Source of the DNA: an uncultured Melioribacter sp.
GTDB lineage: Bacteria > Bacteroidota > Ignavibacteria > Ignavibacteriales > Melioribacteraceae
Assembly (NCBI GenBank): GCA_964570865.1
Contig: CAZMZM010000006.1
Span: 196 to 64,195, forward strand
Direction of reading: 5' to 3'
Length of the DNA: 64,000 bases
Shown here: one piece after another, positions 1 to 64,000 of the stretch
Layout of the letters: each line of letters opens with the position of its first letter
How positions within the stretch are numbered: position 1 is the first letter of the stretch
The notes under the pieces: generated by a model
What the model saw: the letters and a program-made list of their open reading frames with translations, nothing else
What the model was told of the DNA's origin: nothing
The model's database searches: none
Program-made: the position numbers and the translations under genes

Positions 1-184
1 TATTTCTTTAAGTGCTTATTGTACAGCAGAAGTACCACGTAATGGTTATGGTCAAGATGTAAAGACAGCCTCATCTTCTGTTAATGTTTCTGCATCCTGT
101 AGTGCTATTGTTCCATAATTTTAATAGATACACAATGAGTACTGTATATTCATTTATAAAAAAGGTACTGTAAAAGTAGAACAA

Positions 185-1051
185 TTATTTTCCGTTAATA
201 ATCACGCTTCCGTCTTTCGGCGGATTTCCGCTGAATATTCTTCCGTCCTCTGTGTGGAACTCGACAATTGTATATTGCAGTTTTGAAACGCCTGCGGCTT
301 TAGCTTTAAATTGCATTGTAAGCATACTGCCGGAACCGCTTATACTTCGGCGAGGTAATGTGTAAAGTGTTGCAAGCACGGCGCTGTTAATATCGATCTT
401 TCCGGTAGCATTAATGCCTGCTAAAATCGTAGAATCGGAGAAATTAGGAACGGTAATTAGCTCAAATCCGCTTCTGCTTACAAAATCTCCTTTTGTGATT
501 CCTTCAAGTGCAAGATATGTAGTATCGAAAGCAATTACTGTGTGAAGCGCAACCAAACTGTCCACACCTTCGAGCCAAACACTTATCGAATCGGATTGCC
601 CGACACTCATTATTGTTTCGGTTTTAAAGAACATCAGCGCCGGACCGCGAAAAGCATCAACCGAAAAAACTCTCGAAACCGTTAACTCTTGATCTGTGTG
701 CTGTTTTAATCTGCCGCTTACCTCAAACTTATATTTACCTTCGTCAAGATTCTCAAATGTAGTTTCGATGAGAGTTCCCCACTCCGACCAATCTTTATAA
801 ATTGTCGGAAAATTATCTTCATCCAAAGCCAGCATTCTGAATCTGTATTCAAAACCGTTATCGCTTCCTGACCAACCGAATGTAACATAGTTAACTGCCA
901 AAACCTTATCCGGTGAAGGTCCTTCGGTAATCTGAAGGAACGGAGGCGGGTTATCAACAACAGCAGGTCCGTTGCAACTTTCCGTAAAAACCAGCATTAG
1001 CGCAGCGATAACCAAATATATAAAGCCATATTTATTTTTGATAAACTTCAT
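185..1051 (-). CDS. Secreted, possibly lipidated protein with an FN3-like N-terminal half and a cohesin-like C-terminal half
   Basis: 288-aa ORF with an ATG start 10 nt after the giant gene's stop. Signal peptide ends ...LVFTESC (Cys26). The segment 'VTFGWSGSDNGFEYRF...KYKFEVSGRL' is FN3-like. The segment 'LVALHTVIAFDTTYLALEGITKGDF' resembles cohesin strands. Family call is by eye only. Confidence 0.6.
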   Translation of the reverse strand: MKFIKNKYGFIYLVIAALMLVFTESCNGPAVVDNPPPFLQITEGPSPDKVLAVNYVTFGWSGSDNGFEYRFRMLALDEDNFPTIYKDWSEWGTLIETTFENLDEGKYKFEVSGRLKQHTDQELTVSRVFSVDAFRGPALMFFKTETIMSVGQSDSISVWLEGVDSLVALHTVIAFDTTYLALEGITKGDFVSRSGFELITVPNFSDSTILAGINATGKIDINSAVLATLYTLPRRSISGSGSMLTMQFKAKAAGVSKLQYTIVEFHTEDGRIFSGNPPKDGSVIINGK

Positions 1052-1061
1052 TGTTGAAAAC

Positions 1062-4000
1062 CTATTTTAAGATAACCATTTTTTTAGTCGATATATATTT
1101 ACCGGCAACTATCCGATAGAAATAAACTCCGCTTGCAAGTGTTGAATTCTGGTTATAAGAGCTGAACTTGGTTTTGTAAGCTCCGGCATCCAGCACTTTA
1201 TTTACAAGCGTGGCAACTTCTTGTCCGAGTATATTATAAACTTTAAGTAAAACTTTTACTTTCGCAGGCACATCAAACTCAATTGTAGTAACCGGATTAA
1301 ACGGGTTGGGATAATTTTGATATAGTGCAAACTTGTTCGGAACTTCCTGCAAAGTATAAACTTTTGCTCCGTTTACCGCAGCATTAAATTTCTTATCATA
1401 TCCGAGATACTTAATCAAAATAGAATCTTTCGGATTATTCCTATTTAAATCCGCTGTGATGTTCGAAACAATGGAATACTTACTTCCTATTCTTCCGCTT
1501 AAGCTGGCAAAGTCAACGCGGATAATTCCTTTAACGCTATCTTCGTAAGCAAGCACAATATTATCCATACTTTCCGTTTCGGGATTAAATTTAAGCGAAT
1601 CGAACTTAAATACTTCAGGATTGAAAGCAATTTCAGCCGAAAGCGCAGTTAAATTTTCCGAACCGAGATCAAAATCGAATGTAAACTTGTTTTCACCTTT
1701 TTTGAACTTAATCAACTCTCTCGAATCCGCGTCTGCAAAATTAATTGCCGTCTTCTTCGGCAAGCCACGGTTTTGAGCGTAATAATTCCACATATCACGG
1801 AAGACAAGCAAATCGTTAATATTCAAATTATCATCCGGAGTAACCGTAACGATTGGAGTTGAACCTGAATACGGGTACATATCAGCGCCGGAAGATGAGT
1901 CGGGTGTATCCCACGAATAGACGTAGGCGGCTAAATCAGCACCGTTTATCAGTCCGTCGTTGTTAAAATCAGCCAAAGGCATACTTTTATTCGTCTTCAA
2001 GTATTCAGTGTAATTACCGAATGAATCTGAGACCTTAAGTTTGTAGTGATAATTAGTTGAAGTCTGAATGTTCTGCAAAACTGCCTGTGTGCCATACGAT
2101 TCCGCACTTGGCAAAGTATCGAAAATATTTGAATCGGAAACCCACAGTTCGTACTTAATCGGTTTACTCGTATCGCTTGCCGTGCTCCAATTGGCAATAG
2201 CTTTACTCCAACCATATTCAAACGGATTTTGACTGACAACAATTGATGAAGGATCAAACTGAGGTGCTTTATTATCTAAAACAATAGTATCGGCGCTTAC
2301 CTTGTAATCCACACGATAAGTGGAATGGAAGTTAGCATTAAATACGACAGGTCCCTCAAAATTATCAAGCTGTCCTTTTGAATTCCATTTAATAGTATCT
2401 ACAAGCGGACCAACAAGATTTTGATATGAGCCTTGCAGATAAGAAAATCCGTCGTTCTCGCTGCCGCCGATTGTTTTAAAAGTAAAACTGGTTAAATCAA
2501 CGGTTTCATTTGCGTTCGGCAAACTATAGAGGAGTTTAACAATTCCGGATTGTGAATTGCCAATAGGTGTAAGTGTGGGATATACTCCAATCAAGAAAGT
2601 AGTATCGCTCTTATCCGAAACATCTACCGTGTAAATATCGGTGATTTTTATTCTAGCATCAGCTGTTGGAGTGTTTGGAACATTCCAATTATACGAACCG
2701 GAATTTGCATCGGTAATTGCAACAAGAACAGGGAAACTAGTCCCGCCGTCTGTTGAGAGAAGAATTCTTACGCTGTCTAAATAGCTGCTTGTCCAAGTGA
2801 TATTATATGTTGAATTGGCATTCACAGCTTCATAATTATTAGGATTGGTAACCCTAATTGAAACAATTGAGAAATTTGTATCGCTAATATCAAAGACATT
2901 CGGATAGTCGAAATCCTGCAATTTTATTCTAGCCTGATCGGTTGGTACATTAGGGACAGTCCAAATAAACTTTCCGCTGTCGCCGGGTGCAGCTCCTGCA
3001 AAGTTCCAAGTGTTTCCGTCGTTTACAGAATAAGAGATTCCAATATTATTAATATATTGGCTTTCCCACTTTATTTCGTATTGCTTTCCAACTTGAAGTT
3101 TCTCTAAATCACCTCCATTTGGAGTAGTCAGCTGAATATGCGAAATAACAAACGACGAATCGCTGATATCAAAAATCGAATGATTATTTGCATCTTCAAC
3201 TTTCATCCGTGCGGAGGGGGTAGCCTGTGTACTTATTAACCAATAATAAGTTCCGGATGAAGCGTCAATATTATTTGCAATAGGAGTCCAAACATCTGAA
3301 CCACTTTGTAATTCTACGTAAAGATTAACATTTTGAATTGTTGAATTACTTGAAGCCCATTCAATCGTGTATGATGTACCAATCTGTTCCCCTTCACCTC
3401 CGTTCGGTTTTTTCATCTTGATATAGCTTACCGTAAAATTGGAGTTGGATGTGTCCGCTATATTCGGATAATCCGTATCAACTATTCTTAACAGATAATT
3501 CGGAGATGCTAAGTTAATATCGTCGGGAATTGACCACGTATATTTAGCGCTATCAGCAACAACAGGAGCAGTATTAATATTAGTCCAATTCAAAGAATCG
3601 GTTGAATATTGCAAATTAATAAAATTAATAAATGAACTACTCCACGTTATTTCTTGGTCTTTTCCTGTTTGATAAACTCCCCCGCCATTCATATTTACAA
3701 TTTTTAAGTTACTGATGAAAAACGGAGCATTGGAAACATCAAAAAGCAACGGGTTATTTACATCATTAATTTTAACAAAACACGAATCGGAAACGTCATC
3801 AGGAATTGTCCAATCGTAATATGTTGAATCGGCAGGATAATTTAGCGCAATGCTTTTCCAAACGCCATCTTTTGTTTTGTAATAAAGGCTGACCTTTGCA
3901 ATATTATCAGTTCTTGTCCAAGATAATTTTTTAACCGAGCCAACCAATACCTTCTCCGGAGAATTGAAAACTGTCAACTCCAAACCGCCGATCGAGAAAA

Positions 4001-7000
4001 AGTTGTCGCTGGTATCGGTCAAAGTTACATTTGTTGCATCCGTAATTTTTACCAGCGCAGAATCGGTCGATATTCCCGAACCGATGTTCCAACTAAATGA
4101 ACTATCTGCTGAACTCGCCGAAGATGCCAACCTACCCCAATGCGTTCCTCCATCCAAAGAATAATCAATATTTATATATGGAATAGTTGCAGCAGTTACA
4201 TTCCACGTAATTGTATATGGAGCACCGGCTTGAATAAATTCATTTCCGTTTGGAGTAAGTAGTTGAATTTTGCTGATTTTAATCGAACCACTCTCATCAC
4301 TGATTAAATCATTTGATTCGGCATCTCTAACCACAATTTTTGCATGAGAAGATTCGATGGAAGGAAGCGTCCAAACATAAGTTGAGTCCAAAGCGTTAAT
4401 GTTGGCATCTATCAAAACAAGATTTGAATCGGCTGTATTCCCATTTAAAGTATAAAGTAAATTTACTTTATGAACCGAAGATGAGGCATCCCAAGCTATT
4501 GTATCTTTTCTTGTGGCAATCCAATGTGCTCCGACAGAAGGCGAAGTTACTTTGACCCAACCAACGCTAAACGGAGATACGCTAGTAACAACCTGAGTAC
4601 TATCAACAGTATTTCTCAATCTGATTAAAGCTTGCTCCGTTGAAATCTGCGGCGGTACATTCCAACCCCAAAGGGAATCATCTCCGATAGCTGCAGAAGT
4701 TAAAGTATCCCAACTTGCTCCGTTATTATAAGAAACTTCAATCTGAAGGTTTGTGATAAAAGCACTTGCCCATTTAATATTGTACTGAGAGCCTGCCTCT
4801 AATTTTTCACCTCCGTTTGGCGCAATTAATGATAACTGTGAAGTGAAAATAGTAAAATTATCAGTTGTATCTGCAACTGTGTTTATATTAGGGTTATAAC
4901 CTCTGATTAAACAACTGTTTGTGTTAACATCTGCAGGTAAGTGCCAAGTAAGTGAATCCCGATTAGCGGCGATATTGTTTTTTACTGTTCTCCAAGTCTG
5001 CCCGGCATTTAGTGAATACTCTACATTAATGTTTCCTAAAAAGTCTCCCGAGTTCCACTCAATCAAGTGAGTTGAACCGGAGTTCCAATTAGTAGAACTA
5101 TTTGGGGATGTGAATTCCAAAACAGATGTTGTAAAGAAATTATCCGATGAATCAATAATTGAATAATTTGAGCGTACATCACTAATTCGGATAAACATTG
5201 AATCACTAACTAAACCAGAAGGGAGTGTCAACTGAGATGCGCCGGTTTTAGCGGAATCAATTTCCGAAAGCAAAATCAGATTTGTTTTAGCATTAATTAC
5301 TTCAACCAAAACCCGTTTGATTGAATTCCCGTTTGACCACGTAACAGGGAAACTTTTACCTGAAAGAAATACTTCCCCGCCATTCGGAGATAGAATTTTA
5401 ACCCATCCCGTAGTAAAAATCTTAGATACGGAATAGACTGTCGGATGTTGAACCGATTCAATCTTAATTTGAGTACTGTCCGAGCTTAAATTATTTGGAA
5501 CATTCCACGAAAATGTTCCGGTTGATGCTATTAAGTTTGAGGCTCCTTGAATTGTATTCCAAATTGTACCGTTATCCAACGAATAATAAAGCTTTACATT
5601 CGAGATATATGAACTCGCATTCCAAGTTATCGGCAAGGTTGTTCCGGCAGGTATATATTCACCGCCAACAGGATTAATCAGTTTTAATCGTGCAACAGTA
5701 AAGACATTTTTACTTGAGTCCGAAACTTCCGGGTTTTCCAGATCAGTAAGTTTAATTAAGCATTGGTCTGATTCCAAAGTATCCGGGACAGCCCAAAGTA
5801 ATGAATCATCGGAAGCGAGTGTGGCATTGCTGATAATGCTCCAAGTTGCTGCATTATCAATGCTAAGTTCAACCTTAAAATAATTGACAAGGGAGCTTGT
5901 CCAGCGAATAACGGTAGTATCTCCGGCTTGGAAAAATTCACCGCCGACAGGATATGTAAGAGTTGCAACCGATTGGAAAATTGAGAAGTATCCCGATTCG
6001 GATTTAATGTTTTGATTTATTTTATCGTAAACCCTTACTTTAACCGAATCGCTGATTGTATTTGGAATTAACCAATTGTAAGCCAACGATGAAGCTGCAG
6101 CATCGGAAATGTCAATCCAGCTAGCCCCTTTGTTCAGAGAATATTGTAAACTTACCGAATCAACTCCGCAATATTGCCATTTAATTTGGTGTGTAGTACC
6201 GACACGCCAATTTTGTCCGGCTGCAGGTTCTACGAGAGAGAGTTGCTTAACGGTTATCGGCTTAGTAGTCGTATCTGCAATAGTTTGGTAAGCAAAATTA
6301 AAAGCGCGGATATAAATAGAATCTCCGCAAACGGAGTTATCCAAAATCCAGTAATAAGTCGAGTCGGACGCAGCAACCGGCGAAGTGTTAATCGTAAACC
6401 AATTTGTTCTGTCGGTAGTATATTCCATTTGAACCGAAGTAATGTCCGAACTGTTTATCCATGAAATTGCAACTGAATCCCCGGTTTGATATTCTCCGCC
6501 ATTAATAGGAGAAGTTAAATTGAACATACTTATTGAAAATGGATTTGAGATTTTCTTTATTGCCAAATTACTGTTCGCATCACTTATTCTGATATATCCT
6601 GAATCTGTTGGGATATTATTAACTAACCAATTATAACTGTTTGTTGTCGCCGGAACTGTTCCGAGTGTATTCCAACCGGTGCCGTCAGCGGAAAAATCGA
6701 TACGAATGTTCGTCATGTTGGAACTTGCACTCCAACTAATATTTTGCGGCTGATTAGCCTGCAGATGCTCACCTCCGATTGGAGAAAGAAGATTTATCCA
6801 TCTGACAAAAATATCCTGCGAACTGCTGTCGGCAATAAATGTATTTGTAGCATCTTCAATTTTAATTCTCAATGAATCAGTAGCAAAATTTGCAGGTACA
6901 GAATAAGTGTAACTTTTGTTTGACGCAGGATAATTAGCTTGAATCCGACTCCAGGAACTCCCGGAATTTGTTGAATAATAAATATTAACCAAAGAAATAT

Positions 7001-10000
7001 TAGATGTCAGATTCCAAGTAATATTATGATCTTTGCCCGATTGCCAATACTCACCGCCGATTGGAGACAAGAGAACTAACTGTGCGTTTGAAATTTTAAA
7101 GAAATTAGATGTGTCGTTTACGTTTGCAAAATCAATATCCGAAATTTTAACCAATACGGAATCCGTATTAATTGAGTTTGGAATTGTCCATGAATATTTT
7201 TCGGTGGAAGCGGCAACCGAATCAGCCATCGGCACCCAAGTTGTTCCTTTATCAATAGAATAGTTAATTGATATTTTCCTTATGTCCGTTGAAGCTGTCC
7301 AAGTTATTTCTTGCGTGGAACCGGCAATCCATACGGTAGAACCGGTCGGGACTGTTATTGCCAAGTTTGAAATTGTATTGGCAAAAGAAGTTTCATCGTA
7401 TATTGACGAAGGAGCAGAATAATCTTCTATTCTCAGATAAATTTGCTGTGAACTGACATCGGGAATTCTCCATAAATAAGAACCTTGCGAAGCATCAATA
7501 TTCATAGCTATTCCAGTCCATGTTCCCGTACCAATCTTATAAAATAGATTTACCTTATTTACGTTGGACGAGTTAATCCAAGTAAGAGTTTCCGTATCAC
7601 CGGCTTGCCATTTAGTAGTTGTAAGCGGCGAAGTAAAGTTTACGGATGCAATTCTAAGATATGCGTCGCTTTCGTCTGAAATGGAATTATCTACGGTTGA
7701 AACAACCCTGACTTTTACGCTATCGGAAGGTACGTTTGGAATAGTCCAATTATAACTGCCGTTTGAAGCCGTAACCGAAGCAACAATAGGCTGCCACCCT
7801 GCGGAAGGAGTGTAATAATCGAGTTTAACATTTGCAATATTATTACCACTGTTCCAAGTAATTGATTGAGTTGCCCCTACCAATAAATCCTCTCCGCCGT
7901 TAGGTGAAATTATGTTTAACATATTTATTGTAAAAACGGCGTCACTTCGGTCAACAATTGCGCCGGATGATAAGGCATTTGAAACCCTGATCAATGCGGT
8001 TGCGGATGAAATAGTTGACGGAATATTCCAAGTATAAGATGATGCGGAATCGGTGAAAGAAACTACACTGTTCCAAGTAACTCCGTTATCGGTTGAATAG
8101 TCGATATTAAAAAGAGAATCTGCCGGAGTTGAGTTCCACGAGATTGTAACGGGTTGTCCGGCTTGTAAAATCTCTCCGCCGTTCGGATAATTAACAATAA
8201 TTCGTCCGATAGTAAAATTGTTATCGTTAGCAGCATTTATCTCAGGATTGGAAGCATCGCTGATTCTGATTAAACCTTGTGAAGTCGAATATGTGCCCGG
8301 AATGTTCCATCCATAACTCCCATTCGTTGCTGTCTCGGAATTGGATAAAGTTTCCCAACTTGCACCGTTATCGGGAGAATATTCAATTTTAACATTTGTT
8401 ATTTGCGATGCCGTCCAAGTAATATTGTAGAGATTTCCGTTCGTCCAGAATTCCGAACCGGCAGGAGAAACCAACTGCAAATCGGAAATTGTAAAAACAC
8501 CCCCGGCAGAAACAAGAGAACTGTTATCGTCAAGAATCCTAACTTTAGCTTGTGATGAAGCCGTACCGGAAGGAATCAACCAAGAATAAGTTCCCAACGA
8601 AGCGGTAATATTAGCAGCGAATGAGTTCCACGTAGTTCCGTTATCTAACGAATACTCCAGCGAAACCGTTGATATATTTGAACTTGCCGTCCAAGTAACA
8701 TTGTATGATTTACCTATTTGCCACTGCTCGCCTCCGACAGGAGAAGTAATCTGAAACGAGTGAATCGAGAAATTATTGTTGCTGACATCATAATGTGTCG
8801 AATCCGAAGAATCGATTATTTTCATTAATGCTTGATTTGTGCTCACACTACTCGGGACCGTCCAAAGTAATGAATCAGCTGTCGCATTAAAATTGCTTAC
8901 AATATTCTCCCAATTTGTTCCGTTGTCGGAAGAAAAGTAAATATTGATTTGTGAAATATTTGATGAGGTCCATTTAATATAATGTTGTGAACCCGATTGA
9001 TAGACTTCTCCTCCGTTCGGCGAAACAATATTAAGATCTACAATAGTGAAAATATTACTTGTATAGTTAACCGAAGGATCGTCCAAGGAAGTAATCCGTA
9101 CAAGCGAATTATTAGAAGCAATACCAGTAGGAATCAGCCAATTATAATTTTGTGAATTCGCATTTACGGAATTTACTATATTATTCCATGTTGTCCCGTT
9201 ATCGGTTGAATATTCGAGTTGTACACTATTTACATTGATGCTGCTCCAAGTAATAGCATGCAAAGTGTTTGTTTGCCAAACCTCCCTGCCTACCGGTGAA
9301 GTTAGGACCAATCTTCCAATTGTAAAATTAGCATCACTTGAGTCCCTGATTGTGGAATTATCCAGATCAATAATTCTTACCAAAGCCGCAACAGTAGAAA
9401 TTGTATCGGGAACATTCCAAGAATATGAGCCGTTTGAAGCTGAAATAGGAGTTGAGATGTTAATCCAATTTGTTCCGTTATCAGTACTCAAATCAATCCG
9501 GATGTTATTTACCAATCCGCTATTCCAAGTGATAGTTTCGTTATTACCAACTTGCCAGTTCTCGTTTCCATTCGGAGAAGTAACCGTTAAATATTTAATT
9601 GTAAAAAGTGGAGTATCAAATAAAATAGTCGGGTCAGATGAAGATGAAATACGGACTATTGTTTGAGCCGAAGAAATATTTTGAGGCAAAGTCCAATTAT
9701 ACTTTCCTATTGAAGCGGCAATACCGGAAATAATATTCTTCCAAGTTGAACCGTTATCCGTACTATATTGAATATCAATCGATTGTAGATTTTCACTGTT
9801 CCAATCAATTTCGTGCACTGTGCCTGATTGCCATTCTGTTGAGGAAGTAATATTAGTTACCGACAAATCACTAATCTTAAAAGGTGAAGTCAATGAATCG
9901 GTGATACCGCTGTTTTGGTCACTACTAAGTAATACCAAAACACTGTCCGAAGTTAAGTTTGGAACACTCCATAAGTAACTTCCGTCAGACATATTAACAC

Positions 10001-13000
10001 CCGAAACAATTGTATTCCAAGTTTGACCTAAATTTGTCGAATAGAAAATTGAAATTGTATTAATCAAAGAACTCCCCGACCATGTAATGTTATGAGCAGA
10101 ACGTGCCTGCCAATTGGTTGCATTAGTAGGTGAAGTTAAACTTAGATTGACCAATGTGAATGCTTGGGAAATATCATAAATCGCATCTGTTGAAGAAAAA
10201 TTAGAGTTAACGTGAGATACTCTAATCCGTGCAGTTGAAGTTGACATATTATTCGGGATCGTCCAGAATACGGAAGAATCGGAAGCAGTTACATTTGTGC
10301 TAATTGTATTCCATGAAGTCCCGTTATTCGTTGAATATTCAACATTAACTTGAGAAATACTTGAGGAAGCCGCCCAATTAATTTTGTAGGTTTTACCTGA
10401 CTGCCAAACCGTTGATGAGATAGGCATTTCAATTGAAACAGCACCAATTGTAAAGTTCTCCGAACTATCAATAGCGGCATTATTATCAACATCAAAAATT
10501 CTTATTTTTGCTTTATCAGTAGATAAAGAATCCGGGATAGTCCAATTATAACTTCCGGTTGAAGCCGGAGTTGAGGCCGTTACCGCATTCCATGTAGTTC
10601 CTTCGTCAGTTGAATAATCGATTCCAAGGTTTACAATATTGGAACTATTCCATGTAATTGTGTATGAATCTCCAGCAATCCAAAGAGATGAAGATGTCGG
10701 ATAAGTTAGGCTTAAATTATTAATTGTAAATGTTTGTGATGTTTCTGTAATTTCCGATCCGGTTCTAACATCAGTTAACCTAATCTTTGCGTTTGCAGTT
10801 GAATTATTAGGAACGTTATAGTAATAAACACCGGAGCCTGCACCATATGAGGGTGAAATCTGAGACCAGGTTGTACCTCCGTTAAATGAAATTTCTATTT
10901 TCAGAGATTGAACTCCGGCTGAACTCCATTTGATTGGCTGAACCGAACCTGTTTGCCATACAGTAGATGAAATAGGTTCCGTGATTGAAATATCACCTAC
11001 TACAAATAAATTATCGCTTGAATCTTTTATTCCGGGATGAGACGAATCTGTAAATTTCACAAGCATTGAGTCGGAAAATAAAGAAGACGGGATACTCCAA
11101 CTATAACTTCCTCCTGAGGCAGAAATGCCTGTTGTAATTGATGTCCAACTCTGTCCGGAATTTGTAGAATAATCGATATCCAACTTTGAAATACCGCCGG
11201 AATTCCAAGTAATGGATTTCACAGTTCCGGAATTCCAAGCCTCGCTTCCGTTAGGAGATGAGACTGTAAGATAAAATACATTAGCCGTTGCATCGCTAAT
11301 ATCGTGAACCGTGTTAAAATCGTTGTCAATAATTCTAATCAAAAAAGTAGTTGTTGATAATGAGTTGGGTATTGTCCAATTATATTGTCCCAAAGATGCC
11401 TGAACATTGTTGGTAATTGTTTGCCAAGTAACTCCGTTATCATCAGAATACTGAATTGTGGCATTATCAACATTATACGATTGCCATAATATCGGCAGTA
11501 CATCCCCGGCTTGTAGAAACTCACCACCGTTCGGATAAGTGATTGTAATATTAGCAATAGAAAAAGTACCGTCACTTTCATCATTAATAGTTGAATCAGT
11601 ACTATTTTCAATACGAACCATCGCTCTGCTTGTTACGCTGTCGGGAACTGTCCAATCAAATCTTTCTGCTGTTGCATCTACATTTTGTTGAATTAAATTC
11701 CAAGTTGTTCCGCTATTAATTGAATAGTACAATTTTACATTGGCAATTGTTGCAATATTTTGCCAAGTAATTGTCTTTACGGAATCAACCTGCCATTTCT
11801 CTCCACCGTTTGGCGAAGTAAGCAAAATTGAACCGATTGAAAAATAATTATTGCTGGCATCCAACACAGAGGAATTAGTTTCATCCACTATACGTACTAA
11901 TGCTCTATTAGTTGGTGCATTGGGAATTGTCCATGTATATTGCTTATCCGAAGCGGTAATATTAGACGCAATCGGGTTCCAAGAAGTACCTGAATTAGTT
12001 GAATATTCGAGACGAACTGTAGCAAGAGAACTATATGCGAGCCATCTTATTATTGCGTTATCATTAACAATATAGTTTTCTCCTCCGTTAGGAGAAACCA
12101 TATAGAGTAAATTTATTGTAAATACTGAAGCTGAGGTGTCGGCAATCTCAATTGACGGGTTGTCGGCATCACTTAATCGAAGCAATGTATTGGTTGAGGG
12201 AGTATTCGGTATTGTCCAATCATATGATTGAGGTAACGCCGGAGTTGAAGCTACAACTGTTTGCCATATTGCGCCGTTATCCGTGGAATATTCAATCTTC
12301 AAATTAGCAATTTGTCTGCTGGTCCAAGTTACTGTCGCAACACTGTCAACCAGAAAATAATTGCTTCCGTTTGGACTTCCAAGTTGAAGTAACTCAATCT
12401 TAAAATCATTATCAGAATCATCGTAAATATCCGTAAACGAATGATAAAGTACCCTGACAAAAGCATTTGCTGCATGAATTTGCCCAACCATCCATGAATA
12501 ACTTCCGGTAGCTGCAGTATTATTTACTATCGGGGACCAACTTGTTCCGTTGTCAGTTGAAAGTTCAATATCAACGGAATTAATATTAGAAGAATAATCG
12601 TAAGTGATATTATATGTTTTTCCTGCTTGTAATATCGTCCTTCCGTTAGGATATGTTACAGAAATATTTCCTATAGCAAAGTAAGAACCTGAAAGATCAA
12701 AATTACTCGAATTACTTAAATCGGAAATTCTGATTAATCCGGAATTAGTATAAGATGTAGGAATTGTCCAAGAATAAGTACCCAACGTTGCATCAACTCC
12801 GGAAGCAATTGTTGTCCAGCTTCCTCCACCATCAGTTGAAAACTCAATCAAAAGTTGAGTAACTCTATCTGAGTTCCAAGTAATATTTGTAGTCTGATTG
12901 GGTGAAAATCCTTCTCCACCGTTAGGTGATGTTATTTGTAAAATTCCTATTGAAAAATCATTATCCGAAGCATCAAGAATGTTTGCTGTAGTTGCGTCAC

Positions 13001-15002
13001 TTATCCGGACTCTTGCCTGAGATGTTGAAATATTAGGGACATGCCAATTATAACTTTCATCCTGAGCATCAACCGCACTGGCTCCGGGGATATTAGTATA
13101 GGTAGCGCCTCCGTCAACCGAATATTCAATTCTTACCTGACCAATTGAATTTGTAGCACTCCAAGTAATCGGATAAGAAATTCCTCCAACAATTTTTTCT
13201 CCGCCGTTGGGAGTAAGAACGGAAATATTTCCAACCGTAAAATATCCGGGATTTGTATTTGCAAAATTTTCGTTACTTTCATCGCGAACCCGAATTTTCA
13301 TTTGGTCTGATGAAAGTCCGTTAGGAATAGTCCAAGAATAAGTACCGGTTGAAGCCGCAATGTTATTTTGAATTAAAATCCAGTTAGTTCCTCCATCCGA
13401 TGAATAATCAATCGCTACATTTGAAATATTTGAACTTGCAGTCCAATTAATTATCACATTATCTCCCCATTTGAAAATAGCACCATTCAAAGGAGAAGAA
13501 ATTTGCAGTGTAGCAATGCTAAACGAATTACTTTTATGTTTTTTCCCGATTCCGGTAGCAGAATCGTAAACTCTTACCTTAACATTTCCTCCGAACAATC
13601 CGTTCGGAATAAACCAAGTGTAAGTACTCAATCCCGCCGGATAAGCACTAACAATAGTGTTCCAAGTTGTTCCGTCATCTGTAGTATAATCAATTCCGAC
13701 TACATCAATCCCTGTTGTGTTTGTCCACGAAATATTATGAGGCTGTCCGGCAAGCCAATTTTCACCTCCCACAGGAGCGGTAACTGTAACTGAACCGATT
13801 GTGAAATTTTCATGGCTTTCATCAAGAATAGATGAATCCGCAGAAGATGAGATTTTAACTTTTGCTTCGCCCGTTGGAGTATTCGGAGCTGTGTAAGTGT
13901 AAGTATTTAATCCGGAAGAAATATTTGAAGCTATACTTTCTGTGTATGTTGCCCCTCCATCGGTTGATAAATCAATATCAATATTCCCCGATAAGTTGGT
14001 TGTCCAAGTAATCGGAACATCGATGCCTATTTCCCATCCTTCTCCCCCATCAGGTGAAGTGATTTTGAGATTCAATACCGTAAATGTGGATGAACTTTGG
14101 TCGTAAACATTTGAATTTCCCGAATGGCTAATCCTTACCAACACTTGGCTCGACAAAACATCGGGAACTTGCCAGCCGTATGAACCGACTCCTCCGGAAA
14201 CAGAATCGGCAATTTCAATCCAAGGACCTCCATCAACGGAGTACTCCAATTTAACGTAAGTAATGTAGGAACTGTTCCAAGAAATAACATGAGTTGAACC
14301 GGCACGCCACGATTCACCCCCGATAGGAGAAATTAGCGATAAATCAGCGGCAATAAAATTAGGAGAAGTTGCAATAATTGTTGCCGGATGCGCATCATCA
14401 TAAATTCTTATTTTTGTCCGGTTAGATGAAACGATATTAACATCCCAAAGATAAGTATTATCATTTGCATTAACCCCTGCAGCTATTGTATTCCAACTTG
14501 TTCCTCCGTTTACTGAATATTGAATCGTAACCGTTGCAATATCGCTGCTTGCGAACCAATTAATAGCAGTAGCTCTACCTGTTTGAAAAACCGAGCCTAT
14601 TTTAGGTGAGTTTATGCGTAATTCAGAGAGAATGAAGTTTGAATCGGAAATATCGAAAATTCCGCTTCCTCCGGCATCAACAATCCGTATTCTTGCTTCT
14701 TGAGACGGAGGAACTGTTGTGGAATCAATTGCCCATACATATTTTCCTAAACTTGCAATAACATTTGAGGCAATGGTTGTCCAACTTACCCCGCTGTTTA
14801 TTGAGTACTGAACGTTAACAGTTGAAATTTCTGTGCTGCTCCAAAGTATTGTTTGTGATGTACCGATCTGCCAAAGTTCACCTCCGTTAGGGGAAGTAAC
14901 CTTAATAGTTTTAGCTTTAGGTGTGTTACTTGTTTGTGCAACCAATACACCGGAAGTTAATGCTAAAATAAGCAACAATATTTTTGTTAAACGTTTCATC
15001 AT
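1062..15002 (-). CDS. Giant (4,646 aa) secreted repeat adhesin with a type IX secretion C-terminal sorting domain
   Basis: Uninterrupted 13.9-kb ORF with an ATG start and signal peptide [23 protein letters not shown]. It holds about 44 tandem ~90-aa modules. The C-terminal 507 aa run FN3-like, dockerin-like, cohesin-like, then a T9SS CTD (...[16 protein letters not shown]...GVYFYRI...). Confidence 0.9.
   Translation of the reverse strand: [4646 protein letters not shown]
1065..1334 (-). other. T9SS C-terminal sorting domain (CTD) of the giant protein
   Basis: The last ~90 aa read '[45 protein letters not shown]...[24 protein letters not shown]'. This matches the familiar Por-secretion-tail pattern (NPFN...T.I.F, V.L.VY...G, GVYFYR). 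Confidence 0.75.
1344..1691 (-). other. Cohesin-like module in the giant protein, between the dockerin-like segment and the CTD
   Basis: '[33 protein letters not shown]...[10 protein letters not shown]' resembles cohesin beta-strand signatures. Called by eye only. Confidence 0.35.
1788..1973 (-). other. Dockerin-like (EF-hand-type Ca-binding) segment in the giant protein
   Basis: '[21 protein letters not shown]' fits D-x-N-x-D-G-x-I-N-x-x-D-L. A degenerate second segment is '[17 protein letters not shown]'. Codon positions were checked against the DNA (GCT of Ala at 1971-1973). Confidence 0.5.
2586..14900 (-). repeat. About 44 tandem, strongly diverged ~90-aa protein modules (coding repeat), each with one Asp-box/BNR-like S-x-D-x-G-x-T-W motif
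   Basis: Recurrent pattern SPNGGE-W-x-G-x5-[IV]-x-W ... [EDQ]-Y-S-x-[DN]-x-G-x-[ST]-W-x-x-I ... G-x-Y-x-W-x-[IV]-P ... [KR]-[IV]-R-[IV]-x-D. I counted 44 Asp-box-like cores by hand. Boundaries are approximate. Confidence 0.8.
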
Positions 15003-15055
15003 AAATTAAACTAACAAATTAATTTAAATCCCAGAGTGCTCCCCGTCAAATAATA

Positions 15056-16438
15056 TTAATAATTTATTCTTATGATTGGTGAAAACACCAAATAACTTTT
15101 TTGTCTGTAAAAAGGTAAACTGCCGGAAAATGAAAAACCGGAGTAATATTTAAAATCAAAACCTATAGTGTTTCCCAGCATAACCCTTGTTTTAATGCCA
15201 AAGTAAGTATATCCGTCATTAACATTAATATTCCATTGAAACGCAGCATTATACTGCAATAAACCAGGCGCATTTGCTAATGAAGCTTCAAAATTTAAGT
15301 TATATTTAAACTTTGCTTGATCAGGGTCCAAATCTATTAAATTTGAATATTTCGGATTATATAAGTAATTGTAAATATCAAATCCCGAAATGCCCGCTGA
15401 AGCGTTAAGCCATCCTAAATCCATTACATTAAAAATATTATTATAATGTCCGACTATGGCAAAATAATTGCGCGTTGAGTAGAACTTTGAAATATACTCC
15501 AAATTAAAATAAGTTGCAGGATATTGTGTTACCGCAAATGAAGTAAATAACTCAAAATTGTAATTCTTTGCATTATCCATAAAAAGATTTAAAGGATTTC
15601 CTTCGAACTTAAAGTAAAGATTAGAACCCGTACTATAAAGTTTACCTCCGCTTAAAGGACTAAATTCAAATTCAGGCTGATGAGCAGTAAAGCCAATTCC
15701 TGTTTCAAATGAATATGTACGATAAGGCTCGGAGTTAACAAGATAGTCGATATAAGTAACCTTAAGCCCTGCAACATAATTGGGATAATACCACCCGGGA
15801 ATCAGCAAATAATCGTTCCCCCATCTTCCCACATAAGAGACAAGATATTTATTTCTATAAGTAGTGGTCAAGGAGTAAAACATCAATTCCGGATTAGCAA
15901 TATTCAAATTAATATCAAAATCATATGCGTCTTTATTATCATAATAAGTTTTTGTTAAATCGTTAAATGCATAAAACTGGCTTTTAAGATTATTGTAAAG
16001 TTTTTCGCCTAAAATTTCTTTAATCTGAACATTATCCAAAATAGGATCAAAGAAATAAACATTTTTATTTGAATCTAATGTTGATTCTGTGAAAAACCTC
16101 ATCACCTCAATTTCATTATCGTAATAGCGTTTTCGTAATTCAACAAATACCTTCCCTTGATAAATATCTCGTGCTTTTTGTTCTACAAATTTCTTAGTCG
16201 GTTTTTTCCCGTCAACTTTTAATGCATTAGCAACAACCATCCGATTAAATATTTCTCTTACAAAGAGCGGATCGGTAATATCCCAGATATTTTTTAAATC
16301 ATTAAAAGCAATTGTGTTGTATTCCAAACTATGGTAAATTCTTTTAATTCGCTCAATCTTCAGCGAATCGGAATTCTGTGCCGAAACAGAAGAAACAAGA
16401 AAAACTATTGGCAATATTAATAAAGTTAATTTTTTCAC
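15056..16438 (-). CDS. Predicted outer-membrane protein, type B copy 2 (paralog of 17972..19372)
   Basis: 460 aa with signal peptide ...VSSVSAQ. The GTG start shares one nt with the upstream stop (TAGTG). The C-terminal half is beta-rich with alternating hydrophobics and ends ...VFSPIIRINY (aromatic terminus). Similarity to the 466-aa paralog is strong (LEYNTIA[FY]NDLK, RKRYYD[ND]EIE, SPIIRINY). Confidence 0.75.
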   Translation of the reverse strand: MKKLTLLILPIVFLVSSVSAQNSDSLKIERIKRIYHSLEYNTIAFNDLKNIWDITDPLFVREIFNRMVVANALKVDGKKPTKKFVEQKARDIYQGKVFVELRKRYYDNEIEVMRFFTESTLDSNKNVYFFDPILDNVQIKEILGEKLYNNLKSQFYAFNDLTKTYYDNKDAYDFDINLNIANPELMFYSLTTTYRNKYLVSYVGRWGNDYLLIPGWYYPNYVAGLKVTYIDYLVNSEPYRTYSFETGIGFTAHQPEFEFSPLSGGKLYSTGSNLYFKFEGNPLNLFMDNAKNYNFELFTSFAVTQYPATYFNLEYISKFYSTRNYFAIVGHYNNIFNVMDLGWLNASAGISGFDIYNYLYNPKYSNLIDLDPDQAKFKYNLNFEASLANAPGLLQYNAAFQWNINVNDGYTYFGIKTRVMLGNTIGFDFKYYSGFSFSGSLPFYRQKSYLVFSPIIRINY

Positions 16439-17964
16439 TAAAATCCCAACCTATAAACTAATTGAACAGCTGCACCGGTATTTTCCCATTCGTTTAATTG
16501 CCTAAACATTGGTTTTGAAATATACTCAACCTGAAATCTGAATGTATGAAGTTTGTCCAATTCAAAAATCTTTAACCAAAACTTTCCCCTAAGCATACTG
16601 TCAAAATATCTCAACTTCATACCAAACAATTCTTTTTTCTGTGGAACAAACGTAAAATAAAAATTCAGTACCGGACTAATTTTGTAATGTACAGGATAAT
16701 CTCTAACACCCTTATGGTAAATAACCTTATACACGTCATACGCACCCATACCAATGTCAATCTTAAATCTCATGTTTAAACGCTCACTTTTATTCCAGAA
16801 AAATGACATTGTATATTCCCAAGAATTAGTATTAAAAAATGCGCGCGAACTATCGCTTGGTCCAAAAGAAACATAAGGACGACTAAAATCCTTAAATCCA
16901 CTGGCAAAATAAAAATTCATAAAAGGAAGTCCGTAAATTCTTGTTGTATTCACATCAACAACCAAAGCGGAAAGGACATTCAAGCGTGGAGGATCGGCAT
17001 AAACAAATGGTAATTTGTATGAGAACGAAGATGTATTAAGTCTAAAACGAGTCAATATTTTTGCATTAATTAAAAAGTCATCGTACAAATTTCGGACGAC
17101 TTCCGAAAAGGAGATAAACGTTCTTACTCCAAGAGACATGGTCATTGATTGCCACGGGAGCAAATTAAGGACTTTTGTCTCGGAGTTCCATTCGGCACCG
17201 ATTGAACTGAATCCTAAATTTAGGTGTTTAGAATCGTAAAAAGTTACATGGCTAAAATCTGCCTCTACATGATAAGGGAAATTCAGAGCTCCTTTTTTTC
17301 TTCTGCCTCTTCTGGCTTTCTTCTTAATAAGAACAGGTCTCGGGAAATATTCTGAGGAATTTACCCAATTATAGTTTAAGAAATCTTGATTATTTTTACC
17401 TGAAATCCCCTTACTTTTCATCAATTTATCATCAACCGGAATTCCAAGCAATGAGTTTGGCATTTGTTCTTCAAGAGCATTTACAAGAAGTTTATACAAC
17501 TTAATATAAATCTTTTTGTTATTAAAGTATAAGTTCTGAATATCGCCGAAACTTAAAACTAAAGTAGTATCATAATTGGAGCCGGATGAAATTTGGTCAA
17601 ATAAGCCACCTCCACCGCTTTGTACGGAACGATCAATTTCCTCAAATACTTGTAAAATTGTAAGGGAATCAGTATCTAATGTCTCGCCTAAAAACTCAAA
17701 AATGTAATTAACTCCATCTCTCTTTTCAAAAGAGTACGATTTTACTTTTAAATTAAGTTTCGGAACATTTTTGAGGGCGGAAAGATCTTTCTTGTTTATA
17801 TCAACCGGAACGGCATAAATATTTAAATATTTTTTGTCACTTTTTAATTTTTTTTCAGCCAACTTATAATAATCGCCAAGATTCTGACTTTTCAATAATG
17901 TCGGCAAAGCAAAAACAACTAAGCCAATTACGGTAAAAAATATGTAATTAAAATATTTTTTCAC
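16438..17964 (-). CDS. Predicted outer-membrane protein, type A copy 2 (paralog of 19362..20891)
   Basis: 508 aa with a GTG start 7 nt after the upstream stop and a hydrophobic N-terminal signal. A central polybasic patch IKKKARRGRRKKG is present. The C-terminus ...VQLVYRLGF looks like an OMP beta-signal. Shared motifs with the 509-aa paralog: DKKYLN[IV]Y, VLNLLP, MSF[FY]WN, YTFVP, EYI[ST].P, [DE]WE[NT].G. Confidence 0.75.
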   Translation of the reverse strand: MKKYFNYIFFTVIGLVVFALPTLLKSQNLGDYYKLAEKKLKSDKKYLNIYAVPVDINKKDLSALKNVPKLNLKVKSYSFEKRDGVNYIFEFLGETLDTDSLTILQVFEEIDRSVQSGGGGLFDQISSGSNYDTTLVLSFGDIQNLYFNNKKIYIKLYKLLVNALEEQMPNSLLGIPVDDKLMKSKGISGKNNQDFLNYNWVNSSEYFPRPVLIKKKARRGRRKKGALNFPYHVEADFSHVTFYDSKHLNLGFSSIGAEWNSETKVLNLLPWQSMTMSLGVRTFISFSEVVRNLYDDFLINAKILTRFRLNTSSFSYKLPFVYADPPRLNVLSALVVDVNTTRIYGLPFMNFYFASGFKDFSRPYVSFGPSDSSRAFFNTNSWEYTMSFFWNKSERLNMRFKIDIGMGAYDVYKVIYHKGVRDYPVHYKISPVLNFYFTFVPQKKELFGMKLRYFDSMLRGKFWLKIFELDKLHTFRFQVEYISKPMFRQLNEWENTGAAVQLVYRLGF

Positions 17965-17971
17965 AAACTTA

Positions 17972-19372
17972 TTAGTAATTTATTCTGATTATCGGTGAAA
18001 AAATCAACTGAGTATCAGTCCTAAAAGGATACTTTTGAGTATCCAAACTAAAAAATGAATTATAAGTAATTCTAATACCAAAAGTATCACTCAACATAGC
18101 TTTTAGACTCACACCTCCGACGCCATATCCTTCGGATGAATAGCTTACATTAAAAATAATTTGATGCTGAATTAATCCGCCATACCTTTCAACCCCTATT
18201 TTTGCATTAACAAAATGAGTAAAACTATCAAAAAAGTCATGTCCGTCTAAATCGACTAAATTTTTCCTCCCTGGAAAATATTTTAAGTGTTTTAACGTGT
18301 GAGACGAAACTCCCAAACCAACCATCAATTGACCTAAGTCAAATAAGTTTACAAGTTTTCTTTTGGTTACACTAAAATTCACAAAATCCCTTACAGAATA
18401 AAAACTTGTAGTATCCATTTTACCAAACTCTTTATCCGTATAGTCGGAATAAGAGAACGAACCCGAGAAATCAAGATAATAACCTTTAACTTTAGGGAAA
18501 AGATATTTGAAAACATCCCCGTTAATCTTAAAGTAAATGTCATCTGCCGATTTCATAAGTGGAGATGCAGGTTGAGCAGTGGGATAAACAATTCCGGAAG
18601 AAACCCCGGTACCTATAGCAACTTTGTACGTGTACTCCTCAGGATCATCAGTCAAATACTTGTAATATGTTACTTGCGTACCTACAAAATACTCCGGAGA
18701 AGTCCATGCAGGGAAATATACTTCACTCATTCCCCATTTACCGAAAACTGTAGCAAGATACTTATTACGGTAATCAGACGTAGTTGACCAAAACATTAAA
18801 TAAGGATTTATCATTTCCATATTAATATCGAAGAAGAATCCAGGTTTTACGTCATATTCCTTTTTTGTAATATCACTGAAATAGTATTGACGCTTTTGCA
18901 ATTCCTGATAAATATTTTTACCTACAATTTCGCGCAAATAAAACCCGTCATAAACAGGGTCAAACAAATAATTCGGATTTTCCTTGTCTAATTCGCCTTC
19001 CGGGACAAATGCGAAAAATTCTATTTCATCGTCGTAATAACGTTTACGCAAATCTAATACAACTTTCCCTTCAAATATATTTTGAGCTAACTTTTTAAGT
19101 TTAGAACTATTTATCTTCTTACCATTAAGACGAAGTGCATTGTTTACAATAAACCGTCCGAAAACATCTCGAACAAAACTGGGATCTTTAATTACCCATT
19201 TAACTTTTAAGTCGTTGTAAGCAATAGTATTATATTCAAGATTATTAAAAATCTTTTTTAAATCCGATAACCGTTTTTGCTCAGAAGTAGTTTGAGCAAC
19301 GGAAATTGTTGAGATAGCAATAATAGCAAACAACAATAACTTAAATGCAGTAGTTATTTTTTTATAGTCCAT
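17972..19372 (-). CDS. Predicted outer-membrane protein, type B copy 1
   Basis: 466 aa with an ATG start that overlaps the upstream gene by 11 nt. Signal peptide ...ISVAQ. The C-terminus ...IFSPIIRINY is identical in its last 8 aa to the 460-aa paralog. Confidence 0.75.
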   Translation of the reverse strand: MDYKKITTAFKLLLFAIIAISTISVAQTTSEQKRLSDLKKIFNNLEYNTIAYNDLKVKWVIKDPSFVRDVFGRFIVNNALRLNGKKINSSKLKKLAQNIFEGKVVLDLRKRYYDDEIEFFAFVPEGELDKENPNYLFDPVYDGFYLREIVGKNIYQELQKRQYYFSDITKKEYDVKPGFFFDINMEMINPYLMFWSTTSDYRNKYLATVFGKWGMSEVYFPAWTSPEYFVGTQVTYYKYLTDDPEEYTYKVAIGTGVSSGIVYPTAQPASPLMKSADDIYFKINGDVFKYLFPKVKGYYLDFSGSFSYSDYTDKEFGKMDTTSFYSVRDFVNFSVTKRKLVNLFDLGQLMVGLGVSSHTLKHLKYFPGRKNLVDLDGHDFFDSFTHFVNAKIGVERYGGLIQHQIIFNVSYSSEGYGVGGVSLKAMLSDTFGIRITYNSFFSLDTQKYPFRTDTQLIFSPIIRINY

Positions 19373-26196: not shown

Positions 26197-26846
26197 TATT
26201 TTTCAAATAATTTTTTATCCTTTAGTTCGAAAACTTTGAAGTTATTTTTTATTAAAGAATAATCATGCGTGGTAAACAGGACTGCTGTTCCACGCTTGTT
26301 TATTTTTAAAAACAAATCTAATATTTCTTCTGATGTCTCGGGATCCAGATTACCGGTTGGCTCATCGGCTAGCACAAGCATCGGATTGTTTAATAAGGCT
26401 CTTGCTATCGCCGCACGCTGCAATTCCCCGCCTGATAGTTGCGATGGAAACATCTCTTTTTTATCTAACAATCCGACATCCGAGAGAATACTCAATATTT
26501 TTTTCCTTCTCGAACGAAATGAATATCCGAAAATTTCCATTATATATGAAAGGTTTTGATAGATAGTTCTGTCTTGTAAAAATTTAAAATCCTGAAAAAC
26601 TATTCCCAATTTACGCCTGATATTGGGTAAGTCTTTTTCTTTTAGCTCCCGATAGTTAAAATTGTCGAAAATTATTGAACCTGCATTCATTTTCACAGCG
26701 CCGGTAATTAGCCTGATAATAGTTGACTTTCCTACCCCGCTTTTTCCGGTTAAGTAAACAAATTCTCCTTCATCAATTTTAAAATTTATCTCATCAAGAA
26801 GAATCATATCATTGTAGCTAAAACTTACATCTTCAAAAACCAGCAT
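26193..26846 (-). CDS. ftsE: Cell-division ABC ATPase FtsE-like
   Basis: 217 aa with Walker A 'GKSGVGKST', signature 'LSGGELQRAAIARAL' and 'LADEPTGNLD'. It appears collinear with E. coli FtsE (FQD..L..RT[IV]Y.N, VGLLDK..FP.QLSGGE), compared from memory. Confidence 0.75.
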   Translation of the reverse strand: MLVFEDVSFSYNDMILLDEINFKIDEGEFVYLTGKSGVGKSTIIRLITGAVKMNAGSIIFDNFNYRELKEKDLPNIRRKLGIVFQDFKFLQDRTIYQNLSYIMEIFGYSFRSRRKKILSILSDVGLLDKKEMFPSQLSGGELQRAAIARALLNNPMLVLADEPTGNLDPETSEEILDLFLKINKRGTAVLFTTHDYSLIKNNFKVFELKDKKLFEKY

Positions 26847-27572
26847 TTAATCTCTCCTTTTTAATACAAACTGAACTCTGTCCGAATCAGGGTTTGCATC
26901 TTCAAATGTAAAAGCCTCAAAACAATCCGCAACGTACAAAGGGCTATTATCGATTAAATCAAAATAATCAAAAAAATCATAAATCCGTTGTTTATGGATT
27001 TCCGTAAAGATTTCATTCAACGTCTTTATCTCAAATTTATTGATATGCAGCTTATTTCTTTTATCGTAAAAACTTTTTTGCGTGAACTCAAAATCTCCGG
27101 TTTTTCCGTCTCTGTTCAGATGTTCTAAATTATTCAGACTGTTTTGCTCAAGACTAACATCAAACGTAAAAATACCATTCTCGGATAAAACATCGCTAAC
27201 GGATTCAAACAGCAAACTTAAATCATCTTTAGTCAAAAGGTAATTTACACTATCGAATGCAGAGAAAACAAAATCGAACTTACGCTTAAACGGAATCCTT
27301 CTCATATCGCAGCAGACTTTTTCGGCGATTTGTTTTTCTGCAATTTGAAGCATAGATAAGGAGTTATCAGTTGCTATGGTATAAATTTCAAATCTCTTCA
27401 AACTTTCCGCTAATGCGCAAGTTCCCGAAGCAAGTTCTAAAACAATTTGATTTTTACACTCATATTCGTTAAACAGCTCCATGATGTATTCGGACCAAGC
27501 GTCGTAATCAACATCATCCATTAGATGAGAGTATAATTTGCTCAAGATTTGATATTGCTTAACCTTCTCCAT
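26847..27572 (-). CDS. Class I SAM-dependent methyltransferase
   Basis: 241 aa with motif I-like 'VLELASGTC' and a Rossmann-like pattern. Substrate unknown. Confidence 0.6.
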   Translation of the reverse strand: MEKVKQYQILSKLYSHLMDDVDYDAWSEYIMELFNEYECKNQIVLELASGTCALAESLKRFEIYTIATDNSLSMLQIAEKQIAEKVCCDMRRIPFKRKFDFVFSAFDSVNYLLTKDDLSLLFESVSDVLSENGIFTFDVSLEQNSLNNLEHLNRDGKTGDFEFTQKSFYDKRNKLHINKFEIKTLNEIFTEIHKQRIYDFFDYFDLIDNSPLYVADCFEAFTFEDANPDSDRVQFVLKRRD

Positions 27573-28542
27573 CTCTCTTCTTCAAAATTTTAACAGCCCA
27601 ACCGATTGATTGAAGAAAACTTTTTTCGTCTGCAATACCTTTCCATGCAATGTCATATGCAGTTCCGTGGTCGGGAGATGTACGAACATATGGCAATCCT
27701 GCTGTGTAATTTACGCCTGTATTAAAATTAATCATCTTAAACGGAATGAGCACTTGGTCGTGATACATGCCTAAAACAAAGTCATAATTTAAATAGTTGT
27801 TAGTTGCGAAAAAGGCATCCGGCACAAAAGGACCTTCGATATTATTTGATTTTGAGTTAAACTTATTTATTAACGGCACAATCACCTCAACTTCCTTTGT
27901 CCCGATATAACCATTTTCCCCTGCATGCGGATTTAAACCTAAAACGGCAATTTTAGGTTTGTTAATGCCGAAGTCATCTCTAAGCATATTTACGGCAATT
28001 GTTAACTTATCGTTAATTAACTTTGACGTGATAAGCCGATCAACATCTTTTATCGGGACGTGAATTGTAGCTAATCCGGTTTTGAAAGTATCCGAGATAA
28101 ATGTCATCATATAATTTGTAATTTTACTTCTGTCCGCCAACAGCTTTGTATGTCCGTTGTATTTTACTCCGGCTAAAGCGAATGCCTCTTTTGAAAGAGG
28201 AGCTGTAACAATACCCTCCGCCCTACCGGATTCCACCAACTTTATTGCGGTATCAAGAGCATCATAAGCCGCCATACCGCTTTCACGCGTCGCCTTTCCT
28301 ATGTTGAACGAATATTCATTAATTAGAAAAAGTTTAATTCCTTTAGATGGTTGCATGTTCGGTTTGAAAATGGAATATGGGAAATCTGGGTTTACTAACT
28401 CAATCGCTTTATTGAATATCGATTCGGGAATAATAATTATTAATTCATCTTCCAAATCGGAATGGATTCTTGTAAGAGATTTAATAATTATCTCAGGACC
28501 AATTCCGTTAATATCGCCGCATGTTAAAGCTAAAGATTTCAT
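27559..28542 (-). CDS. pdxA: 4-hydroxythreonine-4-phosphate dehydrogenase
   Basis: 327 aa with 'GDINGIGPEII', 'NPHAGENG' and 'SPDHGTA', typical of PdxA. Confidence 0.85.
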   Translation of the reverse strand: MKSLALTCGDINGIGPEIIIKSLTRIHSDLEDELIIIIPESIFNKAIELVNPDFPYSIFKPNMQPSKGIKLFLINEYSFNIGKATRESGMAAYDALDTAIKLVESGRAEGIVTAPLSKEAFALAGVKYNGHTKLLADRSKITNYMMTFISDTFKTGLATIHVPIKDVDRLITSKLINDKLTIAVNMLRDDFGINKPKIAVLGLNPHAGENGYIGTKEVEVIVPLINKFNSKSNNIEGPFVPDAFFATNNYLNYDFVLGMYHDQVLIPFKMINFNTGVNYTAGLPYVRTSPDHGTAYDIAWKGIADEKSFLQSIGWAVKILKKRDGEG

Positions 28543-29765
28543 CTCGAACCGAATAATTTGTATTCACCAAGACCGCGTTTATCGATAAAAATAAATTTAT
28601 GATTCCCGTAACTCCAAATTTCACGAGAGTAACCTAACTTAGTAAAATCTCTATTAATTGTAAATGGTTTTCCGTTTCGAATAAATATTTTACCTCTGTC
28701 GGTCTTATATCCGGGCAAGTTTTTCGATACGGAAAAATGTTCATCCGCATAATCCACACGCTTAAAAAATTCATCCATTAAAGGATTGAAAGCGGTTGAA
28801 GGGTCATCATCGTACTTTGCCCAAACAGCAAAGATATTCTCCATACGATCAGCGTCGTCGGAGTTTCTCAGCTTTTCAATGTCCGCTTTAGGAAAAATAA
28901 AACTCATTGCTTCAACGGCATCATCCCAATCGGAAAATATTTTAGGAATCTGCTCCCAATAAACAGTAATTGTACGATAAACTAATGATTTACCATCATC
29001 AATAAAGATAGTTGCTTCACCGGGAATTAATTTTGAAAAAGCATTAATGCATTGATAAATTTTCAAACCGTTTTCGCCGTTTTTGAACTGTGCCAGCAAT
29101 TCTCCGGCATCTTCTTTTAGATTCAAAAATCTACTGGTATTATAACTCAATTTATCTTTGAAAACTACCTTCCCAAATTGTTTGACTATTAAGTTTACGT
29201 TTGTTAAATCCTTGTCGGATAAAAGTAAAAAAGTATTTGTCCGGTTATTAACGGGATAATAATCACCGAGCGAAATCACTCTTTTCTTCACGGAATTGAT
29301 ACTATCTTTTAATACAAAAAAGGGGAAATAATTTTTCGATGAAGTTCCGATAATACGCTTCGATGGTAAAGAAAAAGGACTTGACTCGTTGTTTAACAAA
29401 AGACTTGACTTTAGTAAGTAATTTTCGACAGGCAAAACAGCAGAAAAAAGAAAGCCAAGTTTTTTCTTTGATTTTGTCAACTTATAATTTTCAGCAAAAA
29501 CGCTTTTAGTTTTTTTATCCCTAAATAAGTTTTTAGTGGAATCATATAGCTCAACGGAAAAAGTAGCAGAGGCACTAAACCCGTTATCCGATTTAGTGAA
29601 GATTAATCGGGAATACTCAACCGTATAAAAAATAAAGACTTTTTCTTTCTGCCCGCTTTTCAAAACAATTGTCTGCAGATTGTAAGACGACTGAGAAAAT
29701 GAGACAGTTACTAAAAAAATAGTTAGGACAAAAATACTAAGCCATGAACGACCAATAAAGTTCAA
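28539..29765 (-). CDS. GWxTD-domain protein (secreted, unknown function)
   Basis: 408 aa with a TTG start 1 nt after the rho stop and a signal peptide. The C-terminal 'PGYKTDRGKIFIRNGKP...REIWSY' matches the GWxTD domain pattern. Confidence 0.6.
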   Translation of the reverse strand: MNFIGRSWLSIFVLTIFLVTVSFSQSSYNLQTIVLKSGQKEKVFIFYTVEYSRLIFTKSDNGFSASATFSVELYDSTKNLFRDKKTKSVFAENYKLTKSKKKLGFLFSAVLPVENYLLKSSLLLNNESSPFSLPSKRIIGTSSKNYFPFFVLKDSINSVKKRVISLGDYYPVNNRTNTFLLLSDKDLTNVNLIVKQFGKVVFKDKLSYNTSRFLNLKEDAGELLAQFKNGENGLKIYQCINAFSKLIPGEATIFIDDGKSLVYRTITVYWEQIPKIFSDWDDAVEAMSFIFPKADIEKLRNSDDADRMENIFAVWAKYDDDPSTAFNPLMDEFFKRVDYADEHFSVSKNLPGYKTDRGKIFIRNGKPFTINRDFTKLGYSREIWSYGNHKFIFIDKRGLGEYKLFGSR

Positions 29766-29766
29766 C

Positions 29767-31020
29767 TTAGCTGTTCATACTATTAAGAAATTCTTTATTA
29801 GTTTTAGTCCCTTTCATTCTGCTCAGCAAAAAGTCCATTGCTTCAACAGGATCATAGTCGCTTAGGAATTTACGTAAAATCCAAATTTTATTAAGTTCGT
29901 CTTCCGACAAGAGGAGTTCCTCTTTTCTGGTTCCGGTTTTGTTTAAATCAATTGCAGGGAAGATTCGTCTATCGGCAAGCGAACGATTAAGAACTAATTC
30001 CATATTGCCGGTACCTTTAAATTCTTCGAAAATAACTTCATCCATTCTGCTGCCGGTTTCTACAAGCGCAGTAGCAATGATTGTAAGACTTCCGCCTTCG
30101 TCAATATTACGAGCGGCTCCAAAGAATCTTTTAGGTTTGTGAAGCGCATTGGAGTCAACGCCACCTGAAAGGATTCTACCGCTATGGGGGCTGACTGTGT
30201 TGTGAGCTCGCGCCAAGCGTGTAATGCTATCGAGTAAAATTACAACATCGTGCCCAACCTCAACCATTCTTTTTGCTTTTTCGATTACCATATTGGCAAC
30301 CTGTACGTGGCGTTCGGGCTGTTCATCGAATGTTGATGCAACAACTTCGGCATTCACCGAACGTTTCATGTCGGTAACTTCTTCAGGGCGTTCGTCAATA
30401 AGAAGCATCATCAGTTTCACTTCCGGATGATTACGCGTAATCGAGTTAGCCATTTTTTGCAGAAGAATGGTTTTACCGCTCTTAGGAGGCGAAACAATCA
30501 AACCTCTCTGACCTTTTCCGATTGGCGAAAGTAAGTCAACTATTCTCATCGAATATTCGCCGGGTGATGTTTCGAGATGAAGCCGTTTGTTCGGATAAAG
30601 CGGAATCAAATTATCAAAGAAAGTTCTTTGTCTGATTTTTTCCGGACTAACTCCGTTTACGGCTTCGACTCTAAGCAGAGCAAAGAATCGTTCGCTGTCC
30701 TTGGGAGGACGAACTTGACCGCTGACAAAGTCGCCGGTCTTAAGGTAAAATCTTTTTATTTGTGAAGGTGAAATGTAAATGTCGTCAGGGGAAGGTAAGT
30801 AGTTATAATCTTCAGATCTCAGAAATCCGTAACCATCCGGAAGAACTTCGAGAACTCCTTTCGAAAAAGTAAGCCCGTCTTTTTTTGTTTGTTCCTCCAA
30901 GATTTTCACAATTAGATCTTGCTTACGTAAATCTCTAAAATGATCAAGTTTTAATTCTTTTGCTATTTGGTATAAATCCACCAATTTCTTTTTTTGCAGT
31001 TCAGAAATGTCCATTGGCAT
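29767..31020 (-). CDS. rho: Transcription termination factor Rho
   Basis: 417 aa with the N-terminal '[17 protein letters not shown]', an OB/RNA-binding 'GYGFLR', Walker A 'PPKSGKT' and '[10 protein letters not shown]'. Confidence 0.95.
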
Positions 31021-31364
31021 AATAAATCCTATTATTTGTTATAAAAATTAATTTTCTATTTAATTAAATAAAAATTTCAAAAGATAATCCGCGACATTGA
31101 AGCCAAAAAACTAAGGGAAAAAATTAACGATTCTAATGTTATATGATTTCAAGCAGAAAGCTACTCAGAGACGACCCCGTTATTTCACATGGATAATTTG
31201 ATTAGAAAATATATTTTTCAATTGCAACTTTATTCGGTGTTTTTTCAGAAAGTGAAATTTTGAATTATTTTTTTGAATTACTTACGTAATATCAATATTT
31301 ATTTTGGAAAATTCAAATATTTTTTAAAATCTATATTTTCATTGCTAATCAGAATCAATAACTT

Positions 31365-31398
31365 ATAAAAAGAAGCCCCTCCAAAACTTAGAAAGGGC
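31365..31398 (-). terminator. Possible intrinsic terminator after the MFS gene
   Basis: The minus-strand RNA has GCCCUU(12-nt loop)AGGGGC, a 6-bp stem with 4 GC pairs, followed by UUCUUUUUAU. Modest stem. Confidence 0.4.
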
Positions 31399-31410
31399 AT
31401 TCAAAAATTA

Positions 31411-31438
31411 TCAATTGTCAATTCTCAATTATCAATTG
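31411..31438. repeat. Heptad array (TCAATTN)x4, copy 1
   Basis: tcaattg tcaattc tcaatta tcaattg, read directly. It starts 4 nt beyond the MFS stop codon (31442-31444). Confidence 0.85.
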
Positions 31439-31441
31439 CTT

Positions 31442-33076
31442 TTAATCTGCTTTTTCTTTGAATCCTCGAAGCATCCAGTTTTTGGCAAGGATTAAACTAA
31501 CGGGAGTAATAATTGCAATTAATCCGTAAATAAACCACATGGTACCGGTGTGTAAATCCACTACCGGAGTATTTTTAGGACAATACTTTTCAAGGAAATA
31601 ACCGGAATAAAATCCCGTAAAAACTTTATCTAAAAACCATGGGAACTGCCCTACTCCCATGTAAAGCCCAACTTTTCCTTTAGGTGCAACTTCGGCGATC
31701 CACTGCAAAAATCTTGGTGACCACATCGCTTCACCGATTGTCATCATCAAAACGTAAGTAAGGAAAAGAGGAATACTTGGTCCCACGGCAAGTAGAAAAG
31801 TAGGGATTGCCATAACGAGCGTTCCGTAAATCATCATTTTGTAAACGTTTGCACTTGCAGTTAGTCCGGCGATTATTGGCGTTAAAAGAAAAATCAGTAC
31901 AGGATTTAAGTTTGAAAAAACTTCAAAATACTGACTTACAACTGTTCCCTGAAACGCTCGGTCCAAGTAATAAGGAAGCGTTAACCAGTTATGTGCAAAA
32001 AGTGTTTGAACAGGAACCAGAATAAAAATAAAAAATGTAAATCTTTTATCACGGAAAGGATGCCAAGGGCGACGTTTAAGATAATCAATTGTAGCAAGAA
32101 TAATCATTACAAGAAATAATATGAACGCTACGTCAATGTGTATATTCAAACCAAAAAGTTGAGCATCAAAAATTTTGTTTATTGAGTTTTCAATTCCATA
32201 TCCCGATAAAAAGAAGAATAAAACAGCAAATAAAGTAACAATAATAATCGGAATGTTATTTACTTTTATGTCAGGTTTAACCTCTTCTTCCTCTTGATGT
32301 TCAATACCGGCAGCATCGTCAGCATCATCGTTTTCTTGTTTTACTCTATCGATAGCGGCTTTATCGGTTTTACGTGTAATTAATACTATTGTTAAAATTA
32401 ATGAAACAGCCGTCAGTAAAACATAAACCCAAAACACTGCGGTTAAGCCATTCGGAGGAAATACATCCTTAAATCCGTGGCGAGTAAAAGAAGAAATAAA
32501 GCCCGACAAAAAAGCTCCGAGATTCATAAAACCGTAAATTACGGCATATCCCATTGCAGCAGTCTTTTTATTGGTATAGCGTTTTACTCCGGCGTAGGCT
32601 GCAGGCTGAAAAAGTCCGTATGCCAAAACCATTACTGTCAATCCGCCGATAAGAGTAAAAAACATAGGTGACCAAAGTCCCGTTCCCAAATTGAGCGTAC
32701 CTGAGAGAGATATAAAAAATCGTCCGATAAGCATTGCCAGAAATGCCAGGACAAGAGATTTTCGAACTCCTAATTTATCAGACATACCTCCGAACAACAG
32801 CATGGCAAATGTAATTCCGCCTGTAACAAAACTGTAAACCAATCCGGCTTGGGCATCAGTTAATCCAACATTTTCGGATGAAAATTTTCCAAGAATTGTT
32901 AAAATTCCAAAATATACCAATCCTTCGATAATATAAGGAAGATTTATTCCCCATAGTGCGGTAGGTGCTTTAATAAAAGCATGAAAGGTTTCGTTCAATT
33001 CCTTGAAAGCATCTCGAACAACCTCGCCGAAGGTTTTCTTTTTTGTTTCGGCAGCAGCATTATTTTCGCCAGACAT
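31442..33076 (-). CDS. MFS-type transporter (possibly POT/peptide-transporter-like)
   Basis: 544 aa with about 12-14 hydrophobic helices and a central acidic loop (DDADDAAGIEHQEEEE). 'EGLVYFGI' loosely resembles the POT ExxERFxYYG region. Confidence 0.6.
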   Translation of the reverse strand: MSGENNAAAETKKKTFGEVVRDAFKELNETFHAFIKAPTALWGINLPYIIEGLVYFGILTILGKFSSENVGLTDAQAGLVYSFVTGGITFAMLLFGGMSDKLGVRKSLVLAFLAMLIGRFFISLSGTLNLGTGLWSPMFFTLIGGLTVMVLAYGLFQPAAYAGVKRYTNKKTAAMGYAVIYGFMNLGAFLSGFISSFTRHGFKDVFPPNGLTAVFWVYVLLTAVSLILTIVLITRKTDKAAIDRVKQENDDADDAAGIEHQEEEEVKPDIKVNNIPIIIVTLFAVLFFFLSGYGIENSINKIFDAQLFGLNIHIDVAFILFLVMIILATIDYLKRRPWHPFRDKRFTFFIFILVPVQTLFAHNWLTLPYYLDRAFQGTVVSQYFEVFSNLNPVLIFLLTPIIAGLTASANVYKMMIYGTLVMAIPTFLLAVGPSIPLFLTYVLMMTIGEAMWSPRFLQWIAEVAPKGKVGLYMGVGQFPWFLDKVFTGFYSGYFLEKYCPKNTPVVDLHTGTMWFIYGLIAIITPVSLILAKNWMLRGFKEKAD

Positions 33077-33091
33077 ACATACTCCGTTTTT

Positions 33092-34102
33092 TCATAAAAT
33101 ATTAACTTCAGTTTGCAAAGATATGTTAAATTTTTTCAAAATTAAATTTTTTATTTTTCCGGCAAGCTCTAACACCTCTTTTCCGGTTGCGTTTCCGTAA
33201 TTAATAAGAACAAGAGCCTGTTTATTGCTTACTCCCACATTGCCTTCACGATAACCTTTCATGCCGGCGTTTTCGATTAACCACCCTGCGGGAATTTTAT
33301 ATTCCTGATTGCCGAATTCAAAAACAGGTAAATGCGGAAATTTTTGTTTTAATTCTTTTACCTTATTTATTGAAACTACGGGATTCTTGAAAAAGCTCCC
33401 GGCATTCCCTAATTTATCGGGGTCCGGAAGTTTTTCGGTTCTTATTTTTATTATCTCTTCTCTAACTGCTATTTGATCGACATTTTTATTATTTGCAAAT
33501 ATTTTTTTTAGCGGACGGTAGTTCAATTTGGGATTTGGCAATTTGGATAATTTTAAAGCAATCGATGTTACAATAAAATCGTTTTTCAGTCTATGCTTAA
33601 AAATACTGTCCCGATACCCGAATTCGCATTTTTGATTTGAGAGTCTGTGCTTCGTGAAATTAACAGATGAAATACCTTTTACCCAAATCAGATGTTCACT
33701 TATTTCGGTGCCGTAAGCCCCGATATTCTGAATTGGCGCCGCTCCCGCTGTTCCGGGAATTAAGGAAAGATTTTCAATTCCCCATAAACCGTTTTGCACA
33801 GTAAATTCAACCAGTTTATCCCACTCAACACCGGCAGAGGCTTCTATTGTTGCCGAACTTTCATCTTCATTTATCACAAGAATTTCATTGGAATTTTGGC
33901 AAATAGTAATTCCATCAAAATCGGAAGTAAAGAGAATATTACTTCCCTTTCCTATTAGCAAAGTTCTTAAATTATTTTGCTTTGCAAAATTGAGAGCTTC
34001 AGTTAACTCTTTGTCATTGGAAGGCGAAACAAAATATCGAGTAACAACATCAATTCCAAATGTGTTAAAATCTTTAAGTGAAAAATATTCTTGTATTAGC
34101 AA
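33092..34102 (-). CDS. murB: UDP-N-acetylenolpyruvoylglucosamine reductase
   Basis: 336 aa with a TTG start. 'FNTFGI', 'LIGKGSNILF' and 'GSFFKNP' are typical of type I MurB. Confidence 0.85.
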   Translation of the reverse strand: MLIQEYFSLKDFNTFGIDVVTRYFVSPSNDKELTEALNFAKQNNLRTLLIGKGSNILFTSDFDGITICQNSNEILVINEDESSATIEASAGVEWDKLVEFTVQNGLWGIENLSLIPGTAGAAPIQNIGAYGTEISEHLIWVKGISSVNFTKHRLSNQKCEFGYRDSIFKHRLKNDFIVTSIALKLSKLPNPKLNYRPLKKIFANNKNVDQIAVREEIIKIRTEKLPDPDKLGNAGSFFKNPVVSINKVKELKQKFPHLPVFEFGNQEYKIPAGWLIENAGMKGYREGNVGVSNKQALVLINYGNATGKEVLELAGKIKNLILKKFNISLQTEVNIL

Positions 34103-34103
34103 A

Positions 34104-36491
34104 TTATTTCCAATCGATAAAATTTAATTTATTTCCGTCTGTCGATAAAATTATCGCACCGGAATTATCTGTTCTTTTAATTCCGACACCGAATTTATTT
34201 AATCTTGCAATAGTTTCAAAATTCGGATGACCGAATTTATTATTTTCACCGACGCTAATCAATGCCCAAGTCGGTTTAACATAATTTAAAAATAATTCCG
34301 ATGTTGAAGACTTACTTCCGTGATGCCCTGCTTTTAATACATCAGTTTTCAAAAACTTTCCGTAAAGTTCCGTCCATAATCGTTCCCCTTCTTTTTCCAA
34401 ATCGCCTGTAAATAAAATCGACTTATCGCCGTAACAAAGTTTGATAAGGCCACTTTTATTATTCTGCGAAAAACATTTATACTTTATTAATGAAGAATCA
34501 TTCAAAAAATATAATCTCGTTCCGCCAATTGAAAACGCCTTACGATTGTAGTACTCAATAGGAATATTAAAGTGATTTACATAATTTTCAAAACGCAAAT
34601 CTTTGAAAATATTTTTATCCAAAACCGGTTTGTAAACCCTCTCAATCAAACCGTCGTATATTAGAGATATACTCCCCCGATAATGATCCGCATCAATGTG
34701 TGAAATAAATAGAAAATTAATTTTATCGATACTCAGATAACGAAGAAGCGGTTCAATAACAAATCTGCCGTTGTCAAAGTGCCTGGTTGCATTTCCGGCA
34801 TCTATTAATGCGGTTTTACCGTTTGGAAATTTAATTAGTAAACAATCGCCTTGCCCAATATCCACGGCTATTACATAAAGCTTTCCCTCCTGCAACAAAG
34901 GGGGAGAAATTATCGGAGAATATGTAAAAAATAAAAAAACGGAAATTACAAGTACCGCAATTTTGGCTTTGATATTTTGAAATTTGAGAAATGAATACGT
35001 AACCGCCGCCAACAGTGAAAAATATAGTATCGCATCGAACCAGGTAAAATTTACAATTGGAAGATGAGAATACGTAAGAGAACTTGAGAGTTTTGCGAGA
35101 TAGAACATCAGTCTGATAATTAGCGTATTTGTTGTAGCGAACAGAATTCCGATATATATTGATACAAATGAAAATAAAATTGAAGCAACGGCAAGCGCAA
35201 CTACCACGCCAATCAACGGAACAATAATAATATTCACAAAGAATGAGATGAGAGATAACTTTCTAAAATATATTAACGTAATCGGTAAAGTTCCGATCTG
35301 TGCCGCGAAAGTCAGAGAAAAAAGAAGGATGATATTTCTAATAAATTGATTCCCGATTTGTAAGTTGTAAACAATTTTTTCAAGGTACGGATAGAAAAAT
35401 AGGATTGAAAAAACTGCGGCAAATGAAAGTTGAAATCCGGGGTTAAAAAGTTCCTCCGGATTAAATACGAGAATGATGAAAGCCGCCAGCGCCAAAGTAT
35501 TGAACGAACTGTAATTACGTCCGGAAACAAAAGCAAAAATCATAATAATCGCCATTACTCCTGCGCGTATTACTGAAGGATGTCCACCGCTGATAATAAT
35601 AAAGAGCAAAATGCCTACAACCGTAATCCCGCTTTTTAAAAACAGATTGAATCTCCCGAACAGAAGGAACAGAATTGCCACGATAAAGCCAACATGCAGA
35701 CCGGAAACAGCGAGCACATGCACAGTGCCTGAATTGATGAAATCCGCAACTATCGATTTGTCCAAATCTTTTCTTTCTCCGAGTATTAACGCTTTGACCA
35801 AATGCTTTTCTTCACCAATATAGATTTTCCCAATTTGCTTGGCTATTGCAAGGCGCATCAAATAGATGATCGATTTCAAGGTTTTATTCTGACCGTCAAG
35901 AAGCTTAATGTCTTGCAAATGATAAATCGAAACTTGAGCGGCAACTCCTTCGCCCCTTAAATATTGACGATAATCAAACTCACCCGGATTTCTTTTGTTT
36001 CGCGGACGGAATATTTTCCCGTTAACTTCGATATAATTCCCCGGAAGATATTTTCCCGAGAACCGTCTAATGGAAGATTTACTACCGTAAAACTTACACT
36101 GTGCCGAAGTAGTAGTTATATATTTTGAATTTTGAGTTTTAATTGAATCTATATTCAATATAAAACTTACCGTTTTCTCTCGAGGAAGATTAAGAGTTTC
36201 AATCCGTCCGAATATCTTGGCATTTCTAATTTCTGTTTGTTTAAACGGGTAATCGGGAAGTCTGATTTTATACTGCGAAAAAGATAAATAACCGAGCAGA
36301 ATAATTAATGTAATTAACGAAATATTTTCAACTGAATGTTTTGATAAGTAATGTAAAACAAAAGTAACGATAATAACAAGAATTACGAAGTAGGATACCA
36401 CGGCAATTCCAACCGTAAAATATTTACTCAGGAAAATTCCAAACGAGTAATAAACCACTAATTTTACAAGGGGAGATTCGCTAACTTTCAA
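34104..36491 (-). CDS. comEC: ComEC/Rec2 family DNA internalization protein with a C-terminal metallo-beta-lactamase domain
   Basis: 795 aa with a TTG start and a polytopic central competence domain ('GTVHVLAVSGLHVG'). The C-terminal MBL has 'SHIDADH' and 'GHHGS'. Confidence 0.85.
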   Translation of the reverse strand: MKVSESPLVKLVVYYSFGIFLSKYFTVGIAVVSYFVILVIIVTFVLHYLSKHSVENISLITLIILLGYLSFSQYKIRLPDYPFKQTEIRNAKIFGRIETLNLPREKTVSFILNIDSIKTQNSKYITTTSAQCKFYGSKSSIRRFSGKYLPGNYIEVNGKIFRPRNKRNPGEFDYRQYLRGEGVAAQVSIYHLQDIKLLDGQNKTLKSIIYLMRLAIAKQIGKIYIGEEKHLVKALILGERKDLDKSIVADFINSGTVHVLAVSGLHVGFIVAILFLLFGRFNLFLKSGITVVGILLFIIISGGHPSVIRAGVMAIIMIFAFVSGRNYSSFNTLALAAFIILVFNPEELFNPGFQLSFAAVFSILFFYPYLEKIVYNLQIGNQFIRNIILLFSLTFAAQIGTLPITLIYFRKLSLISFFVNIIIVPLIGVVVALAVASILFSFVSIYIGILFATTNTLIIRLMFYLAKLSSSLTYSHLPIVNFTWFDAILYFSLLAAVTYSFLKFQNIKAKIAVLVISVFLFFTYSPIISPPLLQEGKLYVIAVDIGQGDCLLIKFPNGKTALIDAGNATRHFDNGRFVIEPLLRYLSIDKINFLFISHIDADHYRGSISLIYDGLIERVYKPVLDKNIFKDLRFENYVNHFNIPIEYYNRKAFSIGGTRLYFLNDSSLIKYKCFSQNNKSGLIKLCYGDKSILFTGDLEKEGERLWTELYGKFLKTDVLKAGHHGSKSSTSELFLNYVKPTWALISVGENNKFGHPNFETIARLNKFGVGIKRTDNSGAIILSTDGNKLNFIDWK

Positions 36492-36611
36492 TACTCGCTC
36501 TCAAATATCTTTTTTTACAACTCCTCATTTTGCCCAGATGTTTAATTCGATTTGATAAAGATATGGGTTTTTGAAGAGAGTGTAAAGATAGATTTTGCGC
36601 AATTAATAATG

Positions 36612-37067
36612 TTATTTTGACTCAACTAAAATTGTTACGGGACCGTCATTGATTATTTCAACTTCCATCATTGCTCCGAAGATTCCGGTTTTAACCTTTT
36701 CTTCGCCAATATTATGTTTCATTCGCCGAACAAATTCATTGTAAAGTTTTTCGGCTTTTTCAGGCTGAGCTGCATTCATAAAATTAGGGCGGTTTCCTTT
36801 GCGGGCATCTCCATATAATGTAAACTGCGAAATCACTAACACTTCACCCTCAACATCTTTTACCGATAAATTCATCTTCATACCGGAATCGTTAAAAATA
36901 CGAAGATTAGAACATTTATCGGCGACAAAGTTTACGTCCGATAATTCATCTTTGTGAGTAACTCCAAACAATATTACAAGCCCGTTCCCGATTTCCTTAA
37001 AATAGTCCGTTGCATTTTCATGAACTGTTACGCTACCCCGCTTAACCCTTTGTACTAAAGCCCTCAT
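36612..37067 (-). CDS. dtd: D-aminoacyl-tRNA deacylase
   Basis: 151 aa with 'MRALVQRV', 'SQFTLYGD' and 'GNRPNF'. Confidence 0.92.
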   Translation of the reverse strand: MRALVQRVKRGSVTVHENATDYFKEIGNGLVILFGVTHKDELSDVNFVADKCSNLRIFNDSGMKMNLSVKDVEGEVLVISQFTLYGDARKGNRPNFMNAAQPEKAEKLYNEFVRRMKHNIGEEKVKTGIFGAMMEVEIINDGPVTILVESK

Positions 37068-37921
37068 TCTCTTTCTCCTCTTACAATTCTATCTATTCCG
37101 GCCAAATCCTTTGTAACCTCAATATTTTTCAATCCGGCATTTTTCAGTAAATCAACTATCTTTTCCGCTTCGGAATGACCGATTTCCAAATAGAGCTTCC
37201 CTTTCGGAAGAAGAATCAATTCAGCCAATTCAGCAATTCTGCGATAAAAATTAAATCCGTCTCCGTTATCTGTTACTGCGGATTTAGGTTCAAAGTCTTT
37301 AACTTCAGAATCCAAAGTATTAAACTCTTCAAGCGAAACATAAGGCGGGTTTGAAACTACAATATTGTAACCGGAAAATCTTTTGGGGAAATCATCTTCG
37401 AAAATATCCGCTTGCTCAAAATGAATAATATCTTCGTTTAAAATTTCATGACTATTGTTTCGGGCAACCTCCAACGCTTCATTTGAAATATCGACAGCTG
37501 TTATTTCCGCAGTAGGAATTTCTTTTTTCAGAATAACAGGAATAATACCACTGCCGGTTCCAATGTCGAGTATTGAAATCAAATCGGGTGATAAATTTTC
37601 TTTGACAATCTTCTCAACAAGCAACTCTGTTTCAGGACGCGGAATAAGAACATTGTGGTTTACTGAAAATCTCTCCCCGTAAAACTCGGCGTAACCTAAA
37701 ATATACTGAAGCGGTTCGTGCTCGCCTCTTCTTTTCAAATACTCTCGGTATTTTATTTTTTCTTTTTCGGAAAGAGGTTTTTCATATGAAAGATAAAGTT
37801 CGAGCCGCTTCATTTTAAGAATATCGGCAAGCAGAAGTTCCGCATTTAAGCGCGCTTCCTTTACTCCTTTTTCTTCCAAATATTTTTTGGAAAGCTCTAT
37901 TGCCTGTAAAACCGTTAACAT
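37064..37921 (-). CDS. prmC: Release-factor glutamine N5-methyltransferase
   Basis: 285 aa with 'DIGTGSG', 'NPPY' and 'EP..AL'. It overlaps dtd by 4 nt. Confidence 0.85.
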   Translation of the reverse strand: MLTVLQAIELSKKYLEEKGVKEARLNAELLLADILKMKRLELYLSYEKPLSEKEKIKYREYLKRRGEHEPLQYILGYAEFYGERFSVNHNVLIPRPETELLVEKIVKENLSPDLISILDIGTGSGIIPVILKKEIPTAEITAVDISNEALEVARNNSHEILNEDIIHFEQADIFEDDFPKRFSGYNIVVSNPPYVSLEEFNTLDSEVKDFEPKSAVTDNGDGFNFYRRIAELAELILLPKGKLYLEIGHSEAEKIVDLLKNAGLKNIEVTKDLAGIDRIVRGERE

Positions 37922-37927
37922 AATTTT

Positions 37928-38305
37928 TTAATATTTTGTTTCCGAAGTAACCGAACCGTCCAAGCTGAAAACCCGCTTAAAAAGTAAATGTCCGTTCCTG
38001 TAAAATTCCTCCCGCATTATTCTTCCCCCTTCATAATAATATTTTGCCAAACCATCCAAAACACCATCCTTATAATTTTCTTTCGATTTTATCGTACCGT
38101 TTTCGTAAAAAAGTGTGGAGATTCCATTCAGTTTTCCGTTTTTATAGATTAGCTCTCCTTTTACTCTGCCGCTCGGGTATTTGTGGATTACACGCTTTGC
38201 CGCACCACCGGACTCGAAATTATTTTCACGGCGTTTCAGCGCGGCAGGATTAAGTATAACTTTCACAAAATCCTTTACTCTTTTCCCGACAGAATAAAAA
38301 ATCAT
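37928..38305 (-). CDS. MORN-variant repeat protein (YwqK-like)
   Basis: 125 aa with repeated 'Y.NG...G....Y[YF]E[NG]G' units. Confidence 0.6.
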   Translation of the reverse strand: MIFYSVGKRVKDFVKVILNPAALKRRENNFESGGAAKRVIHKYPSGRVKGELIYKNGKLNGISTLFYENGTIKSKENYKDGVLDGLAKYYYEGGRIMREEFYRNGHLLFKRVFSLDGSVTSETKY

Positions 38306-38386
38306 AAGTTCTCGCTTTTACTCGCTTTAATATTGCGGATATTCAGTTTTAATTTAGCAAATATAGTTAAAAAGGATTTATCTTTT

Positions 38387-39367
38387 TTATTTATCTCGTC
38401 CGACTACAAAGTGCACAAGCTTTTTAAGCGAAGTTTTAGACGGCGTGTCGGGAAGTATATCCAACGCTGAGATTGCTTCATTGACGTAACGATTTGCAAC
38501 GTTTTGAGCATAATCAATTCCGCCGCTCTCCTTTACAAATTGGACAACTTGCTTAATCATAGCGGGATCTTTTCGTTTTCTTATTGCAATGAGAATTTTC
38601 TTTTTCTTGTCAGGTTCAGCCACCGACAAAGCGTGAATTAATGGTAAAGTAAGTTTTTTTTCTTTTATGTCCCCTCCGATTGTTTTACCGAACAACTTCG
38701 ACTTTCCCACAAAATCAAGAATATCGTCCTGTATCTGAAAAGCTATCCCGAGTTTGTTGCCGTAAGAATGAAGAGCGGAGATATATTCCTTATTATCGGA
38801 TGAACTTTCCGCTCCAATAATGGTACACGTTTCCAGCAACGATGCAGTTTTATCCTGTATTATTCTGAAGTAAGTTTCTTCGTTTATATTTAACCGTTTG
38901 GTTTTACTGATTTGTAGCAACTCACCTTCAGACATTCGTTTAACAGTAGTTGTAATCTGTTTAAGAAAACCGTAAGATTCGTTATCAACCGCTATCATCA
39001 ATCCGCGCGCCAGCAGATAATCTCCGATTAAAACTCCAACCTTGTTCTTCCAAATATTGTTTATTGAAGGTAATCCGCGTCTTTTCTGAGCTTCATCAAC
39101 TACGTCATCATGTACAAGAGTTGCGGTGTGAAGCAATTCTACTAACGTGGCGCCGATGTATGTCTGCTCAGTAATTTCCCCGAGCGCTTTTGCAGATAAC
39201 AAAACCAATATAGGGCGAATTTTTTTTCCCTTTTGCCTGATAATATACTTGGTTACGTAATCAACGATTTTAACGTCGGAACGCATTGTTGAGCTGAATT
39301 TACTATGAAAGATTTTCAACTCATTTTCTATTGGCTTTATTATTTCAGGTAATTTAACTGCTGTCAA
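38387..39367 (-). CDS. ispB: Long-chain polyprenyl diphosphate synthase (IspB-like)
   Basis: 326 aa with an apparent TTG start. First DDxxD is 'LVHDDVVDEA' and the second is 'FQIQDDILD'. Product chain length cannot be determined from sequence. Confidence 0.8.
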   Translation of the reverse strand: MTAVKLPEIIKPIENELKIFHSKFSSTMRSDVKIVDYVTKYIIRQKGKKIRPILVLLSAKALGEITEQTYIGATLVELLHTATLVHDDVVDEAQKRRGLPSINNIWKNKVGVLIGDYLLARGLMIAVDNESYGFLKQITTTVKRMSEGELLQISKTKRLNINEETYFRIIQDKTASLLETCTIIGAESSSDNKEYISALHSYGNKLGIAFQIQDDILDFVGKSKLFGKTIGGDIKEKKLTLPLIHALSVAEPDKKKKILIAIRKRKDPAMIKQVVQFVKESGGIDYAQNVANRYVNEAISALDILPDTPSKTSLKKLVHFVVGRDK

Positions 39368-39466
39368 CTAATAATACTTTTTATTTTTGAACCTCTAAAA
39401 TAGGAAGAAATTTTAACATTTTTCAAAAAGTGTTTTAATTAGAGTATGGAAATATCCCCGTGGAGA

Positions 39467-41383
39467 TTAAGCCTTACTTACAAAAGTAGCCTCGGGATGT
39501 AACTTTTTTAATCTAATCTGATAAATTGCCAAAAGAACAAATCCTATCATACCTCCTCCCCAAGCATAATAATGAGGGACAAATAAAGCAAATCCAATAA
39601 CAGCTGTTAATATTCTTATCACAATACCTGATTTATTGAAAAAGTAACCCGTGAACATTGCGGCAAACGAGTAAAGTCCGAATAATCCGAAAATAAAAAT
39701 ATCCAGTTTATCAATAAATGACCCGGTAATTAAATCTGTATATGCAAATAATAGAGGCATTATATACAAACCTTTTGCTAGTTTCCACGCTTCAAATCCC
39801 GTCCGCATAGGTTTGGAACCGGCAATACCGGCAGCTGCAAATGCGGCTAGACAAACCGGAGGAGTAACATTCGAATCCTGCGAAACCCAAAATATTATCA
39901 TGTGAGCCGCAAGTAAGGCAACTCCCATTGTATGAAGCGCCGGAACGGCAATAATAGCCAGCATTATATATGCCGCCGTTACCGGCAATCCCATTCCGAG
40001 CAACAATGAGGCTAAGGTAATTAATATTAAAGCGATTAATAAATTACCGGCGGAAAGCTGAACAATTATTTGTGAAAACGTGATTGCAATTCCTGTAATG
40101 GAGATACTACCTATAATTACTCCGACCGCTATCAAAAGCGTACCGGTCATAACCATATTTTTGGAGCCGAGTGCAAGTGAATCAATAATATCCCAAAACT
40201 TCATTTTATGGTGTACGCTCAAATATGAAGATAAGACGATAGCAATAATCGACCAGCCCGCAGCGTAAGTGGGAGAAAATCCTACAACCAACAACCAAAT
40301 AAGAACAATTATCGGGACAAAAAAATGAAGTCCTTCACGAAGGACTTGATACAAAGTCATTGTATTTTCTTGTTCAACCGGTTTGATGTTTAATTTTTTT
40401 GCAGTTTGATAGACAAAAAATCCGACTGTTGCAAAGTACATTACTGCCGGAAGAAATGCGACTGCAATTATAGTCAGATACGGAACTTGAGTCCATTCTG
40501 CCATAATAAATGCACCTGCTCCCATAATCGGAGGCATTATTTGTCCGCCTGTAGATGCAGCCGTTTCTACAGCAGCTGCAAACTCCGGTTTAAACCCTGC
40601 CTTCTTCATCATTGGAATTGTGATTGAACCGGTTGAGACTGTATTGGCAATTGCGCTTCCTGAAATTGTACCCATCAACGCCGAAGATGCTACGGCAACA
40701 ATAGCAGGTCCTCCGGTAACATTTTTAGTAATTATTTGTGCAATATTTATGATAAAATCCCCTCCGCCCGACTTTAACAAAAATGCCGCAAACAGAATGA
40801 ACATAAAAACAAAAGTTGATGAAATTGAAGCGGTAATCCCGAAAAGTCCTTCATCGGTAAAAAACATTCTGTATAAAAAACGGGACAAGTGCATTCCTCT
40901 GAAATGGAATTGTCCGGGGATCCAATTACCCATAAAGAGTAAGTAAGTTGCAAAGAATATCGCAATCAGCGGAATAATAATTCCTGTAGTTCTCCTTGTC
41001 ATCTCAATTACAAGCAGAACTGCAATTCCTGCAGCAATTAAATCATAAAGATTTACTACTTCATTCCTATCATGAAGAGCATCTTCAAAAAATATAATAT
41101 AAAGAGCTGTTGAAAATAGAAGCATTCCGAGAAAAACATTTAAGATTTTTAGCGGTTTTGTCTCCTTTTTCTTCTTGAAAAAAGGAATTGTAAAATATCC
41201 GAGCATACCCAACAATCCCATATGAAGAGCATTTCTCCATAGTTCACTTACAACACCAAAAGTATTAACATAAACATGAAATAGCGCAATGACAACGGCG
41301 AGCCAATATACAACTCGCCGTCTGTCATAAACTATTTCGGTACTTTTTGCTTCCTCCAATATTACTTTCGCATCAACAGCCAT
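39467..41383 (-). CDS. TRAP transporter fused permease (TAXI-associated, DctQ/M-type)
   Basis: 638 aa, highly polytopic, and 15 nt downstream of a TAXI-type binding protein gene. Confidence 0.75.
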   Translation of the reverse strand: MAVDAKVILEEAKSTEIVYDRRRVVYWLAVVIALFHVYVNTFGVVSELWRNALHMGLLGMLGYFTIPFFKKKKETKPLKILNVFLGMLLFSTALYIIFFEDALHDRNEVVNLYDLIAAGIAVLLVIEMTRRTTGIIIPLIAIFFATYLLFMGNWIPGQFHFRGMHLSRFLYRMFFTDEGLFGITASISSTFVFMFILFAAFLLKSGGGDFIINIAQIITKNVTGGPAIVAVASSALMGTISGSAIANTVSTGSITIPMMKKAGFKPEFAAAVETAASTGGQIMPPIMGAGAFIMAEWTQVPYLTIIAVAFLPAVMYFATVGFFVYQTAKKLNIKPVEQENTMTLYQVLREGLHFFVPIIVLIWLLVVGFSPTYAAGWSIIAIVLSSYLSVHHKMKFWDIIDSLALGSKNMVMTGTLLIAVGVIIGSISITGIAITFSQIIVQLSAGNLLIALILITLASLLLGMGLPVTAAYIMLAIIAVPALHTMGVALLAAHMIIFWVSQDSNVTPPVCLAAFAAAGIAGSKPMRTGFEAWKLAKGLYIMPLLFAYTDLITGSFIDKLDIFIFGLFGLYSFAAMFTGYFFNKSGIVIRILTAVIGFALFVPHYYAWGGGMIGFVLLAIYQIRLKKLHPEATFVSKA

Positions 41384-41398
41384 TACCGAACCTTAAAT

Positions 41399-42439
41399 TT
41401 ATTTTGCAATTAAGTTAGCAGGTACATTAATTCCATGATCTTTATAAAATTTTACTGCTCCCGGATGAAGAGGAATCGGCAATCCGTTAACAGCACGCTG
41501 CAATTTAATTGCATAGGTTGCTTTATGCATGTTGTGAAGGAAATCTAAATTTGCATAAATTGTCTCAAGAATTTTATATACATCTTCATCCGATAAATCG
41601 GGACGAACAGCTAAAAAGTTCGGTTGAGCAATTGTATGTATATCGGATTTCTGTCCCGGATAAGTGTTTGCTTTAATTACAAAACGACTCCAAACCGGAA
41701 AGTGTGAATCTATTTTATTTAGTTGTTCATCGGTAAATTCCAGCACTGAAATTTTATCTGCGCCAATTGTAGCAAATGCCTGAGTAATGGCAGATACCGG
41801 AGGGCCTGCAGGAATATTCATCCCTACTACTCTGTTATCCTGCATTGCAGTTGCGCTTGCGGAATATCCGAGATGTTCCAAACTAAAATCCTTATCAGGA
41901 TTAAATCCCAATGCCGTTAAAATTGTTTTACCGGATGTTTCGGTTCCCGAACCTCTTTTCCCGATCGAGAAACGTTTTCCTTCGATATTTTTCAAATCCA
42001 TAATATTTCCGGTTTTTGCATACTCCTTAAAAATCACAAAATGTTCAACATTTTCCCAAAGCATAGTTACCGAACGCATTTCCCTTTCAGGTTTCCCTTC
42101 GTATTTACCCTTTCCTTGCCAAGCCATAGAACCAAAAAGTCCCTGGAGAATTGCGAAATCTGTTTCATGATTTTTTAAAAGCTGTACATTCTCTCCCGAA
42201 CCGGCTGAAGTTATTGCGCTCATCGAAATACCTTCACCACCTAATTTATCGGTTACAAGCGTCGCAATTGCTACACCCACGGGATAATATGTTCCACCCG
42301 GAGAAGCCGTAGCAACTACATAAGAACGGCTATCACTGTTTGTACCGGTATCTTTAGCCGAGAGAGAATTTGTGAATGAAAATAGGATTATTCCCATCAC
42401 AAGTAATAGAGACAGTTTTTTTGTTAAATTTGTTTTCAT
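41399..42439 (-). CDS. TAXI-family TRAP transporter solute-binding protein
   Basis: 'TASPGGTYYPVGVAIA' is TAXI-receptor-like. The ORF-track start at 42493 is a TTG. I prefer the ATG at 42439 (MKTNLTKKLSLLLV signal peptide), which has AAGGAG 8 nt upstream. Confidence 0.75.
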   Translation of the reverse strand: MKTNLTKKLSLLLVMGIILFSFTNSLSAKDTGTNSDSRSYVVATASPGGTYYPVGVAIATLVTDKLGGEGISMSAITSAGSGENVQLLKNHETDFAILQGLFGSMAWQGKGKYEGKPEREMRSVTMLWENVEHFVIFKEYAKTGNIMDLKNIEGKRFSIGKRGSGTETSGKTILTALGFNPDKDFSLEHLGYSASATAMQDNRVVGMNIPAGPPVSAITQAFATIGADKISVLEFTDEQLNKIDSHFPVWSRFVIKANTYPGQKSDIHTIAQPNFLAVRPDLSDEDVYKILETIYANLDFLHNMHKATYAIKLQRAVNGLPIPLHPGAVKFYKDHGINVPANLIAK

Positions 42440-42525
42440 TTGGTTACTCCTTATAATTAGTTTATCGACATTTGAAACTAATTTATCATTCAAATTTTGT
42501 CAATTGGGGCATTACTGAAATTTTA

Positions 42526-42540
42526 TACGTGAATCACGTA
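42526..42540. promoter_or_regulatory. Perfect 15-bp palindrome TACGTGA-A-TCACGTA, a candidate operator upstream of the TRAP operon
   Basis: Read directly. It lies ~87 nt upstream of the preferred TAXI start and is flanked by an imperfect inverted repeat, TTGTCAATTG (42497-42506) and CAATTTGACAA (42545-42555). Confidence 0.45.
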
Positions 42541-43016
42541 CTTGCAATTTGACAATCTTGCTAAACAGGAACTACTATTTTGTAATGACTCAGACAAAAT
42601 CGGATTCTGTAAATTTACGGTAGTAAAAAAAGAGCACCAATGAGACAATTAATACATTACACAACAATTCCATCCCCTTGAAAAAAACTATTCAAATCCA
42701 AAGTTTACGGAAATATACGGATGAAGATATTAGGATTTACAGACTATGAAGGTTTATCAATAGAAGAAATATTATTAAAAAAATAACTTGTTCAGCGCGT
42801 TTCTTAAATAAAATAAAAATACTATTTACAAAAATTACATCCGTTTTGTACTTACTGTTATTCAATATTATCGCTCTCAGAAGAAACTATGAATAATCCC
42901 AAAGCAAAAGTATAATCCGGAATTGAGTAACTTGCACTTTTCGAATAAGTTTTCAATAGAAGTGATTACTAATAAGATTTTTTGTATTTTTTAAGATTAA
43001 AAATAAATGATTAATT

Positions 43017-44300
43017 ATGAATAAAGTTTTAGATATTAAATACGAAAAACATAAACTTTCCAACGGATTGGACGTAATTTTGTATAAGGATAATTCCCTT
43101 CCGATTGTTTCCGTAAATTTATGGTACAAAGTAGGCTCTTCAAATGAAGAAAAAGGGAAAACCGGTTTAGCTCATCTTTTTGAACACATGATGTTTCAAG
43201 GTTCGCAAAATGTTCCTAAAGAGATGCACTTTAAGTATATACAAGAAGCCGGCGGAACATTAAACGGCTCAACTTCATTTGATAGAACAAACTATTACGA
43301 AACTCTTCCTTCAAACGCTTTGGAGCTTGCTCTTTGGTTGGAATCAGACAGAATGGGATTTTTGCTTCCGACTCTCGATAACGAAAAGCTGGAAAATCAG
43401 CGCGAAGTGGTAATGAACGAACGCCGTCAACGTTACGACAATCAGCCCTACGGTCGTGCTTGGGAAATACTATTCTCATCTCTTTTTCCTGAAAATCATC
43501 CTTACCACTGGCCAACTATCGGCTGGATGGAAGATATTGAAAGCTACACTCTTGATGATGTAAAATCATTTTTCAAAAAGTATTATGCTCCGGATAATGC
43601 AAGTATTGTTATTGCCGGTGATATAGAATACAACGCAGCATTAGAATTAACTAAAAAATATTTCGGAGAGATAAAATCGGAAAAAACCGACCGCTCGGTT
43701 TTTGTACCTGATGTGGAACTTACTTCGATAAAGTATATTACACATGAGGATAACGTTCAATTTCCAAGATTATATTTAATGTGGAAAAGCGATAAACTCT
43801 ATGCCCCTGATGATGCAAAGTTGGATTTTCTTTCAAGCACGCTGAGCGGGACAAAAAACTCACGCCTCTACAAACGATTGGTTTTCGAAAAACAAATTGC
43901 TCTCGATGTTTTTGCTTTCCAATATTCCTCTCAAAAAGAGGGGGAATTTGTTATTTCCGCAACTGCTCGTCCCGGTGTTACGCTCGATACTTTAAAAGAA
44001 ATAATTTTAGACGAAATTGAAAAAATTGTTAAAGATGGAGTTTCAGGTTTTGAAATCGAACGTGCAAAAAACGCCCTCGTTTCGGACTACATTTATTCGT
44101 TGCAAAATCTAAGTTCTCTTGCAGACCAGTTGAATAATTACAATATGGTACTGAGCGAACCCAATTCATTTATTTGGGATTTAAACCGATACGATTCCAT
44201 TGGTGTTGAAGATGTTCAATACGCAGCAAATAAATATTTATCCAAATCATACGTTGAATTAAGAATAGTACCCAAAAATAATGAGGAGAAAAATGCTTAA
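43017..44300 (+). CDS. M16 (pitrilysin) family zinc peptidase, catalytic subunit
   Basis: 427 aa with the inverted zinc motif HxxEH in 'GLAHLFEHMMFQG' and a downstream 'NERR' region. Confidence 0.85.
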   Translation: MNKVLDIKYEKHKLSNGLDVILYKDNSLPIVSVNLWYKVGSSNEEKGKTGLAHLFEHMMFQGSQNVPKEMHFKYIQEAGGTLNGSTSFDRTNYYETLPSNALELALWLESDRMGFLLPTLDNEKLENQREVVMNERRQRYDNQPYGRAWEILFSSLFPENHPYHWPTIGWMEDIESYTLDDVKSFFKKYYAPDNASIVIAGDIEYNAALELTKKYFGEIKSEKTDRSVFVPDVELTSIKYITHEDNVQFPRLYLMWKSDKLYAPDDAKLDFLSSTLSGTKNSRLYKRLVFEKQIALDVFAFQYSSQKEGEFVISATARPGVTLDTLKEIILDEIEKIVKDGVSGFEIERAKNALVSDYIYSLQNLSSLADQLNNYNMVLSEPNSFIWDLNRYDSIGVEDVQYAANKYLSKSYVELRIVPKNNEEKNA

Positions 44301-45654
44301 CAGAAAAGATGCTCCCGTTATTAAAGATACAATTAATTTTACGCCTCCCCGTTTTTCAAAAACCGAATTAAAAATGGGAGCGCCGCTTTACTTTACCGAG
44401 AAAAACTCACTTCCGATAGTGTATGTTAATTTAATGTTTAATGTAGGAAGCATTAACGATCCCAAAGATAAACAAGGCTTAACCAATCTGCTTGCCGTTA
44501 CTATTGACGAAGGAGCAAATAATTACTCAGCATTAGAAATTGACGAGATGCTCGAATCACTTGGTACGCTGTTCAGCATATCAGTTGAGCCGGAATTTGT
44601 TTTCTTTTCTATGATGACTCTCAAAAATAATCTTAATAAATCGCTCGAAATTCTTTCTTGGATTTTACAAAAACCAAACTTTACCGAAAATGACTTCAAT
44701 AGAGAAAAAAACAGGATCTTAAGTGAAGTTCTTAGATTGAAAGATAGCCCTGCATTTGTTGCCGATTATGTGACAAACACTACAATTTTCAAAAATACTC
44801 CCTATGCTTATATTCATATGGGGAATAGTAAAACATTGCAGAACATCAATCTTGACGATGTAAAAAAACAGTACGAAAAATATATTTCTTCAAACAATCT
44901 GAAAGTGATAGCCGTAGGCAATATTACCCATGACGAATTCAAAAACGAATTTGAAAAACATTTCTTGAACTTCAATACGGATTTTAAAAAGCAACCCCGG
45001 AAATTTAAGTTGGCAAAAGAGCCTGCTCATTTTTATTTGGTAAACAAAATAGGAGCAACTCAAAGCGAAATCAGAATTGCAAATGTTGCAACCGACAGAT
45101 ACGCTCCTAACTTTTTTGGCAAGAAGCTTGTGAACTCAATTCTCGGCGGACAATTTTCAAGTCGTTTGAATCACAACTTAAGAGAAGAAAAAGGAATAAC
45201 CTACGGAGTGCATACCGCTTTCAGATATTCAAAACAAACAGGTATCTTTTGGGCATCGGCGGCAGTTGACAGTAAAAACACACTCCTTGCGATTAAGGAA
45301 TTCCAAAAAGAGTTTGATTTAATAAGGCGTGAGGTTTCCGATGAAGAAATAGCTTTTTCAAAATCATACTTACGCAGAATTTTCCCGCTTCAATTTTCAT
45401 CCTATTCTAAAATTTCATCTAACATTACAAATTTGGTAATGTTCAACTTACCAATCGATTATTACGATTTGTTTATCGAGGAGATGATGAAAACAAATCA
45501 CGATAAAATTTTAGAAGCCGCTCGGGAAAACATTCTGCCTGAAAATCAACAATTTATTATTGTCGGAGACGTTGATTCTTTTATGGATGAATTACTTGAG
45601 ATTGCAGATGAGAAATCGATTACCCGCTATGAGCTTGACGATTTAGATATTTAG
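44293..45654 (+). CDS. M16 family peptidase-like protein, non-catalytic (no HxxEH)
   Basis: Same fold pattern, but the equivalent site reads 'GLTNLLAVTIDEG'. The ATG at 44293 has AGGAG upstream; the ORF-track start at 44281 is also possible. It overlaps the upstream stop. Confidence 0.75.
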   Translation: MLNRKDAPVIKDTINFTPPRFSKTELKMGAPLYFTEKNSLPIVYVNLMFNVGSINDPKDKQGLTNLLAVTIDEGANNYSALEIDEMLESLGTLFSISVEPEFVFFSMMTLKNNLNKSLEILSWILQKPNFTENDFNREKNRILSEVLRLKDSPAFVADYVTNTTIFKNTPYAYIHMGNSKTLQNINLDDVKKQYEKYISSNNLKVIAVGNITHDEFKNEFEKHFLNFNTDFKKQPRKFKLAKEPAHFYLVNKIGATQSEIRIANVATDRYAPNFFGKKLVNSILGGQFSSRLNHNLREEKGITYGVHTAFRYSKQTGIFWASAAVDSKNTLLAIKEFQKEFDLIRREVSDEEIAFSKSYLRRIFPLQFSSYSKISSNITNLVMFNLPIDYYDLFIEEMMKTNHDKILEAARENILPENQQFIIVGDVDSFMDELLEIADEKSITRYELDDLDI

Positions 45655-46639
45655 AAAGAGATAAAAATCTTACTCCCCTTTTCCAAAGCCGGCTGCACAG
45701 CTCCCGGCTTTCCTTTAGCTGATTTTCTCCAATCAAAAAGATGTTATATTTATTATTTGTCAGAAAAATTTTAATGATTGATTCCATTTCAGATACGTCT
45801 TTCGATGTCAAATCTTTAAATGCGGAAATCGAAATCAATGATATATTGTAACTTTTTTTTAATTCGTCCTTGATAAAATTAAAGTTTATCGATTTATAAA
45901 AATCTGATTTCTTATCGTAAACGTAAGGCGTATTACGTCCGAATGATTTTACAATTCTATTTATTGCAACTTTAAGCACATATTTATCATTCGAATTAAG
46001 CAAATCAAAATGATTGTCTTCTATTTCCTCATCTAAAAAAATCGCAAATGAATGTTTATGCTTTTTCATCTTTGGTATAAACGAAAGAAGTTTGGAATCG
46101 GGACGGAGAAGAAACGTAACATGACTTACAAAATTAAGATCTTCGGGAAGTCTGTTTATACCGCTCTCCCTATCATCAACAACTAACGAAATAAACTGTT
46201 TCTCCCTTTTTAAGGAAAAATCCCGCTTAAAATAAGCTTCCACTACTATTTTGTTCCCCGAAAAAATCATAACGGAAGTTTTTCCTTTTTTAATTAAATC
46301 TTCGGCAACTACTTCTTCATTTTTTCCTTTAAAAGCATTTCGAAAATCTACAAGCAAAAAATCTTGTGTAACATCTCGTGGAAGTTTTATTTGAAAAATA
46401 TATCCTGAAACTGACTTAGCATCTCTAATTTTGAGTTTTCTAATCCATTCGTCTTTAATACTCCAGTCGTGCAGAACATTAATGAATTTTTGTTCAATAT
46501 TATGATTTTCCACTTCTGTTACGGATTTTTGAACAGCTTTTTTAGTTTGATGTTTTCCGTCAACCAACACGTTCACAACTAAAAGCAAAGCCGCCAATGC
46601 GAAAAGGAAATATATTATTTTAAGTTTTACTCTATTCAT
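45620..46639 (-). CDS. Membrane-anchored hypothetical protein
   Basis: The ORF-track start at 46678 is a TTG. The ATG at 46639 gives 'MNRVKLKIIYFLFALAALLLV', a TM anchor. There is only vague resemblance to YibQ-type divergent deacetylases. Its 3' end overlaps the convergent M16 gene by 35 nt. Confidence 0.5.
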   Translation of the reverse strand: MNRVKLKIIYFLFALAALLLVVNVLVDGKHQTKKAVQKSVTEVENHNIEQKFINVLHDWSIKDEWIRKLKIRDAKSVSGYIFQIKLPRDVTQDFLLVDFRNAFKGKNEEVVAEDLIKKGKTSVMIFSGNKIVVEAYFKRDFSLKREKQFISLVVDDRESGINRLPEDLNFVSHVTFLLRPDSKLLSFIPKMKKHKHSFAIFLDEEIEDNHFDLLNSNDKYVLKVAINRIVKSFGRNTPYVYDKKSDFYKSINFNFIKDELKKSYNISLISISAFKDLTSKDVSEMESIIKIFLTNNKYNIFLIGENQLKESRELCSRLWKRGVRFLSLSKYLNRQAHSG

Positions 46640-46819
46640 TTCAATATTAATGTAATTATTTTTTTTCGATATATTCAACTGTCTAGGCCAAGAACATTTC
46701 AGATATTAATGCTGCTCATTTCCAAACCGGCTCGACAAGTCGGGATTAATTTCTATTTATCACTTTCATTATTACCACTAACTCACCCATTGTTTTTTGC
46801 CAGTGTTATTTTTTGTCTA

Positions 46820-49207
46820 TTAAAACCGTATTCTATATAATAACATTGGATAAAATCCTGTTTGGTATGTTCTGATAAAATTTTTTGTTCTCGGGTTATA
46901 TGCTTCCGAATAAATATTTTGATGATTTGTAATATTCTGTAAGTCAATAGCCCATTCTTGATTTATTTTTTTACCATTTAATTTAAACGATATTCTAATA
47001 TCTGTTCGAAAATAATTATCGTATTTTTTTTCAAATGCCTTGTTCCAATCGTAAACCGTTTCATTTTGTAATATTGAAGCATCAATATCAATTGGAACAT
47101 ATGGCTTACCCAATGCATAAGATGATTTAACATCAAAAGATAATGATAAGTTTTGATTAATATAAAATTCATAACCACCTAAAATATTGCATACAAAGTT
47201 ATTATTAAAAGCAGTATTTCGTGTTTTATCGTCGTATCCTTTGTATTTTGAATCGTAAAGTGACATTGTTGACAAAAAATAAAAGTTATTGCTTAAAAAC
47301 TTTTCGATTGTTATTTCCAAACCATAGTTCTCTCCGGTTCCTTTATTTTCTAAACTATCAGGTATTGATTCATAAAATTCTGTTCCGGTATTAATCATCG
47401 AAAATTCAGGAAACGTATTACTTACCGGAATGTTAAATAGATACTGATAATAAGTTTCTAATTTTATTCTTGTATTTGAATTAATAAAATATTCATAACC
47501 CAAAACTATTTGATGTGATTTTGAAAATTTCATATTTTGATTATTTTGTAAATATAAATTATCTGATAAATAAGTTTGGCTGAAATAATACATCCTGGGT
47601 TGCATTTGGCTGTGTAATCCGTACCCTGCACTAAGTTTTTGCTTTTCTGTAAGTTGATAAGATAGCCCGAATCGTGGTTCTATTGACACCTCCTTGTTAT
47701 AGAATTGAGAATAAATACCATAATTCGTCGTAAAAAAATTTGAAAATTTATGTTGCCAAGCCGAATATGCTCTAATAATAGAGATATTTTTATTTTTTAT
47801 GTTGTAATTATTATGAAAATCACCTGAGGAAATTAATACACTGTCAATCGCTTCAATATTATACAAATCATAATATATCCCTATTTTGTAATTATTTTTA
47901 GAATCAATTTTTTTTATAAAATGTGTTGAAAACGAGTATTTTATTTCGGTATTATTTGAACCGTAATATCTATAATTTGAGTTTTCAATTATTTTACCGG
48001 TATTGTCAAATTTCAATGAATCTAACTTCGTTGTTCCCTGAGCTCCTTGAATTGATAATATTGTTTTTATTCTTGTCTTCTCGTTGAAAAAATATAAATT
48101 TGAAAGAGCAAGAACTCCCGTATTAGTTCCATAGTCCAAATCGGTTCCCGATAAATTGTAGTTAGCATCATCGTTCGCTTCTATTTTGCTGTCGTGCAGC
48201 TGAATATAGCTTTTTCCTCCAAGTCCGAAAATTGTAAATTTACCTAATTTCGTTTTTAGTAAATCAATTTTAAAAGTTAAATCTTGATATTGAGGAATAG
48301 CCGTCCCTGTCCCAAAATCGAATCCTATTGCATTTAACAGCCCAAGAGTTGAATATCTGTAATTTATTAGATAAGATGATTTTTCCCCCTTAATTAATGG
48401 TCCTTCGGCACCAATCTCAAAACCGTTAAATCCGACTTGTGCAACATACTCTCGTTTTTGATTATTGCCCGAACGCATTGTTAAATCGAAAACACCCGAC
48501 ATTGCGTTGCCGTATTCAGCAGGAAAAGCCGATGTAAAAAAATCGGAATTGGAAAGCAAATTATTATTAAGCATACTTACAGGTCCGCCGGTTGTACCGC
48601 TTGCTCCAAAATGGTTTGGATTTGGAATTTCTATCCCGTCTAATCGCCATAATAAACCAACCGGAGAATTTCCTCTAATGATAATGTCATTTCGTTGGTC
48701 GTTGACCATTGTAACACCTGCAAAATTAGACACCATTCGTGCAGGGTCGCCCAAACTACCGGCATAACGTTCTGTTTCTTCTACCGAAAATGTCCTGGCA
48801 CTAATACTTGCCATTTCGTTTATCACATTACCTTTTTGCTTGTCGGCTATGATAACAATCTCTTTAAGATAGCTTGCTTGTTCTTCCATTTCTATATTTA
48901 ATACTAATTGCTTCCCTGATGTGAGCAAAACATTTGAGATATTAATAGTTTTATACCCTATAAATGATATCTGCAAACTATGTCTTCCAACGGGAATACT
49001 ATCAAATCTAAATTCCCCATCCAAATTTGTTGCTGTTCCAATTAAAGTACTTGTATTTAAAATAACAATTGAAGCTCCTGGTAATGGGGTTTGAGTTGTT
49101 TTATCAACAATCACCCCTCTGATTGTTTGTGTATAATTTTGCGCACTTAAATTAATTGAAATAATTAAAGTAATTATCAATAAAAATATTTTTTTCATAC
49201 TAAGCAT
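46820..49207 (-). CDS. TonB-dependent outer-membrane receptor with an N-terminal carboxypeptidase-regulatory-like domain
   Basis: 795 aa with a signal peptide. 'IRGVIVDKTTQTPLPGASIVILN' is CarboxypepD_reg-like. A plug and a long beta-barrel follow, ending ...LLYRIRF. An alternative ATG is at 49198. Confidence 0.78.
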   Translation of the reverse strand: MLSMKKIFLLIITLIISINLSAQNYTQTIRGVIVDKTTQTPLPGASIVILNTSTLIGTATNLDGEFRFDSIPVGRHSLQISFIGYKTINISNVLLTSGKQLVLNIEMEEQASYLKEIVIIADKQKGNVINEMASISARTFSVEETERYAGSLGDPARMVSNFAGVTMVNDQRNDIIIRGNSPVGLLWRLDGIEIPNPNHFGASGTTGGPVSMLNNNLLSNSDFFTSAFPAEYGNAMSGVFDLTMRSGNNQKREYVAQVGFNGFEIGAEGPLIKGEKSSYLINYRYSTLGLLNAIGFDFGTGTAIPQYQDLTFKIDLLKTKLGKFTIFGLGGKSYIQLHDSKIEANDDANYNLSGTDLDYGTNTGVLALSNLYFFNEKTRIKTILSIQGAQGTTKLDSLKFDNTGKIIENSNYRYYGSNNTEIKYSFSTHFIKKIDSKNNYKIGIYYDLYNIEAIDSVLISSGDFHNNYNIKNKNISIIRAYSAWQHKFSNFFTTNYGIYSQFYNKEVSIEPRFGLSYQLTEKQKLSAGYGLHSQMQPRMYYFSQTYLSDNLYLQNNQNMKFSKSHQIVLGYEYFINSNTRIKLETYYQYLFNIPVSNTFPEFSMINTGTEFYESIPDSLENKGTGENYGLEITIEKFLSNNFYFLSTMSLYDSKYKGYDDKTRNTAFNNNFVCNILGGYEFYINQNLSLSFDVKSSYALGKPYVPIDIDASILQNETVYDWNKAFEKKYDNYFRTDIRISFKLNGKKINQEWAIDLQNITNHQNIYSEAYNPRTKNFIRTYQTGFYPMLLYRIRF

Positions 49208-49890
49208 CCATTCTTATTATTTTTATAAATTACTCATATCGTTTAAGTATATGAGGTATTATTACCCGTTGGCTTTATTTTATTCCTAAATTATTATCCC
49301 TTTCTAACAATCTAATAACTTCTTGTAATCTCTTATTTTTGATTTCATCTTATTTATTACTATGAATGCACAATATATACTGTTTTCTATGACTTTGTGC
49401 AAGTTTATTAAAATTCCCCAACTCTGTTTTATTTCTATTTACTTTTGCCCTATTACACGTGTGAAGTCATTTTACAACTTTGATTTGTACGACTCCAACC
49501 AAATTCATTTAATTATCTTTTTTTACAAACTCGAACAACTATTAAAAAATATCTCATAACATTCACCTTATAAACAGAAATCAACATAAAATAAAGGCAG
49601 TCGGTGAAGAGTAACAAGATATATGTAATTAAAGATTAAAATCTTAATTTTGATGAATATTTTACTTTAGGCTCATTAACTACAAACAGTTTTAATTGGT
49701 CGTTAGTTTTGAATCCTTTGATATTAAATTATTATCTCTTAAACTAATAGCTTAGTGCTCACTAAACCTTAGGATGACTATTACTTCTAAATTCTTCAAA
49801 AAATTTTACCAACTAAATTTACTATTACAATATTACAACCTTGAACAGGCAATTATGATAGCTTGAGCCAATACCAATAGTTATGCCAAG

Positions 49891-50445
49891 TTATTTATTG
49901 TTGTACATACCAAAGGATAATCCAACACCAGCATATCCGACTTTTTCACTAAATGCACCAGCAAGCTTGAATAATAATCCAACATTATCACTCAATAAAT
50001 TATACTTCAATTCTAATCCCCACTTTAATAATAATTTGGATTCGGAAGAGCCTTCATCTAATTTACTATGTAATGAAAAACCAAGTAATGGAGAAAACCA
50101 AAAGGATTTTCCTCTAATGCTATGACGACCATAAACATTAAAATCCCAAAATGGACCAGGTAAACTTTTACCTCCAACATCTAAACTTGCTTGCTCATAA
50201 TATTCCGTACTTAGTCGAAGACCAAAGTTATACTTTTTATTCTGTGAAGAGTATAAATCATAGTCCAATAATACTCCAAATTCACTTGAAACAACAACAG
50301 ATACTGCCTCAATTTGAAATCCCCAAAAAGATGGTGATAATATCATTTCATTAGGATTTATTTTTGAAGTATCAGATTGACTAAAATTAACTTTAGGCGA
50401 CAATATAATTACTAATAATAAAACTGAAATATTATTAACATTCAT
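49891..50445 (-). CDS. Small predicted outer-membrane beta-barrel protein
   Basis: 184 aa with a signal peptide and alternating-hydrophobic strands. The gene is isolated between long AT-rich noncoding stretches. Confidence 0.5.
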   Translation of the reverse strand: MNVNNISVLLLVIILSPKVNFSQSDTSKINPNEMILSPSFWGFQIEAVSVVVSSEFGVLLDYDLYSSQNKKYNFGLRLSTEYYEQASLDVGGKSLPGPFWDFNVYGRHSIRGKSFWFSPLLGFSLHSKLDEGSSESKLLLKWGLELKYNLLSDNVGLLFKLAGAFSEKVGYAGVGLSFGMYNNK

Positions 50446-50719
50446 TTTACAAGTCTCCTTATTATGAACAGAGTGGTTACTTCCCCGTTGTTTTTTTAGA
50501 ACTTTAAGTGCTGCAACTCCAACTAATTTTTATTAAAAATATATTAATTCCTCAATATTAGCAATGGCAATATTCCCTTTATTGTGTTTATACAGAATAA
50601 ATAATGGTCTCAAATCTTTTAGTTTTGGGATAGAAATATTTCTATATCATTAATATATGATTTCGTATATAATATTTAACATTCATAATTACGGAATCTC
50701 AAAAAACCGTCATACACAA

Positions 50720-51502
50720 TTATTTATTTTTAAACTCAGGTTTCCTTTTTTCAAGAAATGCTCCGGTACCTTCCTTAAAATCTTCCGTTCCGCAGCAAAG
50801 GGAAAAATAACCCGCTTCCAATTTTTGACCTTCTAACTGAGACAATTCGGTTGCGGAGACAACAGCTTTCAGAGCAACATTAACAGCGACTTGAGCTTTC
50901 GATGAAATTTTTCCGGCCATGTCCAAAGCCTTATTCATTAATTCATCCTTTGAATAAACATGATTTACAAGTCCCAATCTCTCGGCTTCATCGGCTTTAA
51001 TGCTGTCTCCCGTTAATATATATTCCGCAGCTCTGCCGGGATTTATTAATTTGGCTAAGCGCTGCGTTCCTCCGTAACCGGGAATGATGCCTAAATTAAC
51101 TTCAGGCTGCCCGAAGATCGCATTTTCCGAAGCCAACCTAATATGACAAGCCATTGCAAGTTCACATCCACCACCAAGCGCAAAACCGTTAACTGCCGCT
51201 ATCACCGGTTTATCGGAATTTTCAATTTGATTAAAAACAGCTTGTCCTTTCTCCGACAATTTCCTTCCGGAAATCACGTCCATTTTGTTCAGTTCGCTAA
51301 TATCAGCTCCGGCCACAAATGCCTTTTCACCGGCACCGGTAATTATAACAACGTCAATCGAATCATCGTTTTCGATTGACTCAAAGGCTTTACCCAGTTC
51401 TGTGATTGTTAAATCGTTTAGAGCGTTATACTTTTCAGGACGATTAATTGTTAAAACTGCTACTCTTTCTTTTACTTCTAAAATTAAATTTTTAAAATCC
51501 AT
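50720..51502 (-). CDS. Enoyl-CoA hydratase (crotonase family)
   Basis: 260 aa with 'GAGEKAFVAGADI', 'AAVNGFALGGGCELAMACH' and 'QPEVNLGIIPG'. Confidence 0.88.
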   Translation of the reverse strand: MDFKNLILEVKERVAVLTINRPEKYNALNDLTITELGKAFESIENDDSIDVVIITGAGEKAFVAGADISELNKMDVISGRKLSEKGQAVFNQIENSDKPVIAAVNGFALGGGCELAMACHIRLASENAIFGQPEVNLGIIPGYGGTQRLAKLINPGRAAEYILTGDSIKADEAERLGLVNHVYSKDELMNKALDMAGKISSKAQVAVNVALKAVVSATELSQLEGQKLEAGYFSLCCGTEDFKEGTGAFLEKRKPEFKNK

Positions 51503-51510
51503 GACTTCCT

Positions 51511-52137
51511 CTATATTTTGATAAAAATTGGGATTCTTACTCTTAATGTAAAACCTAAAAATTGATAGCTGTAATAATAGTTGTAACTGATTAGGGCATC
51601 CATTAAAAAAACCGAAACTCCCACTCCGGCATGAAAACCGAAGTGTATCGATGAATCGTAATATTGCGACTTAAACGTTCCGTTATATTGATATTTATTC
51701 AGTATCACCCCAAAGTTAATTCCCCCTTCAACAAACGGCATAAGCAAAATAACCTGAGTGCTTATTGGTGAAAGAAAATACCTTACACCGGGTTGGAAAG
51801 CTAAAACTTTTGTGCTTAGTTCAAACACCGTCCCGGAAAGAACATCTTTAAACTCTGAAGGAAAATTTATAAACTGGGTTTTGCCGTAAACAAAAAAAGG
51901 AATTCGTCTGTTATCTGTGTAGGAAAGTATTACTTCAACGCCGGAAGCCATTGAGTGATTAATACTTAAATCGCCAACTGCAATTCTCGGTCCGACACCC
52001 ATTCCAAGGAAAAGTCCGCGCGCTTCACCAAGCTTAAAGTTAATCAATTGCCCGTATGAGGGAATCGATAAAAAAAGTAACGTCAGCAGAACGTATTTCC
52101 TGAGCTTATCCACAGAGAACAGCTCCGCCGTTAACAT
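51511..52137 (-). CDS. Predicted outer-membrane beta-barrel protein (hypothetical)
   Basis: 208 aa with a signal-like N-terminus and Gly/aromatic-rich strands. The start is uncertain: ATG at 52137 or GTG at 52113. Both overlap the end of the SDR gene. Confidence 0.5.
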   Translation of the reverse strand: MLTAELFSVDKLRKYVLLTLLFLSIPSYGQLINFKLGEARGLFLGMGVGPRIAVGDLSINHSMASGVEVILSYTDNRRIPFFVYGKTQFINFPSEFKDVLSGTVFELSTKVLAFQPGVRYFLSPISTQVILLMPFVEGGINFGVILNKYQYNGTFKSQYYDSSIHFGFHAGVGVSVFLMDALISYNYYYSYQFLGFTLRVRIPIFIKI

Positions 52138-52858
52138 TCATAATTTCACCGTTAATGTGTCTCGCCAAATCTGATGCAACAAACAAAATCGGATAAGCAA
52201 TATCATCAGGATTAGCAATCCGTTTAGTCGGAATATCATTTAAAATTTTATCTACCAACTCTTTATCTTTGAAAACTTCATTGTTCATATCGGTATATAC
52301 CCAACCGGGGGCTACCGAATTTACGGTAATCCCATACGGAGCAAGTTCAACAGCAAGCGATTTTGTATAAGCGTTCATCCCCCCTTTTGAAGCTGCGTAA
52401 TGTGAGTGAAATGCTTCGCCCCGAACTCCCGCCGTAGAAGTTACGTTAATTATTCTTCCGTAGTTTTGCTCCTTCATCAAGGGAATAACAAATTTCGCAA
52501 ATAAAAACGATCCTGTTAAGTTTATCTTAATTAGTTCTTCCCAAGTTTTTGTTGACATTTCATCAGACTTGCCGTACGTCCAAATACCGGCATTATTGAT
52601 TAAAATATCAATCCGCCCGAACTTTTCATAAGTTGATTTTACAAAAAGTTTAATTTCCGCTTCTTCACTTAAATCAATTTTACAATAATAATTTTCGTTC
52701 TTCAGTTCTTTGGCTACACTTTCAGCAGCTCTGTGATTCGAGTTGTAAGTGAATGCAACATTTGCTCCGGATTGGTCTAAAAGTTTTACACACGCGGCTC
52801 CAATCCCTCTTGAACCGCCTGTTACTATTGCTGCCTTTCCGGTAAAGTCTATATTCAT
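52106..52858 (-). CDS. Short-chain dehydrogenase/reductase (FabG-like)
   Basis: 250 aa with 'TGGSRGIG', 'NNAG' and catalytic 'YAASK'. Confidence 0.8.
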   Translation of the reverse strand: MNIDFTGKAAIVTGGSRGIGAACVKLLDQSGANVAFTYNSNHRAAESVAKELKNENYYCKIDLSEEAEIKLFVKSTYEKFGRIDILINNAGIWTYGKSDEMSTKTWEELIKINLTGSFLFAKFVIPLMKEQNYGRIINVTSTAGVRGEAFHSHYAASKGGMNAYTKSLAVELAPYGITVNSVAPGWVYTDMNNEVFKDKELVDKILNDIPTKRIANPDDIAYPILFVASDLARHINGEIMNVNGGAVLCG

Positions 52859-52859
52859 C

Positions 52860-53618
52860 TTAGTATCTCACTTTATATAAAAATAAACCTTTTGCTTTCA
52901 CGGCTTCTCCCGCTTTTGTTCTATCCCGTTCACGGATAATTTCCAGCAAATTATTTTTATCACCATTCAAATTATTTTCATTCAAAATGGTTCCTACCAA
53001 CGTACGAACCATTCCGTGCAAAAATCTATCGGCTTCAACGTAAAAGATAGTAAGAAAATTTCTTCTTCTCCAATGAATAGAGTAAATTTCACAATATTTA
53101 TTTTCAGTCTCGGTTTTAGCCCGCGCAAACGAAGTAAAATCGTGCTTCCCGAGAAACGCCGACGAAAGTTCGTTCAGTTTTTTCAAATCGAACGAAGAGG
53201 CTTGTGTATTGAGCCACGAATATCTTCCGTAAAAAGGAGATTTAACTGAAGAGATAAAATAAAAATAACTCCTTTTTTTAGCATCAAAACGGGAATGAAA
53301 ATTTTCATCAACTTCTTCGACATTTGAAATTGAAATCGATCGGGGCAACATCCCGTTTAATGAAAATTGCAACTTCCTTTTATCAATATCTTTATCGATT
53401 CTAAAATTTGCGACTTGCCCGAGTGCATGAACTCCCGCATCAGTACGTCCGGAACCGATAAGATTAATCTCTTCATTAAAAATTGTTTCCAGTTTTTCTT
53501 TTATTGTCTGCTGAACAGTAACCGCATTCTTCTGTATTTGCCAACCTGAAAAATCGGTACCATCATACTCAATTGTGAGTTTATAATTTCTCACCGCAAA
53601 ATCAAAATCTTTTAACAA
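52860..53618 (-). CDS. truA: tRNA pseudouridine(38-40) synthase
   Basis: 'YKLTIEYDGTDFSGWQIQ' and 'GSGRTDAGVHA' are present. The start is uncertain: TTG at 53618 or GTG at 53594. Confidence 0.88.
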   Translation of the reverse strand: MLKDFDFAVRNYKLTIEYDGTDFSGWQIQKNAVTVQQTIKEKLETIFNEEINLIGSGRTDAGVHALGQVANFRIDKDIDKRKLQFSLNGMLPRSISISNVEEVDENFHSRFDAKKRSYFYFISSVKSPFYGRYSWLNTQASSFDLKKLNELSSAFLGKHDFTSFARAKTETENKYCEIYSIHWRRRNFLTIFYVEADRFLHGMVRTLVGTILNENNLNGDKNNLLEIIRERDRTKAGEAVKAKGLFLYKVRY

Positions 53619-54330
53619 AATTCAATTTCAAGCCGTCATGAATTCCGGCGAAAGAACTAACGCTAAAATTTAATTGAAAAGTATTAGCAGAAGTTAAATG
53701 TTTATTGTGCAGCTTAATCACACGTACTGCATTAATTGCGCTTACGATTCTATTTAGTACCATTACACCGGCAATGTAATTCAAGCTTGTTTTTGCTTGT
53801 TCGCTCGAAGTCCACATATCCCTGTATGTTTTCCGTTCGGAGTTTGTTTTCCACTTCCAATAAAATGCGTCCCGATTATAAACCTCGTCAAAATTCCACT
53901 GCAAATCCATTGTGCCGTTGTACCGGTCAATGTTCATATATATTCCGATATTTCCCCAATATTTATCATTCTTACCTGCCGGATTTACTCCCGCATGCGC
54001 TACTGCATAATCGTGATAATCGTTTCGTTTCATTGTGGAATAGTAATCAACTCCGATATAAGTAAGCCATGAAACCGCTTCGAATATTGTGAAATATTTA
54101 CCTGTTGTGTAATCTCCGCCGTATAATTCCCCCATACCGGGCAGCAGCATGGAATATAATATTCCGAGCCCGACATTTTTTTTAACAAATGTGCCTTTTG
54201 TACCTGCTTCGTCAAAATTAATTACTCCGGATTCGTGCATTTCGGTTTTCAGTTTTATCAGTGAAGATTTATTTTGAGAAACAATTAATGTGGTGAACGC
54301 AAAAAAAATAATCACGAAAGCTTTGGTCAT
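53602..54330 (-). CDS. Secreted/membrane hypothetical protein
   Basis: The ORF-track start at 54348 is a TTG. The ATG at 54330 gives 'MTKAFVIIFFAFTTLIVSQ', a signal peptide. 'LLPGMGELYGG' faintly resembles DUF5683-type proteins. Confidence 0.5.
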   Translation of the reverse strand: MTKAFVIIFFAFTTLIVSQNKSSLIKLKTEMHESGVINFDEAGTKGTFVKKNVGLGILYSMLLPGMGELYGGDYTTGKYFTIFEAVSWLTYIGVDYYSTMKRNDYHDYAVAHAGVNPAGKNDKYWGNIGIYMNIDRYNGTMDLQWNFDEVYNRDAFYWKWKTNSERKTYRDMWTSSEQAKTSLNYIAGVMVLNRIVSAINAVRVIKLHNKHLTSANTFQLNFSVSSFAGIHDGLKLNFVKRF

Positions 54331-54348
54331 TTTCTTCTCTTTTTTCAA

Positions 54349-55644
54349 TTAATAAACAATTTTGCCGCTACAAAAATTTTCGTTGCAATCGACAATCCTA
54401 ATTTGAGTAAATTTATTAACTAAATCAACATTGAATTTGGTTTTAACCTTGATATAATTGGAACTAAACCCATACATATATCCATAGTGATTTGCATTTT
54501 CAAAAAGAACTTCCTGCATACTTCCCTTCATTGCGGAATAGAAATCGCTCTTTTTCTTTTCGCTCAGCTCTCTAAGTTTATTAGTTCTCGCTTTCCTTAC
54601 CGCAGGAGGAACAACCGCATCCAGTTTTAACGCATCAGTGTTTTCCCTTTCAGAATATGTAAAGGCATGAAGATAGGAAACCGGTAACGAATCAAGCAGA
54701 TTGTATGTTTCAAGAAAGTCATCATCCGTTTCACCGGGGAAGCCGGAAATGACATCTATTCCAATTCCGACATCCGGAATTTGCTCATGAACAGATAATA
54801 TTTTTTCCTTAAAAAAATCTCTGTTGTATCTTCTTCGCATCGCTTTCAATAGCTTATTGCTTCCGCTTTGCAAAGGGATATGGAAATGGTTTACGAGTTT
54901 TTCGGATTCTTTACAGAGCTTAATGATTTCATCGGAAAGCAAGTTTGGTTCAATGGAACTTATTCGAATTCTAAAATCACCTTTAACCGAAATCATTTTC
55001 CGCAAAAGTTTGTAAAGATTAGTTCCGATTCTATTTCCGTAATCGCCAACGTTAACGCCGGTTAGAATAATCTCCTTGTATCCGTCCGCCAAAATCCTTT
55101 TAAACTGTACAAGAACATCATCCACGGGAAGCGAACGACTTTTACCGCGTGCCATGGGAATTGTGCAATACGAGCAAGTGTAATCGCAGCCGTCTTGTAT
55201 TTTAAAAAATGCACGTGTCCTTGCATCAGCATCGGATGATGATGCAAAATAAAAATCATCTATTTTATCTGTCTCTTTAACCGAAACACAAGATTGTCCC
55301 GTCTCCCAAAAATTATCCCCCAACAAATCAAATATTTTAAATTTTTCTTCGTTACCTAAAACAGCATCAACTTCAGGCATTACGGAAAGCCGTTCGGATT
55401 GAATCTGAGCAAAACAGCCGGTAACAATTACATACGAATCGGGATTTCTCCTTTTTGCTCGTCTGATTATTTTCCGGCATTCTCGGTCTGCATTTTCCGT
55501 AACGGTACAAGTGTTAATCACATAAATATCTGCGGATTCGGAAAAATCCACGATTTCAAATTTTCTGTTTTTGAATTCCGAAGCTATAGTTGAAGTCTCT
55601 GAAAAATTTAATTTACATCCTAATGTATAAAAAGCGGCTTTCAT
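54349..55644 (-). CDS. mtaB: Radical-SAM methylthiotransferase (MtaB-like)
   Basis: N-terminal 'FYTLGCKLN' and radical SAM 'CDYTCSYCTIP' are present at ~430 aa. The ORF-track start at 55692 is a TTG; the ATG at 55644 is preferred. MtaB versus MiaB/RimO is not fully resolved. Confidence 0.7.
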   Translation of the reverse strand: MKAAFYTLGCKLNFSETSTIASEFKNRKFEIVDFSESADIYVINTCTVTENADRECRKIIRRAKRRNPDSYVIVTGCFAQIQSERLSVMPEVDAVLGNEEKFKIFDLLGDNFWETGQSCVSVKETDKIDDFYFASSSDADARTRAFFKIQDGCDYTCSYCTIPMARGKSRSLPVDDVLVQFKRILADGYKEIILTGVNVGDYGNRIGTNLYKLLRKMISVKGDFRIRISSIEPNLLSDEIIKLCKESEKLVNHFHIPLQSGSNKLLKAMRRRYNRDFFKEKILSVHEQIPDVGIGIDVISGFPGETDDDFLETYNLLDSLPVSYLHAFTYSERENTDALKLDAVVPPAVRKARTNKLRELSEKKKSDFYSAMKGSMQEVLFENANHYGYMYGFSSNYIKVKTKFNVDLVNKFTQIRIVDCNENFCSGKIVY

Positions 55645-55741
55645 TATTTCCAATCGAATAGTTAAATAAAAGTTGGTTCTATTGTGCACCAATTTTTCTA
55701 ATTACGCAGAAAATATTTCCCTTTTCTCTTGAGATTCATTC

Positions 55742-55769
55742 TCAATTATCCATTTTCAATTCTCAATTG
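55742..55769. repeat. Heptad array (TCAATTN)x4, copy 2 (one degenerate unit)
   Basis: tcaatta tccattt tcaattc tcaattg, preceded in phase by ttcattc (55735-55741). It lies between the rpsA terminator and the mtaB start. Confidence 0.75.
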
Positions 55770-55793
55770 CTTTTACTTCTGTCGGTAAGATAT

Positions 55794-55833
55794 AAAAAAA
55801 AGGATACCTTATTCCAACGGAATCCGGTATCCT
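55794..55833 (-). terminator. Intrinsic terminator after rpsA (potentially bidirectional)
   Basis: AGGATACC (55801-08) pairs with GGTATCCT (55826-33). An inner ATTCC/GGAAT pairing adds to the stem. The hairpin is flanked by an A7 run on one side and T5 on the other, so the minus-strand RNA has a hairpin followed by a U-run. Confidence 0.8.
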
Positions 55834-55854
55834 TTTTATATCTAAAAAGAAATA

Positions 55855-57780
55855 TTATTCGTCTTTCTTTTCTTCTTCAGTTGTTTCCGTAGATTCTTCC
55901 GCTTTTTCGTCGGTTGGCGTTTCAGCAGTTTCTTCCTTAGCTTCAACTTTTTCCGATTTTTCTTCAACAACCGGAGCTTTTACTTCTTTTTTAGCGGCTG
56001 CTCTGGCATCTGCTTTTGAAGAAGATTTGTCGGAGTAAAGATTAAAATCATTAGAATCAAATTTGGCAGTATCTGCATTTCTGATTGCATTAACAGAAGT
56101 TCTTTCCAACTTATGAGTTTCAATATATGATTGAATTTCCTCATCGGTTTGTTCTTTAAGAGCTGCGAGAACACTTAATACAATTTTCTTGTTTTCTTTG
56201 TCAAATTCAACAACTCTCATTGTCAATTCATCTCCAATCGGGAAGCAGTAAGAAAGATTTTTAATCTTAGAAGTTGAAAGCTGAGCTTGAGGAACAAATC
56301 CGTCAACTCCCAATGGAAGTTCAACAATAAGTCCTTTTTCAATAATCCTTACAACTTTGCCTTTTGTTGTAGCGCCTACTTTATATTCGGCTTCGAACTG
56401 CGGCCAAGGATTAGGCTTTATTTGCTTGTGTCCCAACGAAATTTTTCTATCGTCGGTATCGACTTCAAGTACAACAACTTCAAGTGTTTCACCTTTTTTA
56501 ACGATTTCGCCGGGGTGACGAACTTTTTTAGTCCATGATAAATCCGAAATATGTACCAATCCGTCAATACCCGGTTCCAATTCCACGAAAACACCGAAGT
56601 TGGTTAAGTTACGTACAACACCGGACTGGATTGAACCGACAGGATATTTAGTAAGTAATTCCTGCCACGGATCGGGAGTAAGTTGTTTCATACCAAGCGA
56701 GATTTTCTTGTCGTCTTTATCCAAACTTAGAATAACGGCGTCAACTACTTGTCCCATCGAAACAAACTGTGAAGGATGTGAAATATGCTGTGTCCAGCTC
56801 ATTTCGGAGATGTGAATCAATCCTTCAATACCTTTTTCGATTTCAATAAATGCACCGTAATCCGTAAGAGATACAACTTTACCGCTAACTTTATCGCCGA
56901 CTTTATATTTCTCTTCGATATTTTCCCAAGGATGCGGAGTTAATTGTTTCAAACTAAGAGAAATTCTCTTCTTTTCTTTGTCGAAATCAGTAACAACGAC
57001 TTTGATTTTTTGGTCAAGTTCAACAACTTCTTTCGGATGATTGATTCTGCCCCAACTTAAGTCGGTGATATGAACCAAACCGTCAACTCCGCCCAAATCA
57101 ACGAAAACGCCGAAATCGGTAATTGCTTTAACGGTTCCTTCAAGAATTTGACCTTTTTCAAGACCTTCAAGAATCTCTTTACGTTTGTCGGCATATTTTT
57201 CTTCAATAAGAATTTTATGGGAAACTACAATATTTTCAGTAGGAATATTAACTTTAACAACTCTGAAATCCATCGATTCGCCAATTAATGCATCAAAATC
57301 TCTGATCGGCTTAACATCAATTTGTGAGCCGGGCAAAAATGCTTCGATACCCATAAGGTCAACAACCATACCGCCTTTAATTCTTCTGATAATTTTACCG
57401 GTAAGAATTTCTTCGTTTTCAAAAGCGTTGATAATTGTGTTCCAAACCTTAAGGAAGTCTGCGCGTTTTTTGCTGATTACAAGATTACCTTCGTTATCTT
57501 CTACACTTTCGATAACTATATCAACGGTATTTCCGATTTTAATCTCTTCGGTACTTGCAAATTCAGATTTTGGAATTGTACCATCCGATTTAAAACCAAC
57601 ATCAATCACAACATTATCTTTATCGAATCCGCGGATAGTACCTTGAATAATTTCGCCTTCTTTAATATCATGAAAAGAAGCGTTAATTAGTTGTTCAAAT
57701 TCAGCAATTTCTTCAGGAGTATAGCCTTCGTCAGTTATTAACTTGCCGGCATCCTGTTTTGCTAATTGTTCTTCGGACAT
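55855..57780 (-). CDS. rpsA: 30S ribosomal protein S1 with a charged C-terminal tail
   Basis: 641 aa with GGAGGA before the ATG. Six S1-like repeats are present (G..[VI].G.V....[DF]G.FV[DE][LI]). The Lys/Glu/Thr-rich tail ends ...TEEEKKDE. Confidence 0.93.
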   Translation of the reverse strand: MSEEQLAKQDAGKLITDEGYTPEEIAEFEQLINASFHDIKEGEIIQGTIRGFDKDNVVIDVGFKSDGTIPKSEFASTEEIKIGNTVDIVIESVEDNEGNLVISKKRADFLKVWNTIINAFENEEILTGKIIRRIKGGMVVDLMGIEAFLPGSQIDVKPIRDFDALIGESMDFRVVKVNIPTENIVVSHKILIEEKYADKRKEILEGLEKGQILEGTVKAITDFGVFVDLGGVDGLVHITDLSWGRINHPKEVVELDQKIKVVVTDFDKEKKRISLSLKQLTPHPWENIEEKYKVGDKVSGKVVSLTDYGAFIEIEKGIEGLIHISEMSWTQHISHPSQFVSMGQVVDAVILSLDKDDKKISLGMKQLTPDPWQELLTKYPVGSIQSGVVRNLTNFGVFVELEPGIDGLVHISDLSWTKKVRHPGEIVKKGETLEVVVLEVDTDDRKISLGHKQIKPNPWPQFEAEYKVGATTKGKVVRIIEKGLIVELPLGVDGFVPQAQLSTSKIKNLSYCFPIGDELTMRVVEFDKENKKIVLSVLAALKEQTDEEIQSYIETHKLERTSVNAIRNADTAKFDSNDFNLYSDKSSSKADARAAAKKEVKAPVVEEKSEKVEAKEETAETPTDEKAEESTETTEEEKKDE

Positions 57781-57883
57781 TAATCCTCCAAATAGACTCT
57801 CTAATTACAAACTATTAAAAAATTAGCGAGCAAATACATTTATTTTAACATTAGTTACTTAAAATAGTTTGTTTTGTTTTAAA

Positions 57884-58561
57884 TTAATCTTCGTCTAATC
57901 TGTGTCTGATTTTATCTAATAAAAATTTTAATTCTTCATTTATTGTCATAGAAGTTGAGTCAATTTCAAAAGCGTCATCGGCTTTTGTTAAAGGACTGAC
58001 TTTTCGACCGCTGTCAATTCTGTCGCGATTAGCTAAGTTTGCCTTAACTTCGCTAAGTGTAATTTCCACACCTTTATCAAGATATTCTTTTAATCTTCTT
58101 TCGGCGCGTGTATCCAATGAAGCCGTCAAATAAATTTTAATATCGGCATCAGGGAAAACGATTGTCGATGTATCGCGTCCTTCGGCAACTACCGTTTCAC
58201 GGTTACCCAACTCCCTCTGGATACGTACTAATACTTCACGAACTTCGGGAATCGTGCTGATATCACTAACCTTGTTATTAACTGCTGCGGAACGAATATT
58301 ATCCGTTACTTCCTTGCCATCAATAAAAACTCGTGTAGTACCGTTTTCATATTTTATTTCAATTTTAGCATTACGAGCAAGTTCAATAACCTTATCTGTA
58401 TCATCCTCAATTCCCTTTTCCATTGCGGCAAAAGTTATTGCACGATACATAGCACCGGTATCAATATATGTAGCATTTATCTGATCTGCTAAATATTTCG
58501 CTATCGTACTTTTTCCGGAGCCCGAGGGACCATCTATCGCTATGATTAAATTTTTTGACAT
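57884..58561 (-). CDS. cmk: Cytidylate kinase
   Basis: 'IAIDGPSGSGKST' and 'YIDTGAMYR' are present. The ATG at 58561 (MSKNLII...) is preferred; an upstream in-frame ATG at 58579 is also possible. Confidence 0.9.
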   Translation of the reverse strand: MSKNLIIAIDGPSGSGKSTIAKYLADQINATYIDTGAMYRAITFAAMEKGIEDDTDKVIELARNAKIEIKYENGTTRVFIDGKEVTDNIRSAAVNNKVSDISTIPEVREVLVRIQRELGNRETVVAEGRDTSTIVFPDADIKIYLTASLDTRAERRLKEYLDKGVEITLSEVKANLANRDRIDSGRKVSPLTKADDAFEIDSTSMTINEELKFLLDKIRHRLDED

Positions 58562-58983
58562 AGTTGAGAAAAATAACATAAAAAAATGTGTTTTTCAATT
58601 AAATAGAAAATAATTTTTACATTTTTTCTTGTTACTTAATAAAACAAAATAAGAATATTTTTTGGATTCATTCTCAAACAGATAATAAATGCCGCTAAAA
58701 AAAATGTTATAATTTTATCAAATATAAAGCATATCTTGACAGTGTTATTAATGACACTCTTGTTTAGAGAGTTCCTAAAATTCGAAATTCTTCGGCTAAG
58801 GATTAGGAAGTATCTGCCAACAAAGAAAATTATCAATCACCAAGTAATAGGTCGATGTTTCTCCATGCTAAATGAACTTGAGTTTATAAAGCAGAAATAT
58901 TTCGAAATACAAAAGAGGAACATCCCACATTCATTAGAAAATCCAAAAAGTTAATAAATAATTTCAACGTCCAGAATAGAATA

Positions 58984-59415
58984 TTAAATCTCAAAACTAT
59001 TTTTTTTATGCTTTAAGTTTTTATCACCGAAGTAAATAATTAATTCAGCAACGAAAATACCTAAAATTGCACCAAGCGTATCAGCAATAAAATCCAAAAA
59101 GTCAGCTTGGCGCTTCGGGATGACTAACTGGTGGATTTCATCAAATCCGGCATATAATATTGCAATGATGAGCGTAAAAAATAATCTCTTTAAAATTAAA
59201 TAATGCGACTTGAAAAACCGGAAGAAAAACATCAATAAAAAAGCAAGTCCAAAATAAGCAAGGATGTGCTCAACTTTATCACTGAGTTTAATCGAGTTAA
59301 CTATCACATTTCCGGGTAAAGTTGTAAGAGTAAAAATGAGCGCCCAATAAAAGATTAATGGGCGCAAAATAAACTTGCGCGGATTTTCCGCAATAATACT
59401 ATATAACCGACGCAT
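58984..59415 (-). CDS. VanZ-like family membrane protein
   Basis: 143 aa with 4 TM segments and 'DKVEHILAYFGLAFLL ... DEIHQLVIPKRQADFLDFIADTLG'. It overlaps the nnr 3' end by 17 nt. Confidence 0.7.
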   Translation of the reverse strand: MRRLYSIIAENPRKFILRPLIFYWALIFTLTTLPGNVIVNSIKLSDKVEHILAYFGLAFLLMFFFRFFKSHYLILKRLFFTLIIAILYAGFDEIHQLVIPKRQADFLDFIADTLGAILGIFVAELIIYFGDKNLKHKKNSFEI

Positions 59416-60964
59416 CTAAAAACTTAATAGTGTGTGGTATGTTTAACATAATATCTTTTGCGGTAAAACCAAATATTGTCTTATCGGGACGAAGCAAATC
59501 GGCTGATAGAGAGTGAATATAAACTCCTGCAATTACTGCATCTTCATGATTTTTGCTTTGAGCTAAAAACGACGCAATAACACCGCTTAATACGTCTCCG
59601 CTTCCGAATTTCGCCATTCCGGCATTTCCGGTTGTATTAATAAACGCTTCACCTTCGGGATTAAATATTATTGTGGGAGCGCCTTTTAACACAAGATAAG
59701 CTCCGGTTTCTATTGCGAACTCACTTCCATATTTTAAAACATCCGACTTGAGTTCTTGGAGAGTTATTCCCAGCAAATCGGAAAATTCTTTTTGATGCGG
59801 AGTTAATATAAAATTTTTCAGATTTTGTTTTTTATATCCTCCGTTACGCATAGGATAAAGTCCGTCGGCATCTAAAACAACCGGCTTCCCTTTCAATTGT
59901 TCAAGCAATTGTAAAACAGCTTCTTGCGTTTCCTCTTCTCTTCCTAATCCGGGACCAATTGTAACTACATCAGCCCATTCCGTTTTATCCCCGAAATCTG
60001 CCAAATCAGAAGGTGTTAAGAATTCTTTATTCCCATTTTCATACGGAATAAAAATCAACCCGATATTTTCATCATGGAAATAATTTCTCACATTTTTAGG
60101 AACAGCCAACAAAGATGCTCCACTGCCGGAATAGAAAACGGAAGAAGCGGAAAAAATTGCAGCGCCGACATATTTACCTGAACCGGCAATAGTTAAAACT
60201 TTTCCAGCGGAATATTTATTTAGCTCAACAGTCTTAACCGGTAAAGCTTCGTATGCGTCTTCAGGTTCAATCAAATAAACACCGCTCTGCTGCGATTCAA
60301 AGTATTCTTCTCCGATTCCAATGTACCCCTTTACTACTTTTCCGGAAAAAGCTTTTCCCTTTTCAAAAAACAATCCTTGTTTATATCCACCTAAAGCAAC
60401 TGTTAAATCGGCATCAAAAATAATATCACCATTACCGGTATCTGCATTTAATCCGCTGGGAACGTCAATGGCAACGCGAATTGCGTTAAATTCGTTTGCC
60501 TTTGAGATAATTTTATCATAAGGGGATTTTAACTTTCCCGTAGCTCCCGTCCCTAACATAGCGTCAATAATTACTGAACAATCATTCAGTTTATTTAAGT
60601 CACGTGAAGATTTGTAAAGTATAATCTCACCGGAGTTTGTTTGCTTCAGTAAATTTTTTGTTGCATTAAAATTCAGCAAAGCGTCCCCTTTTAATGTTTT
60701 ATCATCCGCTAAAGCTAATATTTTAACAAAAAATCCATTGTTGATAAAATGACGAGCAGTTGTAAAACCGTCTCCGCCGTTGTTCCCTTTGCCGGTTAAG
60801 ATTCCGATTGACATAGAATTATTAATTTCAGGAAATTCTTTAAGTATTTCAAGAAAAACGGAACGGGAAGCGTTTTCCATTAGCATTGGACCTTGCAGTC
60901 CGAGAATATCAACTGCATAAGCGTCTGCAAGACGATTCTGTTTAGCTGTAAATAAAGGTATCAT
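59399..60964 (-). CDS. nnr: Bifunctional NAD(P)H-hydrate repair enzyme (epimerase/ADP-dependent dehydratase)
   Basis: 521 aa. The N-terminal YjeF_N part has 'GKGNNGGDG'. The C-terminal carbohydrate-kinase-like part has 'GPGLG' and 'GSGDVLSG'. Confidence 0.85.
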   Translation of the reverse strand: MIPLFTAKQNRLADAYAVDILGLQGPMLMENASRSVFLEILKEFPEINNSMSIGILTGKGNNGGDGFTTARHFINNGFFVKILALADDKTLKGDALLNFNATKNLLKQTNSGEIILYKSSRDLNKLNDCSVIIDAMLGTGATGKLKSPYDKIISKANEFNAIRVAIDVPSGLNADTGNGDIIFDADLTVALGGYKQGLFFEKGKAFSGKVVKGYIGIGEEYFESQQSGVYLIEPEDAYEALPVKTVELNKYSAGKVLTIAGSGKYVGAAIFSASSVFYSGSGASLLAVPKNVRNYFHDENIGLIFIPYENGNKEFLTPSDLADFGDKTEWADVVTIGPGLGREEETQEAVLQLLEQLKGKPVVLDADGLYPMRNGGYKKQNLKNFILTPHQKEFSDLLGITLQELKSDVLKYGSEFAIETGAYLVLKGAPTIIFNPEGEAFINTTGNAGMAKFGSGDVLSGVIASFLAQSKNHEDAVIAGVYIHSLSADLLRPDKTIFGFTAKDIMLNIPHTIKFLDASVI

Positions 60965-61158
60965 ATCATTGCCTCTTTTAAAATATTAATTACTACAAAA
61001 TTAATAATTAATTGTTAATCATTGCGTTTTAAACATAAAAATCTACCGATGGAAAATAAAGGAAATTCCTACTGACTATACGATTACAAAATCCGCATTT
61101 TTTTTACTTAAAGATTTGTTTCTATAAATCTTTGAGGTTACTTTCCCCACTTTAAAAT

Positions 61159-61193
61159 TAAAAAAGCCGCTAATAGCTTTAAATTAGCGGCTT
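61159..61193 (-). terminator. Intrinsic terminator after the 122-aa ORF
   Basis: An 11-bp perfect stem AAGCCGCTAAT/ATTAGCGGCTT (61164-74 / 61183-93) has an 8-nt loop. On the minus strand it is followed by TTTTTAATTTTAAA. Confidence 0.8.
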
Positions 61194-61213
61194 GAAATTA
61201 AATTAATGAACTA

Positions 61214-61582
61214 CTATTCAACAAAAAGAACATCTTCACTCATTTCTTCAATTGTAACCATGTGATTTTCTCCGATTTTAAAATCAAGACGTTTATGATT
61301 ACTAAAATCAAAAACATCTTTGCCGTCTTCAACCATAACAACTTTAATTAAGTCGTAATCTGAAAGCTCGGATTTTAAATCGCTGAAATCAAGTAAATAC
61401 ATTTCCGTAAAAGTATCTTTATGATTAATTAAAACACCATGTTTGGCTTTTGAACAAAAGTTTGTATAAACTTTACCTGCTACAGCTACTTTTAATACCA
61501 TTGCATTAAAAGGCAAAAGTATTCTGTTGCCGTAACATAAACCGTGGTTTTTCTCTTTTAATACATCTTCTAATTTTTTCAT
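61214..61582 (-). CDS. Hypothetical cytoplasmic protein, translationally coupled to the upstream permease
   Basis: The ORF-track start at 61624 is a TTG. The ATG at 61582 has GAGAGGA upstream and lies 1 nt after the permease stop (TAAtATG). No family recognised. Confidence 0.55.
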   Translation of the reverse strand: MKKLEDVLKEKNHGLCYGNRILLPFNAMVLKVAVAGKVYTNFCSKAKHGVLINHKDTFTEMYLLDFSDLKSELSDYDLIKVVMVEDGKDVFDFSNHKRLDFKIGENHMVTIEEMSEDVLFVE

Positions 61583-61583
61583 A

Positions 61584-63038
61584 TTATCCTCTCCCAAAGA
61601 AAAATACGTACCAAACCAAAGCAAATACCGGTACTAATATTATTAGGGAATATTTAATTATATATGCAAAGAAACTCGGCATTTTAACGCCGGCGCTTTC
61701 AGTAATTGATTTAACCATAAAGTTAGGACCATTACCAATATAAGTAAGTGAACCAAAGAATACAGCACTAACAGAAATTGCTTCAAGATAGAGCGAATGA
61801 TTTTCCATAAAGAATTTAACATCTTTTATCGAATCAGGATTTAAACCGAATTTACCGAATGCGGCACTGAAGAAGTTAACATAAGTAGGTGTATTATCCA
61901 ATACACCGGAGAGCGCACCGGTTGCCCAGTAAAAGACACCTGCGTCAAGCTGACTTCCGAATGCATGAGCTTCGTGTGCAATAAGTTGAAGAGCAGGAAC
62001 CATTGTCCAAAAAATTCCGATAAAGAGATAAGCAACTTCTCTAATCGGTTCCCATTCAAATTCGTTTCCTTTAAGCGCTTCCTTATCAGCATAGCGGAAC
62101 GAGAAATAGACAACAGCAAACATTATTATTTCTCTAATTCCTACCGGGAACGGCATTAAGTCGGGTACCCAACTTATTACGTTAGGATCAATAAAAACAG
62201 AAATTAATATGATTACGAGGAACCAAATACTTTTTAATCCGATAATTTCGATCTTTCCGGAATAGGATTGAGAAGACTCACTTTCATCTTTATTTCTAAC
62301 ATCAAATAAATAAAAGATAACAAGAAGCAACAAAATAGTAGGCAACCAAATAATCCAAACATGTTCAATTACCCAGAAAAAATCGACACCTTTCAAAAAT
62401 CCCATAAATAACGGAGGATCGCCGATAGGCGTAAGTGCACCACCAATATTACTTACGAGAAAGATAAAAAATATAATTTGATATGGTTTTACTCTACCCT
62501 TGTTAACACGCAAAAAGGGACGAATTAAAACCATTGAAGCGCCGGTTGTACCGATAATGTTAGCCAATACAGCTCCGATGAAAAGCATGGCAACATTTAA
62601 CATTGGAGTTGATTTTTTATCAATCTTGATTAAAATGCCGCCTGAAGCTACAAATAATGATGAGAGCAGAGCAATAAAGGAAATATACTCAGCTGTCGTG
62701 TGAAGCAGACTATGAAAATTCTGCAAAATAATAATATAGTAGAGGACAACAATAATGCCCAATGATGCAGCGATTAACGGGTAATATTTTTCCCAGAAAT
62801 GCTGATAGAAAAGAGGACCTGTTGCAATCATCCCCAATAAAACAATAAAAGGAATTACCATCCAACCTGAAGGCAACTCCCCTTCTTCCTCCTCGCCGCT
62901 TGTTGCTTCGGCTTGGTTTTCCACAACTTGCGTTTGCTTAACGACTCCGGCGTGGTTAGCTTCCTGAGCGAAAACTTTTGTCTCCGAGAAGGAAGCCACT
63001 ACAAAGAAAAGCAAACCCAGTAGTAATAATTTTTTCAT
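61584..63038 (-). CDS. Polytopic ion-transporter-superfamily permease (ArsB/NhaD/citrate-transporter-like)
   Basis: 484 aa with a signal-like N-terminus, an acidic stretch (SGEEEEGE) and then about 11-12 TM helices. The family call is tentative. Confidence 0.5.
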   Translation of the reverse strand: MKKLLLLGLLFFVVASFSETKVFAQEANHAGVVKQTQVVENQAEATSGEEEEGELPSGWMVIPFIVLLGMIATGPLFYQHFWEKYYPLIAASLGIIVVLYYIIILQNFHSLLHTTAEYISFIALLSSLFVASGGILIKIDKKSTPMLNVAMLFIGAVLANIIGTTGASMVLIRPFLRVNKGRVKPYQIIFFIFLVSNIGGALTPIGDPPLFMGFLKGVDFFWVIEHVWIIWLPTILLLLVIFYLFDVRNKDESESSQSYSGKIEIIGLKSIWFLVIILISVFIDPNVISWVPDLMPFPVGIREIIMFAVVYFSFRYADKEALKGNEFEWEPIREVAYLFIGIFWTMVPALQLIAHEAHAFGSQLDAGVFYWATGALSGVLDNTPTYVNFFSAAFGKFGLNPDSIKDVKFFMENHSLYLEAISVSAVFFGSLTYIGNGPNFMVKSITESAGVKMPSFFAYIIKYSLIILVPVFALVWYVFFFGRG

Positions 63039-63134
63039 TTTAAATCCTTAATTAATTAATGATAGTGTAACCGTACAACTTTATATAAAATCCAACAAAA
63101 AAATCTCCAACAGCATCAGAACCAAAATTCATTA

Positions 63135-63162
63135 TCAATTGTCAATTATCAATTGTCAATTA
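63135..63162. repeat. Heptad array (TCAATTN)x4, copy 3 (also a 14-mer x2)
   Basis: tcaattg tcaatta tcaattg tcaatta, preceded in phase by ttcatta (63128-34). It ends 1 nt before the asnS stop codon (63164-66). Confidence 0.85.
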
Positions 63163-63163
63163 A

Positions 63164-64000
63164 TTAGGGTGTATTTCTGTAAATCATCCGAGGGAACGGA
63201 ATTGCTTCGCGAAGATGTTCTATTCCGCAGATCCAGGCAACTGTTCGTTCAAGTCCAAGTCCGAAACCGCTATGAGGAACAGAGCCGAATTTTCTTAAAT
63301 CCAAATACCATTGGAAAAAATCCATTGGTAAGTTATGCTCTTTAATTCTGCTTACTAAAACATCGTAATCATCTTCGCGTTGACTTCCGCCGATTATTTC
63401 GCCGTAACCTTCCGGTGCAAGTACATCAACAGCGAGTGCAAGTTTTTCATTCTCGGGATCGCGTTTCATGTAAAAGGCTTTAACGGCAGCCGGATAACGA
63501 TGCACCATAACGGGACGGTCGAATTGGTTCGAGATTATCGCTTCATCCGGAGCGCCAAAATCATCGCCCCATTCAAAATCGCTTCCGTTTTTGTGTAATA
63601 TTTCAACAGCTTCATCATACGAAACACGAGGAAAAGGACGCACAACTGATTCCAATTTGCTCGTATCCCGTTCCAGAGTTTTTAATTCTTCCGCTCTATC
63701 TTCGAGTACTGATTTTACAATATATTCCAAGAACTCTTCAGCTAAATCCATATCCTGTTCCAAATCGTAAAACGCCATTTCAGGTTCAACCATCCAGAAC
63801 TCTGTTAAGTGTCTTCTTGTCTTCGATTTTTCGGCGCGAAATGTAGGTCCGAAAGTGTAAACTTTTCCGAAAGCCATTGCACCGGCTTCGGCATACAACT
63901 GACTTGACTGTGTCAGATAGGCTTTCCCTAAATCAAAATAAGGAGTTTCAAAAAGAGTCGAAGTTCCTTCGCTGGCATTTGGAGTAATAATCGGACCGTC
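63164..64000 (-). CDS. asnS: Asparagine--tRNA ligase, C-terminal part (5' end outside the window)
   Basis: Class II motifs '[28 protein letters not shown]' and '[15 protein letters not shown]...REAIPFPR' are present. The 'M' at 63898 in the ORF track is an internal TTG (Leu). I translated the frame to position 64000 and found no stop (...[38 protein letters not shown]...). Confidence 0.88.

Follow-up and report, generated by a model that had tools for sequence, protein, structure and literature searches.

In Clostridium thermocellum, the X-dockerin (XDoc) of CipA, a terminal dockerin rigidly backed by an adjacent β-sandwich on a very large extracellular protein, is bound by type II cohesins of the cell-wall proteins SdbA, OlpB and Orf2p, which are anchored through SLH repeats and retain their partner on the cell non-covalently. 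Cohesins and dockerins also occur outside cellulose degradation, in the Sec-secreted glycosidases NagH, NagJ and NanJ of Clostridium perfringens (PDB 2ozn, 2jh2, 2vo8) and in the archaeon Archaeoglobus fulgidus (2xdh); in this non-cellulosomal set, reportedly surveyed by Peer et al. in 2009 (FEMS Microbiol Lett 291:1), both modules can share one polypeptide. In parallel, the secretion system of type IX (T9SS) exports proteins bearing type A C-terminal sorting domains (CTDs) via the SprA translocon, after which the PorU sortase cleaves the CTD. Porphyromonas gingivalis attaches its cargo covalently to A-LPS via the PorU/PorV/PorZ sortase complex, and SprB of Flavobacterium johnsoniae, a CTD-bearing giant adhesin built of repeats and encoded beside small accessory envelope genes, has a β-barrel partner, the private PorP-like SprF. 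To our knowledge, retention of T9SS cargo is understood only for Porphyromonas (covalent, A-LPS) and not for most of the FCB superphylum.

The locus analysed here, from an uncultured Melioribacter of the class Ignavibacteria, resembles each of these systems in part. As in C. thermocellum, a very large, presumably extracellular protein carries a terminal dockerin-like module predicted to be rigidly backed by an adjacent β-sandwich, and a cohesin fold resides on a separate, probably envelope-anchored protein, putatively, to judge from genes and models, for non-covalent cell retention. Unlike in C. thermocellum, the anchor would be a lipid-modified cysteine in a diderm, the sandwich comes after the dockerin and adopts a predicted cohesin fold in place of an X module, export relies on the T9SS and a CTD that can be cleaved off, loop 2 of the dockerin is degenerate, and the pair includes neither enzymes nor a multi-cohesin scaffoldin. 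The cohesins of C. perfringens and A. fulgidus are the best profile and fold matches of the giant protein’s cohesin, yet none of those proteins travels through the T9SS with such a module held in place ahead of a CTD, or is partnered by a cohesin lipoprotein gene of its own. The giant repeat protein beside a small envelope gene recalls SprB/SprF, and PorU, SprA and an upstream GldL-like/PorP-like cluster are present as in P. gingivalis and F. johnsoniae, whereas the partner is a cohesin-fold lipoprotein in place of A-LPS or a private β-barrel. We regard the system as a variant of the non-cellulosomal cohesin–dockerin systems. We know of no earlier description of a cohesin-fold lipoprotein partner or of a dockerin–cohesin (Doc–Coh) cassette before a CTD, and full-text literature on cohesin, dockerin and type IX secretion yielded only cellulosome-like inferences, in other phyla. 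The co-travelling gene pair suggests an undescribed, protein-based retention of T9SS proteins on the cell. If this is true, a conserved two-gene module would supply a concrete protein–protein anchoring mechanism for T9SS cargo, and cohesin–dockerin biology would reach diderm, non-cellulolytic bacteria.

The gene pair and its surroundings

In the window, that is, the whole stretch of 64,000 nucleotides analysed, both open reading frames run on the minus strand, at 1062–15002 for the giant gene (4646 aa) and at 185–1051 for the small gene (288 aa). A sequence-only reading had placed the small gene 10 nt downstream of the giant gene; the spacing is exact, and all the strings quoted in that reading were found in the translations of the two proteins. 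Sigma-70 and terminator scans about the junction gave no informative signal. The pair closes a conserved GldL-like/outer-membrane (OM) barrel (PorP-like) envelope cluster located upstream of the giant gene, and an OM-barrel gene likewise lies immediately upstream of the giant gene in two other genomes. All members of both families are annotated as ‘hypothetical protein’ or merely as ‘T9SS type A sorting domain-containing protein’. The giant gene, the modules of its C-terminal foot and the spacer are as follows:

1062–15002, minus strand: giant gene, signal peptide, ~50 Ig-like repeats, then the C-terminal foot (ORF list, translation)
2274–2582, minus strand: β-module opening the foot, aa 4141–4243 (aligned in all orthologues)
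1983–2273, minus strand: FN3-like unit, aa 4244–4340 (fn3 matches in orthologues)
1770–1982, minus strand: dockerin-like module, aa 4341–4411 (loop conservation, Dockerin_1 matches in relatives)
1935–1970, minus strand: dockerin loop 1, canonical Ca loop, D4345–D4356 (loop conservation)
1812–1847, minus strand: dockerin loop 2, degenerate, aa 4386–4397 (loop conservation)
1335–1751, minus strand: cohesin-fold module in cis, aa 4418–4556, joined directly to the CTD (AF2, Foldseek)
1065–1334, minus strand: type A T9SS CTD, aa 4557–4646 (PF18962 and TIGR04183 above cut-offs)
1052–1061, minus strand: 10-nt spacer from the giant gene’s stop codon to the small-gene ATG (sequence; gaps of 1–20 nt in relatives)

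The C-terminal foot of the giant protein

Orthologues of the giant protein in relatives measure 4448–4833 aa. The Ig-like repeats are of the Kre9_KNH type (a weak match), roughly 80–90 aa each, and lead into a conserved foot of ~500 aa, built in the order β-module, FN3-like unit, dockerin-like module, cohesin fold and type A CTD. The β-module, for which aa 4141–4243 gave no family assignment, is found too in a 1016-aa protein of another genome that carries the Doc–Coh–CTD tail, hereafter the cassette. The strings KAPQFDPSS, KYELWVSDS and YHYKLKVSDSFGN mark the next unit (aa 4244–4340). The earlier reading had called this unit and its counterpart in the small protein FN3-like: the label holds weakly for the giant protein, with fn3 matches in 5/7 orthologues (best E 0.006), Pur_ac_phosph_N matches in two and a weak profile match to the chitinase A1 FN3 domain 1k85 (E 0.69), and gives way in the small protein to a better-matching Y_Y_Y/Ig-like sandwich.

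The following module is dockerin-like. From sequence and model, it is a candidate two-loop F-hand dockerin, with a canonical loop 1 covered by DFNNDGLINGADL (aa 4345–4357), a degenerate loop 2, and a helix after each loop (AF2; model residues 20–31 and 61–77). Across the 23 relatives of the cassette compared for loops and Pfam matches, loop 1 (D-x-N/D-x-D/N-x-x-I/V-D/N-x-x-D) is canonical in 23/23, and its positions 1, 3, 5, 8, 9 and 12 are kept in 20–23 of these sequences at overall identities down to 16%. Loop 2 retains approximately positions 5, 9 and 12 (and 8), without acidic residues at positions 1 and 3, in keeping with the earlier description of a canonical loop followed by a degenerate one. 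Profile support for PF00404, suggested earlier as a check, was not obtained for the giant’s own sequence, whose Dockerin_1 match (E 0.42–0.71) falls below the Pfam gathering score; the NCBIfam model dockerin_GC, whose cut-off is 29 bits, scores it at 19.8 (E 8e-4). Dockerin_1 does match 11 of the 23 relatives (best E 9.3e-5), and a PDB profile search with the cassette returned weak dockerin matches. The N-terminal neighbour of the dockerin is the FN3-like unit and not the X module of an XDoc; the β-sandwich packed rigidly on the dockerin in the AF2 model is the cohesin fold on its C-terminal side (AF2/Foldseek).

This cis cohesin, which includes LSAEIAFNPEVFKFDSL (aa 4452–4468), belongs to a Doc–Coh segment modelled with an overall pLDDT of 84.2, rising to ~90 over the cohesin part. 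The top 20 PDB matches in Foldseek are all cohesins, at TM scores of only 0.52–0.63, led by 2vo8 (E 8e-7) and then 6kgf, 3ul4, 4dh2 and 2xdh. The Pfam Cohesin profile (PF00963) finds no match in the giant’s own aa 4418–4556, although 6/23 relatives do match (best E 5.6e-7). The best PDB profile matches are the C. perfringens NanJ/NagJ cohesins (E 0.012–0.4); like all our PDB sequence-profile matches, these are individually non-significant and carry weight only through the predominance of cohesins and dockerins in the lists. The CTD exceeds both cut-offs (TIGR04183, 38.3 bits against 23; PF18962, 33.5 against 27), in line with the T9SS CTD read earlier from its sequence. The genome encodes the matching machinery, a PorU sortase (NF033707, 899 bits) and SprA (SprA_N, E 2e-41). 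By these sequence matches, the domain above cut-off and the machinery in the genome, the giant protein is a T9SS type A cargo.

The dockerin and the cis cohesin are predicted as a single rigid unit (pTM 0.83), as compared with a pTM of 0.54 for the two-domain lipoprotein, which would leave one free cohesin for one dockerin. The model gives some support to several kinds of in-cis contact: X-module-like support, a self-capped state or head-to-tail polymerisation would all fit. A rather unlikely account takes the contact as the whole of the interaction, the dockerin binding a cohesin either within the same chain (closed) or on the chain next to it (a head-to-tail polymer or lateral lattice), with the lipoprotein cohesin only starting the chain or forming its base, or having an unrelated ligand. 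The confident Doc–Coh model would suit such self-association, as would further T9SS proteins from this genome, encoded on two more contigs, that carry Coh–Doc–Coh–CTD in cis, and the A. fulgidus precedent of both modules on one polypeptide, 2xdh being among the fold matches. It leaves unexplained, however, the near-perfect co-occurrence and matching copy number of a dockerin-less cohesin lipoprotein and the cassette, and the AF2 model has essentially no Doc–Coh linker, which would make domain swapping between chains harder.

The putative cohesin lipoprotein

The product of the small gene divides into three parts:

974–1051, minus strand: signal peptide and Cys26, a putative lipoprotein signal (Cys26 conservation)
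656–946, minus strand: Ig-like/Y_Y_Y-type β-sandwich, aa 36–132 (Y_Y_Y profile, AF2)
191–643, minus strand: cohesin-fold domain, aa 137–287 (Pfam Cohesin in relatives, Foldseek)

Cys26 stands at the end of a hydrophobic segment, behind a basic n-region, and is invariant in 37/37 homologues. The residues at −3 to −1 (TES here; ALS, QG and NG in homologues) form only a relaxed lipobox, not a textbook one. The N-terminal domain matches Y_Y_Y in 36/37 family members (best E 9.6e-9) and is predicted to have seven strands (AF2, pLDDT ~90). The cohesin domain, which contains HTVIAFDTTYLALEGITKGDF (aa 169–189), scores 17.6 bits against the PF00963 threshold of 24.1 (E 0.0046); the protein’s own sequence falls short of the threshold, and within its family the profile finds 34/37 sequences at E≤0.1, the best of them at 1.6e-5. 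A PDB profile match to the cohesin 5g5d has an E-value of 0.015. The AF2 model (pLDDT 85.6) returns cohesins as its top PDB folds, with 3ul4_A at TM 0.76 and 2xdh at TM 0.77 (E about 1e-7), followed by dozens of cohesins of types I, II and III (E 1e-8 to 1e-6), and aa 137–287 are modelled as a nine-stranded jelly-roll superposable on solved cohesins. The sequence-only reading, which was to be given up if profile or structure searches failed to give cohesin folds, is sustained here as an observation, both models retrieving cohesins as top PDB folds; its description of the small gene as encoding a signal/Cys protein with a cohesin-like block is likewise borne out. In an hhalign comparison of the lipoprotein and cassette families, the cohesins fall in register without significance (probability 2%, E 0.022), and close paralogy of the two is therefore not claimed.

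It is highly improbable, in our estimate, that no cohesin–dockerin pairing takes place and that the foot modules form a calcium-stabilised stalk or spacer before the CTD, comparable perhaps to the Ig-like domain preceding gingipain CTDs, while the lipoprotein acts on a glycan or another envelope protein. The sub-threshold profile scores of the window’s own proteins, the degenerate loop 2 and the weak hhalign result would all be compatible with a stalk, and cohesin likeness is common among β-sandwiches. Such a spacer is difficult to reconcile with the retention of the loop 1 positions in such divergent sequences and with the dominance of cohesins in both fold searches, and the co-occurrence and translational coupling of the gene pair argue for a physical partnership.

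Co-occurrence of lipoprotein and cassette, and a putative anchor

The lipoprotein family is present in 24/301 genomes of the class Ignavibacteria. Leaving aside the window’s own, the cassette was found in 21 of the 23 remaining lipoprotein-positive genomes and in 0/20 negative ones (Fisher p 2.6e-10), with matching copy numbers of 1–3 each per genome; in the window’s own genome, both profiles match these two genes only. A giant T9SS gene lies immediately upstream of the small gene in 10/10 homologue look-ups (40–89% identity), while the downstream genes vary. The question, raised earlier, of whether the small gene always follows a giant CTD gene is answered positively in those look-ups and negatively class-wide: genes on the same contig are adjacent or <10 kb apart in either order, once with a 4-nt overlap, and an nqr operon separates them in a sister species. 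The passengers paired with the lipoprotein are anywhere between about 500 and 9131 aa long, which identifies the foot, not the repeats, as its conserved partner; dependence of the pairing on the giant repeats is ruled out by partners of 500–1000 aa that have other passengers and are still paired. The synteny in 10/10 look-ups and the distribution of the cassette among positive and negative genomes strongly support, at the level of sequence, a specific functional link between the lipoprotein and the C-terminal dockerin/cohesin foot.

A cohesin–dockerin anchor is a plausible, putative form of this link. The earlier reading, which had proposed either such an anchor or head-to-tail polymerisation through the in-cis modules, is supported in part; the wide spread of the Doc–Coh–CTD tail and a pairing that does not depend on the repeats go beyond it. 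We give about even odds (roughly 0.5) to the reading that the lipoprotein cohesin is a dedicated membrane receptor for the dockerin foot of the fibre, the two genes forming a T9SS cargo–receptor module. The giant protein would be an exported surface fibre or adhesin, carried by its CTD through the SprA translocon and then relieved of it by the PorU sortase. The small protein, lipid-anchored via Cys26, would display its Ig-like spacer and cohesin; the latter would bind the foot’s single functional Ca2+ loop–helix dockerin, and the fibre would thereby be held at the outer membrane without a covalent bond. The cis cohesin may serve as an X-module-like supporting β-sandwich or as a temporary self-cap exchanged for the lipoprotein cohesin. 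The analysis shows the predicted folds, the domain order, the portable tail and the close co-occurrence and adjacency of the genes; which modules bind each other, that calcium is needed and that the lipoprotein sits at the surface are what we infer. The lipoprotein could face the periplasm. Against the receptor stand the sub-threshold Pfam scores of the window’s own dockerin and cohesins, the degenerate second loop, the split pair in the sister species and two distant cassette proteins whose surroundings, out to 4 kb, contain no homologue of the lipoprotein. Should the high pTM stem from the cis cohesin binding the dockerin in the canonical way, the latter would already be taken, and with a PorU sortase in the genome, covalent anchoring may already be available.

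The lipoprotein might instead face the periplasm from the outer membrane’s inner leaflet, as an export adaptor or chaperone that grips the folded Doc–Coh beside the CTD and hands this very long protein to the translocon of the T9SS, by analogy with the cargo-specific PorP/SprF proteins needed by SprB-type cargo. T9SS cargo is known to fold in the periplasm, and the cassette ends 83–100 aa (median 91) before the C-terminus in 82/85 top matches, abutting the CTD, which points to an export-coupled role. The position of the pair at the close of the GldL-like/OM-barrel cluster, with a barrel gene upstream of the giant gene in other genomes as well, is consistent with an adaptor; so are the residues right after Cys26, CNGPAVVDNPPPF, in which the Bacteroidota-type acidic surface-export signal is absent. 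We nevertheless judge an adaptor unlikely: a private adaptor is generally not required by type A CTD cargo, no lipoprotein homologue neighbours the cassette proteins found outside the class, and nothing known requires cohesin–dockerin pairing in the periplasm.

Besides this pair, the genome has only two Pfam-detectable dockerins and four cohesins, all on T9SS proteins, with no catalytic modules in the parts seen. A cellulosome was considered and ruled out, there being no enzyme domains and no multi-cohesin scaffoldin. A genome-contig search with the whole C-terminal alignment recovered Doc–Coh in 0/80 loci, the generic CTD motif QNYPNPF having swamped the matches; a metagenome search without the CTD gave four weak loci, of which one is a true distant cassette and three are dockerin-like tails only. 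Tentatively, and with more doubt than belief, Doc–Coh–CTD tails and cohesin lipoproteins could constitute a general non-covalent attachment layer for T9SS proteins of Ignavibacteria and of FCB phyla related to them. This layer would replace or complement anchoring by the PorU/A-LPS sortase, and in it the dockerin would pass from the cis to the membrane cohesin after CTD cleavage. Doc–Coh–CTD is portable: the tail occurs in about 1200 protein clusters, whose passengers measure 0.3 to >5 kaa, which also makes it a candidate portable display tag.

Module architecture of the gene pair

The window lies on contig C6 of a metagenome-assembled genome of class Ignavibacteria (2.47 Mb, 96% complete), and all peptide strings quoted in the sequence-only reading were recovered in place from the translations of two neighboring genes.

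Features of the gene pair
1062-15002, minus strand: giant fiber protein, 4646 aa
185-1051, minus strand: small putative lipoprotein, 288 aa, 3' of the giant gene after exactly 10 nt
Giant aa 4141-4243: beta-module
Giant aa 4244-4340: FN3-like unit
Giant aa 4341-4411: dockerin-like module
Giant aa 4418-4556: beta-sandwich (predicted cis cohesin)
Giant aa 4557-4646: T9SS C-terminal sorting domain (CTD)

The N-terminal part of the giant consists of a signal peptide followed by about 50 Ig-like repeats, and its CTD, recognized from sequence, scores above the curated PF18962 and TIGR04183 cut-offs. Because SprA and a PorU sortase of full length (899 bits) are encoded in the same genome, the giant is expected to be exported and cleaved in a CTD-dependent manner. 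The beta-module (YPTLTP...DTIKWNSKGQLDNFEG...; window 2274-2582), about 100 aa preceding the FN3-like unit, has no family match. It is kept together with FN3-Doc-Coh-CTD (Doc-Coh being the dockerin-like module plus cis cohesin) even where the passenger differs, in a protein of 1016 aa (L104 1211-4261), which makes the conserved C-terminal foot about 500 aa long.

The dockerin and cohesin assignments did not hold at profile level for the window's own sequences and did so in their relatives. The giant lacks a match to Pfam Cohesin and reaches Dockerin_1 only at E 0.42 (NCBIfam dockerin_GC, E 8e-4); the small protein matches Y_Y_Y (E 0.0013) and Cohesin (E 0.0046), both sub-threshold. Among 23 Doc-Coh sequences, the window's and 22 relatives gathered from orthologous loci and by protein search, Dockerin_1 matches 11 and Cohesin 6 (best E 5.6e-7), and a profile search of PDB sequences returned, with weak E-values, the C. 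perfringens NanJ and NagJ cohesins, clostridial dockerins and essentially nothing else. The canonical Ca loop noted earlier is conserved, with loop 1 positions 1, 3, 5, 8, 9 and 12 kept in 20-23 of the 23 sequences, some just 16-25% identical overall to the window's; loop 2 is indeed degenerate, retaining only positions 5, 8, 9 and 12. An AF2 model of giant aa 4335-4556 (pLDDT 84.2) runs from a loop-helix through a beta-hairpin linker and a second loop-helix to a nine-strand sandwich. Cohesins make up all 20 of its best fold matches in the PDB (E 8e-7 to 5e-5, TM 0.43-0.63), which supports, for the predicted fold, the cohesin-like block. The dockerin and cis cohesin are predicted to form one rigid body, given a pTM of 0.83 for this model versus 0.54 for the two-domain lipoprotein. 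That the cis cohesin mediates self-association or, as the sequence-only reading offered, polymerization is unlikely.

The family of the small protein is tight and unannotated, and its 36-52 clusters all come from Ignavibacteria MAGs. Every member keeps Cys26, where the signal peptide ends; of 37 members, 36 match Y_Y_Y and 34 match Cohesin. Modeled by AF2 on the family alignment (pLDDT 85.6), it adopts two beta domains; in Foldseek, the predicted C-terminal domain (aa 137-287) matches almost exclusively cohesins in the PDB, led, at E about 1e-7, by 3ul4_A (TM 0.76) and by 2xdh (TM 0.77), a non-cellulosomal cohesin from A. fulgidus. These lines together uphold a signal/Cys protein with a predicted cohesin; its N-domain, formerly taken as FN3-like, is better described as Y_Y_Y/Ig-like.

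Distribution of the cassette and its partner gene

Judged from sequence, the Doc-Coh-CTD unit is not specific to the giant but is a portable tail. A word-based search located it on shorter, unrelated T9SS proteins, including ones in which it follows Big_5 domains. When 1.84 billion representatives were searched exhaustively by HMMER with the Doc-Coh unit, 1219 clusters matched at E<=1e-3 (692 at E<=1e-10), and the host proteins measure about 280 to 5400 aa. Of the 85 best full-length matches, 82 have the unit ending 83-100 residues (median 91) from the C-terminus, directly against the CTD. A 631-aa non-Ignavibacteria protein (L088 1100-2992) ends in a dockerin of the same subtype (ADFNGDGKIDFEDL...ADIGPYPGGDGVVNLRDFALFARYW) with neither cohesin nor CTD, so the dockerin half also circulates alone.

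In relatives, the small gene follows a giant T9SS gene in all ten look-ups (gap 1-20 nt, homologues 40-89% identical), and the genes downstream of the pair vary from locus to locus. The lipoprotein family occurs in 24 of 301 genomes sampled class-wide (9 of 135 genera). The Doc-Coh profile matches 21 of the 23 positive genomes other than the window's, versus none of 20 lipoprotein-negative genomes drawn from the same family and order (Fisher p 2.6e-10). Each is present at 1-3 copies per genome; in the window's own genome, both profiles match these two genes only. When they share a contig, the genes are adjacent or separated by <10 kb, and their order varies: in the window's family, the cassette (Doc-Coh before CTD) gene has the lipoprotein gene downstream, and in other families upstream. 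In one genome (G129), a 275-aa lipoprotein gene ends 35 nt before the gene of a 1016-aa cassette protein, and in another (G170) the two overlap by 4 nt. Since passengers in paired proteins range from about 500 to 9131 aa, it is the foot, and not the repeat fiber, that co-varies with the lipoprotein. Two distant cassette proteins, which have no lipoprotein homologue within 4 kb, are exceptions to the pairing. In another family of the same order, a cassette closes a 9131-aa open frame with the lipoprotein gene next (G237:C2:132428-134191).

A third exception is a sister species of the same genus (G017), in which an nqrABCDEF-apbE operon splits the pair. This operon, a complete Na+-translocating NADH:quinone reductase set, nqrA-F plus apbE (L103, G017:C31:108000-125000, positions 7896-14828), lies in the interval that separates the stop codon of the giant gene from the lipoprotein gene and that measures 10 nt in the window.

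Proposed anchoring model and genomic setting

Co-occurrence, matching copy number and translational coupling lead us to argue that lipoprotein and foot are physical partners; that the modules are purely structural, with no cohesin-dockerin pairing, is quite improbable. The most economical model, to which we give a probability of about one half, is a T9SS-exported fiber held through its dockerin by a lipid-anchored cohesin, with lipidation, topology and binding all presumed. The fiber would be exported through SprA and its CTD cut off by PorU, and the dockerin would then dock into the lipid-anchored cohesin through its one canonical Ca2+ loop-helix, with the cis cohesin as an X-module-like support or an exchangeable self-cap.

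The giant gene lies directly 3' of a duplicated outer-membrane-barrel gene pair and a GldL-like/GldM-like pair (window 15056-24827). Two other genomes (G001:C48:127412-131744, G002:C141:27256-31065), whose lipoproteins are 41-44% identical to the window's, likewise have an orthologue of the last barrel gene immediately upstream of their giant gene, and the fiber and lipoprotein genes may be the tail of a barrel/GldL-like envelope operon in the window's family. The adjoining cluster, with the fixed position of the cassette at the CTD, favors a lipoprotein acting as an export adaptor facing the periplasm, a role we nonetheless find doubtful. Elsewhere, in families other than the window's, the pair occurs on its own.

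The closest functional parallel to the anchoring model is the way cellulosomes are attached through type II cohesin-XDoc; in sequence and fold, the nearest relatives are cohesins from C. perfringens and A. fulgidus, which are non-cellulosomal. A cellulosome was ruled out, the pair having neither enzymes nor a multi-cohesin scaffoldin, and so was an XDoc, the module order being reversed and the partner sandwich a predicted cohesin. In a full-text literature search, no account turned up of T9SS cargo paired with a cohesin lipoprotein.

Four further T9SS-tailed proteins of the window's genome carry Pfam-detectable cohesins.

Cohesin-bearing T9SS proteins of the window's genome
C100:2-1411
C100:1628-3427
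C12:46242-50135
C45:2-2476

By architecture, two T9SS proteins (contigs C100 and C12) are Coh-Doc-Coh-CTD in cis, and two (contigs C45 and C100) are Coh-FN3n-CTD (cohesin, FN3 repeats, CTD). In a C100 reading frame that encodes a cohesin-bearing T9SS protein, an assembly gap has left a run of N (X).
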